Below, in pieces: positions 1 through 64,000 of a DNA stretch of 64,000 nucleotides (positions are counted from its first letter, which is position 1; each line of letters starts with the position of its first letter). The position numbers and the translations under genes were made by a program. The notes beneath the pieces were generated by a model. The model was not told where the DNA came from. It searched no databases and saw nothing but the letters and a program-made list of their open reading frames with translations. The DNA is from an uncultured Armatimonadetes bacterium (GTDB lineage Bacteria > Armatimonadota > Hebobacteria > Hebobacterales > Hebobacteraceae). The stretch spans positions 960,001-1,024,000 of the forward strand of contig OY970296.1 of assembly GCA_963716175.1 (NCBI GenBank), read 5' to 3'.

Positions 1-1065
1 GTGCGCGAGGCGGAGGCCGAACTCGAGCGCTTCGCCCTCCAGATCCCCAATCTGCCCGACGCCTCCACGCCAGATGGCACCACTGAGGAGGAGAATGTCA
101 TCGTCCGGGAATGGGGCGAGCCTCGCCACTTCGACTTCGAGCCCAAGCCCCACTGGGAGATCGGCGTCAACCTCGACATCATTGACTTCGAGCGCGCCAC
201 CAAGATCGCGGGCGCGAAGTTCGACGTGTTCAAGGGCGCGGGCGCGCTGCTGCGGCGGGCCCTGATCAACTTCATGCTCGATCTGCACACCAAGGAGCAC
301 GGCTACACGGAGATCGCCCCTCCCATCCTGGCGCGGCGCGATTCCCTGATCGCCTCCGGGCATCTCCCGAAGTTCGAGGACGACCAATTCCACGTCCGGG
401 AGAACGATATGTTCCTGATCCCCACCGCGGAATCGGCGCTCGTCAACCTCCACCGGGAGGAGATCCTCGACGGAGCCAGCCTCCCCCGACGCTACGTCGC
501 CTATACGCCGTGCTTTCGATACGAGAAGGTCGGCGCCGGCAAAGAGTCCCGCGGCCTCATCCGCCAGTACCAGTTCGACAAAGTCGAGATGTTCAAGTTC
601 GTCCTGCCCGAGACTTCGTTCGATGAGCTGGAATCAATGGTGAGCAATGCCGAGGCGGTCTACCGGCGGCTGGGCCTGCCCTATCGGCTGGCCCTGATGT
701 GCGCCGGGGAGATGGCGATGGCCGCGGCCAAGGCCTATGACCCCATGGCCTGGTTTCCGGGCACCGGAAAGTGGCTGGAGCTGAGTTCCTGCTCCAACTG
801 CCTGGATTGGCAGGCCCGCCGCGCCAATGTCCGCTTCCGCCGGGAGAGGGGTGCCCGTCCCGCCACACGGCCGGCGGGTTCACCCGCCGGCCGTGTGGCG
901 GGTAAACCCGAGTTCGTCCACACCCTCAACGGCTCCGGCCTCGCCGTCGGCCGCACCCTGGCCTGCGTGCTGGAGAACTACCAGCAGGAGGACGGGAGCG
1001 TCCTGGTGCCGGAGGCGCTGGTTGAGTACATGGGCGGGATGAGGATCGTTGGAAAGGAGAAGTAA
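1..1065 (+). CDS. serS: Seryl-tRNA synthetase, 5' part outside the window
   Basis: Class IIa SerRS motifs: IPNLPD, LIPTAE, YTPCFR, GLIRQYQFDKVE, ELSSCSNC, HTLNGSGLAVGRT, ENYQQEDGSV. Contains a 16-codon palindromic insert. Confidence 0.97.
   Translation: MREAEAELERFALQIPNLPDASTPDGTTEEENVIVREWGEPRHFDFEPKPHWEIGVNLDIIDFERATKIAGAKFDVFKGAGALLRRALINFMLDLHTKEHGYTEIAPPILARRDSLIASGHLPKFEDDQFHVRENDMFLIPTAESALVNLHREEILDGASLPRRYVAYTPCFRYEKVGAGKESRGLIRQYQFDKVEMFKFVLPETSFDELESMVSNAEAVYRRLGLPYRLALMCAGEMAMAAAKAYDPMAWFPGTGKWLELSSCSNCLDWQARRANVRFRRERGARPATRPAGSPAGRVAGKPEFVHTLNGSGLAVGRTLACVLENYQQEDGSVLVPEALVEYMGGMRIVGKEK
859..902. repeat. Perfect 21-bp inverted repeat lying in frame inside serS
   Basis: Arm cccgccacacggccggcgggt (859-879), spacer tc, exact reverse complement at 882-902. 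Confidence 0.95.
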
Positions 1066-1066
1066 T

Positions 1067-1097
1067 CGGCGGGCATGCGAAGACATGCCCGCCCTAC
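1067..1097 (-). repeat. GTAG-type REP palindrome, copy 1
   Basis: Reverse complement reads gtagggcgggcatgtcttcgcatgcccgccg; five related copies in the window. Confidence 0.9.
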
Positions 1098-1116
1098 AGG
1101 AGATGAGGGGGTAGAT

Positions 1117-1974
1117 ATGCGGTTCTCAGAGCGATACGGGTTCACACAACCTAGGCAAGCAATCCAGAAAGACGACATGGACGCCGCTCTCAGGAATCGC
1201 CTCTGGGACGCGGTTCACCTTTGGTATCTTTCCGGATGGGTAGAGAGCGGCGTGGATGTCACAGAGCTTGAAGACTCGACCCACGCGCTCTTGTTCCAGT
1301 TGTGGCACTCCTTGTTCAAGATCCCGTGGGACGGAATAGCAGATTCATCCACTGAGCACGTTCGGGATGAGATCCGTAGGCGGTTCTTCGCGTGTGCGTG
1401 GTGGGAGGTGTACAACCTCCTTGAGTTTCTGGCGGCGAACTTAGGCGCGTCCCAGGAAGATTTTTTCTCCATGTGCAATCGCGTACTGGAGGAGGAGAAG
1501 TCAGCTTACCGCTTCGTTGGAACAGAGATAGCGCCCATCACCTCGGAGGAGGAGATCGCTGCCATAGAGGCCGCCTTGTCTGACACCGAGGGCCTTCCTG
1601 CTGTGCGTGCCCACCTGCAGACAACTCTGCAGCTCTTCGCAGATCGCAAGGAGCCAGATTACAGGAACTCGATCAAGGAGGCGATAAGCGCGGTTGAGTC
1701 CCTGGCGCGGCTGATCTGTGGCAAGGAGAAGGCGACGCTTGGCGATGCGCTGAAGCGGATCGAGAAGCACACGAAGGTCGGCCTTCATCCCGCACTCAAA
1801 GCCGCCTTCGAGAAGCTCTATGGCTACACCAGCGATGAGCACGGCATCAGGCACGCCATGACAGAGGATGCAAATGTCGGCCAGGCCGAGGCCCAGTACA
1901 TGCTGGTGGCGTGCTCGGCATTCGTCTCATACCTCATTGCGAAGGCCGCGGAAGCCGGGATTGACCTTGCGTGA
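1117..1974 (+). CDS. AbiJ-NTD4-like protein with putative HEPN-type C-terminus (possible abortive-infection/defence gene)
   Basis: N-terminal MRFSERYG...LRNRLWD and WWEVYNLLEF; C-terminal DYRNSIKEAISAVES...LYGYTSDEHGIRHA. GAGGGG RBS upstream. Confidence 0.65.
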   Translation: MRFSERYGFTQPRQAIQKDDMDAALRNRLWDAVHLWYLSGWVESGVDVTELEDSTHALLFQLWHSLFKIPWDGIADSSTEHVRDEIRRRFFACAWWEVYNLLEFLAANLGASQEDFFSMCNRVLEEEKSAYRFVGTEIAPITSEEEIAAIEAALSDTEGLPAVRAHLQTTLQLFADRKEPDYRNSIKEAISAVESLARLICGKEKATLGDALKRIEKHTKVGLHPALKAAFEKLYGYTSDEHGIRHAMTEDANVGQAEAQYMLVACSAFVSYLIAKAAEAGIDLA

Positions 1975-1981
1975 TCCTCCT

Positions 1982-2012
1982 GTAGGGCGGGCATGTCTCC
2001 GCATGCCCGCCG
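1982..2012 (+). repeat. GTAG-type REP palindrome, copy 2
   Basis: gtagggcgggcatgtctccgcatgcccgccg, directly upstream of the RAYT gene. Confidence 0.9.
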
Positions 2013-2019
2013 TCGGAGT

Positions 2020-2520
2020 ATGGCTGGCATGACGAACCCCGGCACCGAAGACCACCTCCCGCAGCGCAAGCACCTCCGCCGCCTGGAGCGCATCACCGTC
2101 CCCGGGGCGCCTCTGTTCTTCCTGACGGCCTGCGTCAGGGGGCGCCTCCCGCTGCTGGCCGAGCCGCAGGTTGCCGATATCCTGGCACGGGCCTGGCGGC
2201 ACTCTCAAATGGCTCACGGCTGGCTGGTCGGACGATACGTCATCATGCCCGATCATGTACACTTCTTCGCCTCGCCCATGGGCGAAGTGGCAAAAGACCT
2301 GGCGCGGTTCATGAACTACTGGAAGCGGAGCACCGCCATCAGGGTCCGCAAGCAGCTTCTGCGCCGGTTCTCCTGGCAGACTGAGTTCTTCGATCACCTC
2401 TTGCGCAGCGACGAGTCATATGAGGAGAAGTGGACATATGTCTGGCACAACCCCGTGCGAGCCGGATTGGTGACCGACCCGTCCGACTGGCCATACCAGG
2501 GCGAGATCAACGTGATCTGA
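2020..2520 (+). mobile_element. REP-associated tyrosine transposase (RAYT/TnpA-REP, Y1 HUH family)
   Basis: FFLTAC, YVIMPDHVHFF (HUH), WQTEFFDHLLR, YVWHNPVRAGLV..DWPY; flanked by inverted REPs. Confidence 0.9.
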
Positions 2521-2531
2521 GCTCCCCCGAG

Positions 2532-2591
2532 CGGCGGGCATGCGCCCTGCTCTGCCAAGGCTTCGCAACACAGGCGACATGCCCGCCCTAC
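2532..2591 (-). repeat. GTAG-type REP copy 3 with an insertion in its loop
   Basis: cggcgggcatgcg-[ccctgctctgccaaggcttcgcaacacaggc]-gacatgcccgccctac. Confidence 0.85.
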
Positions 2592-3421
2592 AGGACCCAC
2601 CTCTCCCCAGGCGCGATGATGTGCAAGCGCTTATCTGCGTTCTCGATCAGCGCCGCTACCTCGGCCGGGTCGTGGTCATAGGCGGAGTGGCCGGGGGCGT
2701 CGTAGCTGCCAAAGTGGTGGGCGATGATGTGGGGGGCGCCGGTGGCGTTGGCCAGGCGCGCCGCGTTCTCGGTCCCGAAGTGGTAATCGCAGTTCGAGAC
2801 ATTGAGCAGCAGCACGTCAATGCCGCTCATCCTCAGGTGCTCCTCCATCAGGCGGCTGTCACCCGGGTGCCAGATGCTCCCATCCGGAGTGGAGACGACG
2901 AACCCGCAGCAATCGTCCCGCCCCCAGGGCGGGCCCCACTCCGGGTTCTGCTCCTGCCAGGGATGATCGGCGGGAGTGGCTGTGATCTGCACGTGCCTGA
3001 ACACGAACCGCTGACCGGCCCGCACCACCTGGACCCGGTCATCCGGGACCCCCAGCTTAGCCAGCACCCCGGCCACTGGCGCTGTCCCCACGAACAAGGC
3101 ACCGGTCCGGATCAACTCCGGCGCCGTCTTCGGCCCCAGGTGGTCCTCATCGGCATGGGTGTAGAGCACCAGATCGAGCCGCGGCACCTGCGAGGCGACG
3201 ATGGGGAAAGGCACCAGCATCCGGTAGCCCATCTCCATCACGCCGGGCGCCGTCGGGTCCTGCCAGATCACCGGATCTATCATCACCAAGGTGCCGCGGG
3301 CATTGATCAGGAACCCGGCATTGGTCAGCCACCACAAGGCCGTCTCCTGAAATGGCGCGAATGCCTCCGCACCCATGGGCCGGGTGGAGGGAGCGATAAC
3401 CTGGGAGTGGAAAGAGCACAC
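2588..3421 (-). CDS. MBL-fold metallo-hydrolase (UlaG/Lactamase_B_2-like)
   Basis: LWWLTNAGFLI, THADEDH, HPGDS, HHFGSY. GTG start chosen after a GGAG RBS; the longer ORF overlaps purS. Confidence 0.85.
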   Translation of the reverse strand: MCSFHSQVIAPSTRPMGAEAFAPFQETALWWLTNAGFLINARGTLVMIDPVIWQDPTAPGVMEMGYRMLVPFPIVASQVPRLDLVLYTHADEDHLGPKTAPELIRTGALFVGTAPVAGVLAKLGVPDDRVQVVRAGQRFVFRHVQITATPADHPWQEQNPEWGPPWGRDDCCGFVVSTPDGSIWHPGDSRLMEEHLRMSGIDVLLLNVSNCDYHFGTENAARLANATGAPHIIAHHFGSYDAPGHSAYDHDPAEVAALIENADKRLHIIAPGERWVL

Positions 3422-3571
3422 GCGAGAGGTCTCCAAGGATGTTGGGGTTGGGATTCGCAGGGCGGGAAGGTGTCTCCTGCTGGCGGCACGAAGGGATTCC
3501 CGCGGGGGCAGAGAAGACCCTGGCGGGATGGCGGGGTTTCCACCAAGGTCGCAGGGCAGGAGAGGTACGCA

Positions 3572-3814
3572 ATGGCCAAGGCGAGGGTGATCATCACTCT
3601 GAAGAGGACCATCATGGACGCCCAGGGGCAGACGGTGGAGAATGCTCTGCACAACCTGGGCTATCAGGGCGTGCAGAACGTGCGCATCGGCAAGTACGTC
3701 GAGATGGAGGTCAACGGCGCGCCCAGGGCGCAGCTGCAGGCGCAATTGGACGAGATGTGCCGCCAGCTGCTGGCCAACCCGATCATCGAAGATTTCCGCT
3801 TCGAGATCGAATAG
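3572..3814 (+). CDS. purS: Phosphoribosylformylglycinamidine synthase subunit PurS
   Basis: DAQGQTV..L...VRIGKY...[14 protein letters not shown]; AGGAG RBS; lies upstream of purQ. Confidence 0.95.
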
Positions 3815-3815
3815 C

Positions 3816-4562
3816 ATGAGCGCCGCCACAAGACTGCGTGATAACCGGCTGGGAGCCGGTGCCACCTCCAAGATGCGCTTCGGCGTCGTCGTCTTCCCCG
3901 GCTCCAACTGCGACACCGATGCCTGGCACGCCCTGCACGATCAGATGGGCGCGCCGGTGGACTACATTTGGCACCAGCAGACGGATGTCAGCGGCTTCGA
4001 CTGCATCATCCTGCCCGGCGGTTTCAGCTATGGCGATTACCTCCGCACCGGGGCGGTGGCGCGGTTCTCGCCGGTGATGAACGCGGTGGCGGACTTCGCC
4101 GGCCGGGGCGGGCTGGTGCTCGGCATCTGCAACGGCTTCCAGATCCTCTGTGAGGCCGCCCTGGTGCCTGGCGCCATGATGCGCAACGCCGGACAGAAGT
4201 TCGTCTGTAAGTACGTCAACATCCGAGTCGAGACCACGGACACTCCGTTTACCCGCGCCATGCAGAAGGGCGCGGTGCTGCGCATTCCCATCGCCCACGG
4301 CGAAGGCAACTACTACTGCGATGACGCCATCCTCGCCGAGCTCAAGCGGAACGACCGGATCGTCTTCCGCTACTGCACCCCGCAGGGAGAGATCAGCCCA
4401 GAGTCAAACCCGAACGGGGCACTGGACAACATCGCGGGCATCTGCAATCGCGAGCGCAACGTGCTGGGCATGATGCCCCATCCTGAGCGTTGCTCCGACC
4501 CGATATTGGGTTCTGCGGATGGGCGCCTGGTGTGGGAGAGCCTAATGCGGGGGAGCAGGTGA
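3816..4562 (+). CDS. purQ: FGAM synthase glutaminase subunit PurQ (alternative start 3873)
   Basis: [44 protein letters not shown]. Confidence 0.96.
3844..3865 (-). repeat. Second REP-like palindrome (GTGG type)
   Basis: Reverse complement gtggcaccggctcccagccggt; 7-bp stem, 3-nt loop; single copy in the window. Confidence 0.5.
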
Positions 4563-6775
4563 TGGCGATCGAACCGCGCATGTGGCGAGAGCTGGGCCTG
4601 AGCGATCAGGAGTTCGAGCGCATCGTCGCCACCATCGGGCGAGATCCCACACCGACCGAGCTGGCGATGTTCTCGGTGGAATGGTCCGAGCACTGCGGCT
4701 ACCCGCGCAGCCGGCCGCTGCTGGGCCTGCTTCCCAAGGAGGGCAAGTACGCCAGCCGCGCGCTGGGCGAGGACGCGGGCGGCATCGAGGTGGCCCCGAA
4801 CCTGACCGTGCTGTTCAAGATGGAAAGCCACAACCACCCCAGCCAGGTGGAGCCATTCCAGGGCGCGGCCACCGGAGTCGGCGGCATCATCCGCGATATC
4901 TTCACCATGGGTGCGCGGCCCATCGCGGTGCTCGATCCCTTGCGCTTCGGCGAGCTGGACGAGCCCCGCGCGCGCTACCTGCTCCGGGGAGTGGTGAGCG
5001 GCATCGCCTTCTACGGCAACTGCCTGGGCGTGCCCACCATCGGCGGAGAGCTGAGATTCGAGGAGCCCTACCGCGGCAACTGCCTCGTGAATGTGATGGC
5101 GGTAGGCGTGGTGGAGACCGACAAGATTGCCACCAGCCGGGCCACTGGAGTGGGCAACCCGGTGATCGTCGTCGGGAACTCCACCGGCCGGGACGGCATC
5201 GGTGGCGCCAGCATCCTCGCCAGCCACGAGTTCGGCGAAGGAGAAGAGAAGCGCCCCACGGTGCAGATCGGCGATCCCTTCACGGAGAAGTGCCTGATCG
5301 AGGCCTGCCTGGAGGCATTGCAGGGCGGCGCCATCGTGGGGATCAAGGACATGGGCGCCGCGGGCATCACCTGCACCACCTGCGAGATGTCGGCCGCCGG
5401 CGGCTACGGCATGGAGGTGGAGCTGCAGAAGGTGCCGCGCCGCGAGCCCGGCATGGAGCCCTGGGAGCTGATGATGTCCGAGTCCCAGGAGCGGATGCTG
5501 ATAGTGGCCCAGAAGGGGCGAGAGCAGGAGGTCATCCGCATCTTCGACAAGTGGGGCCTGAACGCGGTGATCGTCGGGCAAGTCACCGAGGACGGCGTCC
5601 TGCGCATCCGTGACAACGGCGAAGTCGTTGCGGAGCTCGACGCGAAGACTCTGGCCAGCCCGCCGGTGTACCACCTGCCATATGAGGAGCCGGCGTACTA
5701 TCGAGCAGTCCAGTCGGCCGACCTGTCGCGGCTGCCGCTGCCGGGAGACATGAGCGGGGTGCTGCGCGACCTGCTCGCCAGCCCCAATATCGCCAGCGCA
5801 GAATGGGTATATCAACAGTACGACCACATGGTGCAGACCAACACCGTCGTTGCCCCGGGAGCGGACGCGGCGGTGCTTCAGTTGAAGGGGTACCGGCAGG
5901 GCATTGCCATCACCACTGATGGCAATGGTCGTTACTGCTACCTGGACCCCTACCTGGGGGCGCAGCTGGTGGTGGCGGAGGCGGCCCGGAACCTGGTGTG
6001 TGTCGGCGCCGAACCCGCGGGCGTCACGGACTGCCTCAATTTCGGAAACCCGGAGAAGCCGGACCGCTTCTGGCAGTTCCGCCGCTGCGTCGAGGGGCTC
6101 GCAGATGCTTGCAGGGCCTTCGGGCTGCCCGTGGTGAGCGGCAACGTCAGCTTCTACAATGAGACCCCGGAGACCGCGGTCTATCCCACCCCCGTGCTGG
6201 GCATGGTGGGCGTGCTCGACGATGTGCGCAAGCACTGCACCATCGGTTTCAAGCGCCCGGGAGACGTGATTCTCCTGCTGGGCGAGACGCGGGAGGACCT
6301 GGGCGGCAGCGAGTACCTGAAGCGCTTCCACCATCAGGTGACAGGCCGGCCGCCGGCCCTGAACCTGGAGCTGGAGAAGCGAGTGCAGACCGTCTGCCTG
6401 GAGGCGATTCGCGCGGGTTTGGCGAGTTCAGCGCATGATTGCTCTGACGGCGGGCTGGCGGTGGCGCTGGCGGAGTGCTGCATCTGGGGAGGGCTCGGAG
6501 CCAAGGTCAGACTTCCCGAGAGCGACGTCCGGCTGGACGCGCAGCTTTTCGGCGAATCGCCCTCCCGCATCTTGGTCTCGGCCCGACCCGCCAAGGCCAG
6601 GCGGATCAAGACCGCGGCTGAAGCACAAGACGTGGCGGTCTGGGAGCTGGGACGGGTGGAGGGAGACCAGATGGTGATCGCGGAGAAGCGCAAGCGGAAC
6701 CCGCTGCTCGCGCTCGGAGTGGCCGAGATGGAGCGGATCTGGCGCTCTGCCATCAGGTCATTGGTGGAGCAGTGA
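4562..6775 (+). CDS. purL: FGAM synthase subunit PurL
   Basis: WSEHC, ESHNHPS, GAATGVGGIIRDIF, DMGAAG, MSESQERM, TDCLNFGNPE, VSGNVSFYN, AHDCSDGG. Confidence 0.97.
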   Translation: MAIEPRMWRELGLSDQEFERIVATIGRDPTPTELAMFSVEWSEHCGYPRSRPLLGLLPKEGKYASRALGEDAGGIEVAPNLTVLFKMESHNHPSQVEPFQGAATGVGGIIRDIFTMGARPIAVLDPLRFGELDEPRARYLLRGVVSGIAFYGNCLGVPTIGGELRFEEPYRGNCLVNVMAVGVVETDKIATSRATGVGNPVIVVGNSTGRDGIGGASILASHEFGEGEEKRPTVQIGDPFTEKCLIEACLEALQGGAIVGIKDMGAAGITCTTCEMSAAGGYGMEVELQKVPRREPGMEPWELMMSESQERMLIVAQKGREQEVIRIFDKWGLNAVIVGQVTEDGVLRIRDNGEVVAELDAKTLASPPVYHLPYEEPAYYRAVQSADLSRLPLPGDMSGVLRDLLASPNIASAEWVYQQYDHMVQTNTVVAPGADAAVLQLKGYRQGIAITTDGNGRYCYLDPYLGAQLVVAEAARNLVCVGAEPAGVTDCLNFGNPEKPDRFWQFRRCVEGLADACRAFGLPVVSGNVSFYNETPETAVYPTPVLGMVGVLDDVRKHCTIGFKRPGDVILLLGETREDLGGSEYLKRFHHQVTGRPPALNLELEKRVQTVCLEAIRAGLASSAHDCSDGGLAVALAECCIWGGLGAKVRLPESDVRLDAQLFGESPSRILVSARPAKARRIKTAAEAQDVAVWELGRVEGDQMVIAEKRKRNPLLALGVAEMERIWRSAIRSLVEQ

Positions 6776-6922
6776 CCGGATCGCTTTTCCGACAAGGGTT
6801 CATCTGGGAGTGAGCGAAGCAGGAGCGCGACCCGTGTTTGTGGTAGGCCTAGTGTGGTCCAGTAGGAGTTGAACCTAGGCGGCAACGGGGAGAGAGTTAC
6901 TCGCCTCTGGCGAGGAGACCTA

Positions 6923-8431
6923 ATGGTAGGGCATGAACCGCTCCTCGCGCGCCCCGAGGCGCGTGAGGCGTGTGGTGTTTTCGGCATCTATGCGCCCGGC
7001 GAAGACGTGTCCCGGCTCACCTTCTTCGGGCTATTTGCGCTCCAGCACCGAGGCCAGGAGAGCGCGGGGATCGCAGTATCCGACGGGCACCGCATCACCG
7101 CTTACCGGGAGATGGGCCTGGTCTCCCAGGTATTCGACGAGGACACCCTGGGGCGACTCCGCGGCGACTTGGCGATCGGGCATACTCGCTACTCTACCAC
7201 CGGATCCAGCACTCTCGCCAACGCACAACCCATGGTCGCCGAGTGGAGCGGAGGGAAAGTCGCGCTCGCCCACAACGGAAACCTGGTCAATGCCGTGGCC
7301 CTGCGTGCGGAGCTGGAGGCGGAAGGCGAGACCTTCGATGCCAGCAGCGACAGCGAGATCATGCTCAAGATGGTGGTGCGCGCGGCTGGCAGGCACGGCA
7401 GCGTCGAGCGGGCCGTGGTCGAGTGTATGCCCAAGTGGGAAGGCGCATACTCGCTGACCATCCTGACCGAGCAGGCCGTGATGGCGGTGCGCGACCCGTA
7501 CGGGGTGCGCCCGCTCTGCATCGGGAGGCTGAACGGCGAGGCCACCGTCTTCGCGTCAGAGAGCTGCGCTCTCAGCGTGATCGGCGCCAGATTGGTGCGC
7601 GAGGTCGAGCCCGGCGAGATCGTGGTGGTGGACAAGAACGGGATGCGTGCCTACCAGGCGGCGCCGAGCACCAGGGCCGCGCTCTGCGTCTTCGAGTACA
7701 TCTACATGGCGCGCCCGGACAGCGAGATCGGGGAGCACTTGGTGCACGAGGTGAGGAGACGGCTGGGGATGCAGCTCGCGGAGGACAGCCCCGTGGAGGC
7801 GGACGTTGTAATACCAGTGCCTGACACGGGGTGGCCGGCAGCGATCGGGTATGCGGAGCGCTCGGGCATACCGTTTGGCGAGGGCCTGATCAGGAACCGC
7901 TACATCCCTCGCACTTTCATCCAGCCGGACCAGCGTCTACGGGAGCTGGGAGTGAAGATCAAGCTGAACCCATTGCGCGTTGCCCGATATGGGCCGGCGG
8001 GCCCACTGGCAGGCAAGCGGGTGGCGGTGGTGGACGATTCTATCGTCCGGGGAACGACTAAGCGCCAGATTATCGGCATCCTCCGGGATGCGGGCGCGAA
8101 GGAAGTGCACGTGCGGATCAGCGCCCCACCATACAAGTGGCCGTGCTACTACGGAGTTGACACCAGCAACCGCTCCGAGCTGATCGCAGCTCGCGCCAGC
8201 ACCATAGAGGAGATTCGTGATGCTATCGGCGCAGACAGCCTGGGCTATCAATCCGTAGAGGGGCTGCTGAAGGGCTTGGGCATCTCTCGGCGGGAGCTCT
8301 GCCTGGCCTGCTTCACCGGCGACTATCCCATTCCCATACCGAAGGATGTGAAGCTGAGCAAACTCGACCTGGAGGAGCGGGCGTGGCGAGGCCGCGCGGA
8401 CGCGCCGCAAACAAGAGCAGCAGACCACTGA
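6923..8431 (+). CDS. purF: Amidophosphoribosyltransferase
   Basis: EACGVFG, QHRGQESAG, GHTRYST, AHNGNL, VDDSIVRGTT, CYYGVD, CLACF. Confidence 0.97.
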   Translation: MVGHEPLLARPEAREACGVFGIYAPGEDVSRLTFFGLFALQHRGQESAGIAVSDGHRITAYREMGLVSQVFDEDTLGRLRGDLAIGHTRYSTTGSSTLANAQPMVAEWSGGKVALAHNGNLVNAVALRAELEAEGETFDASSDSEIMLKMVVRAAGRHGSVERAVVECMPKWEGAYSLTILTEQAVMAVRDPYGVRPLCIGRLNGEATVFASESCALSVIGARLVREVEPGEIVVVDKNGMRAYQAAPSTRAALCVFEYIYMARPDSEIGEHLVHEVRRRLGMQLAEDSPVEADVVIPVPDTGWPAAIGYAERSGIPFGEGLIRNRYIPRTFIQPDQRLRELGVKIKLNPLRVARYGPAGPLAGKRVAVVDDSIVRGTTKRQIIGILRDAGAKEVHVRISAPPYKWPCYYGVDTSNRSELIAARASTIEEIRDAIGADSLGYQSVEGLLKGLGISRRELCLACFTGDYPIPIPKDVKLSKLDLEERAWRGRADAPQTRAADH

Positions 8432-9441
8432 CCTACCGCGACGCCGGGGTGGATATCGCCCTCAAGTACGCAGCCGTGGAGGAGGCAAAGCCGGCGATCC
8501 GCGCTACCTTCACGCCCCAGGTGGCCAGCGATGTGGGTGCCTTCGGGGCCATGTTCTCACTCGCGGGATTGGCCAGCAGGGACAGCCTCTTGGTCGCCAG
8601 CGTTGACAGTGTGGGCACCAAGCTGATGGTAGCCAGCATGGTCGGCCGCCACCACACGGTGGGGCAAGACATTGTGGCTCACTGTGTCAACGACATCCTG
8701 GTGCAGGGAGCGCGGCCGCTGTTCTTCATGGATTACATCGCGGCCGGCAAGCTCACCCGAGAGCTGATCGTCGAGGTGCTGGAGGGCCTGGCCGCAGGCT
8801 GCCGAGAGGCAGGATGCGCGCTGATAGGCGGCGAGGTGGCCGAATTGCCGGGGGTCTACCGGGACGGGGAATACGATCTCGCCGGCTTCATCGTCGGAAC
8901 GGTGGAGCGGGAGAAGGCCATCCGCGGGGATCGCGTGGCGCCGGGCGATGTCCTCATCGGCCTCGCCTCCAATGGCATGCACACCAACGGTTACTCCCTC
9001 GCCCGTAAGCTCTTCTTCGAGATCGCCGGCCTGCCCGTGGACCAGTACCTGCCAGCCCTGGACCGCACCATCGGCGAGGAGCTGATGCGGGTGCACCGCT
9101 GCTATGCCCCCGCGGTGCTGCCCCTGCTTGACGAGCTGGAGGTGAAGGGCATGGCCCACATCACCGGCGGGGGCCTGCCGGACAATCTGGTGCGCTGCCT
9201 GCCCGAGGGCTGCCAGGCCGTGGTCCAGCGCAAGAGCTGGCACGTGCCGGCCATCTTCGAGCTGATCGGGGATCTGGGGCGGGTGACGGAGCAGGAAATG
9301 TACCACACCTTCAACATGGGCGTGGGCCTGGTGTTGATTGTGGCCGAGGAGTTGGCGGAGGCGGCCGCCTCCAGTCTCTCCGCCCACGGAGAGACCGCCT
9401 ATCGCATCGGCCGGGTGGAGGCGGAGAGCGCGGCGTTGTGA
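8383..9441 (+). CDS. purM: Phosphoribosylformylglycinamidine cyclo-ligase
   Basis: TYRDAGVDI, DSVGTK, HCVNDI..QGARPLFF, SNGMHTNGYSL, HITGGG, TFNMGVG. Confidence 0.96.
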   Translation: MARPRGRAANKSSRPLTYRDAGVDIALKYAAVEEAKPAIRATFTPQVASDVGAFGAMFSLAGLASRDSLLVASVDSVGTKLMVASMVGRHHTVGQDIVAHCVNDILVQGARPLFFMDYIAAGKLTRELIVEVLEGLAAGCREAGCALIGGEVAELPGVYRDGEYDLAGFIVGTVEREKAIRGDRVAPGDVLIGLASNGMHTNGYSLARKLFFEIAGLPVDQYLPALDRTIGEELMRVHRCYAPAVLPLLDELEVKGMAHITGGGLPDNLVRCLPEGCQAVVQRKSWHVPAIFELIGDLGRVTEQEMYHTFNMGVGLVLIVAEELAEAAASSLSAHGETAYRIGRVEAESAAL

Positions 9442-9528
9442 TCGTGTGAGTCGCAGGAGAGGCAGGCGGGATGGCGAAGCTGAGAGCGGCACAATCCTCA
9501 CAGGGGGTACACGAACATTAACCGCACC

Positions 9529-9831
9529 GTGATCCGCTGTGGCTGCGGCCATCGCGTAGTTCGCCGGGATGTGCTGCAGACCGGGCTTTACCTCAGCGTG
9601 CTAGGGCCCAACTACGTCTACGTGCGTTTCCGCTGCGGCCGCTGCAAGCGTATCGGCGAGCAACTGGTGCAGGAGCGCGATTGGGATCCGTCGGTGCTAC
9701 GTGAGTCTGGGATCCAACCCGCTCCGCCCGACCTGCAGCGCTTCGACCAGCTCGGTGAGATCACCCCGGAGGAAGTGATCGCATTCCACTACGCGCTGGA
9801 GCATCTCGGCGCCGAGCCGGAGGAAGCGTAG
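9529..9831 (+). CDS. Hypothetical zinc-ribbon protein
   Basis: CxC (CGC) and CxxC (CGRC) pair; co-oriented after purM; start codon uncertain. Confidence 0.7.
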   Translation: MIRCGCGHRVVRRDVLQTGLYLSVLGPNYVYVRFRCGRCKRIGEQLVQERDWDPSVLRESGIQPAPPDLQRFDQLGEITPEEVIAFHYALEHLGAEPEEA

Positions 9832-9890
9832 GCCAGGTCCGCCTTGGCCGCCGACCGGGTGGCGGCGACCCGTCTCTTGCCACATCACTG

Positions 9891-10020
9891 TAGAGCGCAT
9901 TCCATAACCTACCTGCTGGCTGGCCGCACCACGCCCTCGCGTGAAATGCGCCGGCCACGGCCTGACGTTGTGCAGTGCTGTTTCATAACCTCCCCTGGGA
10001 AGGTTATGAAACAGCTTCTA
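9891..10020. mobile_element. 130-bp MITE, family 1, copy A
   Basis: Highly similar copy at 30380-30509; imperfect terminal IRs tagagcgcattccataacct / aggttatgaaacagcttcta. Confidence 0.85.
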
Positions 10021-10121
10021 ATGATGTTCGCACAACGAAGTAATGTGCGAACATCGCCCTGTGCCCATCGGGGCCGCTTCCTGAGCTTCGCGGTGTTACT
10101 TCATCCGGCGAAGCTCTTTAG
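10018..10121. mobile_element. 104-bp two-hairpin MITE-like element, family 2, copy A
   Basis: Ungapped match (78/104 by hand count) to 45921-46024; CTA...TAG ends; two hairpins. Confidence 0.75.
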
Positions 10122-10157
10122 GCAGGGGCTTCCCCCTGCCCGACGAACCTGACGACC

Positions 10158-11033
10158 ATGCTCTGGCAGCGCGTGCTGACGGCGGTGGTGGGGATCCCGA
10201 TCCTGCTCGCGCTGATCTACCTGGGCGGCTGGTATCTGGGCGCGGCGATCCTGCTGCTTTCCCTACTCGGTCTTCGGGAGTTCTTCCGTCTTGCCGACGC
10301 GACGGGCTTCCGTCCGGGCCGATGGATCGGGTACGCGGCGGGGGCGCTGCTGTTCCTGGCAACGATGGGGGCGACGCGCTACGCGGACTGGTGGGGATGG
10401 GGTGTGCCGCTGGAGGCAAGGCTGGCTTCCGACCTGCTCCTGGTGCTGCTCGCGGCTGTGACCGCGCTGCTGATAGAGCAGGTGGTCCTGTTCCGGCCCG
10501 GAGCCATGGCGAACGCGGGCCTGACTCTGCTGGGGGTGATCTACCTGCCGCTGATGCTCAGCTACCTGGTGCGGCTCCGCACTTTCTGGCCGGAGCTGAT
10601 GCGGCTGGACCGCACCCATTTCCTGGTGCCGGCGGGCGCCTGCTGGCTGGTGCTGGTGGTCTTCACCTGCTGGGCCGAGGACACGGCAGCCTACGCCGTC
10701 GGGAAGACGGTAGGCCGGCACAAGCTGTGCCCGGCGATCAGCCCCGGAAAGACCATCGAGGGATCGGCCGCCGGATTCCTGGCCGCGGTGCTGGTGGCGG
10801 CCGCATTGGGGTACTGGTTCGGGCTCCCGGTCCTGCACGGCGCAGTGCTGGGCGCGCTGCTCGGGGTAGTCGCCCAGTTGGGGGATCTCTCGAAATCCGT
10901 CATGAAGCGGCAAGCCGGTGTGAAGGACTCCGGCGCCATCCTCCCGGGTCATGGGGGGGTACTCGATCGGTTCGACAGCCTGCTGTTCAGCGCGCCGGTA
11001 GCCTTCTACTACCTGTCCTGGCTCATTCGGTAG
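10158..11033 (+). CDS. cdsA: Phosphatidate cytidylyltransferase
   Basis: DTAAYAVG...HKLCPAISPGKTIEG, GDLSKSVMKRQAGVKDSG.ILPGHGGVLDRFDS. Confidence 0.95.
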   Translation: MLWQRVLTAVVGIPILLALIYLGGWYLGAAILLLSLLGLREFFRLADATGFRPGRWIGYAAGALLFLATMGATRYADWWGWGVPLEARLASDLLLVLLAAVTALLIEQVVLFRPGAMANAGLTLLGVIYLPLMLSYLVRLRTFWPELMRLDRTHFLVPAGACWLVLVVFTCWAEDTAAYAVGKTVGRHKLCPAISPGKTIEGSAAGFLAAVLVAAALGYWFGLPVLHGAVLGALLGVVAQLGDLSKSVMKRQAGVKDSGAILPGHGGVLDRFDSLLFSAPVAFYYLSWLIR

Positions 11034-11046
11034 CCCAGACGCGGCC

Positions 11047-11778
11047 TCACCGCCCCAGGGCCAGCCGATCAATCAGGTACTGCGGCAGGCCCGCCAACTG
11101 CATCCTCGCCTGCACCGATTCGATGTCGTAGTCAACGCGGTGAATCTCGATGGTTCCGGCCTCGCTGTCGTAGGTGCCAAAGCTCGCCCTCGGGTTGTTG
11201 TCACGCGGCTGCCCCACGGCCCCGGGATTCACGATGTAGCGCAGCTCGGGCTCCTGCTCGATCTCCCCGCCCGACCAGAGGGAGAACCGCTCGCAGAGGC
11301 GGCTCTCTTTCCTGCTGCGGTAGTACTCGGCGATATGGGTGTGCCCCACGAAGCAGAGCGCCCCCTTGAATTCGGCGAAAACGGCCGCCGCGTCCTCCTC
11401 CGTGGTGATGTAGTCCATTGGCTCCGGCAGCGCTCCGTGCACCAGCACTGCCCCCGCCACCTCCCGCTTCAGTTCGAGCCCGGCGAGGTAGTCTCGATTC
11501 TCGGGCGAGAGCTGCCGGCTGGTCCACTCAATCGCCTGCCGGGCGAACGGGTTGAACCAGTTGAGGTCATACTTGTCAATGGCCGCCAGGTCATGGTTCC
11601 CGGCGATACAGGTGAGGCGAGGGAGTCCCCGCAGCCGCTCGACACAGGCCCCTGGATCGGGGCCATAGCCCACGATATCCCCCAGGCAGAGATAGGCCTC
11701 CACCCCGGCCAGTTCAGCTAGGACTGCCTCCAAGGCGTCAAGGTTCGCGTGGATGTCGGAGATTACACCGTAGGTCAT
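11047..11778 (-). CDS. Metallophosphoesterase family protein
   Basis: SDIHAN, LGDIVGYGP, GNHD, GHTH, NPGAVGQPRD. Confidence 0.93.
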   Translation of the reverse strand: MTYGVISDIHANLDALEAVLAELAGVEAYLCLGDIVGYGPDPGACVERLRGLPRLTCIAGNHDLAAIDKYDLNWFNPFARQAIEWTSRQLSPENRDYLAGLELKREVAGAVLVHGALPEPMDYITTEEDAAAVFAEFKGALCFVGHTHIAEYYRSRKESRLCERFSLWSGGEIEQEPELRYIVNPGAVGQPRDNNPRASFGTYDSEAGTIEIHRVDYDIESVQARMQLAGLPQYLIDRLALGR

Positions 11779-11804
11779 GGCACAGGGCGGACAGCGATGC
11801 CGGT

Positions 11805-11833
11805 ATTCTAGGGAGTGCACCGGGCCTTGTCAA
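11805..11833 (-). promoter_or_regulatory. Sigma70-type promoter
   Basis: TTGACA-17 nt-TAGAAT on the minus strand, upstream of 11778. Confidence 0.7.
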
Positions 11834-11902
11834 GCGACGGCGCGTCCTTCGCTCTCGGCGCACCTCGGCCGCCCGCTCCGCGCCACCATGGCCGGAGCGC
11901 GC

Positions 11903-13000
11903 TCAGGCCTCGCCCAATCGCGCCTTCGCCACCGCCACCAGCTCTGAGGCCGAGGTCGCGTCCTGTGGATAGGCCGCGACCGCACACTCCAGCCTGGTCG
12001 CGGAGTCGCCGTTCTGGAACCGCCGACAGACCTGTGCCGCTTCCCGGAGCGGCAAGCTGAAGATCAGGGCAAGCTCGCTCGGGCCCGCCCGGAACACGTG
12101 GTCTAACACCCGCACCAGCTGATAGATGCGCTTGGCCGCTTGCGAGAGCGCGGCCGGAGTAACCGGACCGGATTCGCCATCGGGCCGCACCACCGCCAAA
12201 CTGAGCGGCGCCCGCAGCGCCTGTGCGCGGCCAATCTCGCGGTGCAGGCTGCGCTCCAGATGCTCCGGGCCGAACAACCCGGTCTCGATATCCACCACCG
12301 AGGCCACCGCCACCCAGGGCCGCGGCCCCGCCGGCGCGATCAGCCGGTCCTCCTCCTTCTGGATGTCCACCAGCAGCGCGCGAATCCGCTCTAACGCCCG
12401 CCGCAGGATGCGAGAGATACGGCTGGTGCTACGCGCCACCACCCGCGCCACCTCCCGCTGCGTCAGGTCATCATAGAAGAAGTGCTTCACGATCTGCCGT
12501 TCCAGGGAAGGCAGACGGCTGATGAGGCTCTCTGCCACCACCCGGTCCACCACCTGAACCGTGAAGTCTTCGTCCCCATCCACCAGCGCCTCCAGCGAAT
12601 CCGGGCTGGTCAGCTCCTCCCCCTCTCGCCCGCCAGGCCCCGGCCGCCAGAGCTCGCCCTCATCTGCCCCGAGCTGCTCCCGGCGCGCCTGGCCCAACAA
12701 GCGCCTTCGTTCCCGCAGGTAGTTCTTGATCGTGCCTGAGACCACCGGATAGGCGTAGGTGGAGAACTGGACTCCGTAGTCGGGCTGAAAGCGTTCGATG
12801 GCGCGGATCAGACCCAGGCAGCCTTCCTGAATGAGATCATCGTGGAGATCGCGGGCCAGCGCCGCGTAGCGATTGGCGATGTGGTACACCAGGCCCATAT
12901 GCCTGAGCACCAGGCGGTTGCGCAGACCAACATCGCGGCTGCGGCGATACTCCCGCCACAACACCGCACTCTCTTGCTGCAGGATTGCTCCGGCTGCCAT
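11903..13000 (-). CDS. Group-3 (SigB/F/WhiG-like) sigma-70 factor fused to a C-terminal degenerate GGDEF domain
   Basis: Region 2: DDLIQEGCLGLIRAIERFQPDYGVQFSTYA. Region 4: LTQREVARVVARSTSRISRILRRAL. C-terminus: DIETGLF...REIGRAQ..RAPLSLAVV...RVLDHVFRAGPSEL...AVAAYPQDA. Confidence 0.85.
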   Translation of the reverse strand: MAAGAILQQESAVLWREYRRSRDVGLRNRLVLRHMGLVYHIANRYAALARDLHDDLIQEGCLGLIRAIERFQPDYGVQFSTYAYPVVSGTIKNYLRERRRLLGQARREQLGADEGELWRPGPGGREGEELTSPDSLEALVDGDEDFTVQVVDRVVAESLISRLPSLERQIVKHFFYDDLTQREVARVVARSTSRISRILRRALERIRALLVDIQKEEDRLIAPAGPRPWVAVASVVDIETGLFGPEHLERSLHREIGRAQALRAPLSLAVVRPDGESGPVTPAALSQAAKRIYQLVRVLDHVFRAGPSELALIFSLPLREAAQVCRRFQNGDSATRLECAVAAYPQDATSASELVAVAKARLGEA

Positions 13001-13187
13001 GGCCCCTGGGCCGGCGATGCGCCGCGGACCAAGCCGCAGCCGCATCGGCGCTCCCAGGGGTTATTCCATAACAGCGCCAGGGGCGGGAGCTTGTCTCGTG
13101 CCACGCTGTGCAGCGGAACCGCACCCTCCCAAAGCACGGAGGAGGGTTTCCCTCCCCCCTCAATATACCAGACCTGTCGCCATCCGC

Positions 13188-13757
13188 TTATGCGTAGCGT
13201 TCTTCTCGCCACGGGTCGGCGCTGTCGCTATACCCCCGCGCCTCCCAATACCCCACTTCCTTCTGATAGGTGAACCGTATCCACCGCACCCACTTCGCGC
13301 TCTTGTAGGCGTACTTCTGCGGCACGACCAGCCGCAGCGGGAAGCCGTGCGCTGGGGTCAACTCCTTGCCATCGAGGCCCCAGGCCAGCAGCACATCTCC
13401 CTCCAGCAGCTCTCCCAGAGACAGGCTGCTGGTATAGCCTGCCTCGCAGCCGATGGTGACGAAGTGCGCCCGTTCCGTGGGAGAGACCAGATCGCAGATT
13501 TCGGAGAAGCGCACTCCCTCCCAGGCGCAGTCGAGCCGGCTCCACCCAGTGACGCAGTGGAAATCGGAGGTGTCAATCACCGCCGGCAGCGCGCGCACCT
13601 CCTGGTAGCTGAGGCGGCGCGGCGCCCGCACCTCGCCCTCTATGCGCAGATCCCAGGTGGACGCATCAAAGCGCGGCACCGGCCCCACGTGCAGTACCGG
13701 CAAAGAGTCAACCGCATGTTGCCCCGGAGGGACTCTTGGCTTCTCTTCCCTTGTCAT
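13188..13757 (-). CDS. Sulfite-oxidase-like molybdopterin oxidoreductase (YuiH type)
   Basis: RVPPGQ, DFHCVTGWS, WEGV, HGFPLRLVVP.KYAYKSAKW, GYWEARGY. Confidence 0.9.
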   Translation of the reverse strand: MTREEKPRVPPGQHAVDSLPVLHVGPVPRFDASTWDLRIEGEVRAPRRLSYQEVRALPAVIDTSDFHCVTGWSRLDCAWEGVRFSEICDLVSPTERAHFVTIGCEAGYTSSLSLGELLEGDVLLAWGLDGKELTPAHGFPLRLVVPQKYAYKSAKWVRWIRFTYQKEVGYWEARGYSDSADPWREERYA

Positions 13758-13783
13758 ATCTCTCCACGCCCTCTGGCCTTCGT

Positions 13784-13814
13784 GTAGGGCGGGCATGTCT
13801 CTGCATGCCCGCCG
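13784..13814 (+). repeat. GTAG-type REP copy 4
   Basis: gtagggcgggcatgtctctgcatgcccgccg. Confidence 0.9.
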
Positions 13815-15092
13815 CTAGCTTTGGGCAATCGGATACCTCCCGCACTCCCGCGCCGACTCGAACATCGCCAGCACGTTCTCCACGGGCGTCATTGCCTGGA
13901 TGTTGTGGATGGAGTTGAACACATAGCCGCCGCCCGGCGCCAAGCTTCGCACGCGCTCACCCACCTCCCGCCTCACCTCCTCCGGCGTCCCGAAGGGCAG
14001 CGTCCGCTGCGTATCCACACCTCCGCCCCAGAACACCAACCGGTCCCCGAACTCCTGCTTCAGCCGCGCCGGGTCCATATTGGCGGCCGAGCACTGCACC
14101 GGATTCAGGATGTCCACCCCGGCCTCGATGAAGCTCGGGATGAGGTGGTAGACGGATCCGCAGCAGTGGTAGAACGTCTTCCAGGTGGTGTGCTCGTGTA
14201 CCCAATCGTTCATCCGCCTGTGAAACGGCAAGTACAGCTCCCGGTAGAGATCGGGCGAGATGAACTCTCCGCGCTGCGTGCCGAAATCCGTGCCCGAGAT
14301 GAAGATGGCGACGATGTGGCTCCCCACTGCTTGCCGGTACAGCCCCAGATCCTCGATCGCCTGCTCGGTCTGCCGGGCGAAGATCCCCTTGATGTACTCA
14401 GGATGGGTGAGATGCGCCACCATCCAGTCATCGAAGTTCCGGATTCCCTTGGGCGCCTCCAGTTCCGGCGCCAGCACTCTTGGCAGATCACCCAGCCCAC
14501 CTCCCCCGAACCCTCCGAGAATGGCGAAGTCGGTGTTCCGGTATAGCTCGTCGGCGGTGGCGCGCAGGTGCTCCAGCGCGGCCTCGCCGAGGGGCGTGAA
14601 CTGCTCCGCGAAGTCAGCCGGATGGAGGCGCTCCCAGTCCAGAGGCTGCTGGCGCACAATGATGTCGAAGTAGTGGCCATCCTTGGGCATGCGCCCGCTC
14701 GGCCTCTTGCCGGTGTCACCACCGGGCGAGAGGAGGAGGTCGCCATTCTCATCCACCCGATAGTGGAACTGCCCGGGCACCAACACCTCGGTGCCATCGA
14801 AGGCGCGCCACGGCTTCCAGTCCTGATTGGCAATGCCGAAGGAGCGCACCAGGGGGATCAGGCCCACGACATCACATCCCAGCCGCTCTAGCACCGGGAT
14901 CTCCACCTCGGCCAGCATCTGCAGCAGATCGCTGACCTTGGGCGGATTGCCGCTGATCCCGAGCCTGCTCCTGAGCTTGGCGTAGGTGGTGGCCATGATC
15001 CCGGTCACCACGCTGCTGCCCAGGTCAACTGGCACCCGGTCGGCTTCCTCATGATTGAGCGCCCGGACCACTCGCTCTCTGGAGGTCATCAT
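13815..15092 (-). CDS. Uroporphyrinogen-decarboxylase-family protein (methyltransferase-like)
   Basis: MTSRERV..ALNHEEADRVPVDLG, TDFGTQ, HCCG, LNPVQ, FWGGGVDTQ, GGYVFNSIHNIQ. Confidence 0.88.
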   Translation of the reverse strand: MMTSRERVVRALNHEEADRVPVDLGSSVVTGIMATTYAKLRSRLGISGNPPKVSDLLQMLAEVEIPVLERLGCDVVGLIPLVRSFGIANQDWKPWRAFDGTEVLVPGQFHYRVDENGDLLLSPGGDTGKRPSGRMPKDGHYFDIIVRQQPLDWERLHPADFAEQFTPLGEAALEHLRATADELYRNTDFAILGGFGGGGLGDLPRVLAPELEAPKGIRNFDDWMVAHLTHPEYIKGIFARQTEQAIEDLGLYRQAVGSHIVAIFISGTDFGTQRGEFISPDLYRELYLPFHRRMNDWVHEHTTWKTFYHCCGSVYHLIPSFIEAGVDILNPVQCSAANMDPARLKQEFGDRLVFWGGGVDTQRTLPFGTPEEVRREVGERVRSLAPGGGYVFNSIHNIQAMTPVENVLAMFESARECGRYPIAQS

Positions 15093-15104
15093 CTCTCCTC
15101 GCCG

Positions 15105-16757
15105 CTACGGAGGCGCGCCGCCCCACGCCTTCTCCGCCCACACCTCCATCGCTCGGTACTTGCCCTGCCAGGTGGTGTACATCGCGCCTGCGATTCCGGG
15201 AACCCCCTCCGCACCCTTCACCCAGGCCGCGATCTCAGAGCCATCCTCGTCGGCATCGTAGTAGCCGGCCAGCACCTGCTTCTCCCCGCGGTCGGCGAAG
15301 AACCTGGCATTCTTGCCTCTCAGCTCATGATACCAGTTGACGATCCCGATCCCTGGGTCCAGCTCCTCCCAGGAGCCCTTCAGGCTCCCGTTGACGAGGT
15401 AGTAGTGGTCCACCGCGTTATGCATGGGGTCGAACATATCGTTCCAGACCCAGATCTCGGCATCGGGCCTGATCTCGCGGATGATCTGCGCCGCCCGCCG
15501 TACATTATCGGCCAGCAGTTGCCCCGGCGTCAGGTGGCGGCTCTGGCAGGCCTGGCACCAGTTGACTACCCGCAGCTCGTCATGCTGCATGAAGAAGGCC
15601 GGCGGATGGAACATATCGTTGGCCTGGTTCACCTCATCCCGCCACTCCTCGAAGATCTTCGGCTCGCTCAGGCAGCTCGTCAGCCGCTCGTCGTAGATGA
15701 TGACCGGATGATAGTAGCTCACCCGCAGCCTCTCCCCCTCCTGGATACGCGTGTTCGGCGTAAGCTGGATCACGGGCGGCTCATGGTAGGGCCGCCAGAT
15801 GTCCAGCTTCGGGTCGCGTATGGGCAGATAGTCCCGCCCCTCCTCGTAATCCACCCCGTTCTCGCCGCGCACCGAGACCGGGCAGCCCGCCCGGCGCAGC
15901 ACGTTCACCAGTCCGATCTCCGCCACGCAAAGATCGTCCCACCACAGCCGCCCGCTCTTCCCGCCCCAGATCCCGAAGTAGAGCGTAGCCTCCCGGTGCT
16001 CGAGGCTGTTGAACACGATGTCCTCGCGGGTCCAGTCCTGCGTGGGCTTCATCGGGAAAGTCTCGAAGCTGATCTCGCGGTCCGCGTCCAGGACGAGCAC
16101 CTTGACCTCGGACCTCGCCAGGTCCACGTTCTCTGTCTTCAGCCACACCGAGATATGGTACTGGCGGAAAGGCTGAAGCTGGATGTGCTGCGACAGGCGG
16201 CAGTTGCCGGCCTCATTGCCCTCCGGCATGTTCTCCATCCGCACCGCGGTCTTCCCTCCATGCACCACCTCGTGATCGGCGAAGGTACTCTTGCCAGGGC
16301 CGTCCTGAAACTGCCAGCCCTGGAAGCGATCGCCGATAGCGCGCTCGAAATCCCCGCCCCGCAGCTCCGTGGGGTTGTCCGGCTGGAACGTCGCTGTGCC
16401 ATCGCGGGCCACAAACAGCGCCTCCTTCACCGGCACTCCCTCGGTATAGTTCTGGTCGTGGGCATTGCCCATGACCTTGGGAATAAGGTCCAATCCATAG
16501 AGCTTCGCCGCCTGCTTCAGCGCCTCCACTCTGCCGGGCGCGACATCGTAGGGGATGACGCAGGCATTGTAGCCCGCGGCTTGCGCCCGCGGGAAGAGCG
16601 CGATGACGCGGTCCACCTGCTGTGGCTCGCTCAGATCCTCAGAGACGAACAGCCAGCGGTGAGTGAGCTTCTGCTGGGCAGCATCAGCCCGGCCCAGCAT
16701 CAGCGCTCCTACCATCAAAGCGATCCCTGACCAGCTCAGCCACAGCCACCTTCCCAT
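15105..16757 (-). CDS. Secreted hypothetical protein; glycoside-hydrolase-like barrel with inserted carbohydrate-binding module
   Basis: Signal peptide; GGDFE-starting CBM-like segment; HDE and WNDMFDP motifs. Confidence 0.55.
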   Translation of the reverse strand: MGRWLWLSWSGIALMVGALMLGRADAAQQKLTHRWLFVSEDLSEPQQVDRVIALFPRAQAAGYNACVIPYDVAPGRVEALKQAAKLYGLDLIPKVMGNAHDQNYTEGVPVKEALFVARDGTATFQPDNPTELRGGDFERAIGDRFQGWQFQDGPGKSTFADHEVVHGGKTAVRMENMPEGNEAGNCRLSQHIQLQPFRQYHISVWLKTENVDLARSEVKVLVLDADREISFETFPMKPTQDWTREDIVFNSLEHREATLYFGIWGGKSGRLWWDDLCVAEIGLVNVLRRAGCPVSVRGENGVDYEEGRDYLPIRDPKLDIWRPYHEPPVIQLTPNTRIQEGERLRVSYYHPVIIYDERLTSCLSEPKIFEEWRDEVNQANDMFHPPAFFMQHDELRVVNWCQACQSRHLTPGQLLADNVRRAAQIIREIRPDAEIWVWNDMFDPMHNAVDHYYLVNGSLKGSWEELDPGIGIVNWYHELRGKNARFFADRGEKQVLAGYYDADEDGSEIAAWVKGAEGVPGIAGAMYTTWQGKYRAMEVWAEKAWGGAPP

Positions 16758-16803
16758 CTGCCTCCTCCTCTTCTCTGCGCCCTCTGGGGTGTTGCGTCGT
16801 TCG

Positions 16804-17790
16804 TCAGACCCTGCACGGCCGTCCCGTCTCCGCCGCCTCCCGCGCTCGCAGCGCCACCTCCGTGATCCGCACACAGTCACCAAACGCGATGAATGGCTCT
16901 CGGTTGGTGCGCAGCGCCTCAAGGTAGTCGGGGAAGAAGTCAACCGGGGCCGGCAGAGGAAGCTCGTGTGGCCCCTGTTGGCTGGAGATGAGAGTCACCC
17001 CTCCGGCCATCGCTTCCACCACCCCTCGCTTGCCGGCAATGCGCAGCCGGTCGTCGCCATGCGTCGGCGCAGCCGCCGGCCGGCAGTAGTCCAGCCGGAT
17101 GGCCGCCGAGGCGCCATTGTCCAGACGCGCGACCACGCAGGCATTGTCCTCCAGATCGCCCATCTCCGGATGCCCGACGTTCGAGGCGTAGGCCATCACC
17201 TCGGTAAACTCGCGGCCAGTCGCCCAGCGGATCAGGTCCAGGGAGTGAATGCCGATGAAGGGGATGATGCCGCTGAAGGTCTCCCGGCTTTTCTGCCAGG
17301 CCGGCCGCTCCCCCAGGCGGTAGGACTTCTGCGCGCCGGCCTGGGTCACTTCCCCGATAGCACCATTCGCCACGGCCTGGCGCAGAGCCAGATAGGGCGG
17401 CTCGCACCGCATGGTCAGCAGCATGGTGAGCTTGACCCCGGCCTTCACCACCGCTGCTCGCACTCGCTCCAGGCCTGCCAAGTCTGTGGCCAGAGGCTTC
17501 TCGGCGATGAGATGTATGCCCCGCTCGGCGCATGCGACCAGGATCTCGGCGCGGTCGCGGTCCGTGCCTGCCTCCAGCACGATGTCCGGCTCATGGTTGG
17601 CCAGCAGCTCGCGGTGATCCAGGTAGGCCCGCGTGTCGGGCCTCGCCCCGGGGAGGGCCGGCACTTCCTTCAGCGCCTCCGGGTCGTCATCGGCGACCGC
17701 CACCAGCTCGACCTCAGGCAGCCCGGGCAGCGCCTCCAGCACTATGTACTGATGGCCTTTCAGCCCAATCAGAGCGAGCGCGATGGACAT
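16804..17790 (-). CDS. Gfo/Idh/MocA family oxidoreductase
   Basis: Rossmann-fold start, EKPLA, GAIGEV, IHSLDL, EDNA. Confidence 0.9.
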   Translation of the reverse strand: MSIALALIGLKGHQYIVLEALPGLPEVELVAVADDDPEALKEVPALPGARPDTRAYLDHRELLANHEPDIVLEAGTDRDRAEILVACAERGIHLIAEKPLATDLAGLERVRAAVVKAGVKLTMLLTMRCEPPYLALRQAVANGAIGEVTQAGAQKSYRLGERPAWQKSRETFSGIIPFIGIHSLDLIRWATGREFTEVMAYASNVGHPEMGDLEDNACVVARLDNGASAAIRLDYCRPAAAPTHGDDRLRIAGKRGVVEAMAGGVTLISSQQGPHELPLPAPVDFFPDYLEALRTNREPFIAFGDCVRITEVALRAREAAETGRPCRV

Positions 17791-17792
17791 AC

Positions 17793-18149
17793 TCACCTCC
17801 CCTCGGCCGCTGCCCGCTTGGCGGGCCTGCCCCCCGTAGCTCTGGCGAAGGGGGGCGGCTCCACCTGCACCTGGGTCCGGCGCGGCCGCGCTGGCATCGG
17901 CTTCACGATCTCGACTAGCGCCGCCTCGATCCGGCGCATCGGCTCGGGCAGTGGTATGCACTCCAGCACGATGCGCAACCCGTTCTCGTCGCTGCGCGAG
18001 TCGAAGTGAATGCCGAACACGATCCTCTGCTCCTCCAACACCCGGCCCATCTTGTCCTCAACCTCACGCGCGTAGTGGGCCGGCAGGTAGACGCAGTCGG
18101 TGACGAAATGGGTATGAATCCACACCACCTCGCGCCGCAGGATTCTCAC
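17793..18149 (-). CDS. Hypothetical protein; C-terminal tail encoded by palindromic micro-elements
   Basis: AGGAGG RBS before GTG; stop codon abuts the next gene's start. Confidence 0.65.
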   Translation of the reverse strand: MRILRREVVWIHTHFVTDCVYLPAHYAREVEDKMGRVLEEQRIVFGIHFDSRSDENGLRIVLECIPLPEPMRRIEAALVEIVKPMPARPRRTQVQVEPPPFARATGGRPAKRAAAEGR

Positions 18150-18272
18150 ACCAGCCTCCTCACGCGGTGGCCTTCCTCTCTCCCCATTGCTCCACCTTCC
18201 AAGGAAGGCGCTAGCTGACCACGGGTGGAAGCCAAGAGGTTGCCGAAAGTAACGCCATGATGGAGCTGAGGT

Positions 18273-19613
18273 TTGGCTGATCCACCGCAGGCGGACGGAG
18301 GTCGGGCGGGCCTCCCGTGGCCGGGCCAGCGGCGAGTGCTCGTCATCGCCGCCATCGTTTGCCTCCTGACCACCCTGGTGATGGTGCTGAAGCTGCGCGA
18401 CGGCGACCTGAAGGATGCCGAAGTCTGGTACCAGGCCGGCCGCCGTGTGCTCACCGGCCAGAGCCTGGTGGGCCTGCGCAGCTACCGCTATCCCCCTACC
18501 TTCGCGGTGATAATCGCGCCGCTCTGCGCGCTGCCCTTCTCCGCTTACTGCCTGGCCTGGTACGCCATCAACCTCGGCCTGTTCGTGCTCTCCCTGCGCC
18601 TGGCGGCCAGCCTCACCTCCCCGCTTGCGGGCTGGCGCGATCTGCCCCGCTACTGGCTCCCCACGCTGCTGACCGCTCTCTTTGCCATTGACAACCTGTT
18701 CCTGGGCCAGACCAACATCCTGGTGATGACCCTGGTCTACTGGACCCTGCGAGAGGCCGCGCGCAATCGCGAGTGGAGAGCAGGCATCAGCCTGGCCGCC
18801 GCTATCGCGATCAAAGTCTTCCCCGCGCCCCTCATCGCCTATTTCCTCTACCGTCGGAGGCTGCGCCTGGTGGCTGCCTCCCTGCTCACCTGCCTCTTCT
18901 TCCTGGTTCTGCTCCCCGCGCCAGCGCGCGGCTTTCAGCGGAACCTGGACGAGCTGGCGGACTGGGGCCAGCGCGTGGTCATGCCCTATCTCTCCCGCGG
19001 CCAGGCCGGGGACTGGGGCCAGCACGCGCTCGACTTCGGCAACCAATCGCTGCAAGCCCTGGCCCACCGCTATCTCACTCCGGTCAACGCCTATGTGCTG
19101 GCCCGCCGTCCCCGGAGGGACATGTACGTCAACTTCGCCGACCTGACAGCAGGTCAGGCCAACCAGGTCGTGCTCGCGCTGTTCGCCGCCCTGGGCCTCA
19201 GCTTCGTTGCCGCCTGCGGCTGGCGCCGGCCCGCCCGGTTCTGCCAGCAGGCCGCCGAATACTCCATGGTGGTCATCGTCCTGCTGCTGGTCTCCGCGCT
19301 CTCCTGGACCTATTTCTTCGTGATGCTGCTGCTGCCACTGGCCTCCGCTGTCAGCCTGCTCGGCCTGGGTGATAGACTGCGTTCACGATCTCGCTGGGCC
19401 CTGCGCGCCGCCCTCTGGCTCTGGGGCCTGGCCACCGCCCTGGTAGCTATCCCCTACGCCCGCGCCCTGGGCAACCTGATGTGGGCCAGCCTGATCGTCT
19501 ATGCCGCGCTCGCCCTGGCGTGCTGGGATCTGCGCCACGCCCCCGAGCTGAAGGCGGCTCACCCCGTCAGGCCCAGCAGCTTGGCCATAGTCCCGCCGAA
19601 CACCAGCTCCTGA
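18273..19613 (+). CDS. Glycosyltransferase family 87 (DUF2029) membrane protein
   Basis: YRYPPTF, LGQTN, AIAIKVFP, GNQSL, SWTYFF; many transmembrane segments. Confidence 0.85.
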   Translation: MADPPQADGGRAGLPWPGQRRVLVIAAIVCLLTTLVMVLKLRDGDLKDAEVWYQAGRRVLTGQSLVGLRSYRYPPTFAVIIAPLCALPFSAYCLAWYAINLGLFVLSLRLAASLTSPLAGWRDLPRYWLPTLLTALFAIDNLFLGQTNILVMTLVYWTLREAARNREWRAGISLAAAIAIKVFPAPLIAYFLYRRRLRLVAASLLTCLFFLVLLPAPARGFQRNLDELADWGQRVVMPYLSRGQAGDWGQHALDFGNQSLQALAHRYLTPVNAYVLARRPRRDMYVNFADLTAGQANQVVLALFAALGLSFVAACGWRRPARFCQQAAEYSMVVIVLLLVSALSWTYFFVMLLLPLASAVSLLGLGDRLRSRSRWALRAALWLWGLATALVAIPYARALGNLMWASLIVYAALALACWDLRHAPELKAAHPVRPSSLAIVPPNTSS

Positions 19614-20359
19614 AGGTCTGGCCTCACCCCGATCGCGTCCATGGTGCGCTGGAAGTCGTTCATCACATCCTCGATCAGCTCGATCGTCACATCCGACCCG
19701 AACACGATCTTCGCCCAGGCGTGCCGCCCCTCCGGGTCCCGGTACTGGCTGGTCTCCGTCCACCAGAGGAGCTGGCCGAAGAACTGAGGTGGCTTCGCCT
19801 TCAAGCTGGACCCGCTCAGGTCGAAGTAGAGATTCGGGTTCCAGCGGCAGGCCATCGCCGCCTCCTCATACCACGGGTTGCCGAGGTGCGCGCCCACGAT
19901 CTTGAGCGTGGGGAAAGCGCGGGCGATGGTGTCCAGGAAGACCGGGCGGTGGCGGTCGTTGTTCACATCGTACTGCTTGTCCAGCGGAGTGCGAGCCACG
20001 ATCCCCAGGTGAAACAGGCAGACCAGTCCCAGCTCCTCCGCCGCCTCATACACCGGGTAGAAGGCCTTGTCATCATAGCGGGCGGGAGGGCGGATCATCT
20101 TCAGCCCCTTGAAGCCCTGCTGGTGCAGCTCCCGCACCTCCCGGGGGCCCATCTCCCCCAGAGGCACGAAGCCGAAGCCGACGATGACATCGGGGTATCT
20201 CGCCGTCGCCTCCGCCACGCGCTTGTTCCCATCTTTGAAGTCCAGCCACAGCGCGCCGTTCAGGCACACCCGGTCGAATCCCAGCCGCTTCTCCTCCGCC
20301 ACCAGCCGGTCAACAAAGCCTGCCTCGGTACTGTAATGGACATGCGCATCGATCCTCAT
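19559..20359 (-). CDS. Amidohydrolase family protein
   Basis: IDAHVH, GFKGLK, FHLG, AHLG, FDLS, FGSD. Confidence 0.9.
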   Translation of the reverse strand: MRIDAHVHYSTEAGFVDRLVAEEKRLGFDRVCLNGALWLDFKDGNKRVAEATARYPDVIVGFGFVPLGEMGPREVRELHQQGFKGLKMIRPPARYDDKAFYPVYEAAEELGLVCLFHLGIVARTPLDKQYDVNNDRHRPVFLDTIARAFPTLKIVGAHLGNPWYEEAAMACRWNPNLYFDLSGSSLKAKPPQFFGQLLWWTETSQYRDPEGRHAWAKIVFGSDVTIELIEDVMNDFQRTMDAIGVRPDLQELVFGGTMAKLLGLTG

Positions 20360-20512
20360 CGCTTCACCTCCCTTGGCGCTCCAGGAGGTTCTGGTTCCCG
20401 CGCCCTGCCCCTGCCAGGCCGGCGCACCGGTCTCGGTTGCCTATCTGCGCCGATCCGCCAGAGGCGGACAAGTCTGCGTAATCTGCGGATGAGCCGTTTC
20501 CGCCGGCTCTCC

Positions 20513-20542
20513 TTGACACTGCCGCGAAGCCCATGCTAGAAT
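20513..20542 (+). promoter_or_regulatory. Sigma70 promoter of the tRNA operon
   Basis: TTGACA-18 nt-TAGAAT with extended TG. Confidence 0.75.
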
Positions 20543-20612
20543 CCCGCCATAGCCGGGCCGAGAGGTGCAGGTCGCCGCCAGCAAGCCATCCCATCCGGGG
20601 ACCGGCGCACGG

Positions 20613-20688
20613 GGCCCCATCGTCCAGAGGCCTAGGACGCCGGCCCTTCAAGCCGGAAACGGGGATTCGAATTCCCCTGGGGCTACCA
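20613..20688 (+). tRNA. tRNA-Glu(TTC) with atypical C33
   Basis: Cloverleaf; anticodon arm ccggc-ccTTCaa-gccgg; T loop ttcgaat; encoded CCA. Confidence 0.9.
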
Positions 20689-20763
20689 GCTACATCGCCA
20701 TCCACCCAGGGCGCGGTCAGGCGTGGGCTTGCTCGTGGCGGCGGGAGTGAAATCGCGAGGGCC

Positions 20764-20838
20764 GGGCGCATGGCTCAGTGGGAGAGCGCCTGCTTCACAC
20801 GCAGGAGGTCGCTGGTTCAAATCCAGCTGCGCCCACCA
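20764..20838 (+). tRNA. tRNA-Val(CAC)
   Basis: Anticodon arm cctgc-ttCACac-gcagg; CCA end. Confidence 0.95.
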
Positions 20839-20872
20839 GCACCCGGCTGCCAGCCGGGGCAAACCCGGGCGC

Positions 20873-20948
20873 GGGCGAATAGCTCAGTTGGTAGAGCGCT
20901 TGCTTTACACGCAAGTGGTCACAGGTTCGAGCCCTGTTTCGCCCACCA
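20873..20948 (+). tRNA. tRNA-Val(TAC)
   Basis: Anticodon arm cttgc-ttTACac-gcaag; CCA end. Confidence 0.95.
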
Positions 20949-20957
20949 GGCAAATCT

Positions 20958-20984
20958 GTAGGGCGGGCATACCCATGCCCGCCG
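20958..20984 (+). repeat. GTAG-type REP copy 5 (short-loop variant) in a tRNA spacer
   Basis: gtagggcgggcatacccatgcccgccg. Confidence 0.88.
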
Positions 20985-20999
20985 GCCGTATCGTAGCGC

Positions 21000-21076
21000 G
21001 GAGCCGTAGTGCAGTGGTTTAGCACACCGGCCTGTCAAGCCGGAGGTCGCGGGTTCAAATCCCGTCGGCTCCGCCA
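21000..21076 (+). tRNA. tRNA-Asp(GTC)
   Basis: Anticodon arm ccggc-ctGTCaa-gccgg; CCA end. Confidence 0.95.
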
Positions 21077-21090
21077 CAAGTGAACACCGT

Positions 21091-21230
21091 GCCGGGTTAG
21101 CTCAGGTGGTAGAGCTTACGCCAGACGCTAGCATACCTAACTGAAGACCGACGAACTCGTGCCGGGTTAGCTCAGGTGGTAGAGCTTACGCCAGACGCTA
21201 GCATACCTAACTGAAGACCGACGAACTCGT
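21091..21230 (+). repeat. Two identical 70-bp tandem units, each starting with a tRNA-Phe-like 5' half
   Basis: gccgggttagctcaggtggtagagc plus 45 nt, at 21091 and 21161. Confidence 0.95.
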
Positions 21231-21306
21231 GCCGGGGTAGCTCAGATGGTAGAGCACTGGACTGAAAATCCGGGTGTCCCCAGTTCGATTCTGGGCCCCG
21301 GCACCA
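21231..21306 (+). tRNA. tRNA-Phe(GAA)
   Basis: Anticodon arm ctgga-ctGAAaa-tccgg; CCA end. Confidence 0.95.
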
Positions 21307-21346
21307 GTGAGGCGGCGGTTCGCTGCCGAGCGGACGGGAGCTGGAT

Positions 21347-21583
21347 ATGAGGCCACTGCGACACACCATCCATGCCGTGATCCGGCCAGGCGAAGACGGT
21401 GGGTTCGTCGCGGAGTGCCTAGAGATTGCGGTAGTGACCCAAGGCAAGAGCCTCGATGAAACGGTTGCCAACCTCCGGCAGGCGGTGGGGCTGCACCTGG
21501 CAGGAGAGGACCTGGAGGCATTGGGCCTGTCACCCTCGCCGTCCCTTGTGGTGAGCATGGAGATCGAACCGGTCCATGCCTAA
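21347..21583 (+). CDS. hicB: HicB-family antitoxin (short; no obvious DNA-binding domain)
   Basis: GGFVAECLEIAVVTQGKSLDETVANLRQAVGLHL. Confidence 0.88.
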   Translation: MRPLRHTIHAVIRPGEDGGFVAECLEIAVVTQGKSLDETVANLRQAVGLHLAGEDLEALGLSPSPSLVVSMEIEPVHA

Positions 21584-21821
21584 GCTCCGGCGCCTCTCGG
21601 GCCGTGAGGCGCTAGCAGTGCTGGGTCGGTTCGGGTTCGAACGGGTGTCGCGGCGGGGGAGCCACGTGAAGCTTGCCAGGGTGGGCCCAGCGGGTGAACG
21701 GCAGGTTCTGACTGTTCCTGATCATGCCACCATGGATCTGGGGACTATCCGCGCTATCTTCCGACAGGCCTCGCGGTTCATCCCTGCAGATCAGTTGCGG
21801 GTGTTCTTCTACGACGACTGA
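21576..21821 (+). CDS. hicA: HicA-family toxin (mRNA interferase)
   Basis: LRRLSGRE...GFERVSRRGSHVKL...TVPDH....GTIRAIFRQA. Confidence 0.9.
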   Translation: MPKLRRLSGREALAVLGRFGFERVSRRGSHVKLARVGPAGERQVLTVPDHATMDLGTIRAIFRQASRFIPADQLRVFFYDD

Positions 21822-21874
21822 GCCCGAAGAGGGCCTGAGCTAGACGAGCGGTCGCGAGAGCGAACCCTGGTTTG

Positions 21875-21902
21875 CCCAGTTCGACTCTGGGACCCGGCAC
21901 CA
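21875..21902 (+). repeat. tRNA-Phe 3' half (T arm, acceptor strand, CCA); att-like duplication
   Basis: cccagttcgactctgggacccggcacca versus cccagttcgattctgggccccggcacca in the intact gene. Confidence 0.9.
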
Positions 21903-21912
21903 GCGACAGAGA

Positions 21913-21936
21913 GGCGACGGCCGTCCGGTCGTCGCC
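21913..21936. terminator. GC-rich hairpin between convergent units, possible terminator
   Basis: ggcgacggcc-gtcc-ggtcgtcgcc; no clear U tract. Confidence 0.45.
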
Positions 21937-21951
21937 CCTATCTCCTCTTCC

Positions 21952-22449
21952 CTACGCGATGGCGGAGAACTTGCTCTTCGGCGACTGGCAGATGGGACAC
22001 TTGTCGGGCGCTTCCCCGATCACGGTGTTGCCGCACACCCCGCACACCATGATGGGCGCCGCCAGCATGTCCTTGCCCGAGTTCAGCGCCGCCAGCGCCT
22101 CCGTGTAGAGCCGGTGGTGGATCTTCTCCACCGCCAGCGCGTTCTCGAATGACATCACCGCCGCTTTGTTCCCCTCCGCCTTCGCCTCGGCCACGAACCC
22201 CGGGTACATCTCGGTGAACTCGTAGGACTCACCGCCCATCGCCGCCTTCAGATTCTCGGCCGTCCCCTTCAGGCCCAGCACCTCGAAATGCGCCTGCGCG
22301 TGCACCCGCTCTGCCTGGGCTGCAGCCCGGAACAGTTTCGCGATCTGGGGATATCCCTCCGCCTCCGCCTTCTTGCCAAAGGCCAGATAGGTCTGATGAG
22401 CCTTGCTCTCGCCCGCGAACGCAGTCTGCAAGTTGTCACCGGTTGCCAT
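21952..22449 (-). CDS. rbr: Rubrerythrin
   Basis: AFAGES, AERVHA, GESYEFTEMYP, EKIH; C-terminal CGVCG...CPIC. Confidence 0.93.
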   Translation of the reverse strand: MATGDNLQTAFAGESKAHQTYLAFGKKAEAEGYPQIAKLFRAAAQAERVHAQAHFEVLGLKGTAENLKAAMGGESYEFTEMYPGFVAEAKAEGNKAAVMSFENALAVEKIHHRLYTEALAALNSGKDMLAAPIMVCGVCGNTVIGEAPDKCPICQSPKSKFSAIA

Positions 22450-22582
22450 TACCAACTCTCCTTCACCATCAGGTGTAGTTCAGCACCACCGTCGCGCACG
22501 GCCTTCGCCGCCTGATCGCCTCCACCTATCCCTCTGCACAGCCATCGCTGCGACCTTGCCCGCGATTCGCGCCAAGGAGCTG

Positions 22583-23881
22583 CTATCCCTCCACCCCATA
22601 GATCCTCTTCGGGTTCTCGTAGAGCACCTGGCGCGCCAGAGAGAGGGCGACCTCCTGTGTGTAAGTCCCCTCTTTGACTCGTTCCAGCACTGCCTCGGCC
22701 AAGATGCGTTTCACCAGCTTCAGCTTCGGATAGCACCACTCTGCATGATAGGCGTCGGAGAAGAAGGCCACGATCTTGTTGGCCGGCACCATGTCCAGGC
22801 GCGTTTCGATGCTCGCGCGAATGTAGGAGGGGTAGAGGGTATGCCACCAGTAGCCCCCCACGCTTACGTTGGGGATGTGCTTGGCCAGCACCGCGAGGTC
22901 TTGCCCATGCGCCTCGGCCGCGGTCGAGCAGTTGAAGTGCAGGTCCTCGAATTCGCCCGCCATTCTCGCCAGCGTCCCCGGCAGCTCCGGCGCCCAATTC
23001 GTCACCGACCGGTGCGGCGGAAGCACCTCCGCCCCCACGATCACCTGCACCGTCCGCATCGGGCCTGCACCCAGGCCCTTCAGGAGATTCCGCAGCCCAT
23101 AGCAGGTGAAGACACTTTGCTCCTCTTGGTCGAGGCGGTGGCCTGCTCGCGCCCGCGCGACCACTGCCGCCACCTCTGACTCCCTTGGCTCCAGCCAGAT
23201 CATCTCCGGCCGGAGCCACACTCCCACGAAATGGATCGGGCGCTTGCTGTAGTCACGCCCCCGCGCCAGCATCGCCTCTCCATACGCCTCCGGCTTGCTC
23301 AGTTCAACGCCCAATTCCCGCTCGATGCTGTCCACCATCTCTGCCGAGCTCTGCTTGCCGCTCATCAGGCTGAAGCCGGCGACTTCGATTCCCTTGCCGA
23401 TGGTCTGCGACCACGCGGGCTGCCCCCGGCCCTCCACGGTCAGACTCCTCGCGATCCGGCACCTGTTCTGCAGCACTTCGGAGCGCCAGCCGGGGTCCGA
23501 GGCCCGCTCCGCCGCCTCCGCCATCACCTCCTCCAGGTTCTCGGCGCGCAGTCCGCCCCCCGGCACCCCGTACAGGTCTTTCAGCATGACGCGTAGGAAG
23601 CTCGCACAGGTGGTATTGCGGATGCGATCCAGATATGGGAGGGCCGCTTGCAGCCTCTCCCGCGGCGTCATCCCCGGGTCGGCAACCTCGTGAGGGAGCC
23701 CGGCGCGAGTGGCTGCGTCGGCCGGCATCCCGGCCGACACCAGCTCGATCCAGAGGTGGTGGTAGAGCACGATGTCGGCCAGGTCATCCGCCTCCGGCTT
23801 GCCCGGCCGCAGGTGAGTGTGCACGTCAATCACGGGGGCGGCATCAACCTCCGCCCTCAGCGCCTCCTCGAATCCATCCAA
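22583..23881 (-). CDS. Amidohydrolase-fold protein (uronate-isomerase-like)
   Basis: VIDVHTHL, GYWW, FSDAY..EW; GGAGG RBS before a TTG start. Confidence 0.7.
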   Translation of the reverse strand: MDGFEEALRAEVDAAPVIDVHTHLRPGKPEADDLADIVLYHHLWIELVSAGMPADAATRAGLPHEVADPGMTPRERLQAALPYLDRIRNTTCASFLRVMLKDLYGVPGGGLRAENLEEVMAEAAERASDPGWRSEVLQNRCRIARSLTVEGRGQPAWSQTIGKGIEVAGFSLMSGKQSSAEMVDSIERELGVELSKPEAYGEAMLARGRDYSKRPIHFVGVWLRPEMIWLEPRESEVAAVVARARAGHRLDQEEQSVFTCYGLRNLLKGLGAGPMRTVQVIVGAEVLPPHRSVTNWAPELPGTLARMAGEFEDLHFNCSTAAEAHGQDLAVLAKHIPNVSVGGYWWHTLYPSYIRASIETRLDMVPANKIVAFFSDAYHAEWCYPKLKLVKRILAEAVLERVKEGTYTQEVALSLARQVLYENPKRIYGVEG

Positions 23882-23897
23882 TTTCCACCTCCGCCAG

Positions 23898-25862
23898 CTA
23901 TCTCACCATCACCTGACCGCTGTCGCACACCAGCGTCTGCCCGGTGATCGTGCGCGCCTGCTCCGAGCACAGGAAGATCACCGCGTTCGCCACATCCTGA
24001 CCGGTGATGTCTCGCTTCAGGGCGGTCATGTTCACATAATATGGGATCACTTCCTCGGGCTTGATCCCATACTTCTCCGCGCACATCCGGATGTACTCTT
24101 CGTTCCAGATCTTGGAGCCGGCGAACACGTTGCCTGGGGCCACCGCGTTCACCCTGATCCCGTGCGGCCCCAGCTCCAGCGCCCAGCCCCGCGCCATGTG
24201 AATCTCCCCGGCCTTGGTGGCATTGTAGGCGGTGTTGCCCCTGCTCGCCTCCAGCCCCGACTTCGAGCTCACCACGATGATGCCCCCGCCCATCCCCTGC
24301 TGGATCATCACCTTCGCCGCTGCCTTGGCCGCCAGGAAGTACCCGGTCAGGTTCACCTCCAACGCCGCCCGCCACTGCCTCACCGGCAAGTCAACCAAGG
24401 CGAAGGGCGGCGCGATGCCGGCCGCGTTGACCAGTATGTCCAGCCCGCCCCACTGGTCGAGGACGGCGTCGAACAGCGCCTCCACCTCCGCTTCGCTGGT
24501 GACATCGCACCGCAGCGCCAGCGCCGATCCACCTGGCGCCATCTCGCTGATCAACCTGGTGGTTTCTTGCGCACCGCCGGTATCAATGTCGGCCAGCGCC
24601 ACCGCCGCCCCCGCGTCCGCCAGCCCTATGGCAATGCTCCGCCCCAACCCGCTCCCAGCGCCGGTCACCACCGCGATCCGGCCCGCCAGCTCACCCGCCT
24701 CAGAGATGCCCGCCACTTGCTTCCGGAAGGTCTCCGCCTCCCAGTTCAAGATGAAGTCACGCTCTCGCTTGCTCAGCGGGTTGACTCCGCCGAACTCGCT
24801 CGCATACCCCCGCACCAGCAGAGATGCCGTTACCACTTCCTTGGTGCTGGCGATCGCCTTCGGGCTCGCCGCCACAAACAAGCCCAGGCCCGGCGCCAGG
24901 AAGCTGACCGCCGGTTTCTCTCCCCGCGCCATCTGCCGCTTCAGTTTCTCCCGCACCCGCCCCGCCTCGCACCGCTCCAACCACAGCGGCGGCCCATTCG
25001 CGTACACCAGCTCATCGGGCATGATCGCGGGCAGAGAGGCCAGCCGTTTCGCTTCTGGCCTCGCCAGGAATCCAGCGACGCCAGTATCCATGAAATGCTT
25101 CACGCACTGGTAGCGCCCAGTGGCCTCGAACACCCCCTTGCGGATCGCCAGGCCGGCGGCCCCCACCGCGTCTCGCGGGGGCCACGCCAGCCTTCGCGAT
25201 GGCGCCGAGGGCAGATGCTCACGGCAGATGCGGATGACCCCGGCCACCCTCCGCAGCACCGCCTCCGGCGAGTCGCCGACGACAAAGAGTCCGTGCTTGG
25301 CGAGAAAGAGCGTGTGAGGCTTGCGACCATGCCTGCGCACGTAGCCCTCGACCAGGCGGCATACCGTGCGCGCCAGCGTGTAGCCCGGGCGGGCGGCGGG
25401 AACCCACAGCGGGGGAAGCGCCTCGCCCCGGAACAACCGCTCCAGCTCCGCCTTGCCGTTCCTCGCGCATACATAGGCCCCCACCGCCACCGGGTGCAGA
25501 TGCACCACGCAGCGGCCGAGCTGGGCGTGCAGGTGGGCCTCCACCGAGGGCCGCGCTTCCCCGGTGACATCATCGTCACAGCACAACTGGAGCCGGCGCG
25601 CGATCTCGTTCTCCCTCGCCGTCTCGCCCAGCCCCCCCAGCGACGCGTCCTGGATGACCGCACACACCGGCGCCACCCTCAGCCGCCGCCATCCCCGGTG
25701 TTCGTCAATGTCCTTGATCGCGGTGCCGCTGGCCTTGATGTACATGTGCTCGCCATCGGCCGTCTTCACCGAGGTGTTCCCTCCGCCTCCTTGCACCAGC
25801 GAGCTATCGCGGCCCACTCGACGTGAGATCCTTATCAGGTCTGCTAGCGCCCGATCCATCAT
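23898..25862 (-). CDS. Bifunctional class II aldolase / short-chain dehydrogenase (RhaD-SDR type)
   Basis: VQGGGGNTSVK, KASG, RPSVE, HLHP; VTGAGSGLG, NAAG, YNATK. Confidence 0.9.
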   Translation of the reverse strand: MMDRALADLIRISRRVGRDSSLVQGGGGNTSVKTADGEHMYIKASGTAIKDIDEHRGWRRLRVAPVCAVIQDASLGGLGETARENEIARRLQLCCDDDVTGEARPSVEAHLHAQLGRCVVHLHPVAVGAYVCARNGKAELERLFRGEALPPLWVPAARPGYTLARTVCRLVEGYVRRHGRKPHTLFLAKHGLFVVGDSPEAVLRRVAGVIRICREHLPSAPSRRLAWPPRDAVGAAGLAIRKGVFEATGRYQCVKHFMDTGVAGFLARPEAKRLASLPAIMPDELVYANGPPLWLERCEAGRVREKLKRQMARGEKPAVSFLAPGLGLFVAASPKAIASTKEVVTASLLVRGYASEFGGVNPLSKRERDFILNWEAETFRKQVAGISEAGELAGRIAVVTGAGSGLGRSIAIGLADAGAAVALADIDTGGAQETTRLISEMAPGGSALALRCDVTSEAEVEALFDAVLDQWGGLDILVNAAGIAPPFALVDLPVRQWRAALEVNLTGYFLAAKAAAKVMIQQGMGGGIIVVSSKSGLEASRGNTAYNATKAGEIHMARGWALELGPHGIRVNAVAPGNVFAGSKIWNEEYIRMCAEKYGIKPEEVIPYYVNMTALKRDITGQDVANAVIFLCSEQARTITGQTLVCDSGQVMVR

Positions 25863-25873
25863 GCCGCCCTCTC

Positions 25874-26314
25874 CTACCCTCGCCTCCACACCAACACCGC
25901 GCCAGCCAGCAAAAGGACATCCCTCCCGAACAGCCCCCAGCTCGCCTCGGTCGCGCTCATTCCGCTCACGTCGAAGCACCCGCACTCGATCTTCAGCCCC
26001 CGGGCCTGGGCCCAGGCGATAGCTGCCAGGAAGGCCACGGTCAGCGCCGAGGCCAGCAGCCCGGCTCCCCTGCGCCACACCCCCACGATCAGCGCCAGCC
26101 CCGCGGTCAGCTCCACCCAGGGCATCCCCAGCGCGAAGGCGTTGATCAAGACCCTCGGCAGCAGGTCGTAATCGTGCACCACATCCGCGAAGCGGTCCGG
26201 GTGACCGACCTTGTCCAGGCTGGCGTAGACGAAGACCACCCCTACCGCCACGCCTACTATGCGGAGCGCGATGCGATGGCAGAGCAGCCGCCAGATGGCG
26301 CGCAGCGCTCGCAT
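25874..26314 (-). CDS. DoxX/MauE family membrane protein
   Basis: FVYASLDK..HPDRF, PWVEL, RGLKIECGCF. Confidence 0.88.
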   Translation of the reverse strand: MRALRAIWRLLCHRIALRIVGVAVGVVFVYASLDKVGHPDRFADVVHDYDLLPRVLINAFALGMPWVELTAGLALIVGVWRRGAGLLASALTVAFLAAIAWAQARGLKIECGCFDVSGMSATEASWGLFGRDVLLLAGAVLVWRRG

Positions 26315-26884
26315 TCAGCTCGCCTTGTCCGCCGGCCGTGTGGCGGACTTTCGCACCGTGGGGTAGCCCGCCTCGGTCCACTCCGCGAAGCCGCGCCTCA
26401 GGACCAGCAGCCTGCGATAGCCCAGCTCCAGCAGTCTCTTGCCCATCCGCGTGCTGAGCCCGCATTCGCCGCCATAGCAGTAGAGCACCAGAACAGCATC
26501 CCGCGGCAGCCGCGCTCGCATCTTCGGCCAGGCCTGGTTCCACTCCCTCATGGGAAGGCTGATCGCACCGGGGATGTGATCCGCCTGGTAGTCCTTGGTG
26601 TCCCGCGAATCAACGAAGATGGCCCCGCCGGACTTCAGGAGTGCCAACGCCTGCGCGGCCGAAATCTGAGGCAGACGCGACTCGAAGACCCTCGGAATCC
26701 CGATCCGGCCATCCGGCGACGGCCGCCACCGCAGCCCCTGCGGGTTGGCCGCATTGAAGATTGCGCCCACCACGAGCGCCACGGCCAGCAGCCCACCTGC
26801 CCGCGCGGCATGAGGAAAGCGCGCTAGCACTCCCACGCCTGTCCCAACCGGTCTCCGCGCCTCACTCACCTGGGGCAAGCCCAT
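26315..26884 (-). CDS. Membrane-anchored rhodanese-domain protein
   Basis: FVDSR...Y..DHIPGA, LYCYGGEC, GF.EW..AGYP; start uncertain. Confidence 0.85.
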   Translation of the reverse strand: MGLPQVSEARRPVGTGVGVLARFPHAARAGGLLAVALVVGAIFNAANPQGLRWRPSPDGRIGIPRVFESRLPQISAAQALALLKSGGAIFVDSRDTKDYQADHIPGAISLPMREWNQAWPKMRARLPRDAVLVLYCYGGECGLSTRMGKRLLELGYRRLLVLRRGFAEWTEAGYPTVRKSATRPADKAS

Positions 26885-27046
26885 GGGGAGAAGGATTCCA
26901 CCACCAGAACCAGCGTCCTGCGAGCACCGCATGGGCCGCCTCCCATCTCGCGTGGCAGCGCGGTCCTCCGGGTGACTGCGGTGCTTCGGGGGTTCAGCGC
27001 TCGCTGTGAATGGCGGTCAGGGGGGTGCGATGGCCTGCGGAGCGTC

Positions 27047-30000
27047 TCATTGCACAGGTAGCACCCCGGGCGGCCTGGCGACCTCCGGCTGGTCCCACCA
27101 TCCGGTCAGCCCGCGGGCAGCGGCGCTGTCCCGCTCAGCGTTCGCGTCTTCGCCCAGCACGGTATAGCCCAAGGCGCGGTAGTTGTAGAGAACAGGCCGG
27201 GTGGGATCGGCGCCGATGGCATCGCTGGTCATGTCAACCAGATCCACGGCATAGGGCCTGACCTCGCTCCTGAAGCCGTGAGCGGAACAGAGATCAACGA
27301 GGCTGTAGAGCATGTCCAGGCCCCGCGTGGCGATCTTCAGGGCGCGCCGGAAATGGGCGTGGGCGGCCGCGGTCTTCCTGGCCTTGAGGTCGCAGACACC
27401 CAGGCCGATATGCATGACAGGGGACTCCTGGCCGCCCGCCGCCGCCTGCTCGAAGTCGCTCCTGGCGGCCTGGTAGTCGAAGTTGCCGAGGGCAGTCAGC
27501 CCCGAGTAGACCAGCACCTGGAAGATCTTCCGCTGCTCAGGTGAACTCAGGGCCAGGGTCTGCCGCGCCAGGTCGAGATCCCCCATCTCCAGGGCCGCGT
27601 AGGCCGCGCCAGTGAGCGCGTCCACGCTGCCGGAGTCATTGGCGTAGGCCTCCCGGAAGGAGGTATAGGCCTGATTGGGATAGCCGTCCTCGTCCTGCTG
27701 GTTGCCGACTGACCAGAGCGCGTCGGACACGACCCGTCGGATGAAGACATCGTGGGGTCGCAGCCCCTGAGCCTGATTGGCCGCCTCCAGGTACTGGTCC
27801 GAGTTGTCGCAGGAGTAGACGAGCTGGCCCCGCATCAGCCAGCGCCCGGCGAGCCGGCCCACCGCGGCATCCCGCAGCGTCTCCGCATCCAGCGGCCGCG
27901 TGCACAGGTTGTTGAGCTGCTGCCAGACCTGGGTCTCTGGCACCTGTTCCACCGCGGCCAGCAGGGCCGGCATGGTGGAGGAGACACCCCGGACGGTGAT
28001 CGCCCGGGGAGCCGTGAACTCCAGCACCGGGTATTCCACGCGGTTCACTGGCGCGTCGCCTCCCATGGCGTCGAGCTGCTCGGGGCCGGCCACGAACCAG
28101 CTCAGTATGTCGGCCGGTTTCTGCACGCCCATGGAGAGCAGATCACCCATCACCGCGGGCGCCGCCATCCGCTCCCCCAGGTTCCTCAGGTCTATCTTCA
28201 GGTCGCCGCCCTTGGTCCCGATGAGCACGGTGTCAATGCCGGAGAACCACATGGTGGCATTTGGGAAGACATCCACGAAGGTGCGGATGACGGTGGCGAA
28301 GTCGCTGGGCGAGAGCTGGTAGAGGGGCAGCCACTGGGCCAGCACGCCGCCCTCCTTGAGCCGCTCCTTGCAGATCCGCCAGTGCTCGTAGGAATAGAGG
28401 ATCCCGTTGCCGGAGATGAAGGGGTGGATGGGATCGGAGCTGATGATGTCGTACTGCTTGCGCGTGGCTTTGACGTAGTTGGCGCCGTCGTTGATGATCA
28501 GCTTCACCTTGGGGTTGTGGAGCACGTCGTGGTTCCAGTCGGCGAACTTGGCCGCCCCGCCCGGCACCTCCTCAGAAAGCTCCACCACGGTGACGTGCTC
28601 CACCGAGGGGTAGCTGGCGATAATCCCGCTGGACACGCCCGCGCCCAGCCCGATGATGAGCACTTGCTTGGGATCCGGATGCAGTAAGGCCGGCAGGTGC
28701 CCCAGCATCTTCAGGGCTCGCATGTCGTAGAGGTAGGTGGTGGCCACCGGTTGGGCGTTGACGGAGATGATCCTCTCCCCGGAGCCGGTCTCGAGCACAT
28801 CCACCGAGGCGGTGACCCCCTCCTTGTGATAGAGCAGCTTCTGCATGTGGCGATCGGTGACGTCCACGGTCGAACCCGCCGCCCGGCTGACGTAGTAGCC
28901 GCCGGCGAACGGCCCCCAGCCCGCGAAGAGCAGCTTGGTCTCGAAGCGAGGGTGGAGGAAGGCGAGCACTACTACCGCCGCTACCATCGCGGTCGCGGTT
29001 CCGCCTCGGGCCGCCCGGGGCCAGGGCCTGGCCAGGGATACCGCCAGGGGTCCACCAACCAGCATCAGGAAGAGCGCAGCGACCGTGAGGGCGGGCTGGA
29101 GGCCGAGAAACTTCACCAACACGAAGCCCCCGACCAGTGACCCGACGATTCCCCCCAAGGTGTTCATGGCGTAGACATCGGCAACCGTGCGGCCCACCTG
29201 GGCCGCACCCCGGGAGTACATCCTAACCAGGATCGGGAAGCTGGCGCCGGAGAGGAAAGTTGGCACGAACACCAGCAGGAAGCAGATCACGAACTGGGCC
29301 GCGATCACCAGGCTCCAGACCCCAGCGGCCCAGTCGGACAGCCGGAGGAAAACGAAGGGCAGGCGGTTGATCACGGCCGGCCCCAGCAGGGCGCAGAAGC
29401 CGCCCGTGAAGAGCAAGCCTGCCACCAGGGCGGCGCGATTGCGCATGCGATCAGCGTACGGCGCGAGCACCGCGCTGCCCAGCGCGATGCCGACCAGCAC
29501 CGCGGTGAGCATGGTGGAGAAGGCGTAGGTGGTGGAGCCGAGAATCAGGATCAGGCTGCGCGTCCAGACCACCTCGAGGGCGAGGGCGGCAAGGCCCGCG
29601 GTGAAGGCCAGAGTGAGGACGATCCGCTCTGCTCGGCCCACGCGGCCGGCCGGCGCCGTGATCGGAAGCGCCGCCGGGGCCGCGGCGCCCCGAAAGGCGG
29701 GCCGTCTGCTCAGCAGCAGAGCGCAGGTGGCGAGGAAGAAGTTGCCCAGGGCGGCCACCAGGGTGGTCTTGGGCACGCCAAGGGCGGGAATCAGCAGGAA
29801 CCCCGCACTGGCCGATCCCGCGACCGCGCCGAAGGTGTTCACGGCATAGAGCCGGCCCACGCTGAGGCCGAGCACGCTCTCTCTATCCACCATCAGCTTG
29901 CTCAGCACTGGCAGCGTCGCCCCCATCAAAGTGGTGGGCAGCACCAGCACGGCGAAGCACACCACGAACCGGAACAGGGTGAACAGGCTGAAGCTCTCTC

Positions 30001-30361
30001 CGATGCTAGTGTAGACGGCCGGGTAGGTGGCCTCCACGAGACCCAGGAAGAGAGGCAGCAGCAGCGCGTAGACTCCGACCGCGCCCTCCATGCCGCCGTA
30101 GACCGCCAGGGGGTGAAGCCGGGTGCGATCTATGATCCGGCCCGCCAGGAAGCTCCCGATCGCCAGCCCAGCGAAGAAGGCGGCCAACACGGTGCTCACG
30201 GCATAGGTGCTGACCCCAAACACCAGGCCAAACTTCCGCACCCAGATCACTTCGTAGATCAGGCTCGTCAGCCCGGAAAGGAAGAACAGGAGGAAGATCA
30301 CCACCGACCAACGCCGCCACTCCCCGGCGGGCGGAGCGGACTCGCGATCCATCTGCTTCAT
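27047..30361 (-). CDS. Fused MFS-like membrane domain / spermidine-synthase-like SAM domain with TPR tail
   Basis: SGLTSLIYEVIW, LMGATLP, LYAVNTFG, VLIIGLGAG, DGANY, YDIISSDP, AQWLP. Confidence 0.88.
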   Translation of the reverse strand: MKQMDRESAPPAGEWRRWSVVIFLLFFLSGLTSLIYEVIWVRKFGLVFGVSTYAVSTVLAAFFAGLAIGSFLAGRIIDRTRLHPLAVYGGMEGAVGVYALLLPLFLGLVEATYPAVYTSIGESFSLFTLFRFVVCFAVLVLPTTLMGATLPVLSKLMVDRESVLGLSVGRLYAVNTFGAVAGSASAGFLLIPALGVPKTTLVAALGNFFLATCALLLSRRPAFRGAAAPAALPITAPAGRVGRAERIVLTLAFTAGLAALALEVVWTRSLILILGSTTYAFSTMLTAVLVGIALGSAVLAPYADRMRNRAALVAGLLFTGGFCALLGPAVINRLPFVFLRLSDWAAGVWSLVIAAQFVICFLLVFVPTFLSGASFPILVRMYSRGAAQVGRTVADVYAMNTLGGIVGSLVGGFVLVKFLGLQPALTVAALFLMLVGGPLAVSLARPWPRAARGGTATAMVAAVVVLAFLHPRFETKLLFAGWGPFAGGYYVSRAAGSTVDVTDRHMQKLLYHKEGVTASVDVLETGSGERIISVNAQPVATTYLYDMRALKMLGHLPALLHPDPKQVLIIGLGAGVSSGIIASYPSVEHVTVVELSEEVPGGAAKFADWNHDVLHNPKVKLIINDGANYVKATRKQYDIISSDPIHPFISGNGILYSYEHWRICKERLKEGGVLAQWLPLYQLSPSDFATVIRTFVDVFPNATMWFSGIDTVLIGTKGGDLKIDLRNLGERMAAPAVMGDLLSMGVQKPADILSWFVAGPEQLDAMGGDAPVNRVEYPVLEFTAPRAITVRGVSSTMPALLAAVEQVPETQVWQQLNNLCTRPLDAETLRDAAVGRLAGRWLMRGQLVYSCDNSDQYLEAANQAQGLRPHDVFIRRVVSDALWSVGNQQDEDGYPNQAYTSFREAYANDSGSVDALTGAAYAALEMGDLDLARQTLALSSPEQRKIFQVLVYSGLTALGNFDYQAARSDFEQAAAGGQESPVMHIGLGVCDLKARKTAAAHAHFRRALKIATRGLDMLYSLVDLCSAHGFRSEVRPYAVDLVDMTSDAIGADPTRPVLYNYRALGYTVLGEDANAERDSAAARGLTGWWDQPEVARPPGVLPVQ

Positions 30362-30379
30362 CGGTCACCTCTGAAGTAC

Positions 30380-30509
30380 TAGAGCGCATTTCATAACCTA
30401 CCTGCTGGCTGGCCGCACCACGCCCTCGCATGAAATGCGCCTGCTACGGCCTGACGTCGTGCAGTGCTGTTTCATAACCTCCCCTGGGAAGGTTATGAAA
30501 CAGCTTCTA
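30380..30509. mobile_element. 130-bp MITE, family 1, copy B
   Basis: Matches 9891-10020; CTAG at both junctions. Confidence 0.85.
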
Positions 30510-30600
30510 GCCCCGTGGCCTACAGGTGCTGCGGCCCCGGGACAGAATTAGACTTTCTTCCCGTGGCCGGGCCTTCCTGCCCGCCGCGGCGCAGGGAAGA

Positions 30601-30627
30601 CGGCGGGCATGGGTATGCCCGCCCTAC
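30601..30627 (-). repeat. GTAG-type REP copy 6
   Basis: Exact reverse complement of copy 5. Confidence 0.88.
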
Positions 30628-30680
30628 AGTGGGCTTGGTGTGTGCAGGGAACTCGTATCTGTCGGCGAGGAGGCGCGAGC

Positions 30681-31862
30681 ATGCTGGTGAAGGTCGGGCT
30701 CTCCACAGGCGATTTCGTAGGCAGCAGCAATACCGCCATTCAGCAGGCGATTGACGCCGCCGCAGGCCGCGGAGGCGGGACGGTCGAGTTGGGGCCTGGG
30801 GTATTCACGCTCCACGACTCCGTCAGGCTTAGACCGAACGTGCGGCTGGTGGGTTCCGGGCCGGACACGGTGCTGCGCAAATGCGACGGGCCAGCCAGCG
30901 GCTTCGCGGTGGATGCCGACTACGGCCAGTCCAAGGTGACGGTGCAGGACCCCGCGGGCTTCTGCGCGGGCATGGGGGTGGTAGTTGGGGACGAGCATTC
31001 CGGCGGATGGCACGACACGGTGGCGACCATCACCGCGATCCAGGGCAACGTGCTGCACCTGGACCGGTGGTTCCTGTCCGACTACGACGCGGACCAGGGT
31101 GGGCTGGTACACTGCGCTTTTCCGCCGATCTCAGGCATTGATGTTGACAACGTGATCATCGAGGGGATAGGTGTGGACGGCAACAAGGCCAACAACGGGC
31201 GGATCAACGGCTGCGTGGCCGGGGGCATCTATCTTCACCGCGCGCGCCACTGCCGCATCGCCGACTGCCTGGTGCGGGATTTCAACGGCGATGGCATCAG
31301 CTTCCAGATCACCCAGGACATTGTGGTAGAGGGCTGCGAGGTCACAGGCAGCGTCGGCCTGGGCCTGCATCCCGGCACCGGCTCGGCCCGGCCCATCATC
31401 CGCAACTGCACCGCACACCACAACGGAGAGGATGGCTTCTTCCTGTGCTGGCGGGCGCAGGAGGGGCTGTTCGAGAACAACCAGTTTCTCCACAACAGCC
31501 GCTACGGGATCTCGATCGGCCACAAGGATACGGACAATCTGTTCGTTGGCAATCTGGTGAAAGGCAACAAGTCCCACGGCATCTACTTCCGCGACGAGAA
31601 GCCGACCAACGCCGGCAGCCGCAATACCTTCCGCGACAACGTGGTCGAGGACAACGTGGGCAGCGGGATTCATGTCGAGGGGCATACTACCGACCTGCTG
31701 TTCGAGGAGAACACCATCCGCGACACCCGCTCGGGCGACCCTCGCACCCAGCGCATCGGCATCTATGCCGGAGACCACACCGCCCGCATCCGCGCCCTGC
31801 GCAACCGCATCGAGAACCACGTCGAGGCCGCGACCAAGGGGGCGGTGACGGTGGAGGCATAG
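30681..31862 (+). CDS. Right-handed parallel beta-helix (pectate-lyase-like) protein
   Basis: AIQQAIDA..GGGTV.L..G, DGNKANN, repeated N..DGI/N..GI turns; GAGGAGG RBS. Confidence 0.85.
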   Translation: MLVKVGLSTGDFVGSSNTAIQQAIDAAAGRGGGTVELGPGVFTLHDSVRLRPNVRLVGSGPDTVLRKCDGPASGFAVDADYGQSKVTVQDPAGFCAGMGVVVGDEHSGGWHDTVATITAIQGNVLHLDRWFLSDYDADQGGLVHCAFPPISGIDVDNVIIEGIGVDGNKANNGRINGCVAGGIYLHRARHCRIADCLVRDFNGDGISFQITQDIVVEGCEVTGSVGLGLHPGTGSARPIIRNCTAHHNGEDGFFLCWRAQEGLFENNQFLHNSRYGISIGHKDTDNLFVGNLVKGNKSHGIYFRDEKPTNAGSRNTFRDNVVEDNVGSGIHVEGHTTDLLFEENTIRDTRSGDPRTQRIGIYAGDHTARIRALRNRIENHVEAATKGAVTVEA

Positions 31863-32179
31863 GGCGAGCGTCCGCCCTAGCCTCGGCGAAGCCGGATGCC
31901 CCCCGGAACCCCATCCACCTCGGAGGCGCAGAGAACACAGAGGGAGAGGGGTTTTGGGACTTCAGTCCCGGAACCGAGATCCTCGGAGTTTGCACGGTCT
32001 GCCTGAACCGGCAGGAGGCAAATCTGCCCGCCTCGGGCGGGCCCCTGCCCTAGGAGCAGCGCCCGCGACTCCTCCCGGTAGAGCGGCCTATGCTTGCCAT
32101 CGCCAAGATGAGCCGCGAGCAACTCGCGCGGTATGGGCCAATCTGGGGGGAATTCAGCCACACGCTACATGCTGTAGAC

Positions 32180-32758
32180 TCATGCATTTTGATCTTCGCC
32201 CCGCCCAGCAGGGCGGAAGGCGCTCGGCACCTCGTAGCCCGCCGCGGTGAGCAGATCGAAGAGTCGGTGCCGCTGCGCCTGGTGGGCCGCATCGAAGAGC
32301 GGCGCACACCGCACCACGCTCACACGCTCCGCCGCCAGTTCGACAGCAAAGGCCAGGCACGTGGGCAAACCACACGCTTTGCAGTTCGTCCTGGGGAGCA
32401 GCTCGAACACCGGCAGCGGAGTGAGGCGCTCCCGCCGCGCGTGGGAGGGGGTGATCTCCTCTCGGCGATCCCACGTGCCATTGAGCAGGCCCTTGAGCCA
32501 GTCCAGGAGGCCGCGCGCATCTTCCACATCGTCGGCCTTGGCGCCGGTGATGAGACGGCGCTGAAGGCAGATGATGCGGTAGTCCCGGTAGAGGGTGAGT
32601 GACTGGGAGGTCGGGTTGTAGATCGCCTTCGGCAGCACGGCATTCAGGTAGGGCAGAACGGGGCTCACATCGACAGAAGCGCGTGCGTGGAACCGAATCT
32701 TGCTCGCATCGGCAAGACACGGAAGAACGTGGGTGATTTCGAGCGTCTCGACAAGCAT
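32180..32758 (-). CDS. Putative Fe-S-binding protein (COG4871-like; C-terminal FeS domain)
   Basis: PCLAD..KIR; LLPRTNCKACGLPTCLAFA...CAPL. Confidence 0.85.
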   Translation of the reverse strand: MLVETLEITHVLPCLADASKIRFHARASVDVSPVLPYLNAVLPKAIYNPTSQSLTLYRDYRIICLQRRLITGAKADDVEDARGLLDWLKGLLNGTWDRREEITPSHARRERLTPLPVFELLPRTNCKACGLPTCLAFAVELAAERVSVVRCAPLFDAAHQAQRHRLFDLLTAAGYEVPSAFRPAGRGEDQNA

Positions 32759-32791
32759 GTGCGCGCAATCCAGCGGAAGCAGGCGGCGGTG

Positions 32792-33493
32792 CTAGTGCGC
32801 CGTATAGATCAAGTACAGCCCGCCCAGCAGCACCAGAACTCCGCACACCTTCCTAAGGATGTCGGCTCCCCGCGAGCGGTCGGTCCAGTGCAGGTAGCGC
32901 TGCACCGCCTCAGTGGAGGTGCCCGCCGCCACGATCACCGAGCAGTGCCCGACGCCGAAGGCGAGCAGCAGCGCGCCCGCGTAGAGCGGGTTCGTGGTGG
33001 CCACCTGGAGCGTGACGCCCAGCATGGGGGCCATGTAGGCGAAGGTGCACGGACCGAGGGCCACGCCGAAGAGCAGTCCGAGGATGAAGCCGGCAAGCAG
33101 GCCGCGCTGCTTCGTCCCTACTTGCCCCGGCCCCGACCAGGGCGCTGGAATCACGCCGATCAGATGCAGCCCGACGAGGAAGAAGATGCCGGCGAGGAGG
33201 TAGTTCCCGTAGCGTCCGACGTCACCCATCATGCGCCCGAGGGCCGCAGTAACCGCACCGATGAGGGCGATGGTGACGAGGATGCCCACCGCGAACGCGG
33301 TCGAGATGGTAAAGGCGCGCCGGGTGGTCAGGTTCGACTGCTCCCCGACGAACCCGACGATGAGCGGGACGCTGGAGAGGTGACAGGGGCTCAGCAGAAT
33401 GCTCAGCACCCCCCACACGAAGGAGGCCCCGAGCGCGAGGTGGGGCGCGCCCTGGACGGCGTGGGTCAGCGCGGCGAGCCACTCCGCCATCAC
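32792..33493 (-). CDS. ccdA: CcdA/DsbD-type membrane thiol-disulfide transporter
   Basis: LLSPCHLSSVP and ALGPCTFAY Cys-Pro motifs; about 6 transmembrane segments. Confidence 0.88.
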   Translation of the reverse strand: MMAEWLAALTHAVQGAPHLALGASFVWGVLSILLSPCHLSSVPLIVGFVGEQSNLTTRRAFTISTAFAVGILVTIALIGAVTAALGRMMGDVGRYGNYLLAGIFFLVGLHLIGVIPAPWSGPGQVGTKQRGLLAGFILGLLFGVALGPCTFAYMAPMLGVTLQVATTNPLYAGALLLAFGVGHCSVIVAAGTSTEAVQRYLHWTDRSRGADILRKVCGVLVLLGGLYLIYTAH

Positions 33494-34407
33494 TTGACCC
33501 CCAGCTCCGCGAGCTTCGCTCTGAGCTGCGCCTCCGGGAAGACCCCGACGTGCCGGAACACCTCCTTGCCTTCCCGATCGAAGAACACCTGGAGAGGGAT
33601 GGTCCTCACGCCAAAGCGAGAGCCCAGCACCTGCTCCTTGCGCACGTCCACAAAGAGCACATCGGCCTTGCCCTTCAGTTCACCGCCGAGCAACGTGAGG
33701 ATCGGGGCCATGGTCTCGCAGGCCACGCAGCCTTCGGCCCCGAAGTCCACCAGACTCGGCCGGCCCGAAAGGCGTGCCTTGTCCACCGGGTTGTCAATCA
33801 GCTGGCGGTACTGAGTCTTCACCCACGTCCCGGCCAGCTCGACGCCCACACGTTCGCTGAGGGTGTTCACGTACTGCCGCTTCGCCTCCTCGCGCTTCTG
33901 GCGGACAACATAGCTGGTGAGTTGGGGCTTGACCTGTTCGAAGCTCACTCCTCCGAGCATCTCCTTGTTCTCGCTATAGAAGCGACGCAGGTCCGCGTCG
34001 GTGATTGTCACGCGGGTCGCGATGCTGCCCAGGTAAGCCTGCACGCGGGCGGTCTCAGTCTCTTTGGCATCACGCTTCGTCGTCTTCGCCCATTGTTCGG
34101 CCTCGACTGAAACGAGCCGCTTCATCGCAAGCTGCTCGAGGACGAACACGCGGTTCCGCTCCAGTTGGGACCGCACGTCGGGAGAAGCCTTCGCGATCTC
34201 TCCGTCCACGTCCTGCGTGGTGACGGTGATGGATCCCGCGCGCAGCAGCATCCCGACCGGCAGTTCGGCCAGGTGGGCAGAGGCGAGGGGGCTCGCGCTC
34301 AGCAGCGGGCACTCCTGGGCGAGCGTGCGCGGCGCGGCCTCGGCCTGAAACAGGGCCGCGCACATCACGAGGGCGAGAAGAGCGAGGGGGCCGCCGATGC
34401 TCCTCAC
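33490..34407 (-). CDS. Exported protein: SurA-like helical domain plus thioredoxin
   Basis: Signal peptide; ITDADLRRFYSENK; VDFGAEGCVAC...IPLQVFFD. Confidence 0.8.
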   Translation of the reverse strand: MRSIGGPLALLALVMCAALFQAEAAPRTLAQECPLLSASPLASAHLAELPVGMLLRAGSITVTTQDVDGEIAKASPDVRSQLERNRVFVLEQLAMKRLVSVEAEQWAKTTKRDAKETETARVQAYLGSIATRVTITDADLRRFYSENKEMLGGVSFEQVKPQLTSYVVRQKREEAKRQYVNTLSERVGVELAGTWVKTQYRQLIDNPVDKARLSGRPSLVDFGAEGCVACETMAPILTLLGGELKGKADVLFVDVRKEQVLGSRFGVRTIPLQVFFDREGKEVFRHVGVFPEAQLRAKLAELGVK

Positions 34408-34952
34408 TTGGCCCCTCGCAGCACGACGCCGTGCTCCGTGAACTTGGCGAGAATGTCCGCCTTGGGGAAGAACCCCTCGTGCCGGAAGAACTCCTTGCCG
34501 TCGGCCCTGACAAACACTTGCGTGGGAATCACGCGAATCTTGTAGGCCTTCGCCTTGTCCGGGTGCTCATAGACGTCCCAGAAGGGGACCTCCAGCTGCC
34601 CCTTGTACTCCTTGCGCAACTCCTCCAGGATGGGCTGCATCATCTGGCACGGGATGCAGGTCTTGGAGCCGAGCTCGATTATCTGCGGGAGCGCCTTCTG
34701 TTTGGGCGTCCGAGTGGGGTTTGGCTTGGCTGCGGTCGCCGGAGGCGGCGCCTGCGATGGACTCGCGGCAGCTTTGACCGGCGCGGTGGCGGGAGTCTGC
34801 GAGGAGGCAGTTGATGGTTGTGCTGCCATCTCCCGCGGAGTCGAAGACGACGGCGGTGATGCTGTATTCGCGCCATTCCGCTTGCCGGCGAGGATCGCGG
34901 CTACCGCGATAACAAGGACCACAACGATAAGGACCTTCCACGTGTTACGCAT
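34404..34952 (-). CDS. Membrane-anchored thioredoxin family protein
   Basis: N-terminal TM, P/A/S-rich linker, ELGSKTCIPC, IPTQVF, FRHEGF. Confidence 0.88.
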   Translation of the reverse strand: MRNTWKVLIVVVLVIAVAAILAGKRNGANTASPPSSSTPREMAAQPSTASSQTPATAPVKAAASPSQAPPPATAAKPNPTRTPKQKALPQIIELGSKTCIPCQMMQPILEELRKEYKGQLEVPFWDVYEHPDKAKAYKIRVIPTQVFVRADGKEFFRHEGFFPKADILAKFTEHGVVLRGAK

Positions 34953-35022
34953 GAGTCGCTCTGCTCCTGATAGCGAGATTCGTTTGAAGAGTGACGCCAG
35001 AATCCGGACGGCAGCGACGCCG

Positions 35023-35718
35023 CTACCGGTCTGACGCGAGGGGGGTCCGATATGCCTCCACAAGCGCGGCCGCGTAGGCCTGTGCTTCACTGTCGTCAAT
35101 GGCATGGTAGACGCGAACCACTTCGAGCAGGCGCGCCGGGGCGTCGGGGCTGTCGGCCGCCAGTCCATCCTCCTGGCACTGCCTGAAGATCAGCGGCAGC
35201 CCGGCGATCTCGACGGTCTTGCCGTTCACCTGGATGACGCCCGAGGGAAGGCCGACGGCGCAGCCGCAGGCCGATGAGGCCTCTGCTGCCACTGGCTGGT
35301 CTCCGGCACGGTTTGCAGCAGCCTCATCCAGCGCCTCCGCAAGCCGCGCCGCGACCAGCTCGACTGCGGCGACGTCGGCCTCCGTGAGGTCGCGGCCGGA
35401 CCGTGCGCCACTGAGGGGCGCGGCGTCCTTCAGCATCTCGGTCACTACGAAGGCGGCGTTGACCGGGCCGCTGTACTTCTCCGTACCCCACTGGGCGCAG
35501 CGCTTGTGGCAGCCGTCAATGGTGATGGTGGAGAAGTTGCGGGCGAAGTCGCGCTCGCCCTCATTGCCGGCCAGGAAGAGGGGCAAGCAGATGGTCACCG
35601 CCTGCCCGGGCCGAAGCTGCTCCATAACCCGGCGCACCGCCAGCCGGGAGATGGTTCCCTCCGGGATCTCCTCGCCCGCGCACGAGATGATGCCAACCTT
35701 GATGGTCTCTTCGGCCAT
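35023..35718 (-). CDS. DGC-domain (putative zinc-binding) protein with extra C-terminal domain
   Basis: IISCAG, TICLP, ITIDGCHKRCA; C-terminal CGC...VNGKTVEIAGL. Confidence 0.8.
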   Translation of the reverse strand: MAEETIKVGIISCAGEEIPEGTISRLAVRRVMEQLRPGQAVTICLPLFLAGNEGERDFARNFSTITIDGCHKRCAQWGTEKYSGPVNAAFVVTEMLKDAAPLSGARSGRDLTEADVAAVELVAARLAEALDEAAANRAGDQPVAAEASSACGCAVGLPSGVIQVNGKTVEIAGLPLIFRQCQEDGLAADSPDAPARLLEVVRVYHAIDDSEAQAYAAALVEAYRTPLASDR

Positions 35719-35720
35719 GC

Positions 35721-36140
35721 TCACTGCTCCTCCCCGCCGCACAGCTCGCGCACTCGCGCCGCGAGCTGCTGGGCGATCTCATCGGTGATGGCCCAGCCGT
35801 CCTCGGAAAGCTCGGTAGCGGTGCCGGGCTGGGCGCCCTTGTGGCCCTTGAAGGCGTCCACTACGCGCAGGCTCTCCGCGATGTTGCCGCCCGCGAGCTG
35901 CACATTCTTGTAGGAGCAGAGCTTCGGGCAGCCGTCTATGGTGATACAGGGCCGGGTGCGGACCGCCTCCACTGCTTCCGCGTCGCCCTTCACCAGCAGG
36001 GCGAGGCAGATCGTGTCAGAGGCGCCGGGCTCGATGCCCTCGACGACGCGGTAGGTCGCCTCCCGCGCCATCAGCCCGTGCACTTTGCCGATGCCGCTGC
36101 ATGGGATCACGAGCACCTTGTTATTCGCTGATGCGGCCAT
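35721..36140 (-). CDS. DGC-domain protein
   Basis: IPCSGIGK, TICLA, ITIDGCPKLCS. Confidence 0.85.
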   Translation of the reverse strand: MAASANNKVLVIPCSGIGKVHGLMAREATYRVVEGIEPGASDTICLALLVKGDAEAVEAVRTRPCITIDGCPKLCSYKNVQLAGGNIAESLRVVDAFKGHKGAQPGTATELSEDGWAITDEIAQQLAARVRELCGGEEQ

Positions 36141-36176
36141 CCGGTATCTCCTTCGTTTCTCCCGCCACTAGGGACG

Positions 36177-36238
36177 ATGGCTAGGTCTGCCTCGGGCAGA
36201 CCGCCATGGCGGCCTCGGCAGAGCCGAGGCCTAGCCAT
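36177..36238. other. Perfect four-way-junction palindrome
   Basis: Outer 9-bp stem enclosing three contiguous hairpins with no unpaired linkers. Confidence 0.8.
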
Positions 36239-37079
36239 AGTCGGCGGCCTGCTGTCGCACCAGCGCCAGGTAGGCCTCGCCGTCAAGCAGCAGTGCTCGG
36301 TCGCTCTCCAGCTCACGAAGCTCGAGCTCCGCCACCCACCCGCGGACATAGGGGTCTTCGTTGATGATCTCAGGCGCTTCCGCGACCGCGGGGTTGACGG
36401 CCACCACCCGGCCGCTCACCGGAGAGATGATGTCGGACACCGCCTTCACCGACTCCACGCTGCCAACGGCGTCGAACTGGCCCACCTCGGCTCCTACCTG
36501 CGGCAGCTCGCAGAAGGTGAGATCACCCAGTTCCTGCTGCATGTAGTCGGAGATGCCGACCCGCGCCCGGCTGCCGGCCACCCGCGCCCAGCAGTGGTTC
36601 TCGTTGAACAGGTAGCCCTGCGTCGGGATGCGGAAGATGAACTTGTCATGGGTGACGGTGGCGTACTCGACCGGCTCTGCGAAGGCGGCCTCGCTGTCAA
36701 GCGCGGTTCCCTCCTCCGGCAACGACAGCAGTCTCTCCGCCAGGAGGCGACACAGAGCGAGTCGCTGCGCATCCGGGGTTAGGCTTTCACCGGCCGATTC
36801 GCCCATGAGCTTCAGCGCCTCCGCGACCTGGAGCTTGCGTGCGGTCTTCAGCTCGTGTTCACCGGCCAGCTTGGTGGCGCACCGGGTGCCGCAGCCGTCA
36901 ATCACGATCAAGGGCAACTCCAGCGCCTTGGCATAGCGGGCTGGAAGGTTGTTGAACAGCACCGGGCAGATCAGCTCGCCCTGGCAGGCCGCCACCACCG
37001 CCAGCGCGATCTCGCGCGCCAGCGGACCGACGGCCTTGTCGAGACCATTGCAGGGAAGCACTGCGAATCGCTCAGCCAT
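36231..37079 (-). CDS. DGC domain fused to a glycine-cleavage H (lipoyl carrier) domain
   Basis: LPCNGLDK..LICP..VIDGCGTRCA; then H.W....ARVGISDYMQQELGD, VESVKAVSD (lipoyl Lys), SPVSG.V..VN, INEDPY..GW. Confidence 0.88.
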   Translation of the reverse strand: MAERFAVLPCNGLDKAVGPLAREIALAVVAACQGELICPVLFNNLPARYAKALELPLIVIDGCGTRCATKLAGEHELKTARKLQVAEALKLMGESAGESLTPDAQRLALCRLLAERLLSLPEEGTALDSEAAFAEPVEYATVTHDKFIFRIPTQGYLFNENHCWARVAGSRARVGISDYMQQELGDLTFCELPQVGAEVGQFDAVGSVESVKAVSDIISPVSGRVVAVNPAVAEAPEIINEDPYVRGWVAELELRELESDRALLLDGEAYLALVRQQAADYG

Positions 37080-37365
37080 CGCCGCCCTCCGCCTCTGCTC
37101 GCAATCGCTTGATCAGCTCGATTGTCTCAGGCTTGCCCGGAAACGAGAGGGCATCCGGCCCGCACGTCTTCGCGCAGGCGCGACAGAAGACGACGCAGTG
37201 CTCGGGGTGGGCGACGACCAGCTTGACCTCGCCCTCTCGCCGTTCGTACACCTGGTGCGGGCAGAACTTGTCGCACTCCATGCAGAAGTCGCACTTGCTG
37301 TAGTCAATGGTCGGGGACCAGGCGATCTCCTCCCTGGGGACGCCCATGAAGGTCTCGTCGCTCAT
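37072..37365 (-). CDS. 2x[4Fe-4S] ferredoxin
   Basis: CDFCMECDKFCP and CVVFCRACAKTCG. Confidence 0.9.
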   Translation of the reverse strand: MSDETFMGVPREEIAWSPTIDYSKCDFCMECDKFCPHQVYERREGEVKLVVAHPEHCVVFCRACAKTCGPDALSFPGKPETIELIKRLRAEAEGGDG

Positions 37366-37733
37366 GCCGACTGCTCCTGCGCGGCCAGCGCATCGGCGAC
37401 CTTCTTCACCGCCTCATCGGTGGTCATGTCCCGGATGTCCAGCGGCACAAGGTCGGCCTTGATATCCATGCCGGCCGCGGCGAAGGCATCCCGGAACATC
37501 TTGTACTGCATGTTCGGCGCACAGCCCGCGACGATAACTCTGCGGTGGGCCTGCAGGAAGTCGGCCAGGAACCGGTCGCCATCCTCCTCGCACAACTGCG
37601 GGTGGATGAAGCCATACTCCACCGGCAGCTCCACCCGCACCCGGTTGATGAAGTCCCAGATATCCATCTTCGCGAACCCCGGACACTTGCCGGTGCACAC
37701 ACACATGATCAAGCCGGGCTTGTTGTTCTCCAC
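37362..37733 (-). CDS. Small protein resembling the HdrA N-terminal Cys domain
   Basis: CVCTGKC, HPQLC, VIVAGCAP...FRDA...GM...LDIR; GGAGG RBS. Confidence 0.65.
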   Translation of the reverse strand: MENNKPGLIMCVCTGKCPGFAKMDIWDFINRVRVELPVEYGFIHPQLCEEDGDRFLADFLQAHRRVIVAGCAPNMQYKMFRDAFAAAGMDIKADLVPLDIRDMTTDEAVKKVADALAAQEQSA

Positions 37734-37746
37734 GATCCGACCTCCC

Positions 37747-37977
37747 TTAGCCAGCGATCAGCTGCTTGATCTCTTCAGGCGAGAGCACTCGCCCGGCCGC
37801 TTTCACCACGCCATCCACCGCCAGTGCGGGAGTGGCGAGGACGCGGAACTTCATGATCTCTTTGATGTCCTCGACCTTCTCGATCTCAACGCCGTCGGTG
37901 CCGGCGACCGCCTGCTCCACATTGGCCAGCAGCTGCTTGCATCGCGGGCAGCCTGTTCCCAGTATCTGCAGCTTCAT
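37747..37977 (-). CDS. Small redox-active disulfide protein (thioredoxin_3 / MTH895 type)
   Basis: MKLQILGTGCPRC...TPALAVDG.VK..GRV. Confidence 0.92.
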   Translation of the reverse strand: MKLQILGTGCPRCKQLLANVEQAVAGTDGVEIEKVEDIKEIMKFRVLATPALAVDGVVKAAGRVLSPEEIKQLIAG

Positions 37978-38029
37978 CGCATGCTCCTCCTCACTGTGAG
38001 ATGCTCGGAACGCGAGGGTGCTCAACGCG

Positions 38030-38350
38030 TCAACGGGCCAACGCGGCCACTCGCTCCTGGGTACGCGCGTTGTTGCGAACCACCGCGTCCGCGCAGTCCA
38101 GGAAGCCCTTGAGGCAGGTGATCTCAAGTCGGTAGAAGACCTTGAGGCCCTGCTTCCGGTCGGATACGATGCCAGCCGCCTTCAGGAGGGCCAGGTGCTT
38201 GGAGACCGTGGACATATCGGAGCCCACGAGCTCCTGCAATTCGCAGACACACCGCTCGCCCTCGCTGAGGGCATCCACCATCACCAGCCGGCTGGGGTGG
38301 GCCAGCGCCTTCAGGATGTGTGCTCGGTACTCGTAGAGCTCTCGGTCCAT
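38030..38350 (-). CDS. ArsR/SmtB family transcriptional repressor
   Basis: KALAHPSRL, GERCVCEL, STVSKHL..LK.AG, C-terminal C....DC. Confidence 0.93.
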   Translation of the reverse strand: MDRELYEYRAHILKALAHPSRLVMVDALSEGERCVCELQELVGSDMSTVSKHLALLKAAGIVSDRKQGLKVFYRLEITCLKGFLDCADAVVRNNARTQERVAALAR

Positions 38351-38366
38351 CGCAGCTATCTCCTTG

Positions 38367-38390
38367 CTAGTTGGTAGTATAGCCAATTAG
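38367..38390. promoter_or_regulatory. Imperfect inverted repeat, candidate ArsR operator
   Basis: ctagttgg-tagtatag-ccaattag, just upstream of the ArsR RBS. Confidence 0.55.
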
Positions 38391-38435
38391 CCACAAAAGT
38401 AAACCCCTGAGGCCCACAAAGCTAGCCCGGTGGGA

Positions 38436-38783
38436 CTAGCGCCCGCCGGTGCGCAAGACGGAGGCGAACTCGTGCGGCAGGTCGGTCGCCTCGATGGCCC
38501 TGGCAGCGGCCTTCACATCGTACGCGACGCGTGGGGAGGTCGCGGTCACATCACCGTCGAGCTCGATCGGGACATAGCAGGCGCGCGGGTCGCCGCCTTT
38601 GGGCTTGCCGACGCTGCCGACATTGATCAGGTGAACTGACCCGATGCGGCGGTGGGAGGGAAGTTGAGTGTGCCCGCACAGGACCACGTCGCCTCCGAGG
38701 TTGGCGAGCATCCTCCCCAAGCTGCGCTCGGGCCAATCCTCGAGAAGGTACTCGTTCAGCCCAGCGAGGACCTCTGCGCTCAT
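38436..38783 (-). pseudogene. C-terminal fragment of a metallophosphoesterase
   Basis: NEYLLED, CGHT, INVGSVGKPKGGDPRACY, RVAYD present; N-terminal DxH and GNHD motifs absent. Confidence 0.7.
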
Positions 38784-39117
38784 TCGGCCCGCAGGGCAAG
38801 GATCAGATCGAGCGCGGTTGTGAAGAAGTAGTCCTGCAGCAGGCAGCTCAACAGGAGCCCAAGCAGTCCGAGCGTGCCGATCACGATCAGGACATACAGG
38901 CTCATCAGGCGGCCGAAGAGGCTGCGGAACCTAAACGTGGTGGGCCACCTCGAACTGGCACCCCCCCCAGGGGCAGCGATCATGCCGATGCTCCTCCGGA
39001 ATCGCAGCCGCGTGGCGTGGCCGTTCGGCGGATCCGCCGCGACGGTCGGGCAGTTGCTGAGTGTGGTCGCTGTTGGCTGGGCGGCGCAAGCGGTGCCCGC
39101 TCCGACCGGCCCCGGTG

Positions 39118-39252
39118 CTACTTCCTCTTCCTGGGGCTGGCGCCCGTCCCGCAGGGATGCCCGGCGTCTTTCCCGTGGCACTTCCTGATCTGCTCCGGAG
39201 AGCAGGTCTTCGGGTCCTTGCCCTTCTCACACTTCTTGGTCGCTGCGCCCAT
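39118..39252 (-). CDS. 44-aa Cys/His/Lys-rich small protein
   Basis: AAGGAGG RBS; MGAATKKCEKGKDPKTCSPEQIRKCHGKDAGHPC...; overlaps the ArsR 3' end. Confidence 0.7.
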   Translation of the reverse strand: MGAATKKCEKGKDPKTCSPEQIRKCHGKDAGHPCGTGASPRKRK

Positions 39253-39628
39253 AGGTGCTGCCTCCTTCGGTAGGGATAGCTGACCCGGGCCGGCCCTGCC
39301 TCGGACACGCGGCCTGCGGACAGCCTGCCGGGGAATCCGAGCAGAGCCTGCCGAGCCAGCCCGAAAGCTCTTCTCGAGCCGCATCGGCTCGTTCTCGGCT
39401 GATGCCGTAGTGCACCCAGTAGCCCCGCTTGTCGCCGTTCACCATCCCGGCCTCCCGCAGCACCCGTAGATGCTGAGAAACCGCGGAGGGAGTGACACCA
39501 AGCCGGCGCGCGAGGGCGCCGACGCAGAGGTCGCCCGCCGCCAGGTGCTCGAGGATGCGCAGGCGGGTAGGGTCGCACAATGCTCTGAACAGCTTCACAA
39601 GGTCGCTCACGGACGAGCTCGTAAGCAT
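39227..39628 (-). CDS. ArsR/SmtB family transcriptional repressor (second copy)
   Basis: FRALCDPTRLRIL, LCVGALA, SAVSQHLRVLREAG, KRGYWVHY. Confidence 0.9.
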   Translation of the reverse strand: MLTSSSVSDLVKLFRALCDPTRLRILEHLAAGDLCVGALARRLGVTPSAVSQHLRVLREAGMVNGDKRGYWVHYGISRERADAAREELSGWLGRLCSDSPAGCPQAACPRQGRPGSAIPTEGGSTYGRSDQEV

Positions 39629-39636
39629 TTCCGCAG

Positions 39637-39665
39637 ATACTAACATACTCTCGCGAATGCGTCAA
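39637..39665 (-). promoter_or_regulatory. Sigma70 promoter overlapping an operator-like inverted repeat; probably a (near-)leaderless mRNA
   Basis: TTGACG-17 nt-TAGTAT ending 8 nt before the ATG at 39628; imperfect IR gtaagcattt/agatactaac. Confidence 0.6.
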
Positions 39666-39802
39666 CCAGTGGCGCGCGGGCACATCGGGGATCGCCTCCT
39701 GCTGCACCGGAAGGTAAGGAGCCGGGCTCGCACCAGGATGACCCGTCAACCCCACTCGCGGCAGCGCGCCCCGGTATGGCACGCGGATATGACAAGAGCA
39801 GC

Positions 39803-41758
39803 CTAAAGCGGAACCCCGAACACCATCGAGAGACCGCAGCGGAATATCGAGATGCTGGCAGAGCCCACGATCAGGCCCAGGAAGAACCCAAGCGCCTTGC
39901 GATGAGCGCGCAGGCCCCCGTAGCGCAGGAGCAGGGACTTGACCATCCAGGTTAGGGCCAGTGCCGGCAGCATGTCGTCTACCACCATGTCATACCCGAG
40001 CGGAAAGGCGACCGGATGCAGCGGCCACAGGGGGAACCAGAGCTTAACCGACATGAGCACGACCACCACAACGAACCCGACCCCGATCGCTGCCACACCT
40101 CCCCAGTCAGGCGGAGCCGGCTGGGTGAGCCAGTCCTCCATGGTCCGGATGACGCGGCGAGCATGGAAGATCATAGACTCATGCACCTTCCCACTGCCCA
40201 GCCCCAGATGTGATCCGATTTGCAGGCTGGCCCAGAAGTACGTGAGCACCCCCAATGGCACGATGGCCGCCATCAAGAGGGCCATCCGCCCAGGTTTCAC
40301 CTTGAGCACCTGCGCCATGCGAAGCGCCTCGAGCTGAACCGGGGCCGGATTGGCCGTCTGTTCCCGCAGATAGGGCTGAAGCAGAGCCAGCATGACAAGG
40401 GTACGGGGGGCGAGGGCCTGCGTTCCCGGATACTGAGCGAGAGCGAAGTCGGGCATGGTTCCCCACATCTCATTGCTCGGCGGCCCAAGCTGGGCCCGCA
40501 ATCGGCTGATCATCATCACCATGAGGAAGTATCCGGGGAGGAAGAGCGCGATGATGACCTGCGCCATACCTGCGCGGGCCAAGAACCAAGAGAGGAAGGC
40601 CAGGCCCATCACTGCCCCCAGCAGGGCAGTTCGGTAGCTGAAGGCTTCTTCGCTGTCGTCGGCGTACGACCGCAGGCCCAGTGCCTTGCGGACGACTTGC
40701 AGCAGGTATCGGCGTTCGAGCCATAGGAAGATGCCGCCCAGTGCGAGATACGCCCCCATGACCTGCTGCTCCCCGTAGGGGAATCCGCCCCAGGAGCTGA
40801 CAGACCATCCCAACTGACGGGACGAGATGAGCTCGGCGCGCCAGAACAGGTTGAAGGCAACCAGCGAGAAAGCCAGTTCCAGCGGCATGAGGTAGGCCAG
40901 CCCCAGCTCCCAGGGCCCCCAGTCGAAATGAGGGATGCGGATCGCGTTCCACGGTCTGTTGTTCGTAACCCAGGCCCCGTAGTCGATCCCGGTCGGGATC
41001 AGCGGAACCGCGGGCGCAATGCGAGCAATCGCTTGGTTTGCTCCAATCAGCGCCGAGGCAGCAACCCCGATCCAGAACAGCGGGCTCCGAAGAAGCCCTT
41101 CCTTCTCCTGGCTCATCTGCAGGGGCAGCGTGGTCATGGGGAAGGGCAGCTGCTCCTCCTGAGACCACCTCCGTCGCACGATGACGTTCAGGCAGAGGCT
41201 GACCCACAGCAGCGCGGTGGCCCACGCGGTCCACCACAGTGCTGGCCCCAGCCAGGCGGCCAGCACATACCGCCGATAGGGACTGGCGTCGCCCAGGAAG
41301 AACCCCGCCAGGGCGTCCCGGTCCATGACGAGCAGCCAGCTCGGAAGGTTGGGCAGCAGCAGGTCTTCCCAGCGATTGCCCGGGCTCGCGTTCCAGACAG
41401 GCCAGGCGATCACGCTGGCGACGTTACCACCCCAGTCGTAGACGCTCGCGCAGAGTCCAGTGCTGATCCCCAGGGCCGCGTAGACTGCGATCAGCTCTCC
41501 CGGAGAGAGCACCCAACGGGGCCATCTGCGCTGCAGCAGCCGGTTGATCCCCGCCAGCGCGAACAGGCCAGCGACCGCCGGCGCCACCATGGACACTGCC
41601 GCGACGCCGTAACCGGTCCAGTTCCCTCTCACCACCATGAAGACGTTGACCGGTACGGCGAGGAGACAGATCAGCACTCCGCGTAGCCTGATGCTGAAGA
41701 AGCGGCCCGGATCCCCGGTCTGTGGCGTTCCCTCTCTGCCCATCAGGTCCTGACCCAT
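39803..41758 (-). CDS. DUF6785/DUF6784-type polytopic membrane protein (putative transporter)
   Basis: LSPGEL..VY, LPSWL, W..P.LWW, RRRW...EQLPFP, RLRAQLG, WPLHPV, LRYGGLR. Confidence 0.75.
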   Translation of the reverse strand: MGQDLMGREGTPQTGDPGRFFSIRLRGVLICLLAVPVNVFMVVRGNWTGYGVAAVSMVAPAVAGLFALAGINRLLQRRWPRWVLSPGELIAVYAALGISTGLCASVYDWGGNVASVIAWPVWNASPGNRWEDLLLPNLPSWLLVMDRDALAGFFLGDASPYRRYVLAAWLGPALWWTAWATALLWVSLCLNVIVRRRWSQEEQLPFPMTTLPLQMSQEKEGLLRSPLFWIGVAASALIGANQAIARIAPAVPLIPTGIDYGAWVTNNRPWNAIRIPHFDWGPWELGLAYLMPLELAFSLVAFNLFWRAELISSRQLGWSVSSWGGFPYGEQQVMGAYLALGGIFLWLERRYLLQVVRKALGLRSYADDSEEAFSYRTALLGAVMGLAFLSWFLARAGMAQVIIALFLPGYFLMVMMISRLRAQLGPPSNEMWGTMPDFALAQYPGTQALAPRTLVMLALLQPYLREQTANPAPVQLEALRMAQVLKVKPGRMALLMAAIVPLGVLTYFWASLQIGSHLGLGSGKVHESMIFHARRVIRTMEDWLTQPAPPDWGGVAAIGVGFVVVVVLMSVKLWFPLWPLHPVAFPLGYDMVVDDMLPALALTWMVKSLLLRYGGLRAHRKALGFFLGLIVGSASISIFRCGLSMVFGVPL

Positions 41759-41960
41759 CGTGCCCTGAGCACGGCAAGGCGCACTATAGAGGCAGCAGGG
41801 CACACGCAGCGCGCCAGCCCTGGTCCGGACCTGTCCGGCCTGTATGCCGTAGGTGTCATTCAGGCCATACGCTGGGAAGGACGGGCTTGCGGCCGCCCGT
41901 CCTTCCTTCGCTTACACGGACCAGTCGCCTGCAATTGTCACGTCCGCCTCGGGTGTGCTG

Positions 41961-42998
41961 CTACCAGTCGGGGCAGGCCACCACGTTCGCGTAGCAGTCG
42001 GCGCCCTCAATCGTCCCCGGGTGGTAGGGGCGCCCTTCGCAGGGGCAGTCCTGGTGAGGCACCTCGGCCAGGAAGGCGTTGGCGTTCCACCAGGCGGCGT
42101 GACCATCCGCGAACCCGTAGTTGCCGCCGCCCAGGTGGCGGGTGTACCTGCTGCGGTAGGTGGAGTCAGTCCAGAACTGCTTGAGGTGCGCCGAGTCAAT
42201 GCCGCACTGCTGGCTGAAGGAGCAGTTGACCCAGTCTGCGCAGCCTCCACTCCACTCGCAGCAGACATCCCAGGCGACGCGACACGGGTTCCCCATCTGG
42301 GGCACCTGGCTGTCACCGCAAACCAGGAACTTGACCGGGTCGTTGATCTGGGCGGTCTTCAGGCCGGAGTTGTTGGTTTCGGTCACGCCAATGCTGCCGC
42401 CGAACTGTCCCTCAACTGACTCATAGGCGATGCCCAAGTATGAAACTTCAGTGAACTGAACCGCCGAGTCGGTGACGCTGCCACCCCAGCCGACCGGGAA
42501 GTTGGTCTCGCAGGGATGCTGAAGATATTGCCCGTCCCATCCCGTGAAGGGGTGGTCGGCCATCCAGTGGGCCCAACCGTCCGGGCCGCCTGGATCATAG
42601 GCGATGTCAAAACCCTCCATGTACCTAGCACTCGGGCAGTTCCACACCTCGCGGTTCTTGACGTACTCGTCCAGGATCACAGGCCACCGCAGATAGGGAT
42701 TGGCCTGGGTGGCCCTCTCGATGCAGGGTGCATCGGGGTGGCCACCAATCCAGCTGGTCCTGAGCAGATCTTCCACCCGGTTGTAGGCGTCCTGGCTGAG
42801 ATAGGGTGGAAACCTGTCGTAGTCGGTGAGGTACATCTGGATCGCCATGGCGATGTTCTTCACGTTCGACAGGCACTGGATCTTGCGGGCAGACTCCCGG
42901 GCTCTGGCAAAGACCGGGAACAGCATGGCCGCCAGGATCGCAATAATCGCGATCACTACCAACAGCTCAATCAGGGTGAACCCCTTGCGTCGCATCAC
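41961..42998 (-). CDS. Prepilin-type N-terminal cleavage/methylation protein with DUF1559 and H-X9-DG motif
   Basis: RKGFTLIELLVVIAIIAILAAMLFPVFARARESAR..QCLSNVK; RHLGGGNYGFADGHA. Confidence 0.93.
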   Translation of the reverse strand: MMRRKGFTLIELLVVIAIIAILAAMLFPVFARARESARKIQCLSNVKNIAMAIQMYLTDYDRFPPYLSQDAYNRVEDLLRTSWIGGHPDAPCIERATQANPYLRWPVILDEYVKNREVWNCPSARYMEGFDIAYDPGGPDGWAHWMADHPFTGWDGQYLQHPCETNFPVGWGGSVTDSAVQFTEVSYLGIAYESVEGQFGGSIGVTETNNSGLKTAQINDPVKFLVCGDSQVPQMGNPCRVAWDVCCEWSGGCADWVNCSFSQQCGIDSAHLKQFWTDSTYRSRYTRHLGGGNYGFADGHAAWWNANAFLAEVPHQDCPCEGRPYHPGTIEGADCYANVVACPDW

Positions 42999-43238
42999 GT
43001 TACACCTGCCTTCTCATCGAGAGTGTGCAGCGCTCACCACCGATGCAGGGAACGCCGGCGTCAGTGTCCTCACCTCCTTTCTCAGCCCTACCGGCGCGGG
43101 ATGCTCTGGACCATGTAGAAAGGGCGCGCAGACAATGCGCGCCCGGCTGCAATCTGGACCACGTGGGCCGATGAGAGCAGAACCCAGCCCGATCTGGCCG
43201 GATAAAGGTGCATCGCCTCCCTCCACTGGCCGGCAAAC

Positions 43239-43267
43239 AGCATATGGCGGACAACCCAGGGTGTCAA
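43239..43267 (-). promoter_or_regulatory. Sigma70-type promoter for the prepilin-like gene
   Basis: TTGACA-17 nt-TATGCT on the minus strand. Confidence 0.55.
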
Positions 43268-43636
43268 GGAGGAGGAGTAGCAAACGCTGGTTTGAATCAC
43301 AGAGCGGAGGACGATGCGTTCTCCAATCCCCGCGACAGCACGACGCGGATGCCAGCGCGGGTTTCCTTGCCATCGTGTACTGGCTCGGTCTTGAACGCGC
43401 TTCCTACTCCGCGCACACGGACCAAGACGCCCGAAGTCACCCAAAAAAGCAAGCAATTCCCTTGCTTTCTGCACATCGAACGGACTCGTACAAGTCCGAT
43501 GAGGACGCAGAAGGAGAGGCCGCAAGCAACATCTTCAGGCCGGGAAGAGCTTCCAGATGGCCTCGCTCGTCCGGTGACCACTGAGACCGGGAGCGCCACA
43601 TAGTCGCCACACGCGCCCCGACACTCGTAGGCGGTC

Positions 43637-44569
43637 TCAGTACCGGCCAAGCTCGCGCGCAGTCTCCCACAGCGCCGACATGTTCTCACCAGGTATCCCG
43701 GGAATGGACTGGTCCGGGCTGCAGATGTACCCGCCGCCGGGCTTCAGGATCTCCATGACGCGCGCGACTTCGGCGCGGACATTCTCGGGCGTGCCGAGGG
43801 CGAGCACGCCGGTGTCGATCGCGCCGTGGAGGGCCATGCGGCCGACGGTCTCGGCCTTGATCTTCCGCAGATCGTTGGCGCGCGCCTGAACCGGGTTAAG
43901 CACAGTGACGCCGAGTTGTGCAAGATCGCCGGCGATGGCGTCCACGCAGCCGCAACTGTGGAAGCAGATCATCTTGCCCGCGCGCAGCACGGGCTCAAAG
44001 CAGTAGGCATACTCGGGCAGGAGAAACTCCCGGAACATGGCAGGGGACATCATCAAGGCGCGCTGGCTGCCGAGGTCCTCGCTGAAGCCGATGCCATCCA
44101 CGCCCAGCTCCAGGTAGCGGGCGAAGACCTGGCGGTCAAACTCGGCGATGCTGTGGAGGAACGCGTGCACCCCGGCAGGGTGCGTGACCAGGGAGGCAAG
44201 GAAGTTTTCCATCCCCATCACCGCCCACGCGCGCTCGAACAGCAGGTAGGTCAGTTCGCCGATGACCAGCCTCTCGCCGCGGTCCACGCGGGAGAGCTCG
44301 GCCTTCATGTCATCCGTGAGCGCGAGGTCGGCGGGATTCGGGAACCGGTAGTCGGCCAGGCGGTCGAGCGACGGCAGAGGATTGCCCTTGGGGAATGGCA
44401 CCGTCTCCGGCAGGCCCACCTCCCACCCCACACCCCAGAGATCGGTCCAGTCACCAATGCGCAGGTTGCCCTCGAGCTGAAACGAGTACGAGACCGACTC
44501 GTCCCCAAGGGGGACGTGGTCCGGGTGACCGAAGTGGATCGCCTCCAAGTAGTTCTCTTTCAGGTTCAT
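43637..44569 (-). CDS. Uroporphyrinogen-decarboxylase-family protein
   Basis: D.WGV.W, LFERAW..MGMEN, EDLGSQ, FHSCG, LNPVQ, GGGYI. Confidence 0.88.
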   Translation of the reverse strand: MNLKENYLEAIHFGHPDHVPLGDESVSYSFQLEGNLRIGDWTDLWGVGWEVGLPETVPFPKGNPLPSLDRLADYRFPNPADLALTDDMKAELSRVDRGERLVIGELTYLLFERAWAVMGMENFLASLVTHPAGVHAFLHSIAEFDRQVFARYLELGVDGIGFSEDLGSQRALMMSPAMFREFLLPEYAYCFEPVLRAGKMICFHSCGCVDAIAGDLAQLGVTVLNPVQARANDLRKIKAETVGRMALHGAIDTGVLALGTPENVRAEVARVMEILKPGGGYICSPDQSIPGIPGENMSALWETARELGRY

Positions 44570-44811
44570 CCAGCTCCCTGTCTGCTGCCAGAAAAGCGGT
44601 CCTCGCAGCCCGAGAGCACCGGGCCTCCGGCGGAACGGCCCATCGCACGCCTCCCCGCGAGCGGCAGCAGACTCTCGCAGACTCGTCCGCGGTTGTCAAC
44701 GCACCCTATCTTCAGTTACCATGCGCGGCTGACGTCAGGCCCCGCGGTCATGTCGGCCGAACCAGGGGGCCGAGGCGACACAGAACGCTCAACTGCCTTC
44801 ATACCGGTCGC

Positions 44812-45858
44812 TCAGAAACGCACCGCGAATTTGATGACCTTGCTCGGCTCACGGTCGATCCAGGAGAAGACCCGTGGGCCTTCATCGAGAGAGACGATCG
44901 GCCAGACCAGGTCCGGCAGGGCGAGCCGCCGGGAGCGGAGCAGGCCTACGATCACATCGTAGGCACGTCTCTCATCCCAGCGCGGGAAGTCCCGCGGCGG
45001 ATGCCCGGAGCCGCACCCATGCGGCACCACCATGCTGAGCCGGTTGTGGTGCCACTCATTCCCAAGCCAGATTCTACTGGCCTCGCCCTGGTAGAACCCG
45101 GCCGAGCAGATTGTGCCGCAGAGGCGCGTCGCACGGATCGCGGTGTGCAGACCAGCATAGCTGCCGGACACCTCGATGGCGACATCAACACCCTTGCCGC
45201 CGGTCAGCTTATGGACCTCCAGCGCGGCATCACAGGCGGTCGGATCCAAGACCGCGGTGGCGCCGTGAGCGGCGCACCACTCCCGGCGAGCGGGCAGCGG
45301 ATCAATGGCGAAGACCCCTTCGGCGCCGGCGCCCAGCGCCATGCGCACGGCGACCAGACCGATCGCGCCCAGGCCAACGACGGCCACAGAGTCGCCGTAG
45401 CGGACGTTGGACTCGCGCACCGAATGGAACGCGACATAGGCGGGGTCTATGCAGAGCGCCTCGTCGGGTGGAATGTCGCCCAGTTCATAGAGGCCATTCG
45501 CATCGCAGACGTTCGTTTCACGCACATCCATCCAGCCAAAGACGCGATCGCCCAGCTTCCAGCGAGTCACCCCCTCGCCGAGCTCCACTACCACCCCGAC
45601 GCCGGCGTTCCCGGTGTCCCGGGGCTCGCTGCCTGGAGCAACCCAGGGAGGCGCCGCTTCATCCGGTGTGAAGAGCCGCATCTCCGAATGGAACCGGTAC
45701 CCTTTTGTGGCCGTCCCGCGGAAGGCGGCCATGGTGGTGCCGTGCTTCCCCGAAGCCAGCTCGGTCTTCACCCGCACCTTCCCTGGCTGGAGTGGGGGTT
45801 CGTCGTAATCGCGTATCTCGGCCGTGTGCGGGCCGGTCATCGCAAGTCGTTTCGGCAT
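44812..45858 (-). CDS. Zinc-binding alcohol dehydrogenase family (MDR) protein
   Basis: SGKHGT, VG.V.E.GEGV, GDSVAVVGLGAIG, GVDVAIEVSG. Confidence 0.85.
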   Translation of the reverse strand: MPKRLAMTGPHTAEIRDYDEPPLQPGKVRVKTELASGKHGTTMAAFRGTATKGYRFHSEMRLFTPDEAAPPWVAPGSEPRDTGNAGVGVVVELGEGVTRWKLGDRVFGWMDVRETNVCDANGLYELGDIPPDEALCIDPAYVAFHSVRESNVRYGDSVAVVGLGAIGLVAVRMALGAGAEGVFAIDPLPARREWCAAHGATAVLDPTACDAALEVHKLTGGKGVDVAIEVSGSYAGLHTAIRATRLCGTICSAGFYQGEASRIWLGNEWHHNRLSMVVPHGCGSGHPPRDFPRWDERRAYDVIVGLLRSRRLALPDLVWPIVSLDEGPRVFSWIDREPSKVIKFAVRF

Positions 45859-45920
45859 GATCTTCCTCCTGCGTGGCAGATGGAGAAGAGCAATTCGCTG
45901 GAGGCACCCACGCGCCCTGT

Positions 45921-46024
45921 CTAATGGCGTTCGCACAAAGAAGCTATGTGCGAACGCCGCTCTGGGCCCGTCCGAGCAGTTGCCTGAGCTTCGCCCCCTT
46001 ACTTCCCTGGGCGAAGCGCAGTAG
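45921..46024. mobile_element. 104-bp two-hairpin MITE-like element, family 2, copy B
   Basis: Ungapped match to 10018-10121 with compensatory stem changes. Confidence 0.75.
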
Positions 46025-46198
46025 GGTGAAGCAGGTTCGAAGCGGGAGAGAACGGCCGGACCATCGTTCATCGCGGGGGAGACTTCATCGAAGCCGCCCG
46101 ACTGTGCTTTGGGATCGGGTAAGCCACAGTCGAACGAGGGCACCGCTGCGCCGCCATCTGCCTCCACCTCGGCATCAGGCCAGCCGGCCGCTGAGGTG

Positions 46199-46789
46199 CT
46201 ACCAGGAGCTGCTGTTGCCGGCCCCCCGGAGCAGGCCCTCGGCCATCTCCCTCAACGTGACCCCGGATTCCGCAGCCCTTTGTCTGAGCGACTGGAAGGC
46301 GTTTGCCATGTTGGCCTCGCCCCGAGCTACCAGCATCGCTTTCGCTCGCTCGACGGTCATGCGCGTTTCCAGCGCCTCGGCGAGGTCACGCGCTTCCGCC
46401 TGGATGGCCTCGAACTCAGCGAACCGCGCCTGTGCCTGGGGGATGGCCTCCAGCACCGCGGCGGCCTGGATCGGCTTCGACAGAAAGCCCATGGCACCGG
46501 CCGCTTCCGCCTTCGCCATGGTCTGCTCATCAGAGTAGGCGGTGACCACAATGACACAAGTCGGGCAATCCTGCATGATCAGGCGGGTGCCCTCGATGCC
46601 ATCGGTCTCGGGCATGCGGACGTCCATCAGCACCACGTCCGGGCGCGCCTGGTGGCACTGCTCCAGGGTCGCCCTGCCGCTTGCCGTCAGCCCCACCACC
46701 TCGATCCCGCGCTGCTCCAGTTGCCCGCGCATGACGTAGGCCAGGATCAGCTCATCTTCGGCGATCAGGACGCGCAACATGGTTCCCAT
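46199..46789 (-). CDS. REC-ANTAR response regulator (PdtaR/EutV-like)
   Basis: LIAEDE, PDVVLMDVRMP, TAYSD, FLSKP; LETRMTVERAK.ML....AF..LR. Confidence 0.92.
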   Translation of the reverse strand: MGTMLRVLIAEDELILAYVMRGQLEQRGIEVVGLTASGRATLEQCHQARPDVVLMDVRMPETDGIEGTRLIMQDCPTCVIVVTAYSDEQTMAKAEAAGAMGFLSKPIQAAAVLEAIPQAQARFAEFEAIQAEARDLAEALETRMTVERAKAMLVARGEANMANAFQSLRQRAAESGVTLREMAEGLLRGAGNSSSW

Positions 46790-46822
46790 GCTCCTGACGT
46801 GTGTGAGATCATGGCTATGTGG

Positions 46823-48967
46823 CTATCGCCCCTCGCGCACTCTCCTATCATCCAGAACGATCTGTGCCAGAGTGCCGCCCTGGTGAGGAACCAGGGTGAG
46901 CGAACCTCCGTACTGTTCTTCCACAATGGTGCGCACTAGGCCCAACCCCGTCTTGCCCCACCTCCCGAGGTCGAAGTCCTCTGGAATGGGGTTGCCAGAA
47001 TCCCAGATAGAGAGAGTCAGCATCCCAGCAGCGTGGGACAACTGCACCTCGACCTGCCGCGCCCCGTCCTGCGAGCCGCCGTGCTTGATGGCATTGGTCA
47101 GCAGCTCGTTCGCCACCACGCAGATGTTAGTTCCCACATCAGAGGGGTAATGCACTGGCTCGCCCTCCACCGAGATCACGACATCGCCAGCGGAGAGGGC
47201 CTGGCGATTGACGTCGCCGATGCGCCGCAGCGCGTTCACCAGCTCTATGGTGTCGGTCCGGCTCTGGTACATCTGCTCGTGGAGGGCGGCGAACGATAGT
47301 ATGCGCGTCACTGCATCGCGGATGAGATCGGGGCCGGAGATCCGTCCCGCCTCTCGGTCCATCTGCATCTGGAGCAGTCCGGCCACGATCGCCAGGTTGT
47401 TCTTGGTGCGATGGCCGATCTCGGAGACCAGGGTCTCGGCGAGCCGAGCCCTCGCCCGCTCCGCCTCCAGCAGCTTCTCCCGCGTCTGCACCTGGTCGGT
47501 GATGTCCATCATCGAGGTGACCAGGCCGTCCGCCTCCCCACGCTCGTTCTTAATCGGCACAGCTTCGATCCGGACGCACCTCGGACCGACCTCTGGGCGG
47601 TACAAGGGAACCCCGGTGTACTCGGGGATGGCATCCGGCGCTCCGGTATCGAGGACGCGCTGGTACATCGCCGCGACCTCCGGGGCATTGGGGAACACTT
47701 CCAGGCGGTGGCGGCCCACAAAGTCCTCAGGGGCCATCCGTGCGTTCGCCGCGTAGGCGGCATTGACGCGGACGTAACGAAGGTTGCGGTCGAGGTAGGC
47801 AAGCCGGCTGTCTGTCGCCGTGAGGATGGTGTCGAGCAGTCGCGCCTCGGCGGCGCGGGCGCGCTCGCTCTCCCGCAGCGCCTGCTCCCTTGCCCCGATC
47901 TCATCGGCCATCTGGTTGAAGGCGCCGGCCAGATCCACCAGGTCGGACGGCCCCCTCAGCTCGGCTCTCTCCTCGACATCACCGCGCCCGAAGGCGAGCG
48001 CTCGTTCTCGCAGGTGTGTCAGTGGCACCGTGATCGAGCGCGCTGCCGCCGTCGCCAGCAGCACTCCCAGAGTGGCCACCAGGAGGAATGCCACGGCGCT
48101 TCTGGCCGTTCCCGCCTTGATGGGCGCGATGGCCTCCTCCTCGGGCCTGCCGGCGCTTGCCGCCCAGCCTACCGAGCGGATCGGGACCGCGGCCACAACG
48201 CGCGGCCCCTTCTGGTAGCCGACGTACTCGACGAGCTTGGTCTCCCGCCCTTCCAGCGCGCCGCGCACCACCCGGTACAGCTTGCCCCAGTCGCGCTCCT
48301 CGTAGCTCAGCGCTACCACCGGCAGGCGAAACGTCAGCCATCCGCTGCTGTCAACGATGCTCACCGCCCCGGCCCCGGACCGCTTGATCGTGATCACTTG
48401 GTCCAGCCGGTTCGGGTCAACCACCGCCACCACGATCCCCCGCAGCGCGCCCGTCTCATCCCGCGCCCTACGCGCCACCGAGAACCTGGCCTCCTTGGCG
48501 TCCGGAGGGCGAGTGACATTCGTCACCACCGACTGGCGGCCGCGCATGATCTCCCCCAGCCACGAGCGGTCAGGCCACTGCCTTCCGAGCAACTGACTCT
48601 CGCTCGACGCAGCCACCCGGCCATCCGGCTCCAGCCAGCTCACCGACACGACCTCGGGATAGGCCTTCTTCACCTGCGCGAGGTACCAGTTCGCCTGCTG
48701 TTTCGAGAACGGGGCCAGCAACAGCAGCCCCTGCCCAACGGCCTTCTCCTCGTGCGCGAGGTCGTCGAGGAAGGCGTCGAAAGACGCGGCCACCGCCCGC
48801 GCGATCTCCAGGTTGGCCTGGAGTTCCGCGTCCCGCTTCGCCCGGTAGTCGTGCAGATACACCCAAGCCTGGAGCAGCACGATGGGCACAAGGACCACGA
48901 ACAGCCGGGCCAGGAGGATGGCTCTCACACTGCGGTGCCGCCCGGGTTTCTGCTCGCCTGTCGCCAT
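46823..48967 (-). CDS. Sensor histidine kinase (Cache-HAMP-PAS-HisKA_2-HATPase)
   Basis: Two TM segments, HAMP (LAGAFNQMA), PAS, EIGHRTKNNL, NELLTNAIKH, GLGLV. Confidence 0.92.
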   Translation of the reverse strand: MATGEQKPGRHRSVRAILLARLFVVLVPIVLLQAWVYLHDYRAKRDAELQANLEIARAVAASFDAFLDDLAHEEKAVGQGLLLLAPFSKQQANWYLAQVKKAYPEVVSVSWLEPDGRVAASSESQLLGRQWPDRSWLGEIMRGRQSVVTNVTRPPDAKEARFSVARRARDETGALRGIVVAVVDPNRLDQVITIKRSGAGAVSIVDSSGWLTFRLPVVALSYEERDWGKLYRVVRGALEGRETKLVEYVGYQKGPRVVAAVPIRSVGWAASAGRPEEEAIAPIKAGTARSAVAFLLVATLGVLLATAAARSITVPLTHLRERALAFGRGDVEERAELRGPSDLVDLAGAFNQMADEIGAREQALRESERARAAEARLLDTILTATDSRLAYLDRNLRYVRVNAAYAANARMAPEDFVGRHRLEVFPNAPEVAAMYQRVLDTGAPDAIPEYTGVPLYRPEVGPRCVRIEAVPIKNERGEADGLVTSMMDITDQVQTREKLLEAERARARLAETLVSEIGHRTKNNLAIVAGLLQMQMDREAGRISGPDLIRDAVTRILSFAALHEQMYQSRTDTIELVNALRRIGDVNRQALSAGDVVISVEGEPVHYPSDVGTNICVVANELLTNAIKHGGSQDGARQVEVQLSHAAGMLTLSIWDSGNPIPEDFDLGRWGKTGLGLVRTIVEEQYGGSLTLVPHQGGTLAQIVLDDRRVREGR

Positions 48968-49208
48968 ATCACTTGCCTCCGGGACGAAAGCTCTGGGCCC
49001 ACGTAGGGGCGAGAGAGCTGCCGAGAGCAGCTTCGTCGCCCGGGCGGATTGCCCTGCGTCAGACCGGCACGGGCACCGCGGCCCATCGCTAGCCCTCTCC
49101 ACCCTCTGTGTCACGGTTCTCCAGAGCTGAGGCGGCAGGAGCCGGGTTGATCTGCGAGAATGTGTGGCCTGGTGCGCCGACGCGCGCGGGAAGGAGGGGA
49201 CAGCTCCT

Positions 49209-49754
49209 ATGTTCGACGACAAGCGGAGCAAGCGGGTTGTCCTGGTCGTCCACTGCATCCTCAACCACAACGCACGCATTGATGGATGCGCCTACTACCC
49301 GGGGCCGATGACGGAGATCGTGGAGGTGCTGGCGGATGCAGGCGTGGGGATCGTGCAGATGCCCTGCCCTGAACTCCGTTGCCTCGGGCTGGACCGCTCG
49401 GGGCGCATCCGGGAGGGCGAGGACATCGGGATTCGGGAGGCCCTGCTGGGGGAGGCGCGAGCGGCCTGCCGGGTGCTGGTGCAGGGCGTGATGCGCGATG
49501 TCATGGAGTATCGCAAGCACGGGTTCGCCATCCTCGGCGTCGTTGGCAACGATGGCTCCCCGGCCTGCGGAGTGGACTTCACCCACTACCTTGACAGCGG
49601 GTTCCAGCCTGGCGCAGGCGCCTTCGTGACCATGCTCCGCGAGGAGCTGGAGCGCCAGGGAATCGCGCTTCCCTTCGTGGCGACACAGGACCACCAATGG
49701 ACGGAGAGGCTGGCGCGGATCAGGGCACTGGTGAGCGGCGAGGCGAAGCCGTAG
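49209..49754 (+). CDS. DUF523/TudS-related putative Fe-S desulfidase (CD3072 type)
   Basis: MFDDKRSK.V.LV.HCILN.N, QMPCPE, DGSPACGV. Confidence 0.8.
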   Translation: MFDDKRSKRVVLVVHCILNHNARIDGCAYYPGPMTEIVEVLADAGVGIVQMPCPELRCLGLDRSGRIREGEDIGIREALLGEARAACRVLVQGVMRDVMEYRKHGFAILGVVGNDGSPACGVDFTHYLDSGFQPGAGAFVTMLREELERQGIALPFVATQDHQWTERLARIRALVSGEAKP

Positions 49755-49838
49755 TGGCGTTCCCGCCACGCGTCGAGCTTCCCATGCACTCCCGCCGGCC
49801 AACAAGCTCCAGTGCCGCCTCAGCGTTCGGGGCGCGGC

Positions 49839-51098
49839 CTATCGGCCGAGCAACTCCATCACCTTCTCGATGATGGTATCTTCAGCTTCCGGACGCAGCG
49901 GCGCAGGAAGGAGCGTGTAGAAGTAGTTGCCATCCACCTCGTACCCGCCTTCGGGGAAGCGGTGCTTGGGCATCACGTAGTCGGTGAGCACGGAGGGCCC
50001 GGCATAGGCGGCCACCAGGATGGGGCGGCCCAGGAGCATCTGCTTGATCCTCAGCCCGATCTCCACACCCACCTCCCCGCTCAGCGCGATCAAGGCGAAG
50101 TCGCCGATGGTGAGCACCTGCACCATCGCCGGGCAGCTTCGCGGCAGCGCCTCACCCCGTTCCAGGCTTGCCAGCATGCGGCCGGCCCAGGCGGCCCTCC
50201 AGGGATTGGTGTCACGCCGTGCCGCCTCTGCTTCCTCGCGCGTGGGCGGGTCAGCGAGAGGCAGTTCGAAGTCGGCTCTGCTCACGTGAAGCGGGCCCTC
50301 AAGCGAGCGCATCGGCCTTTGCAGCACCTCCGAGACGGCCTCCGCAAACTCGCCTCCCAGGCGCGCCACGTTTTCGAGGGGTCCGGACTGGAAGCGCCCA
50401 TCTGGCCCGATGTTGCGGACCTTGACGTCTCCGGCACAGCCCTGCAGGAACATCGCCTGCACGTCCGGGTGCTTCTGCTCGATGAGCTGCTGGGCGAAGC
50501 CCGGGTAGTCACCGCCTAACAGGTAACCCTCCCAGCTGCTCGGGTGGCAAGCGTAGCTCATCACCACCGCCTCTCCCGCGCGCAGCACCGCGACTTCGGG
50601 GTCGGTCGGACCATCGGGGTTGGGCTGCATCACGATCCCCTCGGGGGTGCTGCGACGCCGGTTCACGCCGACGTGACAGGCACCGACACCGAACCCTAGA
50701 GCGCCCTCGCGGAGACCGGTAAACGCCTTCTCGGCCGCTTTCCCCACGTTGTCAACGAGTTCCGCAACGTAGTCGCGGTCGAAGTCGGGGTAGATCGGCC
50801 ACTCTCGCTCGTTGATGGCTGGCCCGGAGTGGGTATGTGAGGCGGTGAGGATGATCTCGCGCGGCTCCAGGCCAAGCGCACCCCGGAGGCGCTGCTCGAT
50901 CCGCCCCTGGAGCAGATCGTCGAAGAAGAGCAGATCGGTGCTGATCAAGGCGGCGCGGTTCTGCCCGTCATCGAGTGCCAGCACTTTGGCGAACAGGTCC
51001 TGGTAGACGCCTTCCGACGGCCGGTTCCGCGTGAAGAAGCCCGCCATCCAGACCGGGCGTGTTGGTGTGATGGTGATAGCCGCCGTGCCGATCTTCAT
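49839..51098 (-). CDS. Neutral/alkaline ceramidase-like hydrolase
   Basis: ITP...MAGF, ASHTHSGP, VNRR, YACHP, DYPG, QGCAGD, GGYE. Confidence 0.82.
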   Translation of the reverse strand: MKIGTAAITITPTRPVWMAGFFTRNRPSEGVYQDLFAKVLALDDGQNRAALISTDLLFFDDLLQGRIEQRLRGALGLEPREIILTASHTHSGPAINEREWPIYPDFDRDYVAELVDNVGKAAEKAFTGLREGALGFGVGACHVGVNRRRSTPEGIVMQPNPDGPTDPEVAVLRAGEAVVMSYACHPSSWEGYLLGGDYPGFAQQLIEQKHPDVQAMFLQGCAGDVKVRNIGPDGRFQSGPLENVARLGGEFAEAVSEVLQRPMRSLEGPLHVSRADFELPLADPPTREEAEAARRDTNPWRAAWAGRMLASLERGEALPRSCPAMVQVLTIGDFALIALSGEVGVEIGLRIKQMLLGRPILVAAYAGPSVLTDYVMPKHRFPEGGYEVDGNYFYTLLPAPLRPEAEDTIIEKVMELLGR

Positions 51099-51246
51099 CT
51101 CACGCCGCGTTCCTTTCCGACAAGCCGGACAACCCATGCCCGCTCGGCCTTCGGCAACGGCCGCAGCCCTCCCTGCTCACGGCCGGCAAGGGAGAGGCCG
51201 CCATCGGGTGGAAACTGAGCACTCATACGCTGCACTGTAGGAGGAG

Positions 51247-51900
51247 ATGATGTCGGGTATCACCGTTCCGAAGAACAGCTTCGTCCATCCCTCAGCGGTG
51301 CTCGATGGAAGTATCAGCATCGGCGAGCACTCGTGGGTGGCGGAGGGAGCGATGCTGAAGGGGGATATCACGATCGGAGATGGCTCCTACATCGGGGAAA
51401 GGAGCGTCTTGTCCGGCCGCATCACAGTCGGCAGCCACACGCGCATTCAGATCGGGGTTGTCATTCGCGGGACCAATGCCATCGGCAGCTATGTGAACAT
51501 CTACGATCTGGTGAACATCGAAGGCGGCCGGCCGAAGGGCTACCACGACTCCGACGACCGGTCTGTCATCAGCGACTACGGCTGGGTGAACCACGGCGCG
51601 ACCATGCACGGATCGCACGTAGGAAGTGGCGCCGCGGTCGGCATCAATGCGGCTCTGGACTACAACACGATTCTCGGTGAGGGCGCCATCCTCCTCAACG
51701 GCAGTGCAACGACGGTCAACACGACGATCCCCGCCAACGCCATCGCCCAGGGCGTTCCCGCGCAGGTCGTGAAGGAGAACATCACCGACGCGGACCGCGT
51801 GCGGATCATGGGACTGGTTCCGAGCGAATGGGTGAGAATCGAGGCCGAGGGGATCATGCACTGGGTCAAGGGGCAGCTAGAGGCCATGGGGAGGAGCTGA
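51247..51900 (+). CDS. Left-handed beta-helix (hexapeptide; gamma-carbonic-anhydrase-like) protein
   Basis: VHPSAVLDG, hexapeptide I/V-G repeats, NHGATMHG, GVPAQV; AGGAGG RBS. Confidence 0.85.
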   Translation: MMSGITVPKNSFVHPSAVLDGSISIGEHSWVAEGAMLKGDITIGDGSYIGERSVLSGRITVGSHTRIQIGVVIRGTNAIGSYVNIYDLVNIEGGRPKGYHDSDDRSVISDYGWVNHGATMHGSHVGSGAAVGINAALDYNTILGEGAILLNGSATTVNTTIPANAIAQGVPAQVVKENITDADRVRIMGLVPSEWVRIEAEGIMHWVKGQLEAMGRS

Positions 51901-51921
51901 ACTAACCGCAGGCAGCGGCGC

Positions 51922-52687
51922 CTATGGCAGCCCGAAGAGGCGGGCGATGTTGCCGCCCATAATCAGGTCTTTCTCCTCGGCAGTCACCTCGCCGTCGAGC
52001 AGTGCGTGGTACTTGGCGACCTCAACGTGCATCAGGCTGAAGGGAGTGTCACTGCCGAAGCATACGCGCGATGCGCCAAGCGTACGGATCGCCTTCAGCA
52101 CCGCCACCTCGCGCACGCCGCTGCCGATCAGTGTGATATTGGGGCGCTGCTGGGCGAACTCGATCATCGCATTGGTGAGATCGGCGTGCCCGACTCCCCC
52201 CATGTGGACCGCCAGGATCGGCAGGCCAGGGTACTCCGCTGCGATCTTGGCGACGCGAAAAGGATGGGTCTGCTCGAAAGCGTCCGCGCCGACGTGAAAC
52301 GCGAGTCGGCTGCCGAGCCTGGCCACCTCTCTGATCACCGGTAGCGAAAGCTCCGGGTCATCTGATGTAGAAGCTGTTCTGCGCGCCGTTCAGCTTCACG
52401 CCATGGAAGCCATAGTCTTCGATGCACCGGCGGGCGGCAGCGATGGCCTGCTCGACCCCGAGGTTCGGGTCAGCCCAGCCAAAGCCAAGGATGCGATCCG
52501 GGTATCGCCTGGTGGCCTGATAGACGTACGCGTTCGCCTCCTCGATCTCGCGGCGATAGGGCGGCTGCAGCCAGGTCAGGGCTTTCCCAATGCCCGAGCG
52601 ATCCATGCGGCGGAGCAGCTCTTCGATGCCGATACTCACCGCGCTTTCCGGGGTGGGCGAGATATGGCAATCCGCATCTATGATCAT
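51922..52687 (-). pseudogene. Amidohydrolase split by a single-base frameshift
   Basis: IIDADCH...GVKL in one frame; FHVG...HMGG...FGSDTP in another; one extra base near 52363. Confidence 0.85.
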
Positions 52688-53154
52688 CTCAGCCTCCCTT
52701 GCGCGCCCTGCGCAGTGCTCCCAGCTCGCGGCTCCGGAAGCCAAATCCCTGGTTCGACCGCGGACGGGCTTGCACCTGGCAGGGCTGTCGCTCGTGCCGC
52801 CGAGGGGCGGGGGGCGGGGCGCCAGCGATAGGGCTCTGCTCCACCAGCCCATAGCGGCATTGGTAGGTTGCGTTCACCCCAGGGGAAAGCTTACGCGGCG
52901 TGTGAGAGCTGCTCTCCGGGTGGTCGCCTCTTGGCCGATAGTCACCACAAAGGGCCGTTCGGGTGTGCTCGGAGAGCACAGGGCGACCGAGACTTGTGAT
53001 GTATCCTGCAGGCAAACCGGTGAGGAGCTCACATGCTCGCGGGCATCAGGTCGGTACCTCGGAGGCAGAGGCCGCTGGAGGAGCGGGACGAGCTGCGCGG
53101 CCTCAGCCCAGATAGAGGATCCATCTCAAGCGCCGCCAGGAGAGGGGTGATGGT

Positions 53155-54288
53155 ATGACACGCGGATTCCGCATCGGACGGGTGTTCGGCATCGAGATCG
53201 AGATTGACTACACCTGGTTCGTGATCTTCTTCCTCCTGGTCTACATGCTCGCCAGCCCAAACGGGCCCTTTGGGCGAGGCATCCTGGCGGCCCCGGTTGG
53301 GCTTCGTGTGGCGATGTCGGTTTTGGCAGCACTGCTCTTTTTCGGCAGCGTGCTACTGCATGAGCTGTCTCACTCTGTGGTGGCGCTGCGCAATGGCATG
53401 AAGATCACGGGTATCACGCTGTTCATCTTCGGGGGCGTCTCCAAGTTGAGCGACGAGCCCCAGAGCCCGGGCATCGAGTTCCGGATGGCGATTGCCGGTC
53501 CTATCACCAGCTTCGTGCTCGCCGCCATCTTCTTCGCGCTCGCGCGCGGCGTGCACGTGGGCATCCACGGGGTCGTCCTGGGCACCGTCTTCGCGTGGCT
53601 GGCCGCCATCAATGCTATGCTGGGCCTGTTCAACCTGCTGCCGGGCTTTCCCCTCGATGGTGGGCGCGTGCTCCGTGCCACCCTATGGCGCTGGCTGCGC
53701 AGCCTGGGCGAGGCCACCCGCATCGCCGCCGCTTCCGGCCGCGGCCTTGGCGCTCTCATGATCGTGGGAGGCATCTTCCTGTTCCTGACCGGCCAGGGAC
53801 TCAACGGTATCTGGCTGGCCATGATCGGTTGGTTCCTCACCAACGCGGCGCACGCGAGCTACCAGCAGCTGGTAGTCCGCCAGGCTCTGGCAGGAGTGCC
53901 GGTATCCACGGTGATGACCCGTGAGGTCCATTCCGTGCCGGGCGACCTCACCCTTGAGGAGCTCATCCACGAACACATCCTGACCTACGATCACTCGTCA
54001 TACCCGGTGTTCGACGGCGACCAGCTCGTAGGCACGCTCACCCTCAAGAGCGTGGGCGCGGTGCCGCGCGAGAAACGTGCCGCGGTGACTGCGCGCGAAG
54101 TGGCGTCACCTCTCTCCCAGGACCAGACCATCTCGCCGGAGGCGGACCTATGGACCACGCTGACCAAAATGGCCGCCAGTGGCGACGGTCCTTTGCTCGT
54201 CATCTCCCGTGTCTCCCTGGTCGGTATCATCTCGCGGTCGGACATTATGCGGTCGATGCGGACGCGGATGGAGCTCGGCATCCCCTGA
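53155..54288 (+). CDS. Site-2 protease (M50) with CBS domains
   Basis: HELSH, AIAGP, FNLLPGFPLDGGR, C-terminal CBS pair. Confidence 0.94.
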   Translation: MTRGFRIGRVFGIEIEIDYTWFVIFFLLVYMLASPNGPFGRGILAAPVGLRVAMSVLAALLFFGSVLLHELSHSVVALRNGMKITGITLFIFGGVSKLSDEPQSPGIEFRMAIAGPITSFVLAAIFFALARGVHVGIHGVVLGTVFAWLAAINAMLGLFNLLPGFPLDGGRVLRATLWRWLRSLGEATRIAAASGRGLGALMIVGGIFLFLTGQGLNGIWLAMIGWFLTNAAHASYQQLVVRQALAGVPVSTVMTREVHSVPGDLTLEELIHEHILTYDHSSYPVFDGDQLVGTLTLKSVGAVPREKRAAVTAREVASPLSQDQTISPEADLWTTLTKMAASGDGPLLVISRVSLVGIISRSDIMRSMRTRMELGIP

Positions 54289-54423
54289 GCACGAGGAGAT
54301 GATGTGCCTTGCGAAAGCAGCCGGCATAGGGGCCGGCCGCCCGCTTCTCTGGCGGAGGGTGCCGAACTGGCCGGGCAAGAGCGGAGGACGAGCGCGATGC
54401 GTGCTACGAGAGCGCGAGACCAC

Positions 54424-55782
54424 ATGAACCGGGATTCCGACCGCGGCTGGCGACGGCTGTCCGGGTGGCTGGTAGTGGCAGTCGCCGCCTGTGGCCTGGC
54501 AACTGCTCTCGCCGGTCCCGCGACGCCTCCAGTCGCGGTGATCAACATCAGGGGGATGATTGACGTCCCCACCGCGGAGTACCTGAATCACGGCCTGGAG
54601 ATCGCCCGCCAGAGAAACGCGCAGTGCCTGGTCGTCACCCTGGACACACCCGGCGGTATGGGCCAGCCGATGATCGACATGACCGAGGCCTTGCTCAACT
54701 CCACCATCCCGACGGTCGTGTTCGTCTACCCCGCGGGAGCTTGGGCGATGTCGGCCGGCACCTTCATCACCCTCGCTACCAACGTCGCCGCCATGAACCC
54801 GGACACGAACATCGGCGCGGCGCACCCAGTCGGCTTGTTCGGCGGCGCGCCGGCGCCGCCTCACGACCCGGAGACGCAGAAGATCCTGAATGCCTTCGCT
54901 GGGCGCATTGGCGTGATCGCCAAGGAGCGGGGCCGCAACGTCGCCTGGGCAGAGCAAGCGGTCCGCAGCAGCGCCACCCTCTCCGCCAGCGATGCCGTCA
55001 AGATGCACGTGGTGAACTTCCTCGCCAGCGACATGCCCGACTTGCTGGCGAAGCTCGACGGCCGGGTGGTGACCGTTGCGGGTAACCGGAAGGTCGTCCT
55101 CCACACCGTCGGAGCCCCCCTGCTTCTGGTTCCGCCTAGCCTCAAGGACCAGTTCCTCCACCTCCTCTCCGACCCCAATATGCTGCTCGTGCTGATGGTG
55201 CTGGCGGGCATGGGCCTGCTGTTCGAGTTCCTGCATCCAGGTGCCATCTTCCCGGGGATAGTGGGGGTGATCTGCCTGCTACTCACCCTCTACTCGATGG
55301 CGGTGATCCCGGTCAGGCCGGCCGGGGTGGGGCTGATCGTGTTCGCCTTGCTGCTCTTCGCGGCCGATGTCAAACTGGCCTCCCACGGTGTGCTCACTGT
55401 TGGCGGCATCGCCTCCTTCATTCTGGGGGCGCTGATGCTCACCGGCGGCGTCGCCTCCCGGGGACTGCAGCCGGCGTGGGTGGTGATCCTCACCCTGGTT
55501 GGGATGCTCGTGCTCTTCTTCGGGTTCCTGGTGCGCGCCGTCTACCGAGCCCGCAAGAGAAAGGTGCAGACCGGCGAGGAAGCGATGCTGGGAGAGAAGG
55601 GCCGCGCCCTGACCGCGCTCAACCCCAATGGCGAGATCTCCCTGGAAGGAGAGCTGTGGAAAGCTCGATCGCTCGAGGGCGACATCGCCGCGGGCGAGCA
55701 GATCGAGGTGGCCGGAGAGGATGGTCTGACCTTGCTCGTCCGCCGCAGCGGAGACCATCGCTCCGAGGCCGCGCAGGCCTAG
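54424..55782 (+). CDS. nfeD: NfeD-type membrane-bound ClpP-class serine protease
   Basis: LDTPGG, AMSAG, TNIGAAHPV, RGRN..WAE.AV, TM core, LNPNG....GELWKA. Confidence 0.9.
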   Translation: MNRDSDRGWRRLSGWLVVAVAACGLATALAGPATPPVAVINIRGMIDVPTAEYLNHGLEIARQRNAQCLVVTLDTPGGMGQPMIDMTEALLNSTIPTVVFVYPAGAWAMSAGTFITLATNVAAMNPDTNIGAAHPVGLFGGAPAPPHDPETQKILNAFAGRIGVIAKERGRNVAWAEQAVRSSATLSASDAVKMHVVNFLASDMPDLLAKLDGRVVTVAGNRKVVLHTVGAPLLLVPPSLKDQFLHLLSDPNMLLVLMVLAGMGLLFEFLHPGAIFPGIVGVICLLLTLYSMAVIPVRPAGVGLIVFALLLFAADVKLASHGVLTVGGIASFILGALMLTGGVASRGLQPAWVVILTLVGMLVLFFGFLVRAVYRARKRKVQTGEEAMLGEKGRALTALNPNGEISLEGELWKARSLEGDIAAGEQIEVAGEDGLTLLVRRSGDHRSEAAQA

Positions 55783-56047
55783 CAGAGCCTTTCCCTCGCG
55801 CGACCATGACCCGGTCTTGGTCCGCCACGAGCATTTGCCCTCGGGGGAATCCCAATCAGATGCGGTGATCGGCAAAGGCAACTGATCCCCGGTAAGGCCA
55901 CGAGCACAATCCCCAGCAGATGTGCGTGGCCGCGAACGCATCGGCCCGCCCTGGAGCTGCCTCCCGGAGGCGGCCCCAGGAACCGCATCTGTGTTGTGAG
56001 GGTGCAGCCTCCGCAGGAGGCCGCACCCTCGGATGCCGGTCGAGACG

Positions 56048-57235
56048 TCACCTCGGGAGCGCTGGGCGTCCTATCCAGAGCGGTGTGCCATCCGATCTCC
56101 GCAACTCGATCCGCTCATCGTGCCAGGTGATGACGCTCGCCAGCATGACCTGCTTCCCTTGCACCGTCACCACGGAGCCTGTCACGCTCACCTCATCTCC
56201 TGCCGTCGGTGTCAGGCGCAGTTGCCGCATGTACCAGGCCGGCGCCAGGTGGACCAGCAGCTCGCGCCCTTCCCGGGATCGCACCGCAATCCCGAGGCCC
56301 TGCCCTGACAGCTCCGTAGGCGTGATCCTCCCCACTCGAACTACCTGCCCGGTGATGGTCTCGATGGCACTCGGGTTGTAGAGCCGGCCGTAGCGCGAGC
56401 CAGGCCCCCATCCGCCCCAGTTCCGCCAGCCGCCGGCCCACGCCGGCACGCCCTCGTCGCTCCTCAGGCGAACCTTCTTGCCGCCACGCTCCACCACCGA
56501 GGCGATCAGCACATCCTGCTTCTGCCACTTCACCTCCGCGCCGCTCACGGTAACTTGCTCGCCCTGCTTGAGATTCGGGAGTTCATCGTGGATGAACCAA
56601 GCCGGCCCCAGGTGCACTTGCACCTGCTTGCTCTGAGGCGTCCTCAGGCGCAGCATCACTCCCGCGCCCGTCTCTTCGCCACCGGGCCAGATCTCCTCCA
56701 CCGACTCGATCTGGCCAACCACCGTTCGCTTCTCACCGCTGTCCCACACCTCGCTGTAGCGCTGCCATGCGGCCGAGCTGCCCCCCAGCCCGAGAGGAGC
56801 GCCATCAGCTGTTCGGAGCGGATAGGTAGCGCCGCCCCAGATCACTTCCCGCGCGACGACCGCCTCCTGCCCTCGCTCCTGAATGGGCATGCCGATCACC
56901 TCGACGGTGTCGCCAGGGGCTGGCTTCAGTCCGAGTTCGGTCAGGAACCAGGGAGGCCCCAACAGCACCGTGCGCACCGCCCCGGTCTCGGCGCGCACTG
57001 TCATCGGACTACCCAGGGCTTGACCGCGCCCCGCCACAGGTGCCTCCACAACCGTCCCGCGAAACGTCACCTCCTTGGCCTTGTCCCAGGCCAATGCCAC
57101 TCCGCCATGCCGGGCACCCCTTTGGCCTCTGTAGCCGGGCCCGCCTCGGCCCCGCATTCGGCCCGCTTGCGCAGCCGTCGGCAGTGCCAGCGCCGCCACC
57201 AGGATCACAATCGCCAGGTACCTGTTCCAGTTCAT
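56048..57235 (-). CDS. Exported protein with three tandem OB-fold-like repeats
   Basis: Signal peptide; three repeats of G.V....V(H)LGP.W......GD.V.V.G.......A..V.......LR..DG.P. Confidence 0.75.
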   Translation of the reverse strand: MNWNRYLAIVILVAALALPTAAQAGRMRGRGGPGYRGQRGARHGGVALAWDKAKEVTFRGTVVEAPVAGRGQALGSPMTVRAETGAVRTVLLGPPWFLTELGLKPAPGDTVEVIGMPIQERGQEAVVAREVIWGGATYPLRTADGAPLGLGGSSAAWQRYSEVWDSGEKRTVVGQIESVEEIWPGGEETGAGVMLRLRTPQSKQVQVHLGPAWFIHDELPNLKQGEQVTVSGAEVKWQKQDVLIASVVERGGKKVRLRSDEGVPAWAGGWRNWGGWGPGSRYGRLYNPSAIETITGQVVRVGRITPTELSGQGLGIAVRSREGRELLVHLAPAWYMRQLRLTPTAGDEVSVTGSVVTVQGKQVMLASVITWHDERIELRRSDGTPLWIGRPALPR

Positions 57236-57570
57236 CTCTGCACCTCACGTTCCAGGCTGTTCCCGCCATGGGTGCAGCCTTACGGCCCACAGGCGAGGTG
57301 CCCTTGTGCGTTCGCGCCACACGCGCGGGCCCTCCATTGCCCCAGGTTGGCCCGCGGGCCGCCGTGTTCGCCGGACTGATGCCTGCAGCTGGGGTCATCG
57401 CCTGCACGCGGCCCGAGTGATCGGTAGGCAGTCTCCCATGCCTGCCCCGGTGCATTGCGCGTTCTTCTAACATCCATCGCTGCCTATCCGGACAGCGACA
57501 GCAACCAGCGGGTTGATCCACCTCGGGCACACCTTCTATCATCACCCAAGACACCTATGGAGGAAGACCG

Positions 57571-58128
57571 ATGAGGAAGGCTGCGATTGCCCTGCTGACC
57601 ATCGCCGTGGCCAGCCTGGCTGCGATCGCGTATGCCCAGGCCACTCGCCGGGCAGTGACCGATGACCCCACCGCGGGCGTGGCATCGGGGGTGGTTCACA
57701 ACGGCCATCTGCTGGTGCTCCGCGACAACGTCATCAGCATCTATCGGCTCGACGACCTGCCTCGCCTGGCCCTGGTCAACGCGGTCGAGATCCCTACGTC
57801 CATGGAGACGGCCAGGCAGATGATGGGCAGGCTGGGCACGAGTGGGAGCCAGACCGCCGAAGCGTCCGAGCCAGGAAAGCCCGCCGCGATCGAGATGGGG
57901 CGGAAGGCCTATCTCGGCCAGAGCTGCTCTGACTGCCACCGCATCGGCGGCAGGGGTGGCATGGTCGGGCCGGACCTCAGTGATGAGGGTACGCGCCACA
58001 ACGCCGAGTGGATCAGGAAGAAGATCACCGACCCCAGGGCTTCGGATGCCAACAGCATGATGCCGGCTTACCACCTGCCCGAGGGCGAGCTGGGCGCGCT
58101 CGCCGAGTACCTGGCGTCGCTTCACTGA
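57571..58128 (+). CDS. Exported monoheme cytochrome c
   Basis: Signal peptide, CSDCH, GPDLS, SMMP; GGAGG RBS. Confidence 0.9.
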   Translation: MRKAAIALLTIAVASLAAIAYAQATRRAVTDDPTAGVASGVVHNGHLLVLRDNVISIYRLDDLPRLALVNAVEIPTSMETARQMMGRLGTSGSQTAEASEPGKPAAIEMGRKAYLGQSCSDCHRIGGRGGMVGPDLSDEGTRHNAEWIRKKITDPRASDANSMMPAYHLPEGELGALAEYLASLH

Positions 58129-58154
58129 ATCGCGGGTTACAGGTCCTGGCGCGC

Positions 58155-59543
58155 ATGCACTACCCATTCTGGTACATCCCGGGGTTGATGTCGCCCATGC
58201 TGATTGCCATCATCGCGACGCTCCACGTATTCGTCGCGATGTTCGCGGTGGGCGGCGGGCTCGTGATGGCCCTGGGCACGCACGCCGGCCATCGCGATCA
58301 CGACCAGCAGCTCATCGCCTACTTCGGCTCCTTCGCCTGGTTCTTCGTGCTGATCACAGTGGTCTTTGGGGCGATCACCGGAGTGGGGGTGTGGTGGACG
58401 ATCGGACTCGCTTCTCCCCTGGCGACCGAGGAGCTGATTCACATCTTCGTGTTCGTGTGGGCGATGGAGTACGCAACCTTCCTGGTCGAGATCGTGTCCG
58501 CGTTCGTGTTCTTCCACGGCTGGAGGCGGCTCGATGCGCGGACCCACCAGGCGGCGCTGTGGAGCTACGCGGGGTCGGCCTGGCTGAGCCTGGTGCTGAT
58601 CACGGGCATCACCGCGTTCATGCTCCACTCCGGCAACTGGCTGCCAGGGCAAGGGCTGTGGCGCGCCTTCTGGAATCCGCAGGCGATTCCTCAGATCGTG
58701 GCGCGGACCGGCAGCTCGCTGCTGCTCGCCGCCCTCTTCATCTTCCTGCACGCGGCCTTCAGGCTCCCCGGACAAGACGGCCTGCGCGCCAGCATCGCCC
58801 AGCACGCCGCGCGCTGGGCCATGCTCGGCGGGTTGCTCGTGATCGTCGGCGGGATCGCCTGGTTCACCTTCTCTCCCCCCAGCGCGCGGGCGGCCTTGGA
58901 GGCCGCGGCCACCTTGAACCTGCTCATTGTGCTGCTCTTCGCGCTCACCGCGACTGTGGTCGTGATGCTCTACGTCGGGCCCTACCGGCATCCCGGCTGG
59001 GTCAACCCCGGGTTCGCCATCCTGTTCTTCGCCATGGGCTTTGCCGCCACCAGCACCGGCGAGTTCGTGCGGGAGGCCGTGCGCAAGCCCTACGTGGTGT
59101 ACGGCAGCATCCTGGGGAATGGCATTCGCGCGTCGGAGGTGCCTCGGGCGCGTGCCGAGGGGCTGCTGAACGTGGGCCTCTGGCCGCGGCTGTGGATGTC
59201 GGATCACCACCCCGATGTCATGGCTCCGGGAGGCCGCGTGGATGAGCCCCGGCTGATGCTCCAGCCCCAGGAGCAACGCCAGCAGATCGGCAGAGTCGTC
59301 TTCCTCTACCACTGCAACGATTGCCATGCGGTGCGAGGCTACTCTGCCATTAGCCAGCTCACTCGGGGCAAGACGCGCGGCATGATGATGGACATCATGC
59401 TTCAGCTCAACCGGGCGGACTTCTTCATGCCGCCATTCTCGGGGCGGCCGGAGGAAGCGGAGGTGCTGCTCGACTACCTCGCCACCGTCATGGAGCCTTA
59501 CCCGCCAGGGCTGGTGGAGGCGAGTGGAGAGAAGTCACGGTGA
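58155..59543 (+). CDS. CydA-like membrane cytochrome b subunit with C-terminal heme c domain
   Basis: ATLHVFVAMFAVGGG, GAITGVGVW, WAMEY..F..E, EFVREAVRKPY, CNDCH, MPPFSG. Confidence 0.85.
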   Translation: MHYPFWYIPGLMSPMLIAIIATLHVFVAMFAVGGGLVMALGTHAGHRDHDQQLIAYFGSFAWFFVLITVVFGAITGVGVWWTIGLASPLATEELIHIFVFVWAMEYATFLVEIVSAFVFFHGWRRLDARTHQAALWSYAGSAWLSLVLITGITAFMLHSGNWLPGQGLWRAFWNPQAIPQIVARTGSSLLLAALFIFLHAAFRLPGQDGLRASIAQHAARWAMLGGLLVIVGGIAWFTFSPPSARAALEAAATLNLLIVLLFALTATVVVMLYVGPYRHPGWVNPGFAILFFAMGFAATSTGEFVREAVRKPYVVYGSILGNGIRASEVPRARAEGLLNVGLWPRLWMSDHHPDVMAPGGRVDEPRLMLQPQEQRQQIGRVVFLYHCNDCHAVRGYSAISQLTRGKTRGMMMDIMLQLNRADFFMPPFSGRPEEAEVLLDYLATVMEPYPPGLVEASGEKSR

Positions 59544-60658
59544 TCCCACTCGCTCCGCAAAGCCCACATGGCTATCCTGCTCCCTTCTGGCTGCTGGAGG
59601 CGCTCAAGGTCTTCGGGTTCACGCTGCACGCGACCGTGATGCACCTGTGGTACGCTGGCATGCCCCTCGCCTTCCTGCTCTGGCTGGCCGGCGGCGCCCG
59701 CGGCCGCCTTCTCGCCGGCCGGCTGGCCAGAGTCATGCCCTTCGCCATCGCGCTGGGCGTGAACTTCGGGATCATCCCGCTGCTCTTCACCCAGGTGGTT
59801 AACTACCAGTTCTTCTACCCCGCCGGCATCCTCATCGCCTGGCCCTGGCTCAGCGTGATCCCCTTACTGATCGTGGCCTACTATGCCGTGTACCTGCAGG
59901 CCCAGGGCAGGCGGCCTGTCCTAGTGGTCGCCGCCGCTGGTGTCAGCGCTCTCCTGCTGGTGATCATCGGCTTCTTCTTTGCCAACAACTTCAGCCTGAT
60001 GACCAACCCGGAGCGATGGCTGGTCATATTCCGGCGAACCGCCATCGCCGGAGCCCCCTCCGGGCTCGCCCTCAATGTTGGCGACCCCACCCTGGCGCCG
60101 CGCTGGCTGATGATGTTCGGCCTCGCCATCACCACCACCGCCGCATTCATCGCCCTCGACACCGTTCTCTTCGCACGCCCGGGCCGACCGGACTACGCGA
60201 TCTGGACGCGCCGCTTCGTCCTCGGCCTCTACACCATCGGCCTGCTCTGGTTCGCCGCGGCCGGCTCCTGGTACGTATTCGGCACCTTCTCGCATCTGAT
60301 GCATCAGGCCATGCTGGCCAACCGGGCAGTGACCGCCCTGATGGTGTTGACGGCCATCGCCCCGGGGCTTCCTTGGCTGCTCATCCTCCTGTGGCAGCGC
60401 TTCGCCTCAGCTCTCCTGGTCGGCGCCGCCGCCATCGCCCAGTTCGGGGTGCTCGGGATCAACGCCATCTCCCGCCAATGGGTGCAGAACATGGAGATGC
60501 GGCCCTACGCCGATCTTGCGGCGGTGCCGGTGCACATGCAGTGGGGCGGGCTGATCCTGTTTCTCCTGATGTTCGCGATCGCGGTCGTGCTGTGCATCTG
60601 GCTAGCGCACAGGCTGCGGGCCGCCCTGATCGCACAGGCGACGCAGGCAGTGCCGTGA
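59540..60658 (+). CDS. Polytopic membrane partner subunit (bd-like complex subunit)
   Basis: FTLH...MH, GVNFGIIPLLFTQV.Y; translationally coupled to the upstream gene. Confidence 0.7.
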   Translation: MIPLAPQSPHGYPAPFWLLEALKVFGFTLHATVMHLWYAGMPLAFLLWLAGGARGRLLAGRLARVMPFAIALGVNFGIIPLLFTQVVNYQFFYPAGILIAWPWLSVIPLLIVAYYAVYLQAQGRRPVLVVAAAGVSALLLVIIGFFFANNFSLMTNPERWLVIFRRTAIAGAPSGLALNVGDPTLAPRWLMMFGLAITTTAAFIALDTVLFARPGRPDYAIWTRRFVLGLYTIGLLWFAAAGSWYVFGTFSHLMHQAMLANRAVTALMVLTAIAPGLPWLLILLWQRFASALLVGAAAIAQFGVLGINAISRQWVQNMEMRPYADLAAVPVHMQWGGLILFLLMFAIAVVLCIWLAHRLRAALIAQATQAVP

Positions 60659-60757
60659 CGGCTTAGGCCGGGTGTCCCGGGAAATAGTAGGAACTCGACG
60701 GCGGCGAGACCCCGCGGGGCGGTGACTATGATCAACCTCGAAGGCGTTGGGGGCGAC

Positions 60758-61453
60758 ATGGCAGAGGCGGAGCTTGGCAGGAGACAGCGCGCTGCCGAAG
60801 TCGTGGTCTTCCTGGCGCTGATCATCTCGTCTGTGGTGTTCTCCTTCTTCGCCATTCCCCAGGAGCGGATCAGCTTCCGCCTGGTCGCCGCCTCCGTCAT
60901 CCTGCGGGACGTGGCCCTGGTCGGCCTGGTCCTTTTCTTCGTCTGGCGCAACGGCGAGGCCCTCTCTCACATCGGCTGGCGCCTGCGGGCCTGGCGGAAG
61001 GAAGCCGGCATCGGGGTTCTGCTGTTCCCGGTGTTGTTTGCCGGCGCCGGCCTGCTGGAGGCAGGGCTGAAGCGCATAGGACTCTCGGTCCCGCTCAAGC
61101 CGCCCTCGTTCCTGGTCTACCACCGGCCCGCCGACGTGTTCCTCGCCCTGGCATTAGTGGTAGTCGTGGCCATCTCCGAGGAGACCATATTCCGCGGCTA
61201 CCTGATACTGCGCCTGGGCGAGGCCACCCGAAGCGTCTCTCAGGCGATCATTCTGTCCGCCATCGTCTTCTCGCTCGGCCATGGATATGAAGGCACGGCC
61301 GGCGTCGTCACCGTGGGGATGATGGGCGCCGTCTTCGGATGGATCTACGTGTGGAGGCGCAGCCTGGTGGCGCCCATTGTCCTGCATTTCCTCCAGGACT
61401 TCGTTGGCATCGTCGCCGTGCCGCTGGTGAGAATGCTGCATGGGCCGGGATAG
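60758..61453 (+). CDS. CPBP (CAAX/Abi) intramembrane metalloprotease
   Basis: EETIFRGYL, FSLGHGYEG, HFLQD. Confidence 0.92.
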   Translation: MAEAELGRRQRAAEVVVFLALIISSVVFSFFAIPQERISFRLVAASVILRDVALVGLVLFFVWRNGEALSHIGWRLRAWRKEAGIGVLLFPVLFAGAGLLEAGLKRIGLSVPLKPPSFLVYHRPADVFLALALVVVVAISEETIFRGYLILRLGEATRSVSQAIILSAIVFSLGHGYEGTAGVVTVGMMGAVFGWIYVWRRSLVAPIVLHFLQDFVGIVAVPLVRMLHGPG

Positions 61454-61705
61454 CGGTCGGCAGACACCTCGCAGTCCCGCTGCCAACCAAGGGATCAGCC
61501 CCTCGCCTCTCGGCCTTGGATGGCCGCAGCAGGAGGTACTGCAGATTGTCTGGAAGTCTGTCCGCGCTTTCCTGAACGCGGGGCTAGCGGGTTCTCCCCA
61601 ACGAGCTGATGCCGCGATCCCTCAGGCCGTTGAGGAGCCCAGCGTCTATTGCTTCGATATGCGAACCTCATCAGGTCACCGCATCCAGGGCGAGACGGCG
61701 ATTTC

Positions 61706-62539
61706 ATGAGTGTGCTCGAGCTGACTGGAGCGATCTGGATTGGCGCGCTGGTGGCGGGTTTTCTCGGGTCCCTCACTGGGCTGGGCGGTGGGGTGGTCAT
61801 TGTGCCCTTGCTCACCCTCGGATTCGGGGCCGATATCCGCTATGCCATCGGTGCCTCGCTGATCTCGGTCATCGCCACCTCCTCCGGGGCCGCGATCGCC
61901 TACGTGAGAGAAGGCTTTACCAACATCCGGGTCGGCATGCTGCTTGAGATCGCGACCACTCTGGGCGCCAGCTTAGGAGCGCTGCTGGCAACCGTCGTGG
62001 CCCCACGGGTCATCGCCGTGGTGTTCGGGCTGGTGCTGCTCTGCTCCGTCTACCGGTCTGGGAGGGAGCGGGCCCCAAGCGGGCATCAGCCTCCGGACCC
62101 GCTGGCGGCGCGGCTGCGGTTGCATGGCACCTACCCGGGGCCCGAAGGCCTGCGCAGCTACCAGGTCCGGCGGGTGCCGCTGGGATTCGGCCTGATGGCC
62201 ATTGCCGGAGCGCTCTCCGGGCTGCTGGGCATCGGCTCCGGGGCCATGAAGGTGTTGGCCATGGATCAGGCCATGGGCATCCCCTTCAAGGTCTCCACCA
62301 CCACCAGCAACTTCATGATCGGAGTCACCGCCGCCGCCAGCGCCGGTATCTACCTGAATCGAGGGTACATAGACCCGGGGCTAGCCTGGCCCACCATGCT
62401 CGGCGTGCTCGTAGGTTCCCTGCTCGGTGCCCGGATGCTGGGCGAGGCAAAGACGAGAGTGCTCCGGGTGGTCTTCACTGTGGTTGTCTTCGCACTGGGC
62501 CTGGAGATGATCTACGACGGCCTGAGTGGGAGGATCTAG
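61706..62539 (+). CDS. TauE/SafE (TSUP) family permease
   Basis: GSLTGLGGGVVIVP, SGLLGIGSG, STTTSNFMIGVTA. Confidence 0.92.
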   Translation: MSVLELTGAIWIGALVAGFLGSLTGLGGGVVIVPLLTLGFGADIRYAIGASLISVIATSSGAAIAYVREGFTNIRVGMLLEIATTLGASLGALLATVVAPRVIAVVFGLVLLCSVYRSGRERAPSGHQPPDPLAARLRLHGTYPGPEGLRSYQVRRVPLGFGLMAIAGALSGLLGIGSGAMKVLAMDQAMGIPFKVSTTTSNFMIGVTAAASAGIYLNRGYIDPGLAWPTMLGVLVGSLLGARMLGEAKTRVLRVVFTVVVFALGLEMIYDGLSGRI

Positions 62540-62540
62540 C

Positions 62541-62930
62541 ATGCGGCGAGTGCGCGTCGCTTGGACCGATGATCAGATGCAAGCCATCATCAGCGCGCTG
62601 CTGCGTGCCGGTGTCACCGCGACCTCGTTCGTCGTGCTGGCAGGGGGCATCTACTATCTGGCACTCCATGGCGGGGAACACCTGGACTACCGAGCATTCC
62701 ATGGGCAGCCCGCCGCGCTGCGTACCATACCCGGCATCGTCGCCTTCGCGCTGTCTTCCCACAGCCGCGGCATCATCGAACTCGGACTAGTGATGCTGGT
62801 GATGACTCCCATCGCCCGCGTCCTCATCTCCGTGGTAGGCTTCGCCCGGCAGCGTGACTACCTCTACGTAGGCGCGACGCTTCTGGTGCTGGCCATCCTT
62901 CTCCACAACCTGCTCGTGGGAACCCTCTAG
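62541..62930 (+). CDS. DUF1634 membrane protein
   Basis: IS.LLR.GV, G...L..TPIARV...F....DY.Y; the usual partner of this TSUP subfamily. Confidence 0.85.
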   Translation: MRRVRVAWTDDQMQAIISALLRAGVTATSFVVLAGGIYYLALHGGEHLDYRAFHGQPAALRTIPGIVAFALSSHSRGIIELGLVMLVMTPIARVLISVVGFARQRDYLYVGATLLVLAILLHNLLVGTL

Positions 62931-62940
62931 CGCTGCCGCC

Positions 62941-63936
62941 TTGGCGGTGACCAGATACCAGCGTTGGCTGTCGCCCAAGTTCGTCATCGGTGAGAGTTAT
63001 GGCACGACCAGAGCTGCCGCCCTCGCCAGCCATTTGCAGCGGGCCACTGGCCTGGACCTCGTCGGCGTGATCCTGCTTTCCTCCGCGCTCGACTTCCAGA
63101 CCTTCTCACCCGGTGAGGGCAACGATCTCCCCTACGCGCTGGCCCTGCCCAGCTTCACCGCGGCGGCCTGGTACCACAAGAAGCTAGCCGCTGATCCGGC
63201 CCAGGCGCTGACCGAAGTGGAGCACTGGGCATTGACGGAATACACGACCGCACTGGCGCAGGGTGACGTTCTCGCGAGCGCGGAACGCGACCACATCATC
63301 GCGCGGATGGCGGAGTTCACCGGGCTATCTGCGAACTACCTCCAGACCAGCCGCCTGCGGGTCCGCCCCCCTCGGTTCGCCAAGGAGCTACTGCGGGGCG
63401 AGGACCGCACGCTCGGCCTGCTAGACAGCCGCGTTAAGGGAGTGGACGTCTCGCCCCGCGGCGAGTTCCCCGAGTACGACCCGGCCATGTTCCTGGTCAC
63501 CGGCCCGTACGTCGCTACCTTCAATGACTACGTGCGCCGCGACCTGAAGTATGAAACGACGCTGCGGTACGAGTTCCTCTCTCAGGAGGTGCACGATTCC
63601 TGGAGCTATGCTCCCGGCGGGCAGGGCTACCTATATGTGGGCGACAGGCTGGCCGAGGCGATGTCCAGAGACACCCGGCTGCAGGTCTTTGCAGGAGCCG
63701 GCTGCTACGACTTGACCACGCCTTACCTCTCTCAGAAGTACACCCTCGACCACCTTGAGCTGGACCCCAGCCTGCGCGGCCATCTCACCTTTAAGGTGTA
63801 CCAGTCCGGTCACCAGATCTACACCGACATTCCGTCATTGAGAGCACTGAAGTCAGACCTGGCGGCCTTTGTGAGAAGCGCTCGCGCACCTGCCTCGTCA
63901 CCACCCGCGAAGGGAAAACCGGGGGCTCGCCCCTGA
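62941..63936 (+). pseudogene. 5'-truncated peptidase S10 (serine carboxypeptidase)
   Basis: Begins at RWLSPKFVIGESYGTTRAA; GCYDLTTP and SGHQIY present; N-terminal part and RBS missing. Confidence 0.7.
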
Positions 63937-64000
63937 GAGTGCTCCCGCTCAACTTGCGATCTCTGCTCTTGCGCGTCGGCCGGCCAAGAGCACTGGCCCG

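Follow-up and report, generated by a model that had tools for sequence, protein, structure and literature searches.

The locus lies at the end of a tRNA operon in the window, the whole stretch of 64,000 nt that was analyzed, and its features are on the + strand unless stated otherwise. A consensus scan placed a sigma-70-like promoter ahead of the operon (TTGACA-18-TAGAAT, with TG before the -10 element, at 20513..20542), with 11 of 12 consensus positions matched and one site found against 0.3 expected. ARAGORN identified tRNA-Glu(TTC), tRNA-Val(CAC), tRNA-Val(TAC) and tRNA-Asp(GTC), starting at 20613, 20764, 20873 and 21000 and together spanning 20613..21076, and the operon is closed by an intact tRNA-Phe(GAA) at 21231..21306 (69.3 bits). 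Two copies of a 70-bp repeat unit occupy the interval between tRNA-Asp and tRNA-Phe. Repeat unit 1 (21088..21157), found by TRF and self-comparison, is made up of CGT, a 5′ fragment of tRNA-Phe carrying T7 (21091-21115), and 42 nt (21116-21157) of a spacer whose full 45 nt run from 21116 to 21160. Repeat unit 2 (21158..21227), found by self-comparison, is 100% identical to it, with the 5′ fragment at 21161-21185 and the spacer at 21186-21230, extending 3 nt past the 70-bp register. TRF reported the array at 21088-21255 with a period of 70 nt, 2.4 copies and 97% matches.

Downstream of the intact tRNA-Phe, a short hairpin can be read from the sequence (CGGCGG-TTCG-CTGCCG, 21313..21328), and the terminator hairpins downstream of other tRNA-Phe copies seem to begin with a sequence like its left arm. 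It is followed by a hicB-like antitoxin ORF of 78 aa (21347..21583), with a GGGAG motif 6 nt ahead of its ATG and a 3′ end that overlaps the next ORF, hicA (81 aa, 21576..21821), by 8 nt. A further 41 nt separate hicA from a 3′ remnant of tRNA-Phe, about positions 37-76 (21863..21902), which was recognized as a direct repeat and by its allele match. The remnant is succeeded by a terminator-type hairpin (GGCGACG-10 nt-CGTCGCC, 21913..21936) of the same kind as those after tRNA-Phe copies here and in relatives. A rubrerythrin gene on the - strand (21952..22455), identified by domain search, forms the flank past the insert.

The tRNA-Phe fragments were delimited by comparison with the intact gene. 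The 25-mer shared by the 5′ fragments (GCCGGGT...GAGC) matches perfectly at 21091 and 21161 and has 2 mismatches (G7 and A16) at 21231; no match arose in 100 shuffles. The 28-mer covering the T-arm, the acceptor strand and CCA fits 21875-21902 exactly and 21279-21306 with 2 mismatches, likewise with matches in 0/100 shuffles, and a direct repeat of 44 nt at 84% identity links 21267-21310 to 21863-21906. The 5′ fragments stop exactly at tRNA position 25. Similarity of the 3′ fragment begins at about position 37 (21863), and local alignment against shuffles detected no significant tRNA similarity upstream of that point; perfect agreement with the T7:A66 allele holds from the T-arm onward only (21875-21902, with A66 at 21892 and CCA present). 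The nucleotides on which the original prediction was built, namely T7 in the 5′ halves at 21091 and 21161, A66 in the 3′ half and G7:C66 in the intact gene, are all confirmed.

The prediction had also placed a hicBA toxin-antitoxin pair inside the bracket formed by these fragments. HicA is assigned through Pfam family PF07927 (E 1.9e-12, 47.5 bits against a cut-off of 27). The 78-aa ORF upstream of it is weakly HicB-like: it gave weak matches to PDB 2yzt (E 1.6e-4) and to a HicB-family chain (E 0.0035), with no Pfam HicB model above threshold and no NCBIfam match. These two are the only ORFs in the 0.56-kb segment 21307-21862, and the GC content of the insert is not distinct from that of its flanks. 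At a cut-off of E 1e-3 the window hicBA showed no DNA similarity to the paralogue at 4176225, and among 30 other genomes of the class its DNA was matched in just one, where the hicB part is 70% identical and no tRNA lies nearby.

Two contigs present the site in an unoccupied state. A 493-nt contig from a public run (X3) consists of the 3′ end of a tRNA-Phe (41 nt), 26 letters, and a stretch corresponding to 21930-22355 on the rubrerythrin side, with 18 differences in 426 nt. It comes from a related organism that has the terminator and rubrerythrin immediately after tRNA-Phe, with neither hicBA nor the 3′ half. In contig L079, the same tRNA as in the window is likewise followed by a terminator. 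By our own reading, the 26 letters of the X3 contig resemble the first arm of the window terminator. Among the matches listed for four public runs, the sole X1 piece on hicBA was a 548-nt contig (21278-21825) that showed no difference from the window; X1 is possibly the sample from which the window came. The RNA run X14 yielded contigs on the tRNAs and rubrerythrin only and none on hicBA, such contigs being unable to show RNA ends. On these sequence comparisons, the hicBA insert is accessory.

The fragments and the intact gene belong to two different alleles of tRNA-Phe. Type II is defined by T7:A66, a GGTGG D-loop, G26 and a GACT T-loop, and type I by G7:C66, A16 and A26. The window 3′ fragment is identical to type II at 28/28 nt from the T-arm on, and the 5′ fragments are also type II; the intact gene between them is not a hybrid but type I throughout. 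Four intact T7 copies of type II are present elsewhere in this genome. Identical type II genes were found as copy 789636 here, as the native genes of G012 and G008, two genomes of other genera in which type II is the native tRNA-Phe, and in contig L070, where the order is Asp, two T7 units, an uninterrupted T7:A66 gene and a terminator. The proposal that the outer fragments represent one second allele lying around an insert is thereby supported: type II exists intact in the same genome and is the native gene of G012 and G008, and the uninterrupted T7:A66 allele for which related genomes were to be compared was found in L070. T7 pairs with A66 because both descend from one type II allele, rather than through selection for pairing.

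The type I gene has a different set of relations. Two non-native copies in G011, a genome of another genus with a different native tRNA-Phe of its own, match it at 76/76 nt, and no other type I copy exists in this genome, all remaining copies being T7 type II. Contig L079 carries a type I gene identical to that of the window in the order Asp, one T7 unit, type I gene, terminator, with no hicBA. The spacer tail found in the window, CGACGAACTCGT, occurs elsewhere only before type I-derived genes, in contigs L061, L063 and L078. The type I gene and its spacer look imported, and the full identity to copies in another genus suggests that the gene probably arrived with hicBA.

The repeat unit of the window belongs to a larger family. 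It comprises tRNA-Phe positions 1-25 and a 45-nt spacer with a conserved core of ~32 nt; the spacer reads TTAC(A/G)(G/C)CAGA(C/G)GC(T/C)AGCATACCT(G)AACTGAAGA, followed by a variable tail. Six full copies are present in the genome, a single contig of 4.56 Mb: five are tRNA-Phe(GAA) genes and the sixth is a Phe-derived 'Leu-GAG' pseudo-tRNA (anticodon GAG). Three partial copies (1072221, 2279678 and 1028009) accompany them, and nearly all other tRNAs of the genome are single-copy. At least one unit of D-arm plus spacer stands ahead of five of the six full tRNA-Phe-type copies, with two units in front of copy 789636; copy 2285183 has only a truncated, diverged remnant of the spacer. Similarity among the copies of the genome is limited to the unit or units, the tRNA and ~40 nt of terminator. 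In the dispersed copies the left edge of homology lies at the D-arm: partial copies 2279678 and 1072221 begin at positions 8-10, behind unrelated DNA, and the distal units at 747606, 2099634, 162117 and 789505 have lost similarity to the tRNA 5′ of the D-arm. No informative Pfam match was obtained for the 5.5-kb segment at 2279-2285 kb or for the small segments between copies in G011.

A pair of copies is informative as to how the arrays change. Copies 789636 and 2279678 have 167 nt of upstream sequence in common at 97% identity, ending exactly at position 25, past which one runs into spacer and the other into tRNA position 26. Copy 2279678 has the appearance of a 789636 array that has lost all its units, and the comparison indicates that arrays expand and contract by unequal recombination, which explains the presence of two identical units in the window. 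The distal unit was the more diverged one in 8 of 15 arrays, with a tie in 2 and the reverse in 5, and this is suggestive only of a decay gradient running from distal to proximal. Units that differ at position 7 from the tRNA behind them are common. Two candidate identities for the spacer were rejected. A consensus scan found no sigma-70 promoter within it, and it is not a structured RNA by RNAalifold, which on 45 units gave the D-arm hairpin only, or by Rfam, which gave nothing. A TAGCAT/TAGTAT box read by hand in the spacer is a weak candidate for a -10-like element.

The order Glu-Val-Val-Asp-Phe is kept in 13 relatives from the family, and 6 of the 13 have units between tRNA-Asp and the native tRNA-Phe: one each in G002, G010, G013 and G014, three in G009, and one decayed unit in G011. 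The other seven (G003, G004, G005, G006, G007, G008 and G012) have no unit and an Asp-Phe gap of 12-44 nt. In G013 and G009 the 5′ fragment of the unit equals the first 25 nt of the local tRNA. In G014 and G010, which are of the same genus as G013, the fragment has 6-8 differences and the spacer 6-11 with the tRNA itself unchanged, a drift that amounts to free decay of the units; older units, judged from these genomes, are free to decay.

Scans of sequence collections for the spacer core were pattern-based and recovered contigs of at least three relatives in the genome collection and at least 26 contigs in metagenomes. As the 26 metagenome contigs were picked through the spacer core, conservation of the core among them is biased and proves nothing. 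One to four units precede tRNA-Phe in 17 of these contigs, a Phe-derived tRNA called Leu-AAG (changed anticodon) in 3, and a recognizable decayed tRNA-Phe in 4, so that tRNA-Phe or a decayed derivative stands behind the units in 24/26; the exceptions are L069, which has an integrase gene, and L071. The context of the native operon is seen in 8/26. Across several genera, 45 distinct units share the spacer core, and the pattern-based scan gave 0 matches to it in viral contigs.

We searched for a recombinase that could act on these sites. No recombinase gene is present in or beside the insert, and the PF00589 and PF00239 matches of the genome all lie far outside the window. G011 encodes a candidate, a large serine recombinase 230 nt from units; this protein has no close homologue in 15 family genomes, the best being 32% identical and not near tRNA-Phe. 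In L069 a tyrosine integrase gene begins 73 nt past a unit. The family of this integrase is multicopy (10 places in G011 and 3 in G000), and 0 of its 28 other loci have a unit or a tRNA-Phe fragment within about 1.5 kb; it was therefore rejected as the agent and is taken to be a coincidental neighbor. An integrase relative among viral contigs is only 27% identical. A Y1 transposase, considered for hairpin-bounded modules, gave weak matches only, none of them near tRNA-Phe copies.

The original prediction had raised the idea that the outer fragments form a tRNA-like frame around hicBA, which would guide RNase P and 3′ processing and so release or stabilize a CCA-ended hicBA RNA. Folding with ViennaRNA agrees with such a frame when the transcript ends are chosen to suit it: the 7-bp acceptor pairing is predicted with P 0.86-0.99 and the T-arm with P 0.93-0.97 for 21077-21905 or 21077-21945, and the acceptor pairing with P 0.88-1.0 for 21161-21905. 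In the whole operon (20613-21940), however, the probability of the acceptor pairing drops to 0.0. Folding did not predict the D-arms (P at most 0.014), and the internal tRNA-Phe folds with P about 1, its excision severing the frame into two molecules. The comparative evidence is also adverse. The 5′ units also stand ahead of tRNA-Phe copies lacking any 3′ partner, and the search for toxin-antitoxin modules between complementary tRNA halves, which the prediction had called for, revealed no other locus with such a pair between halves or with a downstream 3′ half (0/26 metagenome contigs). The complementarity of the fragments is accounted for by type II descent, the RNAalifold consensus of the 45 units contains the D-arm hairpin only, and no Rfam family matches the fragments. 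Free decay of the fragments had been named in advance as a finding that would count against the frame, and it is what the relatives exhibit, their units decaying while the tRNA stays intact. With no comparative support, decaying units and 5′ units lacking a partner, the frame is not borne out, and we consider an RNA device of this kind very improbable.

The half-genes are best read, with slightly better than even confidence, as what DNA recombination has left behind at a tRNA-Phe site that has seen much use. This reading builds on what was observed directly, namely the anatomy of the locus, the family-wide unit, the identities of the two alleles, the decaying units and a related strain that lacks both hicBA and the 3′ half; the succession of steps, a crossover at the D-arm region and the deletion are reconstructed from these observations. 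A resident type II tRNA-Phe (T7:A66) with its own terminator would have stood at the end of the operon. A foreign module, consisting of the 45-nt spacer, the type I tRNA-Phe and a cargo that included hicBA, would then have recombined with the resident gene, the crossover falling in or next to the D-arm region (positions 10-25). On the left, resident positions 1-25 would have stayed upstream, fused to the incoming spacer; on the right, the resident 3′ part and its terminator would have been pushed beyond the cargo. A later deletion would have removed the bulk of the element together with the 5′ part of the displaced gene, with hicBA and positions ~37-76 remaining. The 25-nt repeats would subsequently have allowed the 70-bp unit to be duplicated, through unequal recombination or slippage. 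The left edges at the D-arm and the homology between copies 789636 and 2279678 fit recombination at the D-arm with a module of D-arm, spacer and whole tRNA-Phe. The model carries two additional requirements. A D-arm remnant is undetectable at the right junction (score 13 against a shuffle mean of 14.6, with 72% of shuffles equal or better), and hence an extra deletion is needed; the 100% identity of the two units similarly calls for the later duplication. No complete element with both junctions was found in the genomes and metagenome contigs examined.

Other histories that stay at the level of DNA were weighed against this one. The prediction had invoked two end-replacing integrations, which can be cast as two independent replacements by tyrosine integrases with the crossover in the anticodon loop, one by a rare 5′-distal element later nearly all deleted and the other by a classical 3′-distal hicBA island. 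A clear instance of the 5′-distal type exists in the same genome, where a tRNA-Thr 5′ half (positions 1-38) and the intact tRNA-Thr 1.73 kb downstream of it flank a tyrosine integrase gene, and at the present locus the 3′ fragment begins near position 37; by our own reading, the end of the spacer core, CCTAACTGAAGA, also resembles tRNA-Phe positions 27-38, in the anticodon stem-loop. Merely 45 nt, however, separate each 5′ fragment from the next tRNA start, and no integrase is present at the locus. The same spacer core is found in 45 units from several genera, so the units were inherited or propagated as such and not made afresh here. Moreover, classical 3′ replacement of a T7 host gene would yield a hybrid, whereas the intact gene is type I over its full length. 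Relics of integration are thus partly supported, but a second, local integration did not produce the 5′ halves, since the repeat unit accompanies tRNA-Phe across the family, and we regard the pair of end replacements as unlikely.

A history of local events only, with the resident gene replaced by ectopic gene conversion or homologous recombination and hicBA inserted separately downstream, dispenses with a recombinase, and none was found; several copies of unit plus tRNA-Phe in the genome could serve as donors, and unequal recombination among the repeats is evident from copies 2279678 and 789636. The allele is the difficulty here. There is no type I donor in the genome, where all other copies are T7 type II, and the type I gene is identical to copies from another genus; in addition, a direct repeat such as that of the 3′ half on either side of hicBA usually marks an insertion at a tRNA end. 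This course of events seems to us more doubtful still than the two integrations. A more specific form of the recombination-leftover reading, which we offer tentatively and as a possibility rather than an expectation, is that the unit and tRNA-Phe together make up the attachment module of an integrative element of a type not yet described, specific to this Armatimonadota-like family, which would bring a whole replacement tRNA-Phe with its leader and recombine at the D-arm, possibly by means of a large serine recombinase as in G011. If so, each round would stack the first 25 nt of the prior gene upstream, the arrays would be a record of successive allele replacements, and the copies with changed anticodons would be decaying former modules.

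On balance, we favor a recombination scar as the explanation of the locus, which would mark a tRNA-Phe hot spot in a family whose tRNA-Phe modules multiply and replace one another. The pattern is lineage-wide, with multiplied tRNA-Phe genes, arrays of 5′ fragment and spacer ahead of them, and whole-gene alleles common to different genera. Were recombination at the D-arm to be correct, elements that replace the whole gene rather than one end would join the known modes of tRNA-gene targeting, with a bearing on how tRNA gene annotation treats such fragments and anticodon-mutated copies. In the literature on tRNA-gene integration and hicAB islands we found no description of tandem units of 5′ fragment and conserved spacer, a pattern that was not itself the target of that search.

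Several known systems invite comparison. tRNA-like structures that recruit RNase P are known at the ends of longer RNAs, as in the mascRNA/MALAT1 type. The locus is similar in having a T-arm, an acceptor strand and CCA at the 3′ end of a possible mRNA; it differs in that about 700-800 nt, including a genuine tRNA that itself has to be excised, separate these parts from the acceptor partner upstream, and in the lack of conservation. Rfam RF01684 matched weakly, and on tRNA-Asp only. With HicAB type II toxin-antitoxin modules, the insert has in common the HicA domain, a small overlapping HicB-like ORF upstream and an accessory distribution, but the antitoxin is short (78 aa) with a weak HicB match, and the pair is a putative one.

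The closest parallels are with elements that integrate into tRNA genes. One kind is formed by genomic islands of the Islander/TIGER type (PMC4383910). As in those islands, an intact tRNA and a displaced fragment here bound an accessory segment as direct repeats, the segment is missing in a related strain, and tRNA-Phe has been used repeatedly. In contrast to such islands, the 0.56-kb segment holds no integrase, 5′ fragments are present as well, and the intact gene is foreign over its full length instead of a hybrid of host 5′ and island 3′ parts. Displaced 5′ parts of tRNA genes are known but infrequent (PMC6563490, citing Zhao and Williams 2002). Relative to 5′-distal elements, the fragments in the window end at position 25 and not in the anticodon loop, only a 45-nt spacer and no element lies between fragment and gene, and the fragments are in tandem and part of a family-wide unit. 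What the locus shares with such elements is the placement of displaced 5′ fragments upstream of a regenerated gene, an arrangement for which the tRNA-Thr case provides an example in the same genome.

Just past the window end, the source genome carries further tRNA-Phe remnants on its single contig, all on the same strand as the native tRNA-Phe: a decayed D-arm followed by the start of its spacer (1025603-1025640) and two partial tRNA-Phe copies (1028009-1028068 and 1072221-1072308). These remnants lie 44 to 91 kb downstream of the native gene and could be the marks of older accreted segments, so that a large share of the window between 22 and 64 kb might be island DNA. In G011, a family relative from another genus, a second tRNA-Phe, which matches the type I gene of the window (the intact tRNA-Phe with a G7:C66 pair) without any difference, is found 2.6 kb downstream of the native tRNA-Phe (contig C1, 3626817-3629586 for the locus with both genes), and the ORFs separating the two genes gave no Pfam match.

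Other tRNA-Phe-derived genes have altered anticodons, namely GAG in the source genome (161982-162056) and AAG and GGG at four metagenome loci (L061, L063, L078 and L064). They contain stem mismatches and still have the 70-bp units upstream; these genes are probably copies in decay that tRNA finders call as Leu or Pro. Outside the window, the tRNA-Thr(TGT) locus of the source genome (1709494-1711299) comprises an intact gene and, 1.73 kb upstream, a displaced 5' half (positions 1-38) preceded by a TAGAAT box. The stretch separating the two contains a gene for a tyrosine integrase, and the arrangement looks like a 5'-distal integration.

The source genome also encodes a second hicB-like/hicA pair (4176225-4176732), which is paralogous to that of the window (phmmer E values of 4.5e-37 and 1.7e-30); comparison of the two pairs found no similarity at the DNA level.

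Within the tRNA operon, the tRNA-Val and tRNA-Asp genes are separated by a REP-like palindrome, gggcgggcatacccatgcccgcc (window 20956-20989), which recurs on many contigs from at least seven relatives with 94 to 100% identity (query positions 6-40). A second REP-like family is found upstream of the full tRNA-Phe copy at 789636 of the source genome. A weak match to Y1 transposases (PF01797, E 1.9e-5) at window 2134-2391, one of six such weak matches genome-wide, is possibly a REP-associated transposase. Copies of a tyrosine recombinase family occur in the source genome (808773-809822, 2242362-2243963 and 2102435-2103694) and at 10 places in G011, with 63 to 88% identity across copies and genera and frequent in-frame stops; in its behaviour this multicopy family resembles a transposable element and not an integrase specific for tRNA genes.
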